Below, one piece after another: positions 1 through 64,000 of a DNA stretch of 64,000 bases. Numbering within the stretch: the stretch's first letter is position 1; the number at the start of each line of letters is the position of its first letter. This stretch comes from Bispira polyomma (lineage: Eukaryota). The notes below the pieces were generated by a model, which had not been told where the DNA came from, searched no databases, and saw only the letters and a program-made list of their open reading frames with translations. Made by a program: the position numbers and the translations under genes. The stretch is taken from the NCBI GenBank assembly GCA_965649765.1, contig OZ287755.1, positions 3,410,001-3,474,000 on the forward strand, given 5' to 3'.

Positions 1-1255
1 TCTTTGTTATGGTGCTGTTCCACTATCACAAACGGTCGGGGAGAGGCCCCAGGTGTGCGATCGTGAGCATTATTTGGCATTTCCTACTGCATTGTTTTGA
101 AAAAAGGGGGGGGGGGGAAATGCGTCACCACGATCTGTAAGATAAGTCATCTGACCGCCCTGATAAGTCATTAGCATTACGATCAATCGACCCAATTTGT
201 ATTCACGATCACATTTTTTTGCTCCCGACCTCCCTGATTGCTAAAGATAAGTTGTTGGAACTACTTATGATCCAAAAGATTTGTCTTAAGGGTGTTACAA
301 TTCAGCAGATGAACACTAAGATAAGTAGGCCAATGGAACAGCTGATCAAAATCTAAATCTTTGTAATAACAATCGGCAATCCAGAAGCATCAGTAGTACA
401 AGCTACAAACCCAGATGCAATACCAGATGAAACCACCCAACTTTGTACCTCAACAGCAACTGGTTGATTGACTGGTCCTCTATTTTCTCCTTCAGTTCGG
501 ATCTCTTAATAATCTAGGCATCCGATCATGAGCCTCTTGCGGTACGACTGGAGATCTTATAGCTTAGCCTTGCCCTTCATCTTCTGGCCACCTGAGCCTG
601 AGGCTAAGGCTATACAGTCAGTGATTCTCTTTGCCTTCTTAATCGTCTTATCCTGCCTTTGATGTCCATTATAACCATCAGTTGTGCTTGCATGTAGGTA
701 ATTACAGCTTTAAGTCCATTTGCTAGATCTGTTATTCTTTGTGGAATCATGTTGGTCACTTGACTTCTGAATTAAAACAGCCTGGATTCAAGTTTAAACC
801 CTCCTTTATATAGCGTTTGATGGAAGTGGTAACCGCCGATTGTTATTACCAAGATTTGGATCTGGATCAGCTGTTCCATTGGCCGACTTATCTTGATGTT
901 CATCTGCTGGATCGTAACACTGTGAAGACCTATCTTTTGGATCATAAGTAGTTCCAACAACTTATCTATAGCAATCAGGGAGGTCGGGAGAAAAAATGTG
1001 ATCGTGAATACAAATTGGGTCGATTGATCATAATGCTAACGACTTATCAGGACGGTCAGATGACTTATCTTCCCGGCCTTTTTTTTAAAACATTGTGGGA
1101 AATGCCAAAAAATGCTCACGATCGCATGCCTGGGGCCTCTCCCCAACCGTTTGTGATGGTGGAACAGCACCATAACAAAGATGCCAAACAACCTATGATG
1201 ATTTTCACATCGCAGGCCTTTGCAAAGTGGTCGGACCTGCTGTGTGACTGGCCCT
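1..1255. mobile_element. Long-TIR non-autonomous DNA transposon, PIF/Harbinger-like; left end lies outside the window
   Basis: 1-377 is an imperfect reverse complement of 835-1181. The right arm continues to ...TGTGTGACTGGCCCT (1255) followed by TTA, matching a Harbinger-type terminus and TAA/TTA target site. The spacer has a minus-strand TATA box (804-812) and an ATG (750). Confidence 0.7.
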
Positions 1256-1269
1256 TTAGATAATGTTTG

Positions 1270-1790
1270 AGTAGCCCAATATTGTGTGTTTGTGGACCAA
1301 GACCATGCTACAGGAGCCTAATACAATGTATCTAGCCAAAAATCATGTTTCAGTAGCTTACGACCATATCAAATAAGCCTAGGATCTTCTTTCAGCAGCA
1401 TAAGACCATGTCTGAGTGGCTGAAGACCATATGGCAGTAGCCTAATATTATGTTTCAGTAGTCTAAGACCATGTCACAGTAGCCTAAGACAATGTAGCAC
1501 CAGCTTTAGACCATATGGGACTGGACCAAGACTAGGTCACCGTAGCCTGAGACCATGCATCTTTAGCCTATGATTATATTTCAGTAGCCTACTGCAATGC
1601 CCTGCAGCCTCAGATGTTTTAGTAGCCTGATACAATGTGTCAGTATGTTCAAACCATGTGACAGTAGCCTAAGATAATGTCACACCAACCTAAGAGCATG
1701 TCAGTAACATAAGACCATATCACACCAATCTAAGACCATGACGTATGCACATCCCGCCTAAGACAATGCAACACTAGCCTAAACAAGTCT
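1270..1790. repeat. Degenerate ~21-bp minisatellite (consensus ~AGTAGCCTAAGACCATGTCAC)
   Basis: The motif agcctaagaccatg recurs at about 21-bp spacing across the interval. Confidence 0.85.
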
Positions 1791-1952
1791 TTAGTAATCC
1801 GTTATAATAAATTGTTATAACGGATTACTAAATTGTTATAACAATTTAATTAAATCGTTAAAACAATTTAAAAAAACTGCTATTTTAAATTGTTATAACG
1901 ATTTAGGAATCCGTTATACCGATTTAATTAAATTGTTATAACGATTTAATTG
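1791..1952. repeat. Palindromic/tandem GTTATAAC repeat cluster (MITE-like remnant)
   Basis: Perfect 17-bp inverted arms TTAGTAATCCGTTATAA/TTATAACGGATTACTAA at 1791-1831, followed by ~20-bp AATTGTTATAACGATTT units. Confidence 0.75.
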
Positions 1953-2569
1953 GCGGCAGGAGAGCTTCGTACTAAGACATTGTTTAACAAAAATATAAAA
2001 TCAGGTACTTTTATCAGATATGCAATTATTATTATGAATTTTTAAAAATTCATATACAAACCCGATAGTTAATCAAGAAGTATATATTGCTCTCTAATTG
2101 CTAGTATATATCTGTTTTTGGGGTAAACTAATCCATGTCCCCTTAACATACAACAAATATTATATAAACCAAACTGTCTCTTGAAATGCCCACACACATA
2201 AATACATAGTAGCTCGTTTGGAGATTGTGTGTATTTGTTTGTACCATATACATATGTACATAGCATTGGTGACACAATTGACACAATACACAAACAGCCA
2301 CTTGAAAATATTAACCACACACAGTACTGGAGGCGAGTACTAAATAATCTAGTTTAGTAGTACTATAGTCATAAAAAGTAATACCATTTAGATTCATCAC
2401 TAATACGTACACAACATGAAATGACTGATATCAAAATATCCTAATATCGTACATAAGTAGCACTTTCACACAGAGCTGTAAGTGTATGTTATCTATACTA
2501 ATATATTTAACCAATGGAGTATATGTTAGTTAAGTGTAATTAAATTCACATCCATGTAATTTATTATAG

Positions 2570-2589
2570 ACACACACACACACACACAC
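2570..2589. repeat. (CA)n microsatellite
   Basis: Read directly from the sequence. Confidence 0.9.
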
Positions 2590-2634
2590 GTAAAAACAAA
2601 AAAAGATTACTAAAAGCACTTACTAAAAAGATAA

Positions 2635-2885
2635 AGATAAAGACCAAGTGGCACTACATTGTGTAAACTTAAGTACCATAAGGTGTTTATCCATTATAAA
2701 ACCCAACCCAACTAAAACAACATTTTTGAATAAAAAGTGAAATTAAATCAAGAAAACTTCTTCAAATATTTACTTTATTAAAAGTAGATAAATCTACCAC
2801 TACATTATTTTCTAATGCTACATTATTAGAAAATATTGCAGTGACAGTTCAATGACAACACATACCGCTTGGGTTTTATATATAA
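2635..2885 (+). repeat. Dispersed repeat, copy 1 (related to 27125-27490)
   Basis: Shares CCAAGTGGCACTACATT..GTAAACTT, AAAACCCAACCCAAC, CCACTACAT and CATACCGC blocks in the same order as the 27 kb copy. Confidence 0.75.
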
Positions 2886-3599
2886 ATAAAGTACATGACA
2901 TTAAAAGAGGGAAAACTGAACAAGATGATTATCCCCCCCCCCCCCCCGCCTAGAAACCGTTCAAGCAGAACAGGAAGGTGACATTATTAGTACTTTTCAC
3001 ATTATGATAGAGGAAATAATGCCAGGAAGAAATTACTAAACAAATATCTGAACAAATTTACAGAAAAATAAAAGACCTGATTGATGAACTAAAATGTGAA
3101 GGGGCAACTCTGATTGACCACTCGGAAAACTACGCCATGAATGTATATTGATGACCATCACAATACACCAATTAAGTGCCAAGGTAGAACAACTGCCCTT
3201 AGAAATTGATCAGTTGAAAGCCTCCACCTCAACAACAGATACAGACCCCTGAAAATTGCTGATGTCATTGTGGTTGTTAGCGGCCCACTCATATATCAAC
3301 AGGAAACCCCAGTATTAATTGTTTACAATTGAATTTAACATTATTAAAAAGTCCAGCACAATATTCAGACAAGGCAACAAGTGCAAATTCAAAAGGCTGT
3401 TAGACTTCCAAACAGAATCATTTCTAACCCCAAAAATTCAAATTCCGAATTACTAGAAAACACAAATATGCTGTTATATTAATGTATGTACACTTTATTT
3501 TATTCAAAGTCATTATCTGTGCTACATTTCTTACTTCATAGATATACAGCCATTTTGTAGGAAGTATAAACTCCAATCCCAGAAGACCTCACTGCTGGA

Positions 3600-4065
3600 A
3601 ATAATGCTACATCCTAAATATCGGAGCAGTCGCCAACTCTTCCAGGGAATAGACATCTATTAACAGTGATTTAGCCACATTGATGTTAGTGACAATTGAT
3701 TTATGATTCTTTATTTGAAAAAGGTTAAGAATTCTCCCTCCTGTGTTTTATATTATTTGGATTAGTTTAGGTTCTTATTTACAAACATTGGATCAGGGTG
3801 TTTTTCCCAAAAATTTGTTTTACGATTAACAATCAGTTCGGATGACAGAAGATCATTCCTCATGGCTTACGTGATGATTTTATGATATTTTTGAAAAGTG
3901 ACAGCATCAGTGGCGTTTACTCTGTGGGGTTTGAGGTTGAGATTAAAACTAATTGAGAAATGATCTGAAAAGGCTTCTGTGGCATGGACATTAGATATAT
4001 TCTCATTTGTAGATTTAGTGAGTAGCAAGTCGATGATATGTCCATGGATATGAGTTGGAAAATTC
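3600..4065 (-). mobile_element. L2/CR1 LINE fragment, C-terminal end of the APE endonuclease
   Basis: Minus strand translates to NFPTHIHGHIIDLLLTK...AFSDHFSISF, matching the PTHxxGxxLDL...SDH motifs. Confidence 0.75.
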
Positions 4066-5444
4066 CTCTTTTGATGCGTAATGACTGAACCATAATTTCA
4101 ATTTACTGAAAATTTTAGTCATTGAATGTAATGACTATTGGTTTTAGTCATTATGCGAAAAGACAGAAAGTATTAGTCATTACGTGTAATGGCTGGTTTC
4201 ACAGATTGACGGTAAGATATATATTCAAGAAGTAAAAAGATGCATTTTTAGAACAAATTTTGATGAAGAGGTTCTGAAATGAGGAGTAGCTATTTTCAAA
4301 AGTGAGGCTTTGTTTGACTGGCACAGACATGCCAAGAAAACTCACAGAGACACAAATATTCGGGAATTCGTAAATATAATTTCAAGAACTCCCTACCAGT
4401 TCCGAAAGCTACTTGTTACTTTCCAAAGACCTCTGGCTAGATAAGAATAACATGTTAGCGCATGCGCAAACAACGTTAAAAACTTTTTTTTATTTGACTC
4501 CTTTAAAACCATCAATTGAAAACATTGTGTCATGATTAGTCTTAGCAGAACGTTTTCACTTTTTGGGGCCAAATGCACCCCATAATGTTTTGCCAAGAAA
4601 AGCTATATGTGTTAAACCTATATTATAATATAACGTACAATTCACGATCGATCTAAAAGTCACATTTGACCTAAAATGTATTATCTTGGAAGAAACATGG
4701 CGAAATTTGCCATCCTTGAAATTTAAAAGCCAAATCAATTAAAAAGTGGCCAACAAATAACTGGAATTGAAGTGAGGAAGGCAAAATAATCACAAAAATA
4801 TCAATTTTAATAATTAAAATTTCACAAATAAAGTGTCACAAATTTAATAATCAATTTTGACCCACAATTCTACAGAAGTAGGATGTTATTTCTTGTAATC
4901 TAGTTTAACAAAAGATATACCAATTGAAATAATGAACAAAATTTCACAAATAAAGTGTCACATTCATGAATGGGTACACATCATGGCCATTCCCAACCCT
5001 GTTACACGCCTCTGTTTATTTATTTATTCATATAAATCGTGCTCAATGCGCATAAACTAATACCACACAGTTTTGTTGAAAAAAAAAAACAAAGAATAAC
5101 AATTTTTTTTACACCGTACACAAATAATTAATCATACGATTGATATAAGTTGGTACAGTCGTTATCTCTAATAAAAAATATATTGTTTAAGTTTCTAACT
5201 TACCGATAAAATCCGCTTCAATTGTACAAATTATTGTTTCAATTATCCAGACACTGTTTGTGTCTACTTGGTTGCAAAGATACTGTAGCCTTTGTACACT
5301 TTAAAGCACGACACATGACATTAACATTGCTGCTTTAAAGTTAGATATACTACCTTTTATTACCAAAGTCACGCCTAATAGAATAAGTGGATCAGGTATC
5401 ACATTCCATTTGATAATTAGCAGCCTGTGTATGTCTGTATGATT

Positions 5445-5955
5445 GGATGTCGGACAAAAAGTAACCAGACTAAAAGAAACCAGACAAAAAGTATTTGGCC
5501 AAAAAGTCTTATTTCTGGGACAAAAAGGTACAGGAATTTTGTTTTTGAAAAAAAAAGATGTATAAACATAAAACAAGCACACATGGTATAAAAGTTTACA
5601 TTCCTGAGTTAGTTATAATTTTGAAAGACGATTTTTTCTTGTATAATCTTTTTACAGTCTTGCAGTAATCCAATTGCTTCTTTAAATGGCTTTATCCTGA
5701 ATTTCCTAGAACACATTTGTGAAGGAGTATTTGGATTGAACTATGCTCAGGTTATTTTAAGATCCAATCAGTTACTGTAGTATCTATTAAAAATACACTC
5801 ACACTGAGGAATTTTACAATTATGACTATACACAGGGCTATATGAAGAATCATATGAAGGGCAGGGATATACTTTTTGTCCTGGCAGTGAGACTTTTTGC
5901 CCAAATACCTTGTTGTCTGGTTTCTTTTTGTCCGGTTTATTTTTGTCCATATACC
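5445..5955. mobile_element. MITE with ~85-bp imperfect TIRs built of GGACAAAA subrepeats
   Basis: 5445-5531 is an imperfect reverse complement of ~5868-5955. TCTGTAT occurs on both flanks and may be a decayed TSD. Confidence 0.7.
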
Positions 5956-7559
5956 CATCTGTATATATTCGGACAGGCAAGTCTGTGTTTGTTATGTAGG
6001 ATTATCATTGTTGTACTCAATAGACACTTGAACCAGTTCAAATTAGCAATAGGGCTTAGTCAAGGTTTGATATTTTCGATTTAATGGTATTATTTAGAGG
6101 GAGAGAGTTTATTGATTAATGTTATTAGAAGGTTAGAGAGAATTGATATGTATTATTAGAAATAATTAATATGTATTCCAAAATACTGTGCTACGTTTTT
6201 AGGATAAACTAGTCTCTCTATCCTTATTTGCGTCTCTATACTCCAATACTGATACAGTATTATGCATGACATGGTGTCAGTTAGTGGTCACATTTATATA
6301 TTTTATAAATGTTAAGTCATATAATCGTAACAAAGATTGTGCAAGGAAATGGTAAAATATATATCACATCATCTTTGTTGAGTTTTAGTTTTTTATTATG
6401 TGTATTAGAGATGCGACATACATATTTAACACACAAGGCAAGGTCAATCATCTCCGTTGTGTCTATTTATAGGTCCCGTTTTTAGATGTGTGAACTAACG
6501 AAACCTCCACTTCTTTAATGTGTGGCTTTATCTGTGCAACGTATACCTCTTGAATCAAAAGACTGAACTATTAACAGCTCGTCTCTGACGTCATATTTTA
6601 TATACACCATCACTGTACGTTATTTCTTCATATATGCTGGACCAATACCATTATTATGTCACAACAGAAAGTTTTCTCTTTGGTATTTGTTTACAGATAG
6701 AACGTTCTATATATTTGTCTTGAGGTTGTATAACGTCACCAAACAAAAATCTGTGAAGTTGGTTGTTTTCATCAATCTGTGACAAAACAATATAGGCTTA
6801 AATTGTGTAGGCATATATAAAAATAGTTTAAAACATCATTATAGAATCGTTTTAAGGCTTTCATAGTTTACATATAGGTTAAAATTATATTCTGTAGGTG
6901 TAATGTGATTTTTCGTGGAAGCATTTAAGAGTTTATGGTACTATAAACCTTTAATAAATTAAATATTATTCTTGGTAATAGTGTATTAAGTAATGTTGAG
7001 TTGGTTAACATTAGTTTATTTGTTGTTATATGAATTGTTTGCACAACAAGCAGTAACCTGTCAGGATTTCTGGTAGTTTTCAGGTTTTTATTTCATCTAA
7101 CAATAATAATTATGTTCCGTGAGTGTTATGGTTTTTAGCAGCAATTCGTTAATCATCCTACAAAATCACATTATTGTACTAATAGTGACACCTGCAAACA
7201 CATATAATACATGCAATATAGATTACCTAAAACAGTCAGCCCAACATAACCTGGGCATATGAGGCACTGCCACATATTTCACTTGACAACACATATACAA
7301 AATATATTAAAATATACAATTTACATAGTTTTCAAGTAACACTTTACATCAGGCCAAATACAAGTTCACAGAACATTCAGAAACATTTGCATATAGATAA
7401 ATTAGGTGCAATAGTGCCGTAGGTCATTTTACTAGTTTAATACATTGTTAATTGATTACAGCTTAAAAATTGAAAACACATTTCCTAATGTGAGGATATT
7501 CGTACTATATAGTCCTTAATGAAGTAAATATTTTATTTCTTCATTAAAATGTTTAGCTA

Positions 7560-7800
7560 TTTCATTATCTTCTCAAGAGTTCCATTCAATGTATTTAGCA
7601 TTCATTTTCTAAAAGTATCAGAGTTTGGTGGTCGTTACAGTAAAAATACAAAACGAATTTCGTCTTCAATAATATTATCTAGGTCACATAATTCATAGCC
7701 TCTGTTTTAGAAGAGTACACATTATATGGCACACTTCTAAGGAAAACCTTAGTAAATACATCTATTATCGACGTGCCTTAACTTTTATGGAAATGTACTT
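7560..7800 (-). mobile_element. Old LINE 3' end fragment (C-terminal Cys/His motif)
   Basis: Minus strand reads ...ELCDLDNIIEDEIRFVF, resembling the CxLC...EDExHF motif. Heavily decayed. Confidence 0.4.
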
Positions 7801-8079
7801 CAAGGACAACAAATCTGACAGACGTCACTTGTCACATGACCCAGAATACTCTCTCTGTGTAGTCACCGTTAAGGTATTAGGAAACAAAAAGAAATAAACC
7901 CTGGACATCGTAAAAGGACTTAGGAGTTTTGAATACATAATACAAAATTATAATACTAGTATTCACAACTAGATAAATGCTTTAGTATGAATTGCAGGAC
8001 ACTGTAAGATATTATTTTATCTGAAACAGTCAAGTTTGCATCCGGCGTGAAAAAAAAAAATATTAAACCAAAAAGAAAA

Positions 8080-9145
8080 TTAACTTATGGCAGACATCGA
8101 AGCACTAGATAAGTTTTAACATGTACATAATTAAAAACCTTTACAACATAAAAAGAAGGAACTACAAGAATTAGGGAAAAAACTTTAAAGGTATCTATAT
8201 TAGATCTAGAGTACAATGGCTAAAATAGGGTGAGAAACCATCTAAATGTTTCTGTTCTTTGGAACACTGATACTATCTCGAAAAAACCATAAAGCGCATT
8301 GTAAAACCTAATGGTGAAAATTTGACAGATCAAAAGAGAATTCTTGCATAAATAAAAGATTTTTATCAGAGGCTGACAAATTTCTCTTTGAACCAAGTTT
8401 CAATGATGCTTAATTGAAAAACAATGTTACAAAACTGTCATTAAAGAATCTGCAAAACTCGAAGGCCCTCTAAATATCAATAAATTGAGTATTGCATTAA
8501 AAGAAATAAAAATTGGTAAATGTCCTGGCAATGATAGATTTCCATATGAATTTTTCAAAGTATTTTGGAGTAAAATAAAATATTTTGTTCTTAGAGCTTT
8601 AAACTATGCTTATAAATTTTCGAAATGTCAACATCATTATGACAATGTATTATGAACTGTTTACCAAAAGGTAATAAACCAAGATTCTTAAAGAATTGGC
8701 GACCTATTTCTCTGTTATCTGTTATTTGCAAAATTGGTTTAGTGTCATCGCTAATAGAATAAAAAAATACCTTTGGAAAATAATTTCTGTCAATCAGCCA
8801 GGATTTGTAATTGGTCGATATATCGGAAATACCACTCGCTTAATATACGATTTATTGTATTATACAGAGCAAAATAATATTCCTGGACTTTTAGTGCTCA
8901 TAAACTTTGAAAAAGCATTTGATTCTGTTTTTTGGAAATGTTTAGACTCTGTTCTGAACTTGCTTGGTTTTTTGTCCTAGTATGCTAAGCTGGATACAAA
9001 CGTTCAATAAAAATATTAGGGCAGCTGTTATGCAATGCAGGGTTCTGTCATATCAGTTGAAAAGGAAAATAACAGTGATAAAAACTTTAATGCTACTCAA
9101 ATTAAATCATCTTTTTATTTCCTTACCAAACCATGATACAACAGA
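8080..9145 (+). mobile_element. Tx1/L1-clade LINE ORF2 fragment (linker plus RT N-terminus), pseudogenised
   Basis: KGIYIRSRVQW..GEKPSK, KCPGND, NWRPISLL, NQPGFVIGRYIG and LINFEKAFDSV motifs; many stops and frameshifts. Confidence 0.9.
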
Positions 9146-9326
9146 GTGTACCTCTCGACAGGGAACCTTCACACTCACTCTTTAATGAGTTCAACCAGGA
9201 CCACGGGCTCAACAATTACCCACCTCGGTTCACTTAGCAAACTCACACGAGAGGACTGCCACAACTTCCTGCTGACAGTTATGGGCCAGATTTCACTCAA
9301 CATGCACTACAGGACGCCATACTGCC

Positions 9327-10055
9327 CACCCCCCAGATGTACTGAAGCAGTCATCACTTATTCAAAATGAGGTATCCTAACGCCTGGCTAGGTATGAAGC
9401 TTGGGTAGCAGATGAAAGCCTACAAGGTTGGCTTTCAACCAAATGAAAGTCAGGGCGATATAACGTCTCGCAAGTTTGCTTTACAGACCTAATGAAATGG
9501 TGGCCGAACGAGCCATGTTCATGTGGAGTAAACAAGAAACGGGTATCTTTTGATGAATTAACAGTTTCTCAATTTGCTGCCGGTCAGTTAAAAAACATTC
9601 TAGAAGTAAAGAACCCAACCATCTCGCGTGTAATGCTCGTACAGCTAGCTGATATCCTCAAGGATGCCTCTAACATCTCATGGCAGATTGCTATGGGCTC
9701 ATATGCATGTAATATGCATGACGTGGAGGACGGTCGCTTGAGTTGGCTGAATGAGACTAAGTGGACCATGAACAGGTTATCTTTTTCCCAAGCTTTAATT
9801 TCTAACAGCACTTCTTCCAATTCTTCTACAGGCAACACCCCCACCACGTCTTCCAACGGAAAGTACGAAATGCCTTGTCGCCATTACCAGAAAAATCAAT
9901 GCCAACACCAGAAGGACCATGAGGGGACAAATGTTATCTTTAAGCACATCTGTGCAAAGTGCTTCTGTGTTGACAAAAAATCAAACCCTCACCCAGAGAC
10001 TAAGTGCTTCAAGATTCACAGATGCTCTAGTGCTCCCTCAAATGTGCCCCAATAG
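9327..10055 (+). pseudogene. Gag-like ORF of copy A with a C-terminal CCCH/CCHC-type zinc finger
   Basis: The frame of ORF 9492-10055 extends upstream through two stops (PDVLKQSSLIQNEVS*RL...KSGRY). It is homologous to the gag ORFs at 20132 and 55753. Confidence 0.85.
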
Positions 10056-13000
10056 GGTCTCGGACTGCAGACAGCCTCCACTGCTAGTTACGTTTATGCA
10101 AATACGGATGATGACAGAAACGAGAGTGTGAGTTATATGAACAAAAAGTTAAGTTATAGACATGATAGGACAAATTGTAGGGAGAACAATAATGAGAAAA
10201 CATATTTAACAGACGTTTTGAGCTTCAGTGATAGTGAATTTTTAGGAGACTGTTCTTGTGATACCAGTACTATAGCTGGACAAGCCAGTGTTAGTTGTAA
10301 ACAGGAGTTGTTATACAACTCTGATAATGTATTTCTTATTCACAATGGCAGTAATAATTTTGTATTTAATTCGTTCATTGTTGATATGTATCAGAGTTAT
10401 AGTTATTTTAGTTCTAATGTTTTATGTTACTATATAGCTTGTCATAGCCATGCATAAATTTCAGGTGTGTACAATTGGGTCTATAAGTCAGAGCAGTGGT
10501 TATTAAAAAGGTCTGCTTTGATATTAGACCAAATATGGCCTGTCTTGTATGTGGACACTGTGGGCATGCCAGTCCTTATGACTAGAAAGTTCTCCTTACC
10601 TAACTTACCAAAACCAAAATAGCAAAAAACCATACACACACACGTGTTAACATAGGTAGTACTCGTTATTACACAGACACGATTGGTATTATGTGTCAAG
10701 ACATTTCACAAACATTTACACACAGATAGCTCAATCAGAAACCATTCCAAAAAGTCCAGAACTTAGTCAGGCCAGTCACACTGCACACACCCTCACTCAC
10801 TACACACAAGGAGTTATGTTAGACCACATAATGACATAAGACTTATTAGTAGATGAGGACACATATGAAGACATACTGACTTCCAGTGACAGGGCTTGTG
10901 GCTTTATTACACACAGCAGAAACAACTTAAAGTTTATAGGACCCGATTCTTATGATAAACTAGCAGAAGTATCAGACATTGTAAAGGCAACAAAGGTAGC
11001 AAATTATAAGCAAGCAAGAATCCCAATTAAGAGTGATCTTATAGTGAAAAACTGGAAAAATATTTAATTGACTACCCTGACAAGATTGTTCTACAATACG
11101 TTGAATTTGGGTTTAACATTTCACTTGGGGATAGAGACAGATTGAGGGTGACTAACCATAAAAACCATTATTCAGCAAAAGCCTTTCCTGAAGCTATAAA
11201 TAAACATTTTGTCAAAGAAGTGCAAAGAGGCACCTTAGTGGGTCCCATAGAAGGAGACCTTCACCCCGACCTTCACTGTTAACCATTACTGACAGTACCT
11301 AAGGACACTGATCAACGTCGGTTAGTACTGAATTTATCACATCCCCTGGGTAAGTCAGTAAATGACTGCACCATTAAAACAAAATATGATAATATGGACT
11401 TCAGCTTAAGGCCACCCACTATTGATCAGATCACTTCACATATTGTTGAATTAGGACTTAACGCAACCTTAGCAAAGGTGGACGTGGCTCACGCATTTCG
11501 TAACTTAAGGATTGACTGCTTAAAATTAGGTAATGTATGGAACAATAGTCACTACATTGATCTTAGCCTTACTTTTGGCCTAACTCATGGCACCACGGCC
11601 TTTATGATGATTTCTGATTGTATTACTTACATTATGAAACAGAAAGGCTACACAGTTTATAACTACATTGACGATTTTGTCCTGTAGAATCAAAAGATAA
11701 GGCAGTCTTAACTTATGACACATTACAAGAAAGTTTGACAGATTTAGGTCTACTCATCAACGCGAAAAAACTAGTCCCTCCAAGTAAACGGGTTACTTTT
11801 ATGGGAATCACTATAGATATCGACCAAGAAACTCTCAGCATTGACCCACGACAAACTAGTTTCTATAACTGACACATGTACCGAATTCCAATACTTACGA
11901 AAAGTACGTAAACAGAAGTACCAGTTACTTAGCAAACTCTTGTTTATAGACCGTTGTATAACCCCTTTTTTACGTTTTGTAAGGCAATTCAATTGCACCA
12001 CAAAATGTGTTGTTACAAGTTGACGCTTGCTTGTCAACACCCCCACCACGTCTTCCAACGGAAAGTACGAAATGCCTTGTCGCCATTACCAGAAAAATCA
12101 ATGCCAACACCAGAAGGACCATGAGGGGACAAATGTTATCTTTAAGCACATCTGTGCAAAGTGCTTCTGTGTTGACAAAAAATCAAACCCTCACCCAGAG
12201 ACTAAGTGCTTCAAGATTCACAGATGCTCTAGTGCTCCCTCAAATGTGCCCCAATAGGGTCTCGGACTGCAGACAGCCTCCACTGCTAGTTACGTTTATG
12301 CAAATACGGATGATGACAGAAACGAGAGTGTGAGTTATATGAACAAAAAGTTAAGTTATAGACATGATAGGACAAATTGTAGGGAGAACAATAATGAGAA
12401 AACATATTTAACAGACGTTTTGAGCTTCAGTGATAGTGAATTTTTAGGAGACTGTTCTTGTGATACCAGTACTATAGCTGGACAAGCCAGTGTTAGTTGT
12501 AAACAGGAGTTGTTATACAACTCTGATAATGTATTTCTTATTCACAATGGCAGTAATAATTTTGTATTTAATTCGTTCATTGTTGATATGTATCAGAGTT
12601 ATAGTTATTTTAGTTCTAATGTTTTATGTTACTATATAGCTTGTCATAGCCATGCATAAATTTCAGGTGTGTACAATTGGGTCTATAAGTCAGAGCAGTG
12701 GTTATTAAAAAGGTCTGCTTTGATATTAGACCAAATATGGCCTGTCTTGTATGTGGACACTGTGGGCATGCCAGTCCTTATGACTAGAAAGTTCTCCTTA
12801 CCTAACTTACCAAAACCAAAATAGCAAAAAACCATACACACACACGTGTTAACATAGGTAGTACTCGTTATTACACAGACACGATTGGTATTATGTGTCA
12901 AGACATTTCACAAACATTTACACACAGATAGCTCAATCAGAAACCATTCCAAAAAGTCCAGAACTTAGTCAGGCCAGTCACACTGCACACACCCTCACTC

Positions 13001-14237
13001 ACTACACACAAGGAGTTATGTTAGACCACATAATGACATAAGACTTATTAGTAGATGAGGACACATATGAAGACATACTGACTTCCAGTGACAGGGCTTG
13101 TGGCTTTATTACACACAGCAGAAACAACTTAAAGTTTATAGGACCCGATTCTTATGATAAACTAGCAGAAGTATCAGACATTGTAAAGGCAACAAAGGTA
13201 GCAAATTATAAGCAAGCAAGAATCCCAATTAAGAGTGATCTTATAGTGAAAAACTGGAAAAATATTTAATTGACTACCCTGACAAGATTGTTCTACAATA
13301 CGTTGAATTTGGGTTTAACATTTCACTTGGGGATAGAGACAGATTGAGGGTGACTAACCATAAAAACCATTATTCAGCAAAAGCCTTTCCTGAAGCTATA
13401 AATAAACATTTTGTCAAAGAAGTGCAAAGAGGCACCTTAGTGGGTCCCATAGAAGGAGACCTTCACCCCGACCTTCACTGTTAACCATTACTGACAGTAC
13501 CTAAGGACACTGATCAACGTCGGTTAGTACTGAATTTATCACATCCCCTGGGTAAGTCAGTAAATGACTGCACCATTAAAACAAAATATGATAATATGGA
13601 CTTCAGCTTAAGGCCACCCACTATTGATCAGATCACTTCACATATTGTTGAATTAGGACTTAACGCAACCTTAGCAAAGGTGGACGTGGCTCACGCATTT
13701 CGTAACTTAAGGATTGACTGCTTAAAATTAGGTAATGTATGGAACAATAGTCACTACATTGATCTTAGCCTTACTTTTGGCCTAACTCATGGCACCACGG
13801 CCTTTATGATGATTTCTGATTGTATTACTTACATTATGAAACAGAAAGGCTACACAGTTTATAACTACATTGACGATTTTGTCCTGTAGAATCAAAAGAT
13901 AAGGCAGTCTTAACTTATGACACATTACAAGAAAGTTTGACAGATTTAGGTCTACTCATCAACGCGAAAAAACTAGTCCCTCCAAGTAAACGGGTTACTT
14001 TTATGGGAATCACTATAGATATCGACCAAGAAACTCTCAGCATTGACCCACGACAAACTAGTTTCTATAACTGACACATGTACCGAATTCCAATACTTAC
14101 GAAAAGTACGTAAACAGAAGTACCAGTTACTTAGCAAACTCTTGTTTATAGACCGTTGTATAACCCCTTTTTTACGTTTTGTAAGGCAATTCAATTGCAC
14201 CACAAAATGTGTTGTTACAAGTTGACGCTTGCTTGTC
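9834..14237 (+). repeat. Tandem duplication, 2 x 2202 bp (9834-12035 and 12036-14237)
   Basis: ORF translations are identical at offset 2202. The junction GCTTGT-C-AACACC has 1 bp of microhomology. Confidence 0.97.
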
Positions 14238-15581
14238 CGGCATAGGTGGTATTTCGAATGATAAAGTTTTCAAAGTGGCCTTGCCGTTATTTATGACACA
14301 CACTTTGTTGATTGTACATTTTGAAATGGTTAGCATTCTAATTGCCCTCAAATTATGGGGACGTGAGTGGAGTAACAAGAAAATAAAAATTCAGTAGAAT
14401 AACATGGCCGTTGTCGCTGTCGTGCAGTCATCCAGAACGAAAGATGATTATTTAGGCTTGTGCTTGTGGAATATCTGGCAAATTTGTGCAGTTGATAACA
14501 TTGATTTAATCATAAGTCATATCCCAGGTAAGGAGAATGTCATCGCAGACGCTCTATCTCGCTGGTATGAACCAGACCATTATGGCAGTCATATCAGTGA
14601 AATCATTACTGACAGTTTTATAATGCATGACATACCAATAGACTTTTTACACTAGACAGTTATGTTTAATTTCAGACACCTCACATTCAGCTGACTCACT
14701 AATTCAAGGGGCATTACGAGGTCTGGAGCCTCTTTAGCTTTCACTTCCAACAAAAAACTCCAGGACATCCAGAAACATGGTTGCTGGAAATCGGATCCTG
14801 TTTGGTCCTACCTTCAAGCCACATCACATGCATCACTTCTACCCTCGAGTTTGGCTTTGGCATGTTTTAAAATTTTACCTAAAAAGTTTACTTGTATAGT
14901 TGTAAATAGAGACGAATAGTTAGAAATAAAATATTCCCAAACAACATCTGATTTATCACCTCCTATCTCATATCATTTGAGCTTTAAAAGGTCAAACTCA
15001 TTCACCTACAATGTCAAGCTGGAATGTCAGTATACTCTGACCTCACTAATTAAGTGACTGTTATATTTTTTGTTACTAGCTTCTAATTAAAAAACATAAA
15101 AATGACACAATATTGTAGTTACTATCAGCAAAGTGGAACGTCAATTGTAGGTTGTTGCTACGGAAAACCATCTGTTGCTATAGAGTTTCCAATTTAAGTG
15201 TAATGATGTATATTTTATTATTTTTTAATATGCATACATTATGAGGGTGGTATTTTATAAAATTAAAATGCTTTTACATATAAATATTATTATAAATAAT
15301 AAAAAATATATTGACCCATTCAGTGATTCTGAACTGATTCCTAAACTACTGAAACAAAAGGACAACATTAAAAAAACTATGTGTGATCACAGAATCTCAG
15401 CATTAGAAATAAATGATGAATTGATTGCGTTCACTGTCAAAGTAAGTCTTTGTTTGCATACGAATATAAAGATATCATTCCTTCCTAGATTGAGACATGT
15501 GAATATCACACATCTCTCCTTTGATACTGGCTGGCAGTAGCTTTTGTAATCCCTGGAATATATAAAACCACAAACTTATCA

Positions 15582-16194
15582 CTACAAAATACTAGGATGT
15601 ACAATCTTTTTTCTCAGTGATGAGTACATTCCAATATGTGTGAAGGTATTGGGCTGTACTATGTATGCCCTGAACCCTCCGGTCTTTATGAACGTATCCA
15701 TGGCTGAGTCCTTTCCATAGCCTTTCTTGCACCTTGTCCCATTCAGGTACTTGACCACCTCTGCACCACCTCTACTGGGGTAGAGTATTGCTGGTGTACA
15801 GCAGCTGGGAGCGGGGGAGAACGTGTGTAAATAGGGGGACAGAAGCTCCCGGAAACTGTTGACATGTGCCCGGCCAATTGCCAGGAACAGCAGGGCAAAA
15901 TACACAGTACACTGGATGTACAAGCGAACTGACCTGGGTGCTTTGAGGAAGTTCATGACTATAATTCCACAGAGTGTAGCCACCCCAAAAAGTTCTGTCA
16001 GTCGCTCAGGTTCAATGCTCCAGTAACTCAGCAGCCTGTCAGGGTGGTAGAATTTCACATACGCTGTGTCTTCCTCTGATGTTGCCAAGGCCCCCCTCTG
16101 GTAGGAATGATCCAGGTGTATGTACAGTGTCCTTCTCAGAACTTCAAAAAAGTTTGAATTTGGCAAGGTGTCATCTTCTACCAGTAATACGTAT
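15582..16194 (-). CDS. PGAP4: PGAP4/TMEM246 GPI-GalNAc transferase homologue, last coding exon
   Basis: YVLLVEDD, YVKFYHPDRL, PAPSCCTPAILYP, KGYGKD and PNTFTHIGMYSSLR match the PGAP4 motifs. Acceptor TTTTTCAG|A at 16195/16194 is phase-compatible with the upstream exon. Confidence 0.92.
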
Positions 16195-16546
16195 CTGAAA
16201 AACAAGTGAACAATCAAAATCACTGTCCAAAAATAAGTGAACAATCAAAATCACTGTACAAAAAACTTGTGTATGTAACAAATGATTCACAAATTTAAAA
16301 TAGGTGTACCTTTAGCCTAAAATTTTTACTTGCTAGAATAATACAAATTCAAAGGTTTAATTAATATTTACCAAAACAATTTGATTACTGAAATTAGCTT
16401 AACTTAGTTTCAAAATACAACTTGACACTTCTACAGTATAATTGCTGTTGAATATTCAAAATACGTGGACTATATTGTCAAAAAGTATGGCTGATGGAAA
16501 AGCATGATGTACACTGGTTGTTCAGGTGTCATCAAACAGGTTTTAC

Positions 16547-17172
16547 CTCGGTTTATATTCTGACAGACTCTGGTTTAAACAAAACACATAGTCCTGTTTT
16601 TCTTTTTCCAGTACATTCACAGCTGATTTCTTCGGATGCTTGGAGAACCTTGTTACCATAGGCACATACTGCTTGAGGTGCATCGCTTCAGTAAATGAGC
16701 TAAAGTTCATGTCAATGTTGCACATCTGCAGCTTAACGGTATAGGGAAAGGATGTAGGGTAATTTTTAAGATCATCGAATAACTTTAAGAACCGAGCCAC
16801 AGTTTGTGTTAGATACTCGGCTCCGTGCTGCAAATCTTTGGTGTCTGTGTTTCTAGCCTGTGTGATAATTGAGATGACAATGTCAATGTTGTGAATTACC
16901 GAGTTGGCAAGAACCGATGAGATTTCAGATTTGCTCAGAGAGCTGAGATAAGACCGGGCAGACTGGACACGTTCTGTGTTGAGCTCCTGTTCTCGGATCC
17001 GGGCCACATCCAAATCTGGTCTGACATAGAACCAGCAATATTTCTTGTTTATACAGAATACAGGCAGTATTAGCACAAATGTTACCAAGTAGAGTATGAC
17101 AGCTTTGTAACCAATAGAATTTCTAAGGAGCGAGTTCACCTTGAACAGCAAGGCTCTGACTTTACATGCCAT
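16547..17172 (-). CDS. PGAP4: PGAP4/TMEM246 homologue, first coding exon (MACKVRALL...)
   Basis: N-terminal TM anchor, EYLTQTV and EKEKQDYVFCL motifs. Donor AG|GTAAAA at 16547/16546 and upstream acceptor TTGTATAG|G at 17195/17194. Spliced CDS is 1239 nt, encoding 412 aa. Confidence 0.9.
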
Positions 17173-17297
17173 GTTTGCCTGGTTGACTAGGTCCCTATAC
17201 AAGACAAGAAAATAAACACAAATATTAGTAGGACATTTAGTAGAGTGTACACCTCCAACAAGGGCGAGAGTGTCAACAGTTAACCATTCTCTGGATA

Positions 17298-17821
17298 TCA
17301 CAGTCAGTCCTAGAATATAATTTTGTATATACACAGTCAGTCCTAAAATACAATCTATTGATACAAAATCAATACTTGAATACAATCCTAATATACACAG
17401 TCAGTCCTAGAATACAATCTATTTATTCACAGTCAGTATTAGAATACAATCTCTTTATACATTCAATAATAGAATACAATCTATTGATGCACAGTCAATA
17501 CTAGAATACAATCTTAATATACACAGTCAGTCCTAGAATACAATCTATTTAAACACAGTCAGTCTTAGAATACAATCTATTCATACACAGTCAATACTAG
17601 AATACAATCTATTTATAAACAGTCAATACTAGAATATAATCTATTCATATACAGTCAATACTACAATGCAATCTTTATATACACAGTCAATACTAGAATA
17701 CAATTTATATACACACAGTCAGTCCTGGAATAAAATCTATTTATACACAGTCGGTCCTAGAATACAATCTATTTATACATAATTAATACTAGCATACTAT
17801 TGTAATATACACAGTCAGTCC
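17298..17821. repeat. 32-bp minisatellite (~16 copies; ACACAGTCAGTCCTAGAATACAATCTATTTAT) in the PGAP4 5' intron
   Basis: Unit starts at 17521, 17553 and 17585 are exactly 32 bp apart. Confidence 0.93.
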
Positions 17822-17928
17822 TTTGTAATTTATCAAGTAACTTAACCTTTATGATATGGTTGTATTTAATTCCAATTCTGTAATATAACAATTTTTATCA
17901 CACATAATTCTGTTTTACACAAAATTCA

Positions 17929-18125
17929 ATTCACAACAGGTCTGAGCCTTATCTTGGTCTTAAGGTTAACATTGATGCCTATAATAGTCCAGACTACCTA
18001 CTATTCTCTCACTCTCACTGGAACTAAGACCCAAATCTGAACCCTTTCAGCCAAAAAAAAAAAAGATTCAAATATCTTAAGCTTTAGACTAAGTTAAGAC
18101 TTAGACCTTTTGTGAACACGACCTC
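17929..18125. mobile_element. Short decayed MITE (TTCACAACAGGTCTGAG...CTTAGACCTTTTGTGAA inverted ends); a similar element lies at ~29850-30400
   Basis: Imperfect inverted termini and internal TAAGAC/GTCTTA motifs. Confidence 0.45.
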
Positions 18126-19752
18126 AGACAATTTAGTCAGCTAATACTTACCCTTATTAAAACCAGAAAGCATTCATTGTTCTCTAATTTTATTCTAACA
18201 TATATTTATATATTCTGTATATATTTAATAGTGAAATAATCCATATCCCTTCACAACATACACATATAAATCCACGTAACTAATACATATAAATGAAATA
18301 TGACAACAAACCAAGGGGTCGTAATAGAATGAAATACACAAAGTAAGTGTGGTGTTACAGTAAGTTGGTTGTGTTAACATTATGTGTGTATCTGGTACAG
18401 AACACACACAGGCACCCACTAGAAAAGGTGAATCATACACATCACTGGAAGCCAGGCAATCGAAGTAGTTAAGTGGTAGTATTATTTGTCATGAGTAAGT
18501 ACTACCACACATATACACCAATACTCAACAATAAATCGCATTCGATATTTTGGCCTGGAGTTATTCTACCTAGGTTATGTAAATATTGTTAAGGCTTTAG
18601 TAACGTAAATACACAAATGCATAGCCCGTATATTATACCTCAGTTACGAAAATGTTTTAACCATAAGTATCTACTATGGCAGCCATAAAATATGTCTTTA
18701 GTGACCATTTTTAACCATTTTTATATGCAAATACCATTTAAAACTTTAATATTTCTTTGCAAAGTAATGAAAACAGCCATATAACAATTCTGGTATTGTG
18801 ACGTCACACAGTTTGAAATCTATAGTGGAACGTCATATTTGTAAACGATTATTGATCCAACACATATGACGATGTTATATAGGCTAAACAACTTTAGAGA
18901 ACATGTCTATAATTTTTCATGATTTACATTTTAAAATAGGTTTCCCTATTTTATATAAACAAAGAATACAAAACATCTTTCTGTTTAGAAGAGTGTAAAT
19001 TTAATGTTTCTCTAAAATTGACAGTGTTTTTGTGCTTTTTTTGAAAAACGAATTTATTCAAAATAATGTTAATGTTTTCCTTTTTCTATTCATGTACAAT
19101 TTATCTCTGGCTTTATCTCTAGCTTTTTCAGTATTGATCCCTTTTTGGTATATGAATTGTGTAACGTGAAGCATGTACTTTGACAAATACTACCCATATT
19201 TGTTACAATTTTACACAATGCCACTGTATTATGTGTCCCAAAATATGTATTAAAACGAAACGTAAAATAAAAAAATAGCTTATAATTAAAATAGATGTTA
19301 TTGTCTATTACTTCTACTCATAAAAATGTAAATATGTTATTCATAAATCGAGTTAAGGCAACAAATAAAAGTTTTGCAGTTTCAGAGAAGCTCAAGCATA
19401 CATAACGTGGTTATCAGCGATCGTTTTATGTGTTTACATTACTAAACCCTTAAATAACATATACATAACTCATAAGTGTTAACCGATGTATAGATTGTGT
19501 ATATTTCAAAGGTATTTTAATTGTATATATGTCACAGTAAATTTGTAAAATCAGTCAATACACGTATTTTATGAAATTTTCAGTAAATACGTGTATTTAG
19601 TGATTTCGCCAAAAAAAGTAAAAAAAAATCATACAAGAAGTATGCATTACAAAACAAAAAAATCTACAGAAATGGTAAAACATAAAAAATGAGGATAAAC
19701 ATAAAAGAAAAAAAAGCATACAGAACATACCTCATTTTATGTCTATGTAAAT

Positions 19753-22645
19753 ATGTCCAACAAGGTTGGCAAAAAGTGTAAATATAACTTGGTGGACAGC
19801 GTCGCTGACAAAGTGGCTACCGTCGATCCTGGTTTCGGATTCTGTTTCTGCTTTGATTCTACAACAACTGGTGGCGATGAACTGTCTCCTCGGATAGCAT
19901 GGACTGGCGAGTGCAGGCTACAAAGGCGGCGCTTTGTATACCCAGCGATAAGGCATGCAATACTTCTTCTAAATCAGCTACTTGTACTATTGAACCAGTA
20001 GTTGAGGCCATTGTGCCATCCCTTAGAGTATTTACGTTCTAATGCAGGCTTACAAAACCAGGTTGTTCAACAGCTGCTGCAGTTGTAACACTTAAATGAT
20101 TTAACGGGAGGTAAATTTAAGTCCCAGAGATGTGGTGCTGAAGAGAAACTTGGATTGGCCACAAAATTTTGTCTTGTCTGGTGTAAAAAAGGTTAGACCC
20201 ACCTATGATGACCTTACGTTGGTTCAATTTATCTCTGGCTTTATCGCATGCACCCAAGAGCAAAAGGAACCCTCTGTCCGAGAGGCCATGCTAGAATACC
20301 TTGCTAATTTAATGGACGACGCCCATGATTTTTCATGTGACGCCGCCAAAACCTCTCATGCCATTTTATTAACTAATATGGAAATGGATTGTCTTACTTG
20401 GACGGACTTTGACATGGTTGACCGGATAAGGCATGCCCATGCACAACATCATATTCCCTTGGCATCGGGTGGGTCTGGCCCTTCTAAAAACAGTGGTAAC
20501 TGTAAAAGTAAAGTACAAGCCAGAACTCCTAAAGTTAACGGTCGTTTCTTTCAAGAGGGAACGTGTAAATTTAAGGCCAGCCATCGAACCTCTTGACGGT
20601 GGTTCAAACACTGCTGTGAGGGTACAAGGGTACTCACCACACAAAGCTATGTCCTAAGAAAGAGGTTACAAAAAACTTTAAAAAAAAAAACTGTATATAA
20701 TTCTGCCTTTTCAGATTTTAAACTGTTTAACCATGTATGTTTCATTTCTAAGGTATGTGTAAAGCGAATTGTCCCAAGGTCTTATCGGGATGTGCTAAAA
20801 CAGGGCACAAGTGGTGCCGCTGGAAATTTCAGTGGAAAACCTAAGGTGGGCGAAAAAGGGGGAATACTTGAAACCAGGGCCCCTATTGCCACAGTCATGT
20901 CAAAAACCTATTCACGAAAAGGTGGTAAACCTGTTGCCAACAATCCATTGTTCCCTACAAAACGTGTGTATGAATCTAATCTAATCTAATCTAGTCGTAC
21001 TTTTATAGCGCTTAATCTTTGTACAACAAATTCTAAGGCGCAACAAACCCAAAACGTTAATCGCAAATCAAAAATAGTGGGCGGATGGAAGTCGTAACCA
21101 GGGAGACTACCGTAGATGGTTGCGATGGCTAAGGTGGAAAAGCCTGTTCAAAAAGATAGGCCTTCAGCTTACTCCTGAAAGAGGAGAAAGTTTGAGCCAG
21201 GCGAACATGATCAGGTAGGCTGTTCCAAATGAGGGGGCCATCATGAGCTAGGCAGTGATTGAACTGAACTTTGGATTTGTGGATGCGAGGGTCGAAAGTG
21301 GGAATGTTAAGGTATAATTTATCAGAGTTACTGCGCCTAGTCCTGACTGAGCATGTATATTTAGATAGATGGGGGCTAAAATAAGTGGGTAATCCAGAAT
21401 TTAGAAATTTATATATTATTGTTGCTGTTTTGAAAGCAACACGATATTTTATTGGAGCCAGTGCAGTGACTTCAGTACAGGAGTAATGTGGGAAAATTTA
21501 GATGTTTTGGTCACAATACGTGCCAAGGAGTGTTGGATATTCTGAAGGAGTCTGAGATCACTACGAGATAAGGAACGGAACAGAGAGTTGCAGTAATCAA
21601 GCCTGCATTGGCAACAGTGATTGCAGTGGATTTGGAAGATGAAGACAAAATCAATCTTGTTGCCAACAAACCATTGTCTAGGTCGAGTGTACAAACTGTT
21701 ATTAGCCATGTTGAAACCAATTAAGTGAACGTGTCAAAACAGAACCATGGTTCCTCTGTCAACCAATTAGGTTGAGTGTTATTGAGTCTAACAATGGACG
21801 GGGGGGTGGGGGGGGAGGTCTCCCCCATTGTCAAACCAATTAAGTCAGAGGGTGTTAAAGGTGACAATGAACCTGATAGTTTCAGGTTGGCCCTTCACAA
21901 TAGGTTTGCTTGTTTGGACAGTCTGTTTGTAGAGACAATCGAATTGGGTGACACTTCACTTGAGGGGGAAAGTACTGCCTGTGGCCCGAAAATTACCCCT
22001 GAGTTCCAAAAGGATCTGAACTGGTTTACTGCTTTCCTGCATTAATATAATGGGGTCACTTTTTTCCATCATGCCCCCATTACTGCCATGAATGAGTTAG
22101 ATGCCTGCCTTACAGACATGGGGGAATTTACCGGAAACAAGTCTACTACCTCCCTGTCCCTGTTGCTATGCAACACCACAATATTGCTTCATTCGAAATG
22201 TTGAACATTCATGTTGCTCTCAACTTGTGGGGAAGACATTGGCAGGGTCACAAACTACTAGTAAAAGGCGACAACCAGGCGGTTGTAAGTGTCCTCACTC
22301 ATGGTAGAACTCGGGACAGTGAATTAGTTTGATGTAGAGATAAAAGTAGTGCATATTTTAGGAAATGACAACACAACTACTGACATGCTGTCTTGTTGGA
22401 CAAATTCTACAAAAGATAACGTTCTCTTGCAGGAGCTGGCTGGCACTGTCCAATGGTGTACAGTGACTGAAGATCACTTGTTGCTTAATGACCAAATATA
22501 ATGTATTACTTTGTCCTCTTTCTCTTGGCAGTATTTTGTATTACAGGCAAGAGTCCTCTGTAACAGTTACTATATAGAAATACAACCAAGAAGCTGCACC
22601 TGGCCTTCTGCAGATCAGCCGACAGATCATATACAGCCATGTAAA
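19753..22645 (+). mobile_element. Tyrosine-recombinase retrotransposon, copy B; RT core deleted, interrupted by an L2, YR truncated
   Basis: Gag (GKFKSQR, WPQNFVL, YDDLT, HDFS, HAILL; 20132-20680); RT/RH junction FQKDLNWFTAFL..YNGV; RNase H (LDACL, EMLNI, GDNQAVV, DMLS); YR N-terminus at 22547-22645. Confidence 0.88.
20973..21745 (-). mobile_element. 5'-truncated L2 LINE nested in copy B
   Basis: RLDYCNSL...HITPVLKSLHWL, a 3' stem-loop GCGCCTTAG...TAAGCGCT, and an (AGATT)4 tail. Confidence 0.9.
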
Positions 22646-22649
22646 GCCT

Positions 22650-23200
22650 TTATGAAACATACAAACAAATTCAGATCTTCAGAGTTTCCAACATTAGTTT
22701 CACTTCTAAAATTATTGTAAAGGTTGTTGCTCAGCAGATTAATGAAACAACAAGCAGCCAACCTACAGCCTTTAGAGCCTTTAGAACCCGTAAGCCTTTA
22801 GAACACACAACTCGACTGAAAAAGCTATGTTGGGCGCTTTATGTAATGACATTGAACTTGCTCTTGACAAAGGTGAACTTACTGCTCTGACACTGCTGGA
22901 CAGGTCAGCAGCTTTTGATACCATCGACCACAACAATATAAAACACACTTCAAAAAGTTGGTTTAACATTAAAGGCCTCGCCAATATAAGCCAAATAATC
23001 AAAATTGATGACCACCTGTCTACTCATTTTGACTTACATTAAATAATTTCCCAGAGAATTCATACAAATTGACAGGGATAAACTCAAATCACTCCACGGC
23101 AATGATGTACTGCCAACTGAGAGAGTTAAGAACTTAGGTGTTACCTTTGATTGCCTCTTTTCCTCTAACAATCATATTTCTAATGTGTGTTGTCCCTGCT
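22650..23200 (+). mobile_element. L2 LINE RT fragment
   Basis: NDIELALDKGELTALTLLDRSAAFDTIDH and VKNLGVTFD motifs; internal deletions. Confidence 0.8.
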
Positions 23201-23479
23201 ATATTGTTCTTTTTCAGCAGGCTTACAATAGGAAACAGAATCTCAGTTTTCGATACCAGGACCAGTAAATGGCTTTGATAATGCACCTTATCTATTCTAG
23301 CATCCACACTACACAATAATTTACCAGCCAATATATGATCCCAGAAAACCCTATCTGGTTTGAGAAGCTGCCTTTTTATTCCCGCTTACCCTACATAAAA
23401 ATTTTATTTCATGTCAATCCACCCATAACAAGCCAAATATTTATTTTTTATTACTTCTTCAAGACGGTAAAAATTTAAA

Positions 23480-24272
23480 GGGACCTCTTGGGTGCACACC
23501 AGAAGATATATTTTCTCGCTAAAACTAGTATAAAATTCAATGGCTTGTAATTTTTTGTCTTGTTTGACATATCCAAAGATTTTAGTTATATCACAAATGT
23601 GTAATTCAAATTTTATTTTATTTTTTATCCAAATTTTAACATTATTCCATAGCTCTTATGTCAGCTTACACTCAGAGAAAAGATGTTTAGTAGTTTCTAC
23701 ATGTTAACCACAGAGGCGACAGTTATTGGTGTCCTCAATCTTGATTTTGAAAAGGTAATCATATGTTCCTAGTATATTATACAAAATTGTGTACTGGAAC
23801 CAAAAACAGAATCATCTCGAATTGTTTTAAAGCAAATTTTACAAATTAAATGCCACATTTTGTCATTTATTACAGAGCTCATTTTCCTTTCCCATTTTAA
23901 CTCGCACTTTATAGGCGTTTTCCTTTCAGCTTGAATCATACAGTTATAATATATCTTATTGCCTCTTTTCTTGTTAAAGAGGGGTTGCACATGGAATGGC
24001 CGATGTGGTCTGTGCAACTGTGCAATACAAAATGATTTCCTTTTGAATGTTCTGAAAAATGTTTTTTTTTTTTTAGTACAGACCTTATTTTAAAATATTC
24101 TAGAATATTTAGATCCACATCGTAGGTGTGAGATAATTCCTTCCTTCTGAGCAAACGTCCTTCTGAGCACACAATATCTCCCACTATGTGTATCCCATGT
24201 TTGGCCCATTTTGGGAAAAACAGGTTTTCTTTTATAATACACTCATTTAACCAGATGCTAGACCGAACACTG
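23480..24272 (-). mobile_element. Tx1/L1 LINE ORF2 3' fragment with a zf-RVT-like finger
   Basis: IWLN...FPKWAKHGIHIVGDI, LKWE, and CRLCG..ETTKHLFSEC motifs. Confidence 0.82.
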
Positions 24273-24430
24273 CACACAGTTGTTCAAGGTTCTGCACTGA
24301 AACCAGCGGCCCACAGTTAGGAACTACTACCTTTCCCACATAGGCATCAACGGGAGTCGAACCCATGCCAGCCGATCCCAGAGGTGAGAGACCAGTGATT
24401 GCTTGCTAACCACTAGGCCACCGCGGCCCC
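24273..24430 (-). mobile_element. tRNA-derived SINE (same family as 62290-62514)
   Basis: Minus strand has an A box (GGGGCCGCGGTGGCCTAGTGG) and a B box (GGTTCGACTCC); near-identical to the 62 kb copy. Confidence 0.88.
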
Positions 24431-24928
24431 TTAACCAAAAAATCACTTGTTTGGTTGTAAATCCTCTTAAAGTTGTCTGCTTGGACAACTTGTAGGCCAA
24501 ATATACTCAATTGATAACATTACAAACTTTCCTCCCAAGACTTAAATGGCGTGCAACTTTTAATTCTGTGTCATCTCTAACAAAGAAACACCCAATTAAA
24601 TTAAATACACCTATACCTCCAGTTGTACACGTGAGTACATTAATTCACATCAATAATCAAACACAGGATCAAATATCAGCAAATCATTGGAAAGTTTTAA
24701 ACTATACCAGATAGATACACAAAAAACCTAAAAGTTTATTTTAAAATATACTGCAACCATTACAATAAATATGCCGTGCTGGTTGTGAACAGGCTATAGC
24801 TCACTAAATAAGGAGTAAAATACGTAAAATCTACAGCACAGGACATAGTTATGATTTTGTCATACTTAAGTACACAATACCCAGCTAATGGGGTACATTT
24901 TGATTACTGCTTATTGATTACTAATTGT

Positions 24929-25130
24929 GGTCCCTCGTGGTCTAGTGGTTAAGTAGTTTAATGATCAGAAGGTCTTGAGTTCTATTTCCGGTACTGGCCG
25001 CTAGTTTCTGGTGGGATAACATCCTTGTGCAAGATGTGTACACATGTTTGCCTAGTGGCCTGGATAACCATTTAAAATGGCGGTCGTCTGTCCTAAAGAT
25101 CCTTTGGGGTCCTTTTATTCAGTTAGGGGA
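24929..25130 (+). mobile_element. tRNA-derived SINE with a CORE-like segment
   Basis: A box TGGTCTAGTGG, degenerate B box GAGTTCTATTTC, and TCCTTGTGCAAG...TTGCCT. Confidence 0.6.
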
Positions 25131-26369
25131 ATGACGATAACTGAATAAGTTGCCTGTTTTAGTCAGAAAAGGGTTAATTAGCGCTCTGAATACCAGATGA
25201 ATTACAATATGTCTGACATTTTCTAAATTACAGCATGAGCTGTTCTACACGTGTGCATTATGACACCATTTTGACAACTTGCTTTGAGTTGAGTAAGCCG
25301 AAGTAATATATTTACTTAACTGCTTTACTTAGCTGTTCCATTAATATAACACACCTACCACTAATGTCTCATCTACACGAATTCTCGCTTATCACAAAAA
25401 GATCTACCCTCTGTGTCAGAACTTTTTGGAAATTTTTCAGAAACATTTCGATAAGTCAGGTTCTGTAGTTCTTTTCACAAAAACCATCATGGATCAGACC
25501 ATTCGTGACAAGTTTAATGAGCTTGCCCCATTATTCTTAAAAATAACCATTTGTTTCTTTGTGAACGTAATGTGGGGCACAGATTGTAGTATGTAGCAGA
25601 AGGTGTGGGTTCGTTTCCAAAAGTCTTCAGGCGTAAGGATTAGTGACCATAAGTAACTAGTTTGCGAATATTATCGTGTTCAATTGTTTGTAAAAGTAAT
25701 GATTAGTCACCATAAGTGAGTATTTGTTTCATATTCGTGACACATTAGTGTCCATAAGTCTATATTTGTTCCATGTTAGTAACATCTTTGTGACGTGTTA
25801 GTGTCAGAAGGTAACTCGAACGTGACAGACAAAATGTTATAAAAAATGTGACGTCATAGGAAAATTTACAGAGAGATCGGCCAGTCTTTATAATAACCAC
25901 TAACAAATTGTTCACCAGCTGATTTAGTTGTCCATGCCCTAATTAGCCAGTGTGACTCAATAAAGACCTAAGATCATTGTATATATATTTAGATGTCTTC
26001 ATTCATATGCTCTTCAGGACATATAACTACAAACAATTCTAATTTGACCCAGGAAAAAATTACACATGGTTTAAATGCTTTAGCGTGTTAACTATTTAAC
26101 ATTTGAAATGTATAACTTTACTGGTTTAGAGTAAATATACTGCTTGTACAATTGTTCAACATTTCCAAAAGGTCGTTTTTTGTATTGTATTTTGCATTTT
26201 TAACACACCTTATTCAAGCCAAGCATTAATTAACCAATAGAAAAGTCTAAAACCATAGCCAGTTAGGGAGGGCATTAAGGGGGGTAAGAGTTTATCTATC
26301 ACACTAGCCATGTAAATAAAGGCAATAGTTTAAACAACACATACTAACCATTACAGTTATCCAGGCTCT

Positions 26370-26480
26370 TGTTTAGAGCCAGTGGATTACAGTGCATCAG
26401 CACTGGATTTCTTCTAGCATTAAAACCTTTCCGTCATGATGTGACTGAAGCTGTTGAAAACGATAAAAAAAAACTTAATT
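26370..26480 (+). mobile_element. SINE 3' fragment (same family as 32500-32740)
   Basis: CCGTCATGATGTGACTGAAGCTGTTGAAAA tail resembles the other copies. Confidence 0.5.
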
Positions 26481-27124
26481 TAATTAATTTGGGCATTGGT
26501 ACTGATACTCTGTTGTGTGACATATTGGTTGTATAACCATCCCATGGTAAGCTCTAAGTGTAAGAGTACATGTGGATCAAATATTTATTTACAATAATAT
26601 AGTATGGGTAACATATTAAAAAATATTCATCAATAGACAAGACAAAGTTGTGATTGGTATTTAACTGCCCAGTCATACAGTTGCAAATGCAATTGCTATG
26701 GGGAATACTTTAAACTTTAGAATAGAAGAGCCTGTGAAGGGCTAGAGATTAGCAGGTAAGTTCTACAATATCGAAGTTATCAGATTATATACTAAAACAT
26801 TTGAACAGTTAATAATGCTTATAACCTACGGCATTAGCCAGAAATTTAGCACAGTTAAAGTAACACTTTAAACTCTACTCAAAGCAAACAGGGTTGACTA
26901 TATATGACTTAATTATGATCTGCTCTATTCGTTTTAAGTGTACACATGTTTTGAACAAGGTACAAAATTAATGTACAAAACTACTGAAATAAGAGTTGTC
27001 TTTTACAAAATTACACAAACGCACAGTGTGAAATACACCAACGTGGATATGGCCTCTATGTACTCATCCCCCCTCCCCCTGCAAAAATTATACAGGTGTC
27101 AGTTCGTACACATATAATCTATTT

Positions 27125-27490
27125 GTATATAGATAAACACCAAGTGGCACTACATTATGTAAACTTCATGGGTATACTATTAAGTTTACATAATGTAGTG
27201 CCACGAGGTGGTTACCTATTATATTAATAATATATCAGACATTTTTAGCACGTATTTTTGTTGTAACGAATTCTAAGCCAGCAAAAACCACAGCCAGAGC
27301 CAAAAACCCAACCCAACAACATTTTTAAATGAAAATTGAAAATAAATTAAAAATGCTTCTTTGAAAATTTTCTTTATTAAATAGTAGAAAAACGCTACCC
27401 ACTACATCATTTTGTAATTCCACATTACTAGAAAAAATTGTTGTGCGAGTCTAATGGCAATGCATACCGCCTGAGTTTTACATTATAAAC
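27125..27490 (+). repeat. Dispersed repeat, copy 2, containing a 38-bp-arm hairpin (27129-27219)
   Basis: ATAGATAAACACCAAGTGGCACTACATTATGTAAACTT pairs with AAGTTTACATAATGTAGTGCCACGAGGTGGTTACCTAT. Confidence 0.8.
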
Positions 27491-28069
27491 ATTGTGGGCA
27501 TTCACAGTAGTTTGAAAAAATAACATCACATGTAGCAATCAAGTCTGCAACACCTACACTTAAACCACATTGATAATTCCACAAGTACCATCCATACAGT
27601 GACAAAACATAACAAAATAAAGATGAGCATCTTCACGGTAACAACCGCGAATAAACCCCGGGAATACTAGTGTTTTAGCATAGATCTCAGAAAAACTCCG
27701 AAAAGTCCAATTTTGCTCATTATTTTTTCTGCGCACTAAAATTGTATTTCTTGTTTGTTGAACTTTGGAAAATTGTTGGTGGGTTTTTAGTGCGAGCAAA
27801 CGAAAAATTTTAGCTTAAGTAATCATAAAGATATGGAAGGTTGTTAAACAGGAAATGGTTTATAGCAAAGAAGAACAACATTTTTTCAATGTCTAGTATG
27901 GACCATACTAACAGCAGACGCCAGAAACTGATTTAAAACCTAAAATATGTGGTCAAAATATGAGGTAAGGTGCAAAAGAACAATAAAATGGACGATTTTG
28001 GCTTCAATTGATAGTTTTGATATGTTTATGTCTACCAGTAAGGGTCACATTTCCCTAAGTAAAAACAGA

Positions 28070-28270
28070 GGTTCGAGGATGACACTATGTGTTAACATCC
28101 CAGCCATATGGGATAGGGCCCATGAAGTGCCTGGTGAATACAGTCATTGTAAAGTGGTCATCCGAGCCACACTATGCATCTGCCTAACATCAGGTCATCC
28201 CAGACTGTGAAGGAAGCCAGGTCCTCTGTGTTACAGAGCGAGTGTGTTACCCACTATACCACACTGACTC
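28070..28270 (-). mobile_element. Decayed tRNA-derived SINE
   Basis: Minus-strand head GAGTCAGTGTGGTATAGTGGGTAACAC is A-box-like. Confidence 0.45.
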
Positions 28271-31200
28271 TGATCTAATGTTGAATTATCCACTTACTAT
28301 AGAGGGCCAACTAATTAGGAATAACACTTGTCAAAGCATGGTATACTGTAATGCTTACCACAATTTGAGGCGTACTAACACAAAGGTGAAGCTCCAAGAG
28401 TGGTAAAAACTAACCGTATACCATACTTTGGAATGGGTTATTCCCATTTTTACATGACAAATTAATACGTTTATGGGAATTTTGCTGTATTTAATGGAAT
28501 ACTAGAATTTACTTGAAGAAACAGGCCCCTGTGTACTATATGTTTATTTTTACAGAATCTTTTGACCAATCAGAATCACTGACACAGAGTTAGTGTAATG
28601 TTAGAATTCTGGTTTATTTTGATGGCAGTAAGGAGGAACATTTATTTTTTATAGGTCTTACACTTTTAAAAACCACACTATATGTGCTGATGTATCAATA
28701 TCAAATTTGCTTGCTGAAGGAGTGACTTTCTTTTTATTCTGCCCGCTATTATATCAGATTATTTTTAGAGGTAAAGAAAGAACTTAATTGTTAACGGTTT
28801 TTCTAAAAACTAAAGCACCTACATTGTTAATGATGTGCAAAAACATTCTGTTTAAAATAACAAATGTTGACTCTTTTGTGCTGCACAGGTTTATAATTAA
28901 CTTCACTGTTTCGAATGAAAATGATACATAAACATTTTCAGGAAAATTGTCGGGAACACATTTTCAACTATCACCTATTTGTCACGATGCGAATTTATTA
29001 GGTAAATAAGCTACAATTAAATTGATTACCAGTTATTTTTTGTGTGTAGTATAACCACGTTTTGGTATTTAATGTTCTGAAATAGCCTGGTTGTTGAAAG
29101 CTAAGAGTGGAAATTTTTAACTCCCCAAAAGTTTAAAGTGCTAGCGACAAACATGTTTTTGTTAGTGAAGGGAGCAGTATTCTCCTATAATGATCCAGTA
29201 GCACCAATATATCCAGACATGTCATATAATGGTGTCATGTATATTGCTTGATTTGCCTAGTTTGGTAGAACTCAGTGATGTAAATGGCTAACCTCTCACA
29301 TCTCTGCTTGTGTGGGTTAAACCTCAGCCGTCACACTTTACTAGTTAGCCCTAACTATCACGATTATATTCTACTGTTTATCGGATTATATCATTTAACT
29401 AAAATATTGTAAATAACATAGCATCTGTTATACACCACTGGGGTAGTTGTTTTTCAATATATACCACGGCTAGCAATGTCATCGTGTACAATCGGGTATA
29501 TTCTGGGTCAACTGCTGATAAGCTTGTAACAGCTTGGGGAACGATCAGTGTGATTGGGTATAGCTCTGTATGACTCCTGATAGACTCTTGATAAAATCTG
29601 CATGACTCTTGACAGATTCTTAATAAAGGCTTGGCTCTTGGTCTGGAAAAAACCTGTAGTAGTTTTTAGCGAGCTTTGTTTAAGGCATTTATCCCAAATT
29701 GACAGTATTATTTTTGACTTTTCACAAGTTTCCAACTTAGGGCGAAAATCTTGTTCCCCGGTGACATATCTCTCGGCAAACAGTTGACAACATAGTGATA
29801 TTATTTTACTTTCCTTCAATACAGCACATTTGCCATTTATTAGTATACTTGGGGCAACATTCATAAAAAAGGTCTTTGAATTAGGCCGAACTTAGGTTCT
29901 ACTTAGTCGTAAATCGATTACTTTGGTCTCAGCCAAGTTTTGGCCTTAAATGATATTAATAAAATGAGGCTTAACTAAAACTTTGTTGAGACAAAAATAG
30001 TTACTTTAAAATGTTTTATTGACAATAAATAGAGTAACATTTATATAGAGACACACCTATAGACAATATAATTACGTAGGCCCAAAATAAATTTTCTTTC
30101 TTTGGAATTAGACTTAACACTGGCTGAATTCCCTTGAAATATTCAAGAATCCAAATTTGTTAAGAATTAGATCACTTTTTGTTTAAGTCACATGACAGGT
30201 TATGGTGAGTATTGTTCATTATTCTAGATAATAATATTAAAATTTAATCTTAAAATTTTAATATTTTTCACTGTAAACTTACAACCCATTACCGACTTGT
30301 CATAAGTAGAATACCAATAAGACTTAGACAAAAGCCTTCTGACCAAAACTTAAGACAAAATACTTAGATTTAATGTCCTAAATAATGATTATATCAAATA
30401 CATAATCATATTTATATCACTAAAGGAAGGCTAACTTTGTATGTGAAGCTTAGTCCAGAACTAATTTTTACCGGCTCGTGGTGGAGCCTTGAAAAGCCTG
30501 TGTGTGTGGAGGCCAGTTGAATATTTGCTTTTCACTGACACAGATATATATTATTATATTATGATATTGTTCTTCCCATTCATGAATTCATACTAGTGAA
30601 CAAAATAACCCACCTCCACCCCAGTCTCCACTCTCAAATCTGCATATCTGACATCCTTTTCTGTGTAACCATTTCTGTATGTTTTTTTTTTTGTTTGTAA
30701 ATCATACTTTTTAATATTGGTGGGTAAGAGTCCTTCACCACATATATGTAAATAAATAATGTATATGTAAGTCACTTGTGTGATGTAATCAAATAGAAGA
30801 TTTTGTATACTTGGTTTAATACATACATTTTTATCAGTTGCATAAAATGGTCATTTCAATCCACTTCTTGTGTTTTTATCTTGGTTTAAAAATATTCCCG
30901 AATTTAGGCTGATATCAAAATGTTCCTAAATACAGCCTGGGAATTCTGTGTCTAAAAAGTATACAGAAGAAGCCATCATCAAATACCCTGAGTTGTTAGT
31001 GGGGGTTTGTTTAAGTGACACCTGAACCTAATTACCATGCGCAATTTCTTTTAGTACAGGGGGGTGTTGTTTTATGGGGGTATCATTTACAGGTCCTGTT
31101 AATTTTATTTTGCGACCCATATTTTTTACAACAAAATAGGAATTCTTTCTAAAAGGAAATATTACATTTTTTTTATCTGACAACAATTGATATTGTGGTT

Positions 31201-32499
31201 TGAAGGGGTTGTACCTAATGACCCCTACTGACACAGCTGACGTGTAATGTCTTAATCAACATTAATGGTGGTGTAATGTAAGGATTAACTGTCACAAGAA
31301 CCCATCAAATCTCATTAATCTACATATTTGATTCTCCTGACTTGCTCACAAGAGACACTTATTTTCTTTCCATTAACAGAAAGAGAATGTTAAAACTCAA
31401 CTGGCAACAATATCACAACAAGTAAGTTAATGGATAAGTGTATTGAATGTAATGCGTGAGCAAATGATTGTAGATTCTGTATATTCTGTATATGAGTTAT
31501 ATATCATTTGTTAATGTGACTATAGTGAAATATATGCTTAGTTACTTCTACCAAATGTGGTTAAATTTTGTCATTCTTTGGTTGGATAGTTTATCTCCGC
31601 ACCTATAGGTTAGAGTATGCATGTTAGTATGCCCTCTCTTTAAAAATAGAGTATATTTACTCGTTCCTAAAGGAATTCATTAACTTACAACCCAACACTT
31701 ATATATTTTACATAGTTCTGTCTAAAATTCCATTTAGTTTATGATTTCTTGTTAATGAAGTAAATAAGTGTATTCTAGTTAAAAATACTGGACACCTTTT
31801 TCAATTGGAACATCTCAAAGTATAATTTATATATAATTAAGGATGAGTAGTGCCCATAAAACTTCCTTTTTTGTCACACTCATCAAATACAGCTGTTCAG
31901 ACCCCAAACAGAGGGTCTCTAATTAAGATTTTACTGATGTTATGTTAGTTCCACATTCTAGTCAATGGTAAATATGATTTTATGCACTTTATCAAGAGGG
32001 AGTCAGTGGCCTACCACATTATGTTGTTGTGGTATTGCCATATAGTTCGTTTTAGTTTCATGCTTTGATTTAAAAAAAAAAATAACATATTATTCATCAA
32101 CCAATATATTTAGACATATGATTCATGTATATTTCACCAATAATCTACAGTGAGTCAATTTAGTATGAACTAAATACTAAACACACATAAGAAAAATATC
32201 ACTAGATGGAGTCTTGATAGACTGAATACATCGGCCAAATTTCAACAATACAAGAAGTAAAGAGAGGCTGGATCTGTCATTCTACATTGATCAACTCTAA
32301 ATATTCAAGGCATGGTTTGACTAACCTTTCTACTTACTAAGACCTTTGAGGTAAAATAACTTTACATCTACACAGTTTTATGGTATGGCATGGCGAGTCA
32401 ATTACTAACCTGTGCAGATAGTCTGCCAAACAGTAAAAAATGATTTTGGTAAACATTATTCACCATAGAGAGATACTTACATTATACACTGAAATTCCA

Positions 32500-32740
32500 G
32501 GCCACCTCCAATGAGCTACAGTGACCTAAAGGTTACAAGCATTAGCTACACAGTCACTGTCCTCTCAGCAATTTGGGTTGGAATCATGTTTGTTCCTTCA
32601 TGTGGGAAAGTTTGTCATGTACTTGCCGTAGACCAATGCTTTACAGTGGCTTTAGCATTGATTTCTTCCTCCCTTAAATCTGGCCGTCATGTATATTACC
32701 AAAGCTGCTGAAAGTGGCGCAAAACCCAACTAAATTAAAA
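32500..32740 (+). mobile_element. Meta-domain-like SINE (molluscan type)
   Basis: CATGTGGGAAAGTTTGTC..ACTTGCCG...CTGGCCGTCATG...TGAAAGTGGCG.AAAACCCAAC; homologous copies at 47.1 and 60.2 kb. Confidence 0.7.
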
Positions 32741-33689
32741 TTCAATGCCGACAAGACAAGCATCGCACATTCAATATTCGCAGATACCATGTAATGAGGT
32801 TGAGTAGTTTTAATCAATGCACTAATCTACCACTGAACACAACAAACCACCGGATAGAAGTAAGATCTTGCAGCAGGTGTTTTCTAAAGGTGATTGAATC
32901 CTTGGTGTTACCTGATACACTAGGCATCACTGTTATTAGCTAAATTAGTTTGGCTCCCAGATAAATTATTCAACTAATTGGAATTCTTGAAGCAACATGA
33001 GCGAAGGCTTCACTTATACACATAGCCTTAACACATGCAGACTGTGTGGTAATTTGTACTATTAGCAAAGCACAAAATCTTAATTATCCAGAAAAATAGG
33101 TTACCAGGGTGAGAATATGTGAACAAACTTTCACTGTTTATCAAATGGAAGAATTTTCTAATATATAACACATGATTATACTATATTAGCATTCAATACA
33201 GAGCATTCCTCTGCTACAGGTGACAACATAGTGGACAAAAAGACACCATTAAATCTTAATAAGTAAGAGTCAATATCGTAGAACCAACCACTGGAATATA
33301 ATCATGTAATTTGAAAAAATGTTCTTATTTAATAAACCCACAGTGTTCAACTGATCAACGAGCAAGAAATGTAACTTTGTTTATCATTTCTACATTGGCA
33401 TCGGTTTTCTATGGTAAAATAGGTGCATGTCCAGGGCGATTTTTCATATTTACACTTTACAGTTATTTAACTTAGTCACCATTCCCTTGGTGGATGCTTT
33501 CTGGTAACAATCTTTTGCTTGCCCCTGGACTATCACTTGTTGGATATCGGCATCTTAGAGGATGTTTTCATTAATTTGGCGCTATATTAATGTTCCAATT
33601 ATTATTATTTAAACCATCTTCATGTTAAGAGAATATGGTAATAAGATGCCCCAAAGTTTAAACACTTAGAAGTCATTCAGAAACTTAGA

Positions 33690-36588
33690 AGGCATTCATA
33701 CGGTCAAGCACTCAATCATTGAATTTAATTGAAAACATTTTGTCTCACAGTATTTCTGGGATGGATAGCTCCAAACTAATAATGGGTCAGCCTTTCGGTG
33801 GCTGTGGGGTGCTGTGGAGGAAAGACCTTGTCTGTGAAGTTGAACCAGTCATAACTAACTCAAAACATTCATGTGCTGTTTCAGCTAAGTTTACTGGCTG
33901 TAATATTCTCATCTATCCAGTATATATGCCATGTGAGACTAATAATACCAGATGTACTGATTAAAGTAATGTCCTACAGAGTTTGCTTGTATTGACTAAT
34001 AACCCAGCTTTTGACTATATCAATTATTAACTTTGTTAACGACCAAAATTTAGATTGTGTCTCTTCTTGTAAAAACTTAAGTGACATCAGTTATACATTT
34101 GAAAGTAAAGTTAACGGTTCTCGCTCATTTATTGATCACTTTATTGTTAGTAAAAATCTATGTAAAGGTGTTGAAGTATATGATGTTTATAGTGAAGTAG
34201 ATAACCCATCTGATCATTTGCCTATTCTCTTACAATTAAAACCTGATATAAGTATGATATATATTAATACTGATTTTTGCAGTGTTTCTTCTCCTAAGGT
34301 TATATGGAATGAAGCAACTGCAAGTGAAATATACAACTATAAACAATTGTTTGGTAGTAGTTTACAAAATGTTGACATTCCATGGGATGCCATAAAATTT
34401 ACCAATTTGTTTTGTGCAGAATATGTAACTCAGATCCAGGAGTTTACTGACAATATTATACGTGCATGTTTACAGAGTAGTTGTGATTGTAATGTTGTAA
34501 TGCAGTGCCTGGATAGAATAGTTTGGTAAAAGATCTACATCAGAAAGCATTATTATGGCACTCCATGTGGAAAAACACTGGCTGTCCTAGGGTTGGGGTT
34601 ATAGCTAATATAAGGCGCTCAACTCGAGCAAAATATCATGCAAGCATAAAAATTAAAGATAACACTATTGCTGACAAACTGGCTAATAAAATGAATAATA
34701 ATGACTATGTCACCTTTTAGAAAGATAATAGAAAACTGTAAAGTACAAAAGCTATCATGCATGGTAAATAATTTAGTAGGTGAATCAAATATTGACAATA
34801 CTTTTAAAGACAAGTACAGTGTACTATACAATTGTGTATCATTTAACACAAAAGAACTGGTTACAGTTTCTGAGGAGATCAATTATGGTATCTCTGAATG
34901 TTGTTCAAAGGCTAAATGTTCTTCTGAACACAATATTGATACTACCTCAGTCCTGAAAGCAATTAAGCAACTAAAAAGGGTAAAGCTGATGGAACATGTA
35001 GTTTAAGTACTAACCATTTAATTCAAGGATCTTATAAACTTGTTATTTATATTTCATTATTATTCAATTGTATGTTTTATCATGGTGTTGCTTCCAAAGG
35101 ATTATTGGAATCCATAGTTATTCCGATACCAAAGAACAAAAGAATATCACCTAACGATATTAATAATTATAGGGGAATTGCACTAAACTCTATTTTAGGG
35201 AAGGTATTTGACAGTGTTATTATTGCAATGCATGAAAATATTCTTTCTACTTGTGAGAGGCAATATGGATTTAGGAAAGGACATTCTACTACACAGTGTA
35301 CATTTGTTTTTGAAGAAGTTATAAATTACTATAAAAACAGGCATTTGATAGAGTTCACTATGTCAAACTATTCAAAGTCTTGACGAGTAGGAAGTTATGT
35401 ATGCTTACAGCAGGACTGTTATTGTTTATTTACAGTTATAAAAAAATATCTGTTAAACGTCAAAAATTCTCAGTCTCAATGTTGTCAAACAGGGTGGTGT
35501 TCTGTCTCCTTTGCTTTTTACCTTGTATATTGATAACTTGTTTGTTAGGTTGCAAAAGTCTGGTTTTTAGTGTCATGTAGGGAATCTCTTCACTGGTGCA
35601 TTTGGCTATGCAGATGATATTGTATTATTAGCCCCAACACTTTATTCTTTAAACAAGATGTATAATATTTGTATGGAATTTCGGAGAAAGTTACAACATC
35701 ATATTTAACCATGAGAAAAGTAAACTACTGATGTACGGTGATAGCACAAGTAAAATTACTGCTGGCAATAATGATATCAAATGTGAAGGTTATGAAAAAC
35801 ATGTGGGTCATTTAATTGGTTCTCAATTAATGGATAAAGATATTAGATATAAAATAGGTGAAATCATCATTCATGTTAATCATATGTCATTCATGTTTCA
35901 GTATTTCGTAATGCCTCATTTGATGTCAAGTACTATTTATTTAAATCTTATTGCATGTCTTTGCATGGCTGTGTATTGTGGGATTATTCTACTCCTCACA
36001 TCGAAAATCTTTATGTTACTTGGAGAAAATGTGTTAGACAGATTTTAGGTTTACCCTATAACACCCATTGTGGCATTTTGCTATTAATATGTAATGATCT
36101 GCCTATTGATTGTCAGATGCACAAGAGAGTTGTTAGTTTTTGGAATCAATTATTCAGGTCTGAAAATGCATATAATAAAATTTTTCTAAAGTTAGCGATT
36201 AATGGAAGTAGATTAAGATTATCTAACACGATCAATATATTATGTCACAAATATGTTTTTGATAAAAATAATTTACTTTTAACAAGATTAAATTCTGCTA
36301 TAAATGTGATAAGGAAATCATTTAATGATAAAATTAGTATACACTCTGCTGTTTATAGTGAAATTGTATGAGACATGTCAATCCTAAGAGACAGCAAAAA
36401 TTACAAAGTTTACAATAATAATAAAATTATGATTATGACAAATTTTGCATGTTTGGCATAATGTACATATGTTGCAGAAATTTTTATTTCTTATCTTGGT
36501 TTTAAGTTTTGTTTTGTCATTGTATTTACCATACATTACTGTACATTACTTGTATTTGTACAAATTAAATAAATAAATAAGTAAATAA
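33690..36588 (+). mobile_element. RTEX/RTE-like LINE ORF2 (APE endonuclease plus RT), near full ORF2, pseudogenised
   Basis: GQPFGG, VYMPC, SFIDHF and SDHLPI (EN); NYRGIAL, QYGFRKGHST, KQGGVLSP and GYADDIVLL (RT); (TAAA)n tail at 36565-36588. Confidence 0.88.
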
Positions 36589-37007
36589 TGTTAAGGTGCC
36601 AAAGTAGTGAGCATATTTCTATATCGATGAATTTCTAGATATACACTTGAAAAGGTATCAAATGCTTGTTACAAATTTTTTATTCACCTACTATTGCCCA
36701 ATCTTTACATTTATCATTTAAAAAAACTCTGCTCTGTAATACTGTGTTTGTAAAGCAATTGTTACACATTCATCCAATGTGTGTGACCAGTAATGAAATG
36801 TATTCTAGAATTTGATAAGCACGAGAGTAAGGTAACTAAAACAGTTATCTCTAATAATAAAGATAAAAAATGGAAAACAGTTATCACCCTTACACCTACT
36901 GAATAAAAAAGTGGGTGTATTGTATGAGCACAGCAAAACATTAGTCACATCCGCACGGGCTATTTAGTTAAAGAAACAATAGTCTGATATAAAGTGGCAT
37001 CACACGT

Positions 37008-38355
37008 ATATTATTATTATAGATTTTTAACGCGCTTTATTGATGCTAGGCATCTTCTAAAGCGCAACAGCAGAATCATTGGTCCCATCATTAAGTCCAT
37101 GGACATTGCAAAGTCGTAAGGAAGGAAGTGGGAGCATGCACGAGGAAAGCTAAGGTGGGTAGGCAAGATTAAAAAGATAGGTTTTAAGCTTTTTCCTAAA
37201 ACCGATAAGTGTGTCAACTGATATGAGCTCGACTAGGAGACTGTTCCATAACCGTGGAGCTGTAGTGGAGAACGCTCTGAATCCTGCCTTTCTGATTGGG
37301 CTGACCGAAGTGACAGGGAGTCTGTTGCCTCTGTTATGGTTACTGAAGGAAAGAAGGGAGGCAAGGTAGGGGGGCTGTTGAGTCACTACAGCCTTAAAAG
37401 TAGTAATGTGAATCTTAAACAAAACGCAAGATTTAATGGGCAGCCAGTGTAATTTTTTAAGGTAAGGAGTGACGTCTGTGCGACAACCCAGGCGAAAAAT
37501 GACCCTACATAGGTAGTTTTGGATGGACTGGAGCTTTTCAATGTGTGACTTGTTTGCTCTGTACAAGAGAGAATTGCAGTAGTCGAGGCGGCTACTCACA
37601 AGGGCATTTGCCACAGTTATCGCTGTGTCCTTGGACAAGTGGTTTCTGATTCTTTTGATGTTGCGTACGTGGTAATAGCAGGAGCGACAGATGTTGGCAA
37701 TATGAGTATCGAACGAAAAAGTTAAATCGAAAGTGACACCCAGGTTTTTGGCATTTTTGGATGGTAGTATGTTTTTTCCCAGCAGGGAGATGGGAAACAA
37801 AGATTTTAGGAGTTCACTGTTTTTCTTGTTTCCTATGAGGATGAATTCTGTTTTGTCAGGGTTAAGTTTTAGTTTGGAGTAGTTAATCCACGCCTGGACA
37901 TCAGGCAGACAGTCTGCAAGTAGGTCTATGTTAGTATTTGCATTTTGTGGATTGAGAGAGAGATAGACTTGAGTGTCATCTGCATCCATGTGGTTTTTTT
38001 TCTGTGTTTGTTGATGACAGTGCTGAGAGGATGGGTATAAAGGGTGAAAAGTAGAGGGCCAAGGACGGATCCCTGGGGTACTCCATATGGTAGCTTTATG
38101 GAAGATGATAGGTGATCATCTAATTTATTTCTTTGTGCCCTAAGAGTAAGGTAGGATCTGATCCATTTAAGGACACTGCCATTTACCGAAACACTGCTTG
38201 AGAGTGTCGCAGAGCAGGACATGATCAATAGTGTCGAATGCAGCAGAGAGATCCAGAAGGGTGAGGACCCCACTGTGTCATTGGGGTCCAGTGCAAGATT
38301 GATATCATTGCTGATGGAAAAAAGGGCACTTTCTGTAGAGTAAAATTTTGTATAT
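37008..38355 (-). mobile_element. 5'-truncated L2 LINE
   Basis: LDLSAAFDTIDH, GVPQGSVLGPLLF, ADDTQVY, LNPDKTE and SRLDYCNSLL motifs; 3' stem-loop GCGCTTTAG...TAAAGCGC and a (TAA)n tail. Confidence 0.93.
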
Positions 38356-40291
38356 GAGTCATATATGAGGGACGAGGATATTTATTGGATTAGTTCTGCT
38401 AGAAAAACTCCATTCATAGAAGAATAAAGTTTTTCATATAAAACAGTCTCTGCAATGTGAAAAACAGTGCTGAAAGTAATATATGACTAAGAGATACAAA
38501 GGTTATACCAATGGTATGAATTGTTACTTCGCTGTTCTGAAAATGAGAATACCTTGTACTGAATGTGTAAACTTGAATGGGGCTGCAACTCATTATTAGC
38601 AGTTTAAGGTTACCATCAATTTGCATTTAGGAAGTGTTACAGTTTATTGTCGTCTGTTTTCTTATGCGTGTGACCTGGGTTTTTGACACCTGTGTGTTAA
38701 TAAGAAAAACAATTGAAGCAAGAATGGCTTAGAATAAAGACAACTTATGTTTTCATATAATCACATCCACACAATTACAATTCTTTACAGTATTTTCATT
38801 TATTTTTGTGTTTTACATTTGCTTATTGCACGGTGGCAGACACTTTATATGTGGATCAAAATGACGGACCTTCAGCAAATGAGGGCTAGAGTGTTACCCA
38901 AACATACCATCGAGGCCCACACCAGCTAATACAAAGATATACAAGATTTGACACACATTTACAAATTATTATGTGCAATAATATATAGAAGACAATGGCA
39001 AAGATGTCGCCAATCAAAGTTAGCTAATTCTTCTATATATTACATATTTTATTTTAAGAGTATATTTTTAATAGATCAGGTATGCTTCTATTTAAATAGG
39101 TATAACGGTACACTAAATGAAATACAAAGTATTGTATTGGATGACTATATATATATATATATATGACTAGTTTCATAGAATGGTTCAGTGGAAGCTTCTT
39201 GGTGTTAAAAAAACCCTCGCCTCACAAACTGCAGCCATTCACAATTGAGTAGAACTCATTACTTGGAGCTCACTCACTGCTCAGTAGGCAGTCTATTTCT
39301 TGTAACTGATCAGACGTACCAGGGTTAATGTGTGTGTGTGATTCTGAATATGATGAGGTTTGGTGTTTTGAGGTTTGATCACATTTCAAGGATAGACTAA
39401 ACAACCTCAGCTTGTGGAATTAGGTTTTGATTTAACCATTTGTGTGATTGTTGTACAAACTACACTGTGGAGGAGTAGATTAGTGAAAATGGTGGACATG
39501 TTATCAGTTGGAACTTTTGTCAAAGGCTACCATTTTACCAAAAAACATAAATCTAATAGATCTATACCTCATCGATCTTGAGTAAGTAATTATTGTCATT
39601 TACTTGTGTCACATATAATCATGTTAAATAATCAAAAGACATGTTGACCTGAATTCATGTACAGTACATTTTCAAATTTACATCCAAGAATAAATTTTTA
39701 AAAATATTTAAATTTTCAGTCTTTCAAATATACACAAGCTATATTTTTTACGTGATGTCTCATTAACATGTTATCTTAACATGAAAATATATAGCTTGGA
39801 TATGCACCGATTTTGCAACAAAAAAATATGCAATGCAGAAAGATTAAAGAACCTAATCTTGTATGATATTAGTAGCAGGTTGTGTGTGGATTTTTGATTA
39901 ATTTGGATATCCACAATAAACTATATTTACACAGGATAAATGAACGTTTTTATTGAAGATAGGAGCTACACATTGGATATTATCCTGAAAACACTAATAT
40001 ATCTACAACATTGTCCAAACTTATGTTGGTTCCCAACATTCTAATAGAAAGGATACTGCAACTTGTTACTTTATGTAATATAAAAATATATATCTTTTTA
40101 ATAATATTCAACACATTAGATGTTGCCAATGTGTTACATTGTAATTAGCATTACTTTAAACAAACACATTTGTGTGCACAAATCACTCATACATTGTAGT
40201 TTTTCAGTGGAATATTACGAGTGTTTAAAATGCCTAAACCTTATGAGAGGTCTTTGCTGAGCCTGGATAAATCCTGCAGTGACTTTTAGCC

Positions 40292-40705
40292 ATGGGTACT
40301 ACCCTACCATACAGACTTGTCTTTGTACTAAGTGCTGTGGCTGTAACAGCCAGTATCCTGGCTGTTCTGCTCTTGACCTATTATCTGGTGGTACCTTACA
40401 GACTGGCTACAGAGCTGATACTCACTACCTGTACAGTGGTGGCCTTGACACCCGTCAGTGGCATGACTAAACCATGTGGTGTACATGTGATCACCAACAC
40501 TACTGTACCAGGTGTAATGAGGGACCAAGGTGCACTACGTGACCCCTGGGTGTGTCTTGATGTTACAGTGGCTTATAGAATTACAACCCAGGATCAGATG
40601 GAGAGTTACCATATGGGTGTACTTTCCAACATTGCTGCTAGTGGTTCTGTAAGTGATGAAATCTCATTTGCCAAACAGACTGGAAGAGGCAACAGCAAAA
40701 ACCAG
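40292..40705 (+). CDS. Two-TM protein, KCNMB (BK channel beta)/TipE-like, coding exon 1
   Basis: Strong GCCATGG start context, TM1 followed by a Cys-containing ectodomain, donor CAG|GTAAGT at 40705 (phase 0), and an upstream acceptor TTTTTCAG at 40207. Confidence 0.75.
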
Positions 40706-41644
40706 GTAAGTTTAGAGAATACCTTTTGTGTCGCCTGATTATATAACAAGTTCCAATCCAGAATTTGTTTAATTTAGAACACAAACTTCTGAAAAAAGGA
40801 TGATGTATCTGTTACTAAGCTGCAATTACAAAATAAGCCCAGTTTGCAATTGGATTTTTTCTCAAATGACATGTTATAATAGAACACATTTGTATTTGTA
40901 AAATATTTTGGGAATGATTATGTTAGAAGAACTGGACTTATATATATAATTAATAAATATACTGTTCTGTTCTATCATAATTGTACCTTATAGACTGAGT
41001 TTGCCATAAACCGTTTATATCTGTAAAGTTATCTCAAACATATATTTACATTCTTATTTTCATTTCACATATATGTACTTTTTCTATAGACCTTGTATTG
41101 TTATGTATGTGTCTGAAATAAAGATAATTAACATGGGAAATGATAATATTAGAACTCCATGTTCATAAATATGACAATCCTATTATTTTGTGGAACTCGA
41201 TAAGTAAAATCATCCACAAATTAACCAAAGCATTCCTACCGGATTGCAATAATTTTGCTACATTAGCCAAAACTATAGGTAGATTTTTCACACACAATAT
41301 TGGGTAGATGCAGTTGCTCAAGTTGCTATTCCATATGAGTGAAATAAGTTGTCACCTGATGTTAGATCCCAAACAGATATTCATAAATTCAGATGCACCC
41401 TCATGACACTTCTGTTCCGACTTATGCCCCACCTCAACAAATCTCTCCTACGGATGCCCTTCTGGTCATGACCTGTTTCGAACCTACGACTAACCATTCG
41501 AAAAAAGGCCTTAGAGGTTACTATATCAATTTGGCACAATGTCAATTATGATTTGATAAAAAAAAGAGAAAATTGTAAATGAGTTATTACTATTCTTATC
41601 ATATATTGCTGTTTTCTTACCTTTCCATTCTGTTTTACCTCTAG

Positions 41645-41983
41645 AAGTGCTGCCCTGGCTGCATATCTCATCAACAGATCGATCCACACACAAACTGTAC
41701 CATGATACTCTCTCATCAACGTGCCTCCCTGACACTACGTATACATCAGGATATCTTCTGTTACTACCAAAGGTCCCTCCCTACAGTCACAGACCACAGT
41801 ACCATGATCAATATCATCTTCTGGCCCACCCTGGTCTTCATTACTGGCTTTGTCAGCATGTTCATCAGTTACATTAAGATGCAGCAGGAAGTTGAGACCA
41901 GGAAGAGACAAAGAAGGAAGCAGATGTCTCTGAACATTCTAAGGACAGGGTCCAAGGTGTCACATGAAAAGTGTGACAGTTAG
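41645..41983 (+). CDS. Two-TM protein, KCNMB/TipE-like, coding exon 2
   Basis: Polypyrimidine tract and TAG acceptor at 41644 join in frame: KCCPGC...C...FCYY...IFWPT-TM2 and a basic tail. Total length 250 aa. Confidence 0.75.
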   Translation, partial: KCCPGCISHQQIDPHTNCTMILSHQRASLTLRIHQDIFCYYQRSLPTVTDHSTMINIIFWPTLVFITGFVSMFISYIKMQQEVETRKRQRRKQMSLNILRTGSKVSHEKCDS

Positions 41984-42879
41984 AGAAACAAGGCCAATAT
42001 TTACTAAGATACATTAAAATCAGCTAGTCTCTGGACCCAATCGCTAAGCTGAGCATGTTGTTCAAATTGGTATTCATGAATAATTTATCAACTGAACGAT
42101 ATAAGGTATTTTAGTAAAATACTGTAAATTATGTACAATTTCATCTATACAGATATGCATGTCTTTGCGTTTTGTTAACGAAGTTTTTTGTTCAAATCTA
42201 TGAATGTTGATGCTTGAGATTTGTTAATTTATAGTCACATGAATCTAGAGCAAGTTCCCTATACTATAGAAATTTATATAATAAAGTTTATTTAGTAACA
42301 GTTGACATGATAAAGTTTTCAATAATTGGACACTATAATACTGCAGCCTACTAAACTACATCCTTGATCCACCTCAATGCTTGTGCCCAAAGTTTATTCA
42401 CTCTGATTCCTCCTCTGGTCTATTTTGTGAATAAATGCCCTGAAGAAACGCGAGTTAGACACAGAGTGGAGTATACAGAGTGGAGTATACCATGGACATA
42501 AATCTGGAAAATATAATTTCATCTATGATACCAGATTGTTTTGTTACGTGATTGGAGTTAGATAGTAACAATATTGTGCAAGGTGTGAAAGAGGCCTATT
42601 GTGTGTACAACAAAACATACTGGTGCAGAAGCATGTTCAGGGTGGGAATGAGTGGTACTATGTATCTAAGACCCCAACATGTGCTATAAAAACAGTTGTG
42701 CTGTTTGTATAAGATCACAAAATACCTCAAGTGTCAGTTGATATTTGTCACATATCTATGTCAAGCACATGCACAAATCCTAAAGGCCATATCCAAAATA
42801 ATCGCATGTTGTGGCCAATAAGAGTATAGATTATAGGGTCCAGGTGAATGCATTTGAGATCAATAGATTATTACATAAG

Positions 42880-45680
42880 ATCTAATATTTGCTTTAATTA
42901 CAAAGTAGTGGCTTAATATATTTGACTTTCCACTAAAAACTTGTGCGAAAACACACAGAAAAATATCTGCTTATATATCACCCTGTCATCTTATAGAAAG
43001 ACAAAACTGTCAGTGAGAAATCAACTAGAAGATATTGTGTAGTTGCTGCTTTTCCCGTAATTCTACTTGAGAGAATGGATTAATACCTAAAATCTAATAT
43101 TCTGTTTAATTGCAAAGTATTGGTTTAATATATTTGACTTTTAACTTAAAGCTTGTATACAATCATAAACAAAAATACCAAATTATATGTTACCCAACTT
43201 TTAGAAAAACAATGATATCCTTGAAAACACTAGAAGATGTTGTGTAGTCACTGCTTCTCCTGTGATTCTGTTTGCTGGACAAATTGCAGACCAGGCTTTA
43301 TTATTCACAAAAAGCCTATAAAATGCCACTAGCATTAGTAGAATGTGGCTTTGAGTTTATAAGCATTAATCTGCTCAACAACAAGCCAGCCCACTGTGTG
43401 ATTTCCATAGTTTCCTACTATAGTGAAGGAATCAGGTGACACTAGGGTTTAATTACAAGCCATTTGTTATACTGTTCGACATTAAGACCTTCAGATTGGG
43501 TGTTAAAGGATGTGGTAAATCATTGTGTGCCATTTAACTTATCATCATATTTCAAAATGTTATGGAATGACACATTAACCCCATTATCTACTTAAAGGTT
43601 GTTTACGATTACACTAAGATACTGGTTGATTTGATCAAGATTGTATGTGCAAGATGGATGGATTAATAATTTAGATATTATGTTTGTTAAGAACAAGTAC
43701 AATTATTGTAGCTTATAACATGCGTATTTCCCAACTTGTGAAAATTATCCAATTGATATACATGTACACTTATTTGTGGTACACCAAGACGAAAAATTGG
43801 TACAGCTAACAAAGTAATAAAGCACTAAAGTAATCTTAATTCATTTTCTAGTTAAAGCGTTCAATGTTGTAGATAACATTTTTATTAATTACTATAAATT
43901 ATAATGAAACCAAACATGTTTAATACTAATTACTTTACATTCGGGCAATAAAGTGACATTTAATACACATTTTGGTGGGTATTTTTTGGACAATGACTTA
44001 TTAGTCTGTTTTCCATTTATTGTGGGGGGTGGGGGGGTAGATGGGGTGGCTGGATAGCCAGCCGGTCTACAGAATATCATTGCTTGTTTGAAACCTGGAG
44101 AAGTGACTTAAAAGATGTTTTATTGTTTGTGATCCTGCAATAATTATTAAAAAAAGAGCAAAATAAATAGTTTTAGGCAAGCAGTAAAACAAATAATGTT
44201 GTAAAACAGAATTTTATCTCTGTGTCATCAGCATAAACCAGAGACTCTGTATCCCAAAAGAGTTATTGGGTAGCTGGGCAAAGTAAGTCAGTCTTATCCA
44301 ATTAGATGCTCTATTGGGTGTAGGACATAGCCAGATCTCTATGTCATCAGCATAAATCTGGTACTTTGTGGATTCGTAAGAGGCTATAACTTTACTGAGT
44401 GGTGTTGTGTTGAATGAAAGGGAGATTGAGCCCAGGAATGAAGTCTCACTTTATAATATTTTACAGAGCAAAACGTTCTTCTTATTAATATTTCAGCCAC
44501 CCTAACGCCCAGTGATAAAATGATCAATGTGGGTATTATGTTTCATGTATACTTCTACATTACCATTATTATACAGACTAGGTGTTTGGACTCAAAGATA
44601 ATAGATTATTACCTCTTAAGTAGATATAATGGTCACAAATATTCACAAGAAAATTTGATATTGTATCACATTACAAGTATAGGCTCAATATATTTGTACC
44701 TAAACACACCAGAAAACTACCACATTACATGTTACCCTGTCACCGTATGGAAATAGCAAAATATCCGTAATAAGTAATCAACCAGCTTCCAGATTATGTG
44801 TTAACCTGTTATCTGATAGAAAGACAAAAACATGATTCAGACTAACTGACTAGATATTGTGTACTTGCTGATTCTGCTGTGATTCTACTTTATTGGACCA
44901 ATTGCAGACTTGCTGTATTTTTTGACAGGAAGCCCATCAATGCTGCTGTGCTAAGGACAATAGTGTTTTCTGTTGAGAAGTCTTCCTTAATCATTTCAAC
45001 AACAATCCACTCTCTGTGTCATTTCCATAGTCTCCTATTTGTGGTGTAGAAATCAGATGCCACTAGGGTGTAATTACAAGCCATTGGTCATAGTGTTTGA
45101 TAGGAGGCTGCTCTTGTTATCACATGAGGATCTTCAGATGGGGTGTTAAAGAATATGGATGCTGCTTAATTTATTATCATGTTGTAAATGTTACGTTTAT
45201 CTTCAATAATAATTTAGTATATGCAAAGTGGGTGAATTAATAACTTAGATAAATACTTTTGTACAAATAAAATTATTGTAACACATTGTATTTCCCAGCT
45301 TGTCTCAGCTTTTCGTCAAATTAATATACCCAGGTATTTTGTATACCCCTAAATTGGTAAAGCTAACTAAGTAATGAATGATTTGTGTAATTATTTTTGT
45401 GCTTGTAGCTAATCATTCCTGAACATGCCAAGTATATCTTATTAGTACGTCTAGGTAACTAGATGCTTGAGTGGGTGTAATACAGTTAGATCTCTGTGTC
45501 ATCAGCATCAAACTGATACTTTGTGGATTCATCAGAGGCTCTAACTTTACTGAGTAGTGTTGTTGAGTGTAATAAAAAGAAAATTGGTCCCAGAAATGAA
45601 GTCCCACTTCATTATATTTGGATCAGGTGCACAGAGTATACTTTTCTCCAAAATATTATTATAAGCACTTCACCGCCCAC
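42880..45680 (-). repeat. Old local duplications of decayed L2 RT fragments
   Basis: 42880-43090 resembles 43093-43300; 43200-43830 resembles 44800-45400; 44300-44500 resembles 45460-45680. Minus strand reads TPLSKVI..YADD and NGL*LNP. Confidence 0.7.
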
Positions 45681-45950
45681 TGATGACTTGGGTGTCATAT
45701 TTGATGTAGGCATCTCTTTTAATGGTCGTGTTAAGAGCATGTACAAGTCGTGTTTTGACATAATTTAAAAATATCGGAAACTTCTTAGAAATATCAGTGA
45801 CAATAACTGCTAAAAATCTTCTCTTTGTAAAAGTCTAAACATCTGGAAAATATATATGAGAAACTTACCATACATTTGAAATTATTTAGCTGAAGTGATC
45901 AGTAATAATTATAGTTTCTCACACAGTATACCAATTAAAACTACTAATGT
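45680..45950 (+). mobile_element. Decayed L2 fragment
   Basis: DLGVIFD...SF...V...KSCF motif. Confidence 0.55.
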
Positions 45951-47117
45951 ATTAGAAATAAAATCTCTTTGTTAGTCTTCTCTGATATGAAAATTTATAC
46001 CAAGAGAATACCAAGTTTACTTTGACAGGTTTTTAGCACTGGAACTAGCAGGCAGCACTATTTGTCTGGATATTACAGGTTGTTGCTCAAGAGTTTTATT
46101 TAAAAAGGTACATTTGAACAGAAACATTGTGAATCAATTTGTATGATGACTTACATTGTAAGAGTAACCACGTAATACAATGAATATAAAGCTTTAATTG
46201 GTTTATAGCTAACAATTTTTCAACATATTTTATAGCTCATGTCCGTACCGTCCAGCTGACAGAGAGGATACAACTCATTAGTGATTGATTTGCCCATGTT
46301 TTGCTGCTCAAAGGGATGAAATGCTGCAGAACCTAAACCATTATTTTTCTTTGAGTAACATAGTAAAAATCATTTAACCAAATATTTATTGTTTGGACTG
46401 GGGTCTTTTGACAAAGAAAATATATAAAAGATGAATTTCTAGTAGAGCTAGAGCCATTTACAATAAATCTATTGACAAAACCTACAGTATAATTACTATA
46501 AATTCGGCCTAGAAAGAAATATACTTTTGAGGATACTCATTATAATTAATACTTGTAATGTATAAAATAAAGGAAAGTGTTTTAATGATATTTCATAATA
46601 TATTCTGTGTTATGCTGTTTCATTAGGCCAACAATCTAAATCTAACTGAATCTGTTTTTTTTTTATTTGTGTGGCAACATTTATATAATTCATGACAGAT
46701 TGCAGATATGGATAAATACCAAAGCTCACTCAGACTCTTTATTAACAGATATTGCTTCCCACTGATGCCCTCATTTTTTTGGCTCTGTAATCACTAAATC
46801 ACTGAGCTCAACTAATGGACAAAAGTGGTTATTATACTAGCTAGAAAACAAAATTAAAGTGGCTCTCATCGGGGAAAAAGGGTGTTTCAGATCGATAAAA
46901 GCACATTACTTTCCCTGTTTTATCTCTCATCCGAAAGTTCCCTAAAATACATTGAAAAAATGATAGATTAACCCATATGTTTAAATGTACATTTTTTTTT
47001 TGTGCTTCACTGCAATAATCAAAAATAAATTATTATAAATTTAATATGCAGTAGACCTTAATGTTGATGTTGACAATTGGTATTAGATATCATCTGCTAA
47101 TGCATGCACAATTTAGA

Positions 47118-47330
47118 GTTGGGTTGACGTTATTTTTAACAGTTTAGGTCATATTATGATGGCCAGATTTCAATGGTCGAATAAACCAGTGCTGAATATA
47201 CTGTAAACCACCGACCCACGGCAAGTACCTGACAAACTTTTCTTCATGAAGAAACAAACTCGATTCAAACCCACATTGTCGAGAGACACATGATTATGGA
47301 GCAGACACTTCTAACCAGTAAACCACAGTA
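47118..47330 (-). mobile_element. Meta-domain-like SINE
   Basis: Reverse complement matches 32500-32740 (AAAGTTTGTCAGGTACTTGCCGTGGGTCGGTGG). Confidence 0.72.
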
Positions 47331-48117
47331 ACTTCCTATCTGCCGGTCAGAAGATACATAACAAATCAGAGGCACAATTTCTGTCTGTAACACATTCAAA
47401 ATATGTATATTGAGATTTAAATAATAATAATGAAGGTTATGATGAATTGTATACAAATACCAAAATTCTTTACAAAATCAACAAAATGCTCTTGCCATTC
47501 ATTGTTATTGGCCCTCCCTTAAAAACACTTTTTTCTCTGAAGTTAATGCTACGTACATTGTATGTCTTATGGGTACGATTTTTTTTAAGATCGACAGTTA
47601 TATTTACAGTCTTCGGTTTAAAAAAAGCCTGCATTGATCGAAGGATTTCCTGTATTGTTGAACACCACATCGTATCTGCAAATCTTGAAAGTCTACCACT
47701 TGTTTACCTCCAAAGAAAAAAGCTAAAGTTTCTGAAAAAGTACTTACAGGAATGTTATATATTGAATGACTCAAATTAATTACATGTAGAGATGGGGTAG
47801 GGGGCCAAGGGAAACACTATACAATTGTAGAGAAAATCTGTCCAGAATGGCAAAACTAGTAGTGTTTTTAAGCCTGAGTAAGTTTATCACGCAAGATTAG
47901 GTTGGGTTCTGATGCAATGATGTAAAGAAAGCTGTTTAGCAGCTTTGTGGATAGTTTCTACTGTTTTTCCATATAAAATACATATAGTCTGGATGGTTAT
48001 CAAAAGTGTGACAGTCTCCTATAATATTAGCATTAGATCATTACTTGGGTATCCTTTATAATGTAGTTCTTCTAATATGATTGTTGAAAACAGCATGTCA
48101 GAAGGTTATCAGAACAA

Positions 48118-48765
48118 CATATCATGAAGTCGGCGACAAAATCGTGCGAATTAGATCCAGTACCAACATATCTTCTTAAAGAATGTGTTGATAAACTTGT
48201 ACCAATTGTCTCATTGATCATCAATGCTTCACTAAAGGGAGGACAGGTCCCAGACTCAATGAAACAGGCAATAGTTCGACCTCTGTTGAAGAAGCCCGGA
48301 CTTAATCATAACCTGATAAAGGTTACTGTATGTATACTAAGCAAGTTGGGGACATCATATGCCGACATGGACTTATGCACCACATATATGCAGATGATAC
48401 CCAAATATATATGGCCCTAAAACCATCAACAGACAATTGGGAGGATGCTGTCTCTAAGATAGAAAAATGTGTGGATGAGGTGAAGTCCTGGATGACTCTC
48501 AACATGCTAAAATTGAATGATGAGAAATACAGAATTGGTCATTATCTCCTCAAAACAAAACAATTGCAGATGTCAAGATATCGTAGTCACTATTGGGAAT
48601 GCAACTGTCATTGCCAAGCCAGATGTTAGGAATCTCAGTGTTATCCTGGATCAGACCTTATCCACGCAGAAACATGTGAGCCTTATTACCAAATCCTCTA
48701 CCACCTACGAAATATTAGTCGCATTCGTCGTTACTTATATGAGGATGCTTGTAAAACCACTCCTT
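48118..48765 (+). mobile_element. L2 LINE RT fragment with internal deletions
   Basis: KSCELDPVPTYLLKEC, KQAIVRPLLKKP, HIYADDTQIY and WMTLNMLKLNDEK motifs. Confidence 0.9.
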
Positions 48766-49733
48766 CAGTTATACAAAGTCATATGCTCTTTGGAAAGGAA
48801 GAATAGATGTAACATGTTTGAACTTATTATCTCTATTAGTGTACATGTATGTATGTATATTACTACTTGTAGATTATTCTTTGGACCATAATAACCTTGT
48901 GTCTAAAATAAAGTCTGTCTATCTTTCTATCTTTACTGAAACACAGTGCTCAATCAATGACATATTGGGAAGCTTCCCTCTGAAACACTTATATGTGTCA
49001 ACTTCTTTACAGTAAAACAGTTATTATTTCTGAAGAAAGAGTCATGTGCTTGTATTTGATAATTAAATACAAGAGTGCATTTGTACTGTGTGCAGTACCT
49101 GTAAGACATGTGAGAATTTTGACAATATTTTTTTTTCTGCTGCTTGTAAAAAGAACGGTTTTGTGTTAATAGGGAGAGCAATAAATTTTTAATAAGAAAT
49201 GAGAATTGATTTAAACTCTTTGGAAATTCAATTAATTTCTAGCGTAATCAGGCAGAAGTACAGTTACAGGCTGTGTTAAATGAGGAGAGCTTGTTCTCAT
49301 TAAAGGAACCCTTCCACCATCACTGCACCCATCTCACTCATTAAAACTGCAGTACTAGCAGCTTTAAAACAGCACAGGCGATTGTGTGTTTTGCCAGACT
49401 AATAACTGTAATGCAAATATATCAGAGCACCAGAGGTTAATGTGTGAGAGGCTACAGGCACAGTATGCCACATCAAAATAATAGCAGTGTTCTCAATTTC
49501 AATGACAGCCTACACAACATTTAAAATGAGAGTAATAATTTTTGATTATTTAGGGGATGTATAACCATATAGGATATTGTAATAGGTTAATATGATCTGT
49601 TAAGAGGATAATTTTTACAGAAAATTGAAAAATGAGGAAATTTGACATTTGTCAGGTAAATTTCCTCTGTTTGTTATTTTCAAAAGCTAAATCCACTTAC
49701 TTAGCAATAAATATGTTTCCTCACAGTGAGTAC

Positions 49734-52700
49734 TGACAATCATTTCCAACAGATTGGCTTACTCAATCACCTGTGTCGTCTTCCATATTGTCCTTCATCA
49801 TTAACTTTGAAGTCAAATGAATAACACTTAACAATTTTATTTGTTTCATTTTAGTTTGTTATAGGTCAACTCAAACACATTTTTTACAACTAGTTCATAT
49901 ATATTATATGGAAGACTCCACTGCACAGCACGGTTAAGCCGAAAACAAAGAAGATTACACAAAGCAAGGTGAACAAAACTGGGGCAACGATGGGTGAATG
50001 GTAACTGGTAATATGGAGTCTGACTTACAGACACAGTTAACTAACTTAATTCACGGGGTTACTGATGTCAGAGTCGACCTCTCTGGTTTTCCTGCTAGCA
50101 ACACTAGATCTACCCGTTGGACCCAGCCTCCTCTGCTGGGAGTTACACACGACCTTGGAGAGCACATCCTGTGGTACACTCTGCCTTGGCCCTGAGTATG
50201 CATGCAGTACATATACATGAAGTGTCCTTTATCATGGGAGAACACAAGTTGAGTCCGTCTCTTGCTAACAACGCTAACTTTAACACTGAAACTGAATCAT
50301 AACACTTTATTACTCAACAATCTTAGTAAAAGAAACAGTCCATCCAGAAGTGTTTCAAAGCTAATTTGAAAAGAAAATACGACGAACAAGCCAGCAATGG
50401 CTACAGACAAACAGAACAGTAAATTGTGATAATTAGAGTAATAAATTTATTGACGATGCAGATCGTGAGTTCATTAGGAACAATCTTGACAGGGACAATC
50501 AGTACAAAAAGGTGCTTAGTGAAAATAGAAATAATAGAGACATAAATGAGGACGTTATTAACGTGTGTGTGGATGGTAAAGTTATAAATGTCATATCTGA
50601 TTCGAATTCGGAAAGTGACACTGTAATTTACAACACTGACATTATTATTTTTCAGACAATAACACTGTTACTGATGATGTTGACATATTTGTTGAGGGTT
50701 ATATTTGAGATGCAGGCAGATATCATAGCATTTAATCTAACACACATAGTATAGATGCAGCTGAGGAGCAGCAACTGATGAGTCATTCACATAAGTACGA
50801 CTTTTGACTGGTGTACAGAATGCCGTTATCAAAAGTGCGGAGGCAGATGGGACATTGGCTGGCAAGATTGGACATAATGCAGGTGACATGCTCTTATATG
50901 CACAAAAAGTTCAGTGACTAACTAGTATGAAAAAATGAACAAGTTAGGGATAGGACTCCTGTAGCTAATATTTATAGCAAATAATATGAGAGTTTCTTCT
51001 GCTTTCATCACTACATTACCATCACTGGCCTTGTCTCCTGTTAATGTTGTGATCTTCACCTCTTACAATACTACTGCATGGTTGCAGATAAGCTGAATCA
51101 ATAATGCTTTCCTGAGAATAGACACCTTGTCAAAAAATATCATAGATCAGGATAAACACGAATATAATTATTATTAGGGATTTAGAGTGTTTCAGTCAAC
51201 CAAGTGTTGGAGTCTAATCGAAATGTTAGTACTGATAGTACTATGTCAGAAAGGGTAATGTTATTTGTATTTCTAAGGAACAATGTAAGAGTTATAAATG
51301 AAAGTTCTATTAATATCCACCATGCACACATAACCAACGTTAAGGTGGAATCATAGTGGTATATATCTGCTGCTTCTGGAATTTAAAATTATTAACTATA
51401 ATTTACACAATATATTATAAATAGCCTGTACTGGCTAAAGGCAAGTTAATATAATCATATATAATGCATAAAACAGGTAATATCATTCTTCGTTTATAAG
51501 CAAAACTGTTAGAGTAAAAGCACCCATATACTCTGGTATAGAATTCCATAGTGAGTTTGTTAATAAGAACAATGTTGCCATTATTGATTTACATAAACGT
51601 ATGGGTTTCATTGCTTTATCTGCTACAGAATTTAAATTTTATGACCCTGGTCGGCTCCCTGTTACCATTAAAACAGTTAAAGATATGTTAAACATAAGTT
51701 GGGTAGTAAGTGGCAGTGGTTTTCCTGACTATAAACAGGCTAGGTGTCCACTTACCTCTTGACTAAATCACTCAGGCTGGGACACCATATTTAAGGTATA
51801 TCCTGACCAATTGCTAATCGAATATGTGAAGCTTGGAATCCCACTTAGTTTCACTAATTCACACACATTACATAAAACAGAGGTTAAAAACAACCAATCT
51901 GCCCTTTGGGACACTGACGCAGTTGATCAATATTTAGACAAAGAACAGAAACATGGAGCAATGTTAGGTCCAGTTGAGGTTAAGTTAAGGTTCATTGTTC
52001 CCACTTGTCAACTTGTCCCAAAGATGTGGACAAATGTAATTTTTAAGGCAGGCATCTAGATAAGGCAAGTTCACGTTGGTACTATGGTAAGGTTAATATA
52101 TGTAACCCTGTTGAACCCCGGCAGAAGATTGAGAAACCAGGTGAGGTCGTCCTTTATTCACCTAATTACTGTATACTATTTCATTGTATTACTATCTCTG
52201 CTGATACAATCACCAATGATGTACCAACTTTGAAATGTATGGCTTCCAAACTTCTGTTAGACATCTCACCATTTTAGTACAGTTACTTGTTCCTTTATGA
52301 GCATCACTCATAATTCTACTTTTAGACATAACCCCCCAAAAATCCTTTGACAAACACCAGTTAACACAGATTTCCAAACGTTGTGACATATTGCAGGATC
52401 TAATACGTTACAGAGCTCTATTTGTTAGCATTCTTTAGGTTTCTTAGGTTCTCAAACATCGCCCCTCACTCTAGCATATCTTTTGACCTTACCAGACATT
52501 TTCTCAGGCAATCCCTCATATTTGGGCACCCTGGAGCCCATATCATCCTCAAGGGAGCAAAAACCTATAAAATAGAACAGACAGCCACACATTTCTAATT
52601 TCCATGGTACAAAACAATGTACTTTGCCCAGTGCATGGTTTAAATAAACTACTTGCTTCCAGGCACCTTCCTGTTGTGAATTCTCATTTAAGGACCTCAC

Positions 52701-53134
52701 TACATATAGTCCTGGATCACATAGGAGTACAATATCAATCACATGGGATTCATACCTTTAGAAGTTCTGGAGCCAACCATGCTTTTAGCAATAATGTTTC
52801 ATTGCAAAAGATAATGTCGCCTGGCTGATGGAGGTCATCAGCAGTGAGGACTTGCCTTTAAATAACAACCCAAGCTGCTTCTGTAGTTCCCAATACTTTC
52901 ACTTCCACAATTCCTTCTTTCTCATAGCTTGGCTTGGGTACATAGACATATAGTAATATGTAAATGTATCATTCCTCAAACATTATTTCACTGTGTTACA
53001 CTTTGTGATCTACCTTACTTTACTTAACACATTGACTGTTACACCCTCCCTTAATATTTTCGTCATATATTCGTCTGTCCATGACATTCATTTTTAATCA
53101 GATTGGCCTGTTCAATCACATGTTCAATCACCTG
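49734..53134 (+). mobile_element. Tyrosine-recombinase retrotransposon, copy C; heavily decayed, with deletions and an inversion
   Basis: Gag end HPE..CFK (~50341); RT N-terminus DYKQARCP..LLIEYVKLGIPL..GAMLGP (51600-52040); YR LCPV...HGIHTFRSSGA..AF...G*WRSSAV (52300-52860). Confidence 0.85.
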
Positions 53135-55255
53135 TTGTTGGTAACCATTCAATTTACTGTTTCCCATGCATCCCAAAACATGAGTATTTTAGATATGGTG
53201 TAAATTGTCTGAGTAGGGACCTGAGAAGATAGATATAGAAAGACCTGAGAGTTAATATTTAGGCTGACTCGAACATGATATTTGGGGAGAGTTGTGACCA
53301 CTGGTGGAAGGACAAATACTGCTCTCTGCATGTTAACAAACAACTCGAAGAGTGTCTGTAAATCTTGTTTTTGTAGAGCTGGTGTAAATTTTATGTAACA
53401 ATCAGTTGTAATTATAGGTCAATAAACAGGGCGTACTGTGCACTCCACAATTGTCCAAACGGATTGATTTTATATTCAATCTTAGTTGTTTTTTTTTCCA
53501 TTAAAATGCAAACACCAAGTCATGTTATTGTACTACACTCACCGTGTGGTAGACTGTGTATCTTATAGTGTCATAGTTAGACATATTTGACTGGGGTGTC
53601 AGTGAGTTCAGAGTGAGATTCATCTACATGAACATGGTCAGAAATTGACAAAGAGTGTTTCCAATTGGCCTGGTCTATTTACAATAAATATTTGACCTTT
53701 ACCCTAATTATTAAGAAATCACTGAGCAGAAGAGTGATAACATAATTTTGTGCTAGATTTAGGAAAATGTCTAGACTTAGCCATGTTGAGAGTACCGCCC
53801 CTGAAGTACAGAGCCAGGTGTAATCCATACTATTACACAGCGTGACATTGAAGCGGAGAGGTCTAACATCAACGACATAACAGAACCCTGTAGGACACTG
53901 AAGAAGAGATCAAAAGGAAATGGCTTGGCTCCAGTGAGCATGATGATTTGACCATGACCGTCTAAATCAGACTCAATCCATTGATAGACAAACCAAGAAT
54001 TAAGACATTTATAAAGATCCTTTGCAAGCCAAATACATTTTACATGACAAAGAGTTTTTCAATTATCACTAGAGAGGAAGGTAATACCTAATGAAAAATT
54101 TAGCGTTATGGAGACACAGAAGGCATTTTGTTCTTGGTAATTTTATATTCACAAAAGACAAACCACAAAATATCACCTGCTCCCGCAAGAATGTGAACCT
54201 GATCAGGACAAAGTATTGAAATAGAACAACTTAAAATAGAAGCAGCGCTGATGTTATTAGATTAAGTCTGTAATTTGATAGCTGTCTATAATACTTTTTA
54301 TGTTCTATTAAACCTGTGGGAATATTGTAATGTCCTAAGAAGAACAGTGAGGACAGTGATCTTATCTTTAGAGGTTGTTAACCCAACCCAAGAAGTCATG
54401 ATATCTAAAACAGTAAATAGTAGGTGGGTGTGGTTTAAGGTTTTGCCTAGAAAACATGCAAAACCATAGCATTAAAACCAGAAAAAAACACACACTACTT
54501 TCATATTAAGGCCTTAATATTTAAATTAGAGATTTTACTTAATGATGAGTGAAAATAAAAATAAGGGAGAAACAGAATAACAGCTGAAGTTGAATTTTAT
54601 ATATATTAAGTTTCGGAAAACTGTTACACAAAACAAGGCATAAAATTGCAACAACAAATAATAATATATATATATATATGATCAAATACACCCTTCACAA
54701 ACGTAACACAAAACATATACAAAGAAGGAATTGTGTACTAGGTAGACCAAAGGGGGTAGTAAGTTCGGTGCTGGCCTTAATTACCTTTGTTAAAGTCTAT
54801 TCTGGTTAAGTGACCTCAATTAGTGATTGGATGGCAGTTGGCCTATATCCCTCTAAATTCCCGCCAAAACCTTAATTACCTCACTTTAAAATTAGAATTT
54901 GGAAGGGCACAACGCCATTTTAGAAAACTTTCAATTCTCTTTTATTTGTGTTTTATTTTTAATTAGTTGTTTTTTATGTTACATTTTACAAAACTTTTAT
55001 AAATACACGAGTCTTGCTATATGTTATAGGCAAAGGATGGTTGCAGTGTGGATTTAGAACTGAGGCTTGCAGGCACCTGACTGAAGTGTTATTTGTCATT
55101 GCTTTGACATATGCGAATTTTGCTCTTTTTTAGGGCTACGGTTGAGGGCTGTTACTATTTGGATTAAATTTATTATCTATTTATTTACAAAAAGCATCAC
55201 AACCTCAACCTAAAATCCGCATGTCCCAAAGCATTGTGTAATTTATATTTACAGA

Positions 55256-56322
55256 ATGGCAACCCATGCTAATCATGACTGCCGAGCTTGCAAAACAAGC
55301 CATGAAAAACAATAAACGAGAACTGTCCATTTATTAATCAAACTCAGGATACTGACTCTAATGACACTTCTAGTACAGATATAAATGTACGTATTCTAGA
55401 AGAACTGAAAGGGCTGAGTGGTCGAATGTCGGCTATGGAAAGGCGGGTGGAACAATCTGAAAATAGACAAGCTGTGCCTAGTTCTACAGTAAGCCCAGTA
55501 ATGCCTGCCCCCGTGACATTCCCAGTGGCGGCTGCCAATGTGACTCAGGCTGTTCCAGCTTCCATGATGGCTCAGACTACCCAGGCATCTCCTGCAGTGA
55601 TGACGGCAGAAGACACGTTGGTCCCCTCCTTGGCTACACTAAAGACTTCCGAGTACCTCCAGAATGCTGTTGACTGCAGACTGCGAGACCTGGCCAACCT
55701 AAGTGAAAAAGGTAACTAGAAATCTCAGAGAGGGGGATCTGAAACTGTATGGGTGGAATCTAAGGTCGCTTGGCCACAAAATAACATTTTAGGGGGTACC
55801 ACCAAGTCTCGAACCACATATGATAGCCTTTCTATGGCACAATGGGTTGTAGGTTTTTGTTCTATTGTGAGAGATAAAAATAATGTCGAAACTAAAAATG
55901 CAATGTTGGACTATGTCCAAGACCTCATGGAGGACTGTCATGATTTTTCTTGGCCAGCTGCCAAGGGCAGCCATGCTGTTCTTCTGTGTCGCATGGAAGA
56001 GGGTAAAGTTTCCTGGGGGGAAACAGCTAAAATAGACAGAATCAGAAGAGCGCATGCTCAAAAAGTTGTCAACAATACGGTTTCCTCATCTCAGTACAGT
56101 AAATCTAGGGCTTATCAAGGCAATGACAAGGGAATCCCTTGTAGATACTTTCAAAAGGGTTCGTGCCCACAGAAAACAGATCATGAGACTAAGGGGCAAA
56201 TGTATTTACACATTTGTTCCACCTGCTTTACAGTAGGGAAGTCATTTCCACACTCGTCAAAAGATTGTCACAGAAATAGAACAGTTAAAGGGTTTGAACA
56301 AAACGTGGCAAAAAACGATTAA
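55256..56322 (+). pseudogene. Gag of copy D
   Basis: ATG at 55256 (CxxCxxxH start), a frameshift, then ORFs 55426-55719 and 55753-56322 in one frame separated by a single TAG (GN*KSQRGG). C-terminal Cys/His finger. Confidence 0.88.
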
Positions 56323-56343
56323 GGCACTGCAGTACAGCAGTGC
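56310..56343 (+). promoter_or_regulatory. Putative -1 ribosomal frameshift signal (A_AAA_AAC, 7-nt spacer, 7-bp hairpin)
   Basis: Heptamer 56310-56316 is in the gag frame two codons before the stop, followed by hairpin GCACTGC-AGTACA-GCAGTGC. The -1 frame is open to 56591. Confidence 0.7.
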
Positions 56344-58759
56344 AAAAGTGTAACGATCAAAAGGTTACTGGTCATACTTCTGCATATAGTACAGATCGGT
56401 TGAACTACTATAGTACTAAAATTGTATATAATGCAAATATTAGAGTCATATCTAGCGACAACTGGAGGGCCGACTGGGCCAGGTTTACAAACAAGTCTTA
56501 TGCCCAAGTGGTTTCTCAAAACAAGTATAGTAAACAAAATAATAAACAAAGTACAACCCCTGTCGGGCCTCCAATTGTTGCCCACTTGTAAAAACTCAAA
56601 TGTTTAGAAATGTATGTACAAATAATGTTGTCAGTTACAGGAATGTAAACAAAAATGTTAAAAGGATGGAAAGTCGCACCTCAGTGGAAGGTGTGAAAAC
56701 CCCAATTGTCCAAAAATCCCCTCCTCCAAGGTCCATGAGGAACAATGAACCAAGTCGCACCTCTTACAAAGGTGTGAGAAAAGGTGTCTTAACACTCCCA
56801 AACAATAAATGTAGCGAGGTAGGTGACGACAAGGAACAAGTCCCTTGTTACAATAGATTCACACCCCTGCAGGAATTGTTAGGTGAACATAGTGACACAG
56901 GTGGGAAAAATAACAATAATAATTCTTTTCAGTCAAGCAAATCCAAGTTCACATGTCACTGATAAGTATGAACTACAACTTCAACTGAAAAAGAAACACA
57001 GAGACGCAGTGTCAATGGCACGAGATAATGCTCTGTATCAGGCTTGCAATTCACAGAATAAAGAAAAGTTTGGTTTCATCCCACTGGGAGATACAAAATT
57101 ACCCACAGAGGTTAAGGCCCATTCACACTTAGTTGATTCTCTTGAATTACATGACATGGTCAAAAAAGATAGTCTACCAAATTTTCTAGGCGCCCAGATA
57201 CCAGTCAAATCGCAATTAAATGGTGAAGAATGGGAAAAATTACTCGAACATTACTGGGATCGCCAGCTCATTCACCTTATTAAGTTTGACTTCCCCCTGG
57301 ATTTTGACAGAAAGTGTACTCTAGAAAACAAAGGGGAAAATCATAGTTCGGCCATTCAATTTAAGAGCGATGTTAAGGCCTATCTCAAAGAGGAGAAAGA
57401 CTTCGGTGCAATAATTGGTCCTGATAAAGAACCTCCATTATCTGATTTGCATATTTCGCCATTCATGACACGTCCAAAACCAGAAGCTAAGCAGAAGAGT
57501 CATTATAGATTTGAGTTGCCCTAAAGGTAAAGCTGTAAACTCAGCTATAGAAAAAAGAACAACATTTGGGAACTCTATTTATCCTCACACTCCCTACGGT
57601 AGATGACATTACTAGAAACATAATCAAATTAGGAAAAGGGGCGCTTTTGTACAAGTTGGACATTAATCGTGCATTTAGACATGTTAAAATTGATCCGGCA
57701 AACTATGATCTACTAGGTTTACAACTAGATGAATACTATATCAACATTTGTCTCACCTTCGGCTATCGCCATGGGAGCGCGATCTTTCAGAGACTTAGTG
57801 GCGCCATAAGATTCAACATGACGTCACAGGGTCACAAGGTAATAAATTACATCGATGACGTCATAGGATACGGACTGCCGGCGACAGTTTCAGACAGTTT
57901 TGAGTTGCTGAAAGAGGTGTTTCACAAACTGGGCTTCGCTATAAGTGAGAAAAAGGTCGTAGCTCTAAGTACAAAAGTCGTCTGTCTATGCGTGTTAGTA
58001 AACACTGAAGAATTCACGGTTTCAATTCCAGATACAAAAAATTAAGCAAATCTGTGAAAATTGGAAAAATAAGAAATGCTGCACAAAAAGGCAGCTCCAG
58101 TCATTGCTAGGGTCACTTCTTTACGTTTCAAAATGCGTGAAAACCTCTAGAGTATACCTCAATAGAATGTTAGACACTCTCCGTAGTGCTACAAATGACA
58201 ATAACATTAAATTAGACATCACTTTTCACCAGGACTTAAACTGGTTTAATACCTTTCTTACTAGCTTTAATGGAGTGGCTTTCTTCGAACACAAACCAGT
58301 AACGGATGAAGTGCATTTAGATGCCTGCCTTCAAGGCTTAGGTGCGTGTTGTAATAACGAAGTCTAAACAAAAGAAATCCCTTTGGGATTAAAGACTATA
58401 CTATTGTCCATTTGGAAATGCTAAACATCTTGGTGGCTATCAGAATCTGGAAAAATTAATGGTCAGGAAGGAAATTGCTGGTACACTGCGATAACCAGGC
58501 TGTAGTTTCAATTTTAAACTCAGGAAAAACCTATGACTTGACCCTAGCTGCAATTACGAGAAACATTTTCATGGAAACAGCCAGGGCTGATATTGAGTTA
58601 AGAACGGTCCACATTTTAGGCAAAAGAAACACCACAGCGGATCTACTTTCTCGGTGGGCAATCACTCCCCATAGAACTGACAAATTAAATGTACTAATAA
58701 AAATTCCTACATGGCTCCAGGTGAAGGATGACCTACTGCAAATAGACTGGGATATTTAG
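56316..58759 (+). pseudogene. Pol (linker, reverse transcriptase, RNase H) of copy D
   Basis: Consecutive ORF fragments carrying DIRS-type RT and RNase H motifs. Confidence 0.9.
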
Positions 58760-58779
58760 GTATAACAAAAATTTTTCAG

Positions 58780-59420
58780 GTGCTTCAACCTGGGTGACTA
58801 GACTAGCAGACAGGGCAGCCAATAGAGCTCAGCAAGCCTTGCGGCTCTCTACTCAAAAAGCTTACTCTGCCATGTTTAGGGTATTCATAGCCTACTGCTG
58901 TTTTGCTCACATTTCTATTGATAATATCACTCCTATTTCGTTGCTATCATTTTTGGAAGTTCTAGTAGTCAATAATACTTCCCACACCTCAGTAGCCAAT
59001 TACTTATCAGCCATTAAGGCTCACATGTCTCTGTATGGCTTGCAAATTGGAGCATTTGCAGACCAAAGAATTAAATATTTTCAAAAGGCCATGATATTAC
59101 AAAAACCCTTCAGAGCCAAAATAAATGGTCTTATTAATATTGATCTATTACAGAAAATAACACAAACATGTGACTCCATGTATATGGGTCAAATACCTTT
59201 TAGCATTTTTCTCATTTCTTCGTATTTCGAATCTGGTTCCCCATTCCATTGCTTCATACTCACCTTTACACCAGTTGGCAAGGGCTGACATAATATTCGC
59301 CCCACCTGGTGCCCATATTATTATAAAGTGGACTAAAACTTTACAGTCAAGAAATACGGTCAAGGTAATCAAATTCCTTCTCTACAGGACATTGCTATTT
59401 GTCCAGTCATGGCCCTAAGG
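58780..59420 (+). pseudogene. Tyrosine recombinase of copy D (N-terminal and catalytic Arg/Lys region)
   Basis: STQKAYSAMFRVF, NYLSAIK, FFSFLRISNL, KWTKT and CPV motifs; no ATG at its start. Confidence 0.88.
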
Positions 59421-60149
59421 GTGTTACTGAACATTTTGGTAACAACTATAAACTTATTTTTCCACTGCAGCGGTGACGTCATATGTCTGAGAAGTATTGT
59501 ACACCATTTCAACAGTAGCCAACTACAAAATAATCCATAAACTGTTTAAAACTTTCACATATATAAATGTAGCGTAGCATAAGTGTAAATTTGAAACAAA
59601 TTCTTAAGGTGACAAGTCAGTCCCTGTCTTTGTGTTATATTTTACATATAGGAGCATAATAATTACATTTATAGGTGGATAATAAAAGTAAAATAACCCT
59701 CGTGCCGCATATTTTTAAATTTTACCACTAGTGAAGACAAACTACATCATCCTTGTCCTTACTCAGATGGTACTGGGTTGTATTCTCACATTGTAAAATT
59801 AAAAAATTTGAGTCGCTTGGGTAATTTTCTTCTTTTTTTTTTTTATGTTACAATAAAAATACTTCTCTGTAAGATTTCTTTACAAATATGATATTCTACA
59901 TACATTTTTAAATTGTATCACAGCACCATACAAAGTTCCCGCTGTGGCTGTTTAAAATATTGTAAAGCTAATTAACAAAATTTCCCTAACCAAAAAAAAA
60001 AAAATAGTACTTCTTGATATTAACTAAATATAAATTAACTAAATGTAACCAGTCATAACCTTTCGTCAAGATGTTACTAAACTCATAATTATATTTTAAT
60101 AATGGTGCAAAATGCAAATCTAGTAAATAACATACCTGTGCTACTGTGC

Positions 60150-60600
60150 TAAAATTCTGTAAACCCACAACCCACGGCAAGTACCTGGCAAACTTCCCCA
60201 CTTGAAGGAACAAACAGAATTCGAACCCATTCTGGTAAGCAGATGTTTTTAATCACTGAACCACAGCAGTACATTATCTGCCAATGACAACATACATAGC
60301 AAATAAAAGGCACGATTCCTCGCTCTAGTACATTCAACAGATGTATACTGAGATTCAAGATAATAATAATGATGGTTATGATGCAATGTCTGCATACCAA
60401 AATTCTGTACAAAATCTACAAAATGCTCCTTAGATTCTTTGTCAGCGTATGTCCCTATGAAACCATATTTTTTTCTGATTTAAATTTTGATCAATTGTGT
60501 GTCTTCTAGGTCTGATTTTTTTTAATATCTACGATTATATTATATAGTCTATGATAAAGAAGATCATCCATTAGTCGAAGGATTTCCTTTATTGATAGGC
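60150..60600 (-). repeat. Meta-like SINE fragment plus ~300 bp of flank shared with 47200-47660
   Basis: CCCACGGCAAGTACCTG.CAAACTT followed by colinear similarity to TCGAAGGATTTCC in both copies. Confidence 0.72.
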
Positions 60601-60854
60601 CAGTGACTATGAAGCTAACACTTCTAACCACTAGACCACTTAAGGCAGATAGTTGTTCACACAAGAGCCATATATAATGACAGTGTCCCATAGCATAGGG
60701 CCTGATGATGTATGATCAGGCAGGGAAACTTTGAGGAGTATGTTAATATAAATTTGATCATAGACTATATATTCCACTCTACTACGATAGTATCCGGATC
60801 TATTCCCATGAATATTTTGGGAAAATGATGAATTTCAAAGAGATTATTGATGAT

Positions 60855-61210
60855 TTAAGCACTGTTAAAATCCTGTTAGCCCTCCTACCTTGCTAATCAT
60901 GTTTCCATGAGTCACATTAAGAGGACAGAGGCTGTTTCTTTCCTCTGTAAAATCTACCAAGAGGGCGAGATCTAGAGCTGGTTCAATTGCTGTCGCTGTG
61001 TTATGGAATAGTCGCCCTCTTGAGTTTATATCGCTAGAAACACTTTCTTTGTTCTGGAAAAAGGTTAAAACCTATCTCGTCTAACCTGCTTACCTTCTTA
61101 GTTCCCTCTTTGTACAGTTCCACATCCTTCCTTACGACCGTGCTATGTTTTTGGATTTTTCTTTTGGTAAATTCATTTTGTTTTTACACTTTACATAAGG
61201 CTCGTTAAAA
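60855..61210 (+). mobile_element. L2 3' fragment, same family as 37008-38355
   Basis: LWNS, KKVKTYL and the 3'UTR block CCCACATCCTTCCTTACGAC are shared with the 37 kb element. Confidence 0.75.
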
Positions 61211-62289
61211 TGCCAAACACAATACAATTAAAATGTTCCATTGCCTTCAAGCTGAATTTCTGATATGGCAATCTCATTCCAACGCCTGGATGCAATTGCA
61301 CATTTGGCAGTAGTCATTTGCTTATATTATCTTGAAATTAGTAGTAATCAGCTAGTATGACAGCTTTCAGTATATCTGTTCCATTTGCTTCAAATAACTG
61401 CAAAATGTATGTATTACCTATAATGGCAGCTACTGGAAAAATGTCTTTTTCCAACTGAAATTTGATATGCGGAAAAAAGTAATGAATAATTTAGTGACAT
61501 TTCAAGGTCAGTAGGTGTCAATTATACCAAAGTCCAAAATCCTCCTTTATTAAATGGGTGAATACTGAGTGCTTTTAGGTATAATTAATTGAAACCATAT
61601 GTGAAACACTGACTTTGACGTGTTTTTTTTTTTTAAATTTCAGTGGCCATTGACCTTAATGGTCACGTGATAATTGGCTGGTAACTAGGTAACATGTGTT
61701 TTGGCGATAATTGTCTGAAGTCAACGTATATAAAGATTGATGGGAAGGGGTTATTTTAGTCACTAGTGAACAAAATTAATTCGGTTTCTTACAACAGGGC
61801 GAATGTAATTGTTGTGACTATGGTATTGACTTCTGTGGGGTAGTCTAGATAGTACTGCTAGGAAAGGTTTAATAAGGGTTCGTGGCAATAACAGTACTGA
61901 CCTGTGTTAACAAAAATCTCAAATCACTGCCACATTTAGTTTACAGAATTTATACATTGCACAAAATATGTGTTTCCCTGTGATGTGCATCACATCATTT
62001 TAGAATGCAGTTTAAATGTCACAAAAAGGAATTGTAACATGTTCCTTAAGCATCAATATGGGCAAACCTAGTATTTGAGGAAAAGTTTCAATGAAGTTAT
62101 CTATATTTTTATACTTGCTTTCCTTTTTGAGATATGTTTGATCAAAATAAAATTATGTTATCATTTTTATTTCTGTTTCAATGCATAATTCATCCCAAAG
62201 GAAAGTACAGGCATCACTCAAACAGCTGCCATTTACACAATGAGGTTTTTTTAAGTTTTTTTAATTGGGATATATAATGTCCACTCTAG

Positions 62290-62514
62290 TACCTGCTTAG
62301 GTTATATTGGGACGGGTAGTTGGAAACGCTGGAGGAAACACTGCATACAATCGGTCAAGGTTCTGCACTGAAACCAGTGGCCCACAGTAAGGAACTACCA
62401 CCTTTCCCACATAGGCATCAACGTAAGTCGAACCCACGCCAGCCGATCCCAGAGGTGAGAGACCAGTGATTGTGAAGTGCAATGCTTGCTAACCACTAAG
62501 CCACCGCCGCCCCC
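62290..62514 (-). mobile_element. tRNA-derived SINE, longer copy of the 24273-24430 family
   Basis: A box TGGCTTAGTGG and B box GGTTCGACTT; near-identical body to the 24 kb copy. Confidence 0.88.
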
Positions 62515-64000
62515 CACGATGACTTTCATGGATAGGGTAACTTGTGCTAACACTGTCTCTGCAGTGAAGTCTTATATTTCCTGCTACATTCTCAAGCCAC
62601 ATTAAGGTGCAATTGATATTCGAACCCATGACTTTGGAGGTAGGGGGCAAATGTGTTAAACAGTATATGACCAAACCCCCTACCGCCTACCATACCGTCA
62701 ATATGTGAACATAGCAATATTAAGCATTACATGTAAACCAAACAAACTCCACTGGATAAAATTGTAGTTAATATAATATAAAACAATATAGAGGGTGTAG
62801 TATAATAGGATAATATATGACAGAGTAATGTCTTCAAGCTTGATTAGTGTTTTCATGCTGTTTTGTACAGTGAAGCAGTGCTTCAATTGGCTTATGTTGA
62901 AAAAATACTGCCCCAAGTATACCCGTACTGGATCACTAGACAGGGCTCATTATATCACATTAAAACTGTCCAAAGTCTAAATGGAGGACAGGTAGTAAAT
63001 GTTTCATGGAAATAAAACACAAGGTTAGATATTGAATAAAAAATGTCTGATTTCCAAAAAACTATAAACTTAAGTTGCATCAATAATGTGGTTGCCACAT
63101 TGAATTTTACACCAATCCCGTAGTATTTGGGATAATAGGTCTGGTTGGAACTTACGTCAACAGCTTAGGTCATATCAAGACAACCTGATTCATTCATGAA
63201 AGAAACAGCTGCTGATAAATCCCAAGGGCTGTATAAGCAATCCTGCGTGCACTACTGACCTCTGGCCTATATTAACTTTGACCTGTTTAATAATTCACAA
63301 TGTTAAAACTTTCAGTTTGTATCTTTTCTGATAAAAAATCACTTGCCAATAAAGTAGATATCTAAATTTGGCTAGTTTTCTCATTTATTGGAGTAACAGA
63401 GCTAATGACAATTAAAAATAAGGGTCACCAAAGACATGAAATGACAGTGACATTCAAAAACTTAGTAACATACATTAAGTAATATTGCAGCTGGAATTTC
63501 AACTTTCATAGTATGTGACTAATAATTGTCGTTAGTCTAAGAGCAAATGTGCCTTTTTAAAAAAAAAAAATGCTTTAAAATTTGCATTTAGAATCCAATT
63601 TAAATTAGTTTGGTCAGGTATTGTAAATCTTAACTAATTTAATAGTGTTGTTTTGGTTTTGGTTTTGTTTGTGTAAATTTAATTTTTTTTTCTTGCAAGA
63701 TGATGGTCTATACACATGGTGTTTTGTGGTATTTTTGGGTGACAAACGTGGTCTATACTGAGAAGTCATAGAAACCTGATATAAGAAATGTTTGTTTTGT
63801 CTGAAGACTTGCATAATTGACACTTCTGGTTTTGGTGTGGAATTTAGATTTGTGTAGTGAACTTCATCAACCTCATCTAAACGAAAAAAATATGTTTAAA
63901 CAAGTGGCTTTTTCTACTAATTTACGTGGAAGCTTTTGAAAGTCATATCAGGCTCATCCAATATTTAGAAAAATATAACATAATTTTAAAGAAAGAACCA

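Follow-up and report, generated by a model that had tools for sequence, protein, structure and literature searches.

A conserved putative -1 frameshift cassette at the gag/pol junction of a Ngaro-like retrotransposon family

Gene content and class of the element

The window, a 64,000-nucleotide stretch of Bispira polyomma DNA, contains on its + strand, from 55256 to ~59430, a decayed retrotransposon made up of gag, a reverse transcriptase/RNase H (RT/RNase H) region and a 3'-truncated tyrosine recombinase (YR) gene. The gag-like ORF1 (55256..56322), delimited with homologues and tblastn, encodes an N-terminal Cys/His motif and a C-terminal zinc finger, with a weak match to zf-CCCH_4 (E 0.017), and is broken by a frame change near 55.30 kb and a stop at 55717-19. 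An acceptor-like TTTACAG at 55250-55258, directly 5' of the likely gag ATG, hints at an intron in the 5' UTR. At the end of gag lie a slippery heptamer, A_AAA_AAC, in the gag frame (56310..56316), a 7-nucleotide spacer that includes the gag stop codon (56317..56323, stop at 56320-22), and a GC-rich 7-bp hairpin (56324..56343), a putative frameshift stimulator whose -1 frame codes for H-C-x-x-A-V. The -1 frame itself (56310..56591) is, as its homologues show, the N-terminal part of Pol, with a conserved NWRADW..SYAQVV motif and no in-frame ATG. The low-complexity Pol linker with its NRF motif (56546..56962) is displaced to another frame in this copy, and was placed by a weak collinear protein match (P0149, E 0.016) and the frame arithmetic of a sibling contig. 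RT and RNase H, recognised by RVT_1 and homologues, occupy several broken pieces at 56883..58759, with no methyltransferase domain at their end. The YR ORF (58746..59430, its end approximate) lies in the +1 frame relative to pol, which it overlaps by 14 nucleotides; its N-terminal part was identified by Phage_int_SAM matches and translation. With stops and frame changes in gag, pol and YR, the window copy is dead, and the claim of frameshifting thus concerns the family and not this copy.

The sequence-only reading had called the element DIRS-like. The methyltransferase domain which, in the available parts of PMC3266345 and PMC4157794, defines DIRS1-like and PAT-like elements is absent. In all nine complete Pol homologues, 27-34 residues follow the final RNase H motif, which is too little to hold a methyltransferase, and no methyltransferase Pfam domain was found among the four Pol homologues scanned. 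The element is therefore best called Ngaro-like, not DIRS1-like, an assignment made from gene order and the missing methyltransferase; methyltransferase loss is described as homoplasious in the same partial text (PMC4157794). Ngaro elements, as portrayed in the accessible parts of four papers (PMC3266345, PMC4157794, PMC3783388, PMC9210276), carry, all on one strand, gag followed by RT/RNase H and then YR, with short ORF overlaps and no methyltransferase. The window element resembles them in gene order, strand, missing methyltransferase and short overlaps, whereas their split direct repeats were not seen in a self-comparison of 53000-62000, nor were DIRS1-type inverted terminal repeats or an internal complementary region found. 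Terminal repeats are not visible in this truncated copy because its 3' end is missing.

The gag/pol junction and its homologues

The gag end reads GCA AAA AAC GAT TAA, which puts the heptamer two codons before the stop. A 6-nucleotide loop separates the hairpin arms, 56324-30 and 56337-43, whose sequences are exactly reverse-complementary, and the -1 frame is open over 56310-56588, or 93 codons. The gag end, in-frame heptamer, 7-nucleotide spacer and perfect 7-bp stem described in the sequence-only reading were all exact when the sequence was re-read, and its estimate of about 90 open codons containing SYAQVV was borne out. Canonical -1 stimulatory structures sit 5-9 nucleotides downstream of the heptamer, a range that includes the 7 nucleotides seen here. 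The predicted folding energy of the hairpin is -12.8 kcal/mol, and its z-score goes from -4.0 for a 25-nucleotide fragment to -3.2 (44 nucleotides), -2.2 (84 nucleotides) and -1.3 (116 nucleotides). AAAAAAC occurs 39 times on the two strands of the window, and a perfect stem of at least 7 bp lies downstream of just one of these, at 56310-16. Such stems follow 130 of 18,270 sampled positions (0.7%), so that ~0.3 sites combining heptamer and stem are expected by chance and the lone site is not significant. The weight of the frameshift case is in the position of the site and its conservation, not in the rarity of the pattern. An Rfam search gave a single chance-level match (E 1.6, far under the gathering score). 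No conserved second stem was seen. A loop pseudoknot, based on a 4-base match with 56349-52, was dropped as the family's stimulator because conservation stops at 56343/44.

We searched with the C-terminal half of Gag and obtained 316 homologues at E<=0.001; all counts use the best 120 of these. A C-terminal K-N-x is present in 74 of these 120 Gags, against a K-N background of 1%. Leaving aside 18 of the 120 whose end was not recognised, 102 Gags (median pairwise identity 54%) have a recognisable zinc-finger end, and K-N is present in 92 and absent in 10 of them. The 92 comprise 70 that end K-N-x-stop (x being E in 57, D in 11 and K in 2), four that end K-N-stop and 18 that read on. When the Gags are clustered at 70% identity, most members carry K-N in 31 of 33 clusters, and at 60% this holds for all 12; for six of the 10 Gags that lack it, the nearest neighbour, at 82-93% identity, does carry K-N. 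Between 2 and 10 residues separate K-N from the last Cys, so that its place is set by the stop rather than the fold. Furthermore, all 92 Gags have S, A, T, P, V or L immediately before K-N, compared with 30% in the same tails; K never stands there (23% of tail residues), nor does a residue whose codon cannot end in A (16% in tails). This is as expected if the A-run is kept at exactly six. The homologues are related and are not independent draws, so the nominal p-value of 1e-7 overstates the significance. A search of the ESM Atlas with one Gag homologue returned unnamed clusters only.

The 93-residue -1 peptide had 17 matches in a library at 50% identity. Fifteen are genuine homologues; P0128 and P0132 were discarded as a repeat and an unrelated protein. 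A further 19 longer homologues were found, and the motif common to the -1-peptide homologues is NWRADW..[ST]YA.VV. In seven proteins (six of the 19 longer homologues and P0121) this motif is joined to RT, with a low-complexity linker of roughly 200-300 residues between the two. P0149, which represents 57 sequences, matches three pieces of the window in order: the -1 peptide (E 2e-12), the next ORF (a weak E of 0.016) and the ORF for the RT N-terminus (E 2e-52). Four other Pol homologues differ, three starting downstream of the -1 motif and one, P0123, having no recognisable -1 motif. The sequence comparisons thus indicate that the -1 frame of the window is the N-terminus of the family's Pol. 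The sequence-only reading had made its case depend on an intact pol that continues in the -1 frame and has no ATG of its own; the seven RT-bearing proteins and the collinear P0149 speak for the former, and the latter agrees with the lack of an in-frame ATG in the -1 frame of the window copy. In six predicted proteins (P0054, P0134, P0137, P0145, P0146 and P0089) Gag runs directly into the -1 frame, mostly at the A-run. These are natural or assembly length changes that mimic a frameshift product.

The two reading frames also bear on the hairpin, although the DNA of the homologues was here deduced from predicted proteins and not read directly. Upstream of the -1 motif, [H/L]-C-x-x-A-V is found in 12 proteins, eight of which can be read from [K/Q]-K-x-x-[R/G] onward with one spacing. 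In the gag frame, 18 Gags continue beyond the usual stop; 13 of them have [G/S]-T-A at a common spacing (the T-A reading is absent in the other five), and all seven read-through proteins that extend far enough contain [G/S/C]-T-A-x-x-Q-C. Where Asn is followed by an Arg of the -1 frame, the Asn codon must be AAC, because AAT would yield a stop. Likewise, Thr-Ala and Gln-Cys in the gag frame require the -1 codons CAC for His, TGC for Cys, GCA for Ala and GTG for Val, whose third bases would be just the four synonymous positions that take part in stem pairing. The ORFs of the element use CAC for 15 of 30 His, TGC for 11 of 26 Cys, GCA for 17 of 73 Ala and GTG for 18 of 69 Val. Such fixed, paired synonymous bases argue that the stem is kept at the nucleotide level while loop codons vary; from the protein readings, all seven stem pairs look invariant, and the varying loop codons are compatible with an eighth pair. 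Conservation of both heptamer and hairpin, on which the initial proposal depended, is thus implied across the homologues by the K-N ends, the fixed spacing and the paired synonymous bases. Searches for the DNA of relatives in metagenome contigs, viral contigs and prokaryote genomes gave no confirmed locus.

Assembled contigs were consistent with a cassette of these limits. We aligned Logan contigs at 80% likeness from three sequencing runs containing the stretch (287, 329 and 324 contigs), which stem from at most two samples of one study, possibly the window's own source; none of the runs listed as containing the stretch is an RNA run. Summed depth, which does not equal copy number, is maximal in the bin 56313-63, at 3063, 2707 and 12075 compared with 123, 190 and 301 in the next bin (14-40x), and exceeds that of the best-conserved gag bins. 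Loose contig ends are found before 56309/10 and again behind 56343/44, and at these points several joints run into or out of the stretch, suggesting that diverged copies share just the heptamer, spacer and hairpin. No variant falls within 56310-43 among those listed (40 of 400 substitutions and 12 of 35 indels). By coordinate arithmetic, one sibling contig stays in a single frame between the stem and the ORF that comes next in the window, and other contigs have length differences near 56.56 and 56.92 kb, where the window copy is broken.

Translation of Pol

We consider it highly probable that active members of this family make Gag and a minor Gag-Pol product by -1 slippage of tandem tRNAs on A_AAA_AAC, with the hairpin as stimulator. 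Most ribosomes would terminate two codons past the heptamer and release Gag. A minority would pause at the hairpin 7 nucleotides downstream, shift one base backward over the Lys and Asn codons and enter pol, giving a Gag-linker-RT-RNase H fusion at perhaps a few percent of Gag. That Pol is made as a Gag-Pol fusion by frameshifting had been suggested at the outset, and the conservation of the cassette together with the continuity of Pol with the -1 frame supports this. The slip itself, its efficiency and an uncleaved fusion are what we infer from these features. The available portion of PMC5009743 places A_AAA_AAC with the heptamers on which mammalian ribosomes shift most readily. In a hairpin series excerpted from PMC3203594, a 6-bp stem of -13.1 kcal/mol gave 3.5% frameshifting and activity was lost near 5 bp; natural frameshift hairpins have 10-12 bp in the same excerpt. 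Because the stem here is shorter than those known natural hairpins, its efficiency is probably a few percent. Tyrosine-recombinase retrotransposons encode no protease, as far as the partial text of PMC3783388 goes, and the Gag-Pol fusion may therefore stay whole.

It is unlikely that Pol is instead made separately, by termination-reinitiation or from an internal AUG or GUG at the gag stop or in the 3' arm of the hairpin. Three predicted proteins do have M-R-H-C as their N-terminus where the frames overlap at the stop, and 14 open with M-[P/Q/H] at roughly the position of the 3' arm, so that an AUG or GUG start there is conceivable for these relatives, and the window has an in-frame GTG at 56340. 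However, close relatives have Val at both M positions (HCNVAVP compared with MPSV, and KKRVRHC compared with MRHC). Prokaryotic gene callers write GTG starts as M, and a Val in relatives would be expected if such a program had done so here. The -1 frame of the window has no ATG, and separate initiation needs neither a run of six A nor AAC, nor a -1 frame that is open back to the heptamer.

Two further readings seem very improbable to us, and about equally so. The hairpin could be a packaging, Gag-binding or reverse-transcription signal and K-N-E a C-terminal protein motif, with frameshifting incidental. The stem is indeed short for a stimulator, conservation reveals selection but not which function is selected, and the priming of reverse transcription is unknown even for DIRS-1 in the available part of PMC7192593. 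However, this leaves Pol with no route to translation and gives no reason for a fixed spacer, for the codons used or for the limited set of residues seen ahead of K-N; the hairpin may have a second role besides frameshifting. Alternatively, Pol might be reached at the RNA level, if transcription slipped on the A-run or if splicing bypassed the gag stop. P0054, P0134, P0137 and P0145, in which Gag passes without a break into the -1 frame at the A-run, indicate that A-run lengths do change in DNA or in assemblies, and splice-like signals exist elsewhere in the element. Against this, the run has just six A and is apparently kept from growing, no pyrimidine tract precedes the gag/pol junction, and a hairpin at a fixed 7-nucleotide distance would suit a ribosome and not a polymerase.

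Known systems, the recombinase gene and other copies

A_AAA_AAC followed by a 3' structure drives -1 frameshifting in retroviruses such as MMTV and HTLV. The HTLV-2 gag-pro and HIV-1 gag-pol junctions, as described in the accessible part of PMC3203594, share with the window a heptamer, a short spacer, a GC-rich hairpin at the gag end and a next ORF in -1, and differ in their stems of 10-12 bp compared with 7 bp in the window (relatives being compatible with 8); the window signal is a predicted one, and the window element has no protease or DDE integrase. Among animal LTR retrotransposons, pol lies in -1 in 28 of 51 surveyed, as given in the available portion of PMC5009743; the gag/pol layout and the heptamer class are alike, whereas the window element belongs to another order, with a tyrosine recombinase and no LTR or integrase. 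DIRS, Ngaro and tyrosine recombinase are not named in the first 300,000 of the 449,034 characters of that review.

The accessible main texts of PMC3266345, PMC3783388, PMC6681497, PMC8547959 and PMC9210276, all on DIRS or Ngaro elements, describe no slippery site, and those of PMC9004415, PMC7192593 and PMC4157794 contain no relevant passage on frameshifting. Poulter and Butler 2015, as quoted in the available part of PMC13003380, thought that the Ngaro YR is probably reached by frameshifting with a -1 overlap. That guess concerns pol/YR in -1, whereas the signal in the window is at gag/pol, and its YR is +1 to pol with splice-like signals. We found no described gag/pol signal for this order in the literature at hand, and Goodwin and Poulter 2004 or Poulter and Butler 2015 may describe one, so priority is uncertain. 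Judged from sequence, the window holds a real and well-conserved putative -1 frameshift cassette where gag meets pol in a Ngaro-like family, canonical in its mechanism. In the literature available in part, translation of the downstream ORFs of tyrosine-recombinase retrotransposons has been guessed and not shown; with a conserved 35-nucleotide cassette, this can be put to the test in a standard reporter. The cassette would extend the retroviral style of Gag-Pol control to another order of retrotransposons, implies that existing Pol models for this family begin too late, and supplies a large natural set of variants of a stimulatory hairpin that is very short.

The YR gene may be expressed in another way. 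A donor-like site lies in gag at 55711-55713 (AAA G/GT AAC, phase 1) and an acceptor-like site at 58773-58780, just past the pol stop (TTTTTCAG/GT, phase 1); used together, they would give an in-frame fusion of the Gag N-terminus with YR. G-[K/M/T/R] is found at the donor-like place in 80 of 92 Gag homologues. Pyrimidine-rich stretches ending in AG also occur right after the pol stop in two other copies in the window, B (22500-22550) and C (14655-14710). We tentatively entertain a wider scheme, which we regard as somewhat less probable than its contrary: the 35-nucleotide minimal cassette, with its unusually short hairpin, as the first recoding signal to be concretely defined for a tyrosine-recombinase retrotransposon, an uncleaved Gag-RT/RNase H, a spliced Gag-YR and, in all, three Gag-headed proteins per transcript.

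Copy B, also on the + strand, has ACA AAA AAC after, and in frame with, the last zinc-finger Cys (heptamer 20670..20676), just where it had been reported. Its -1 frame stops two codons past the heptamer and no hairpin stands out (folding z -0.8), so it counts as weak support. The more distant copy C, whose Gag is 28-32% identical to the queries, has no heptamer, which indicates that the signal belongs to one clade and not to every related element. Its gag ends CAA TAG GGT (stop 10053-55), and the same frame is then open for 133 codons (to 10457). This extension holds KTYLTDVL, which resembles the Pol N-terminal motif. Copy C may possibly use stop-codon readthrough instead of frameshifting; no stable fold was found downstream of its gag stop (z +1.2 and +0.9). 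Copy C also contains an apparently exact internal tandem duplication with a period of 2202 bases (9833-12034 and 12035-14236), which is either a recent duplication or an assembly artefact. Another decayed fragment, with the same RT N-terminal domain, lies at 51500-52030, and the other repeats in the window are MITE-like nested inverted repeats (1-1181), a 21-bp tandem array (1265-1740) and a 32-bp tandem array (17266-17854).
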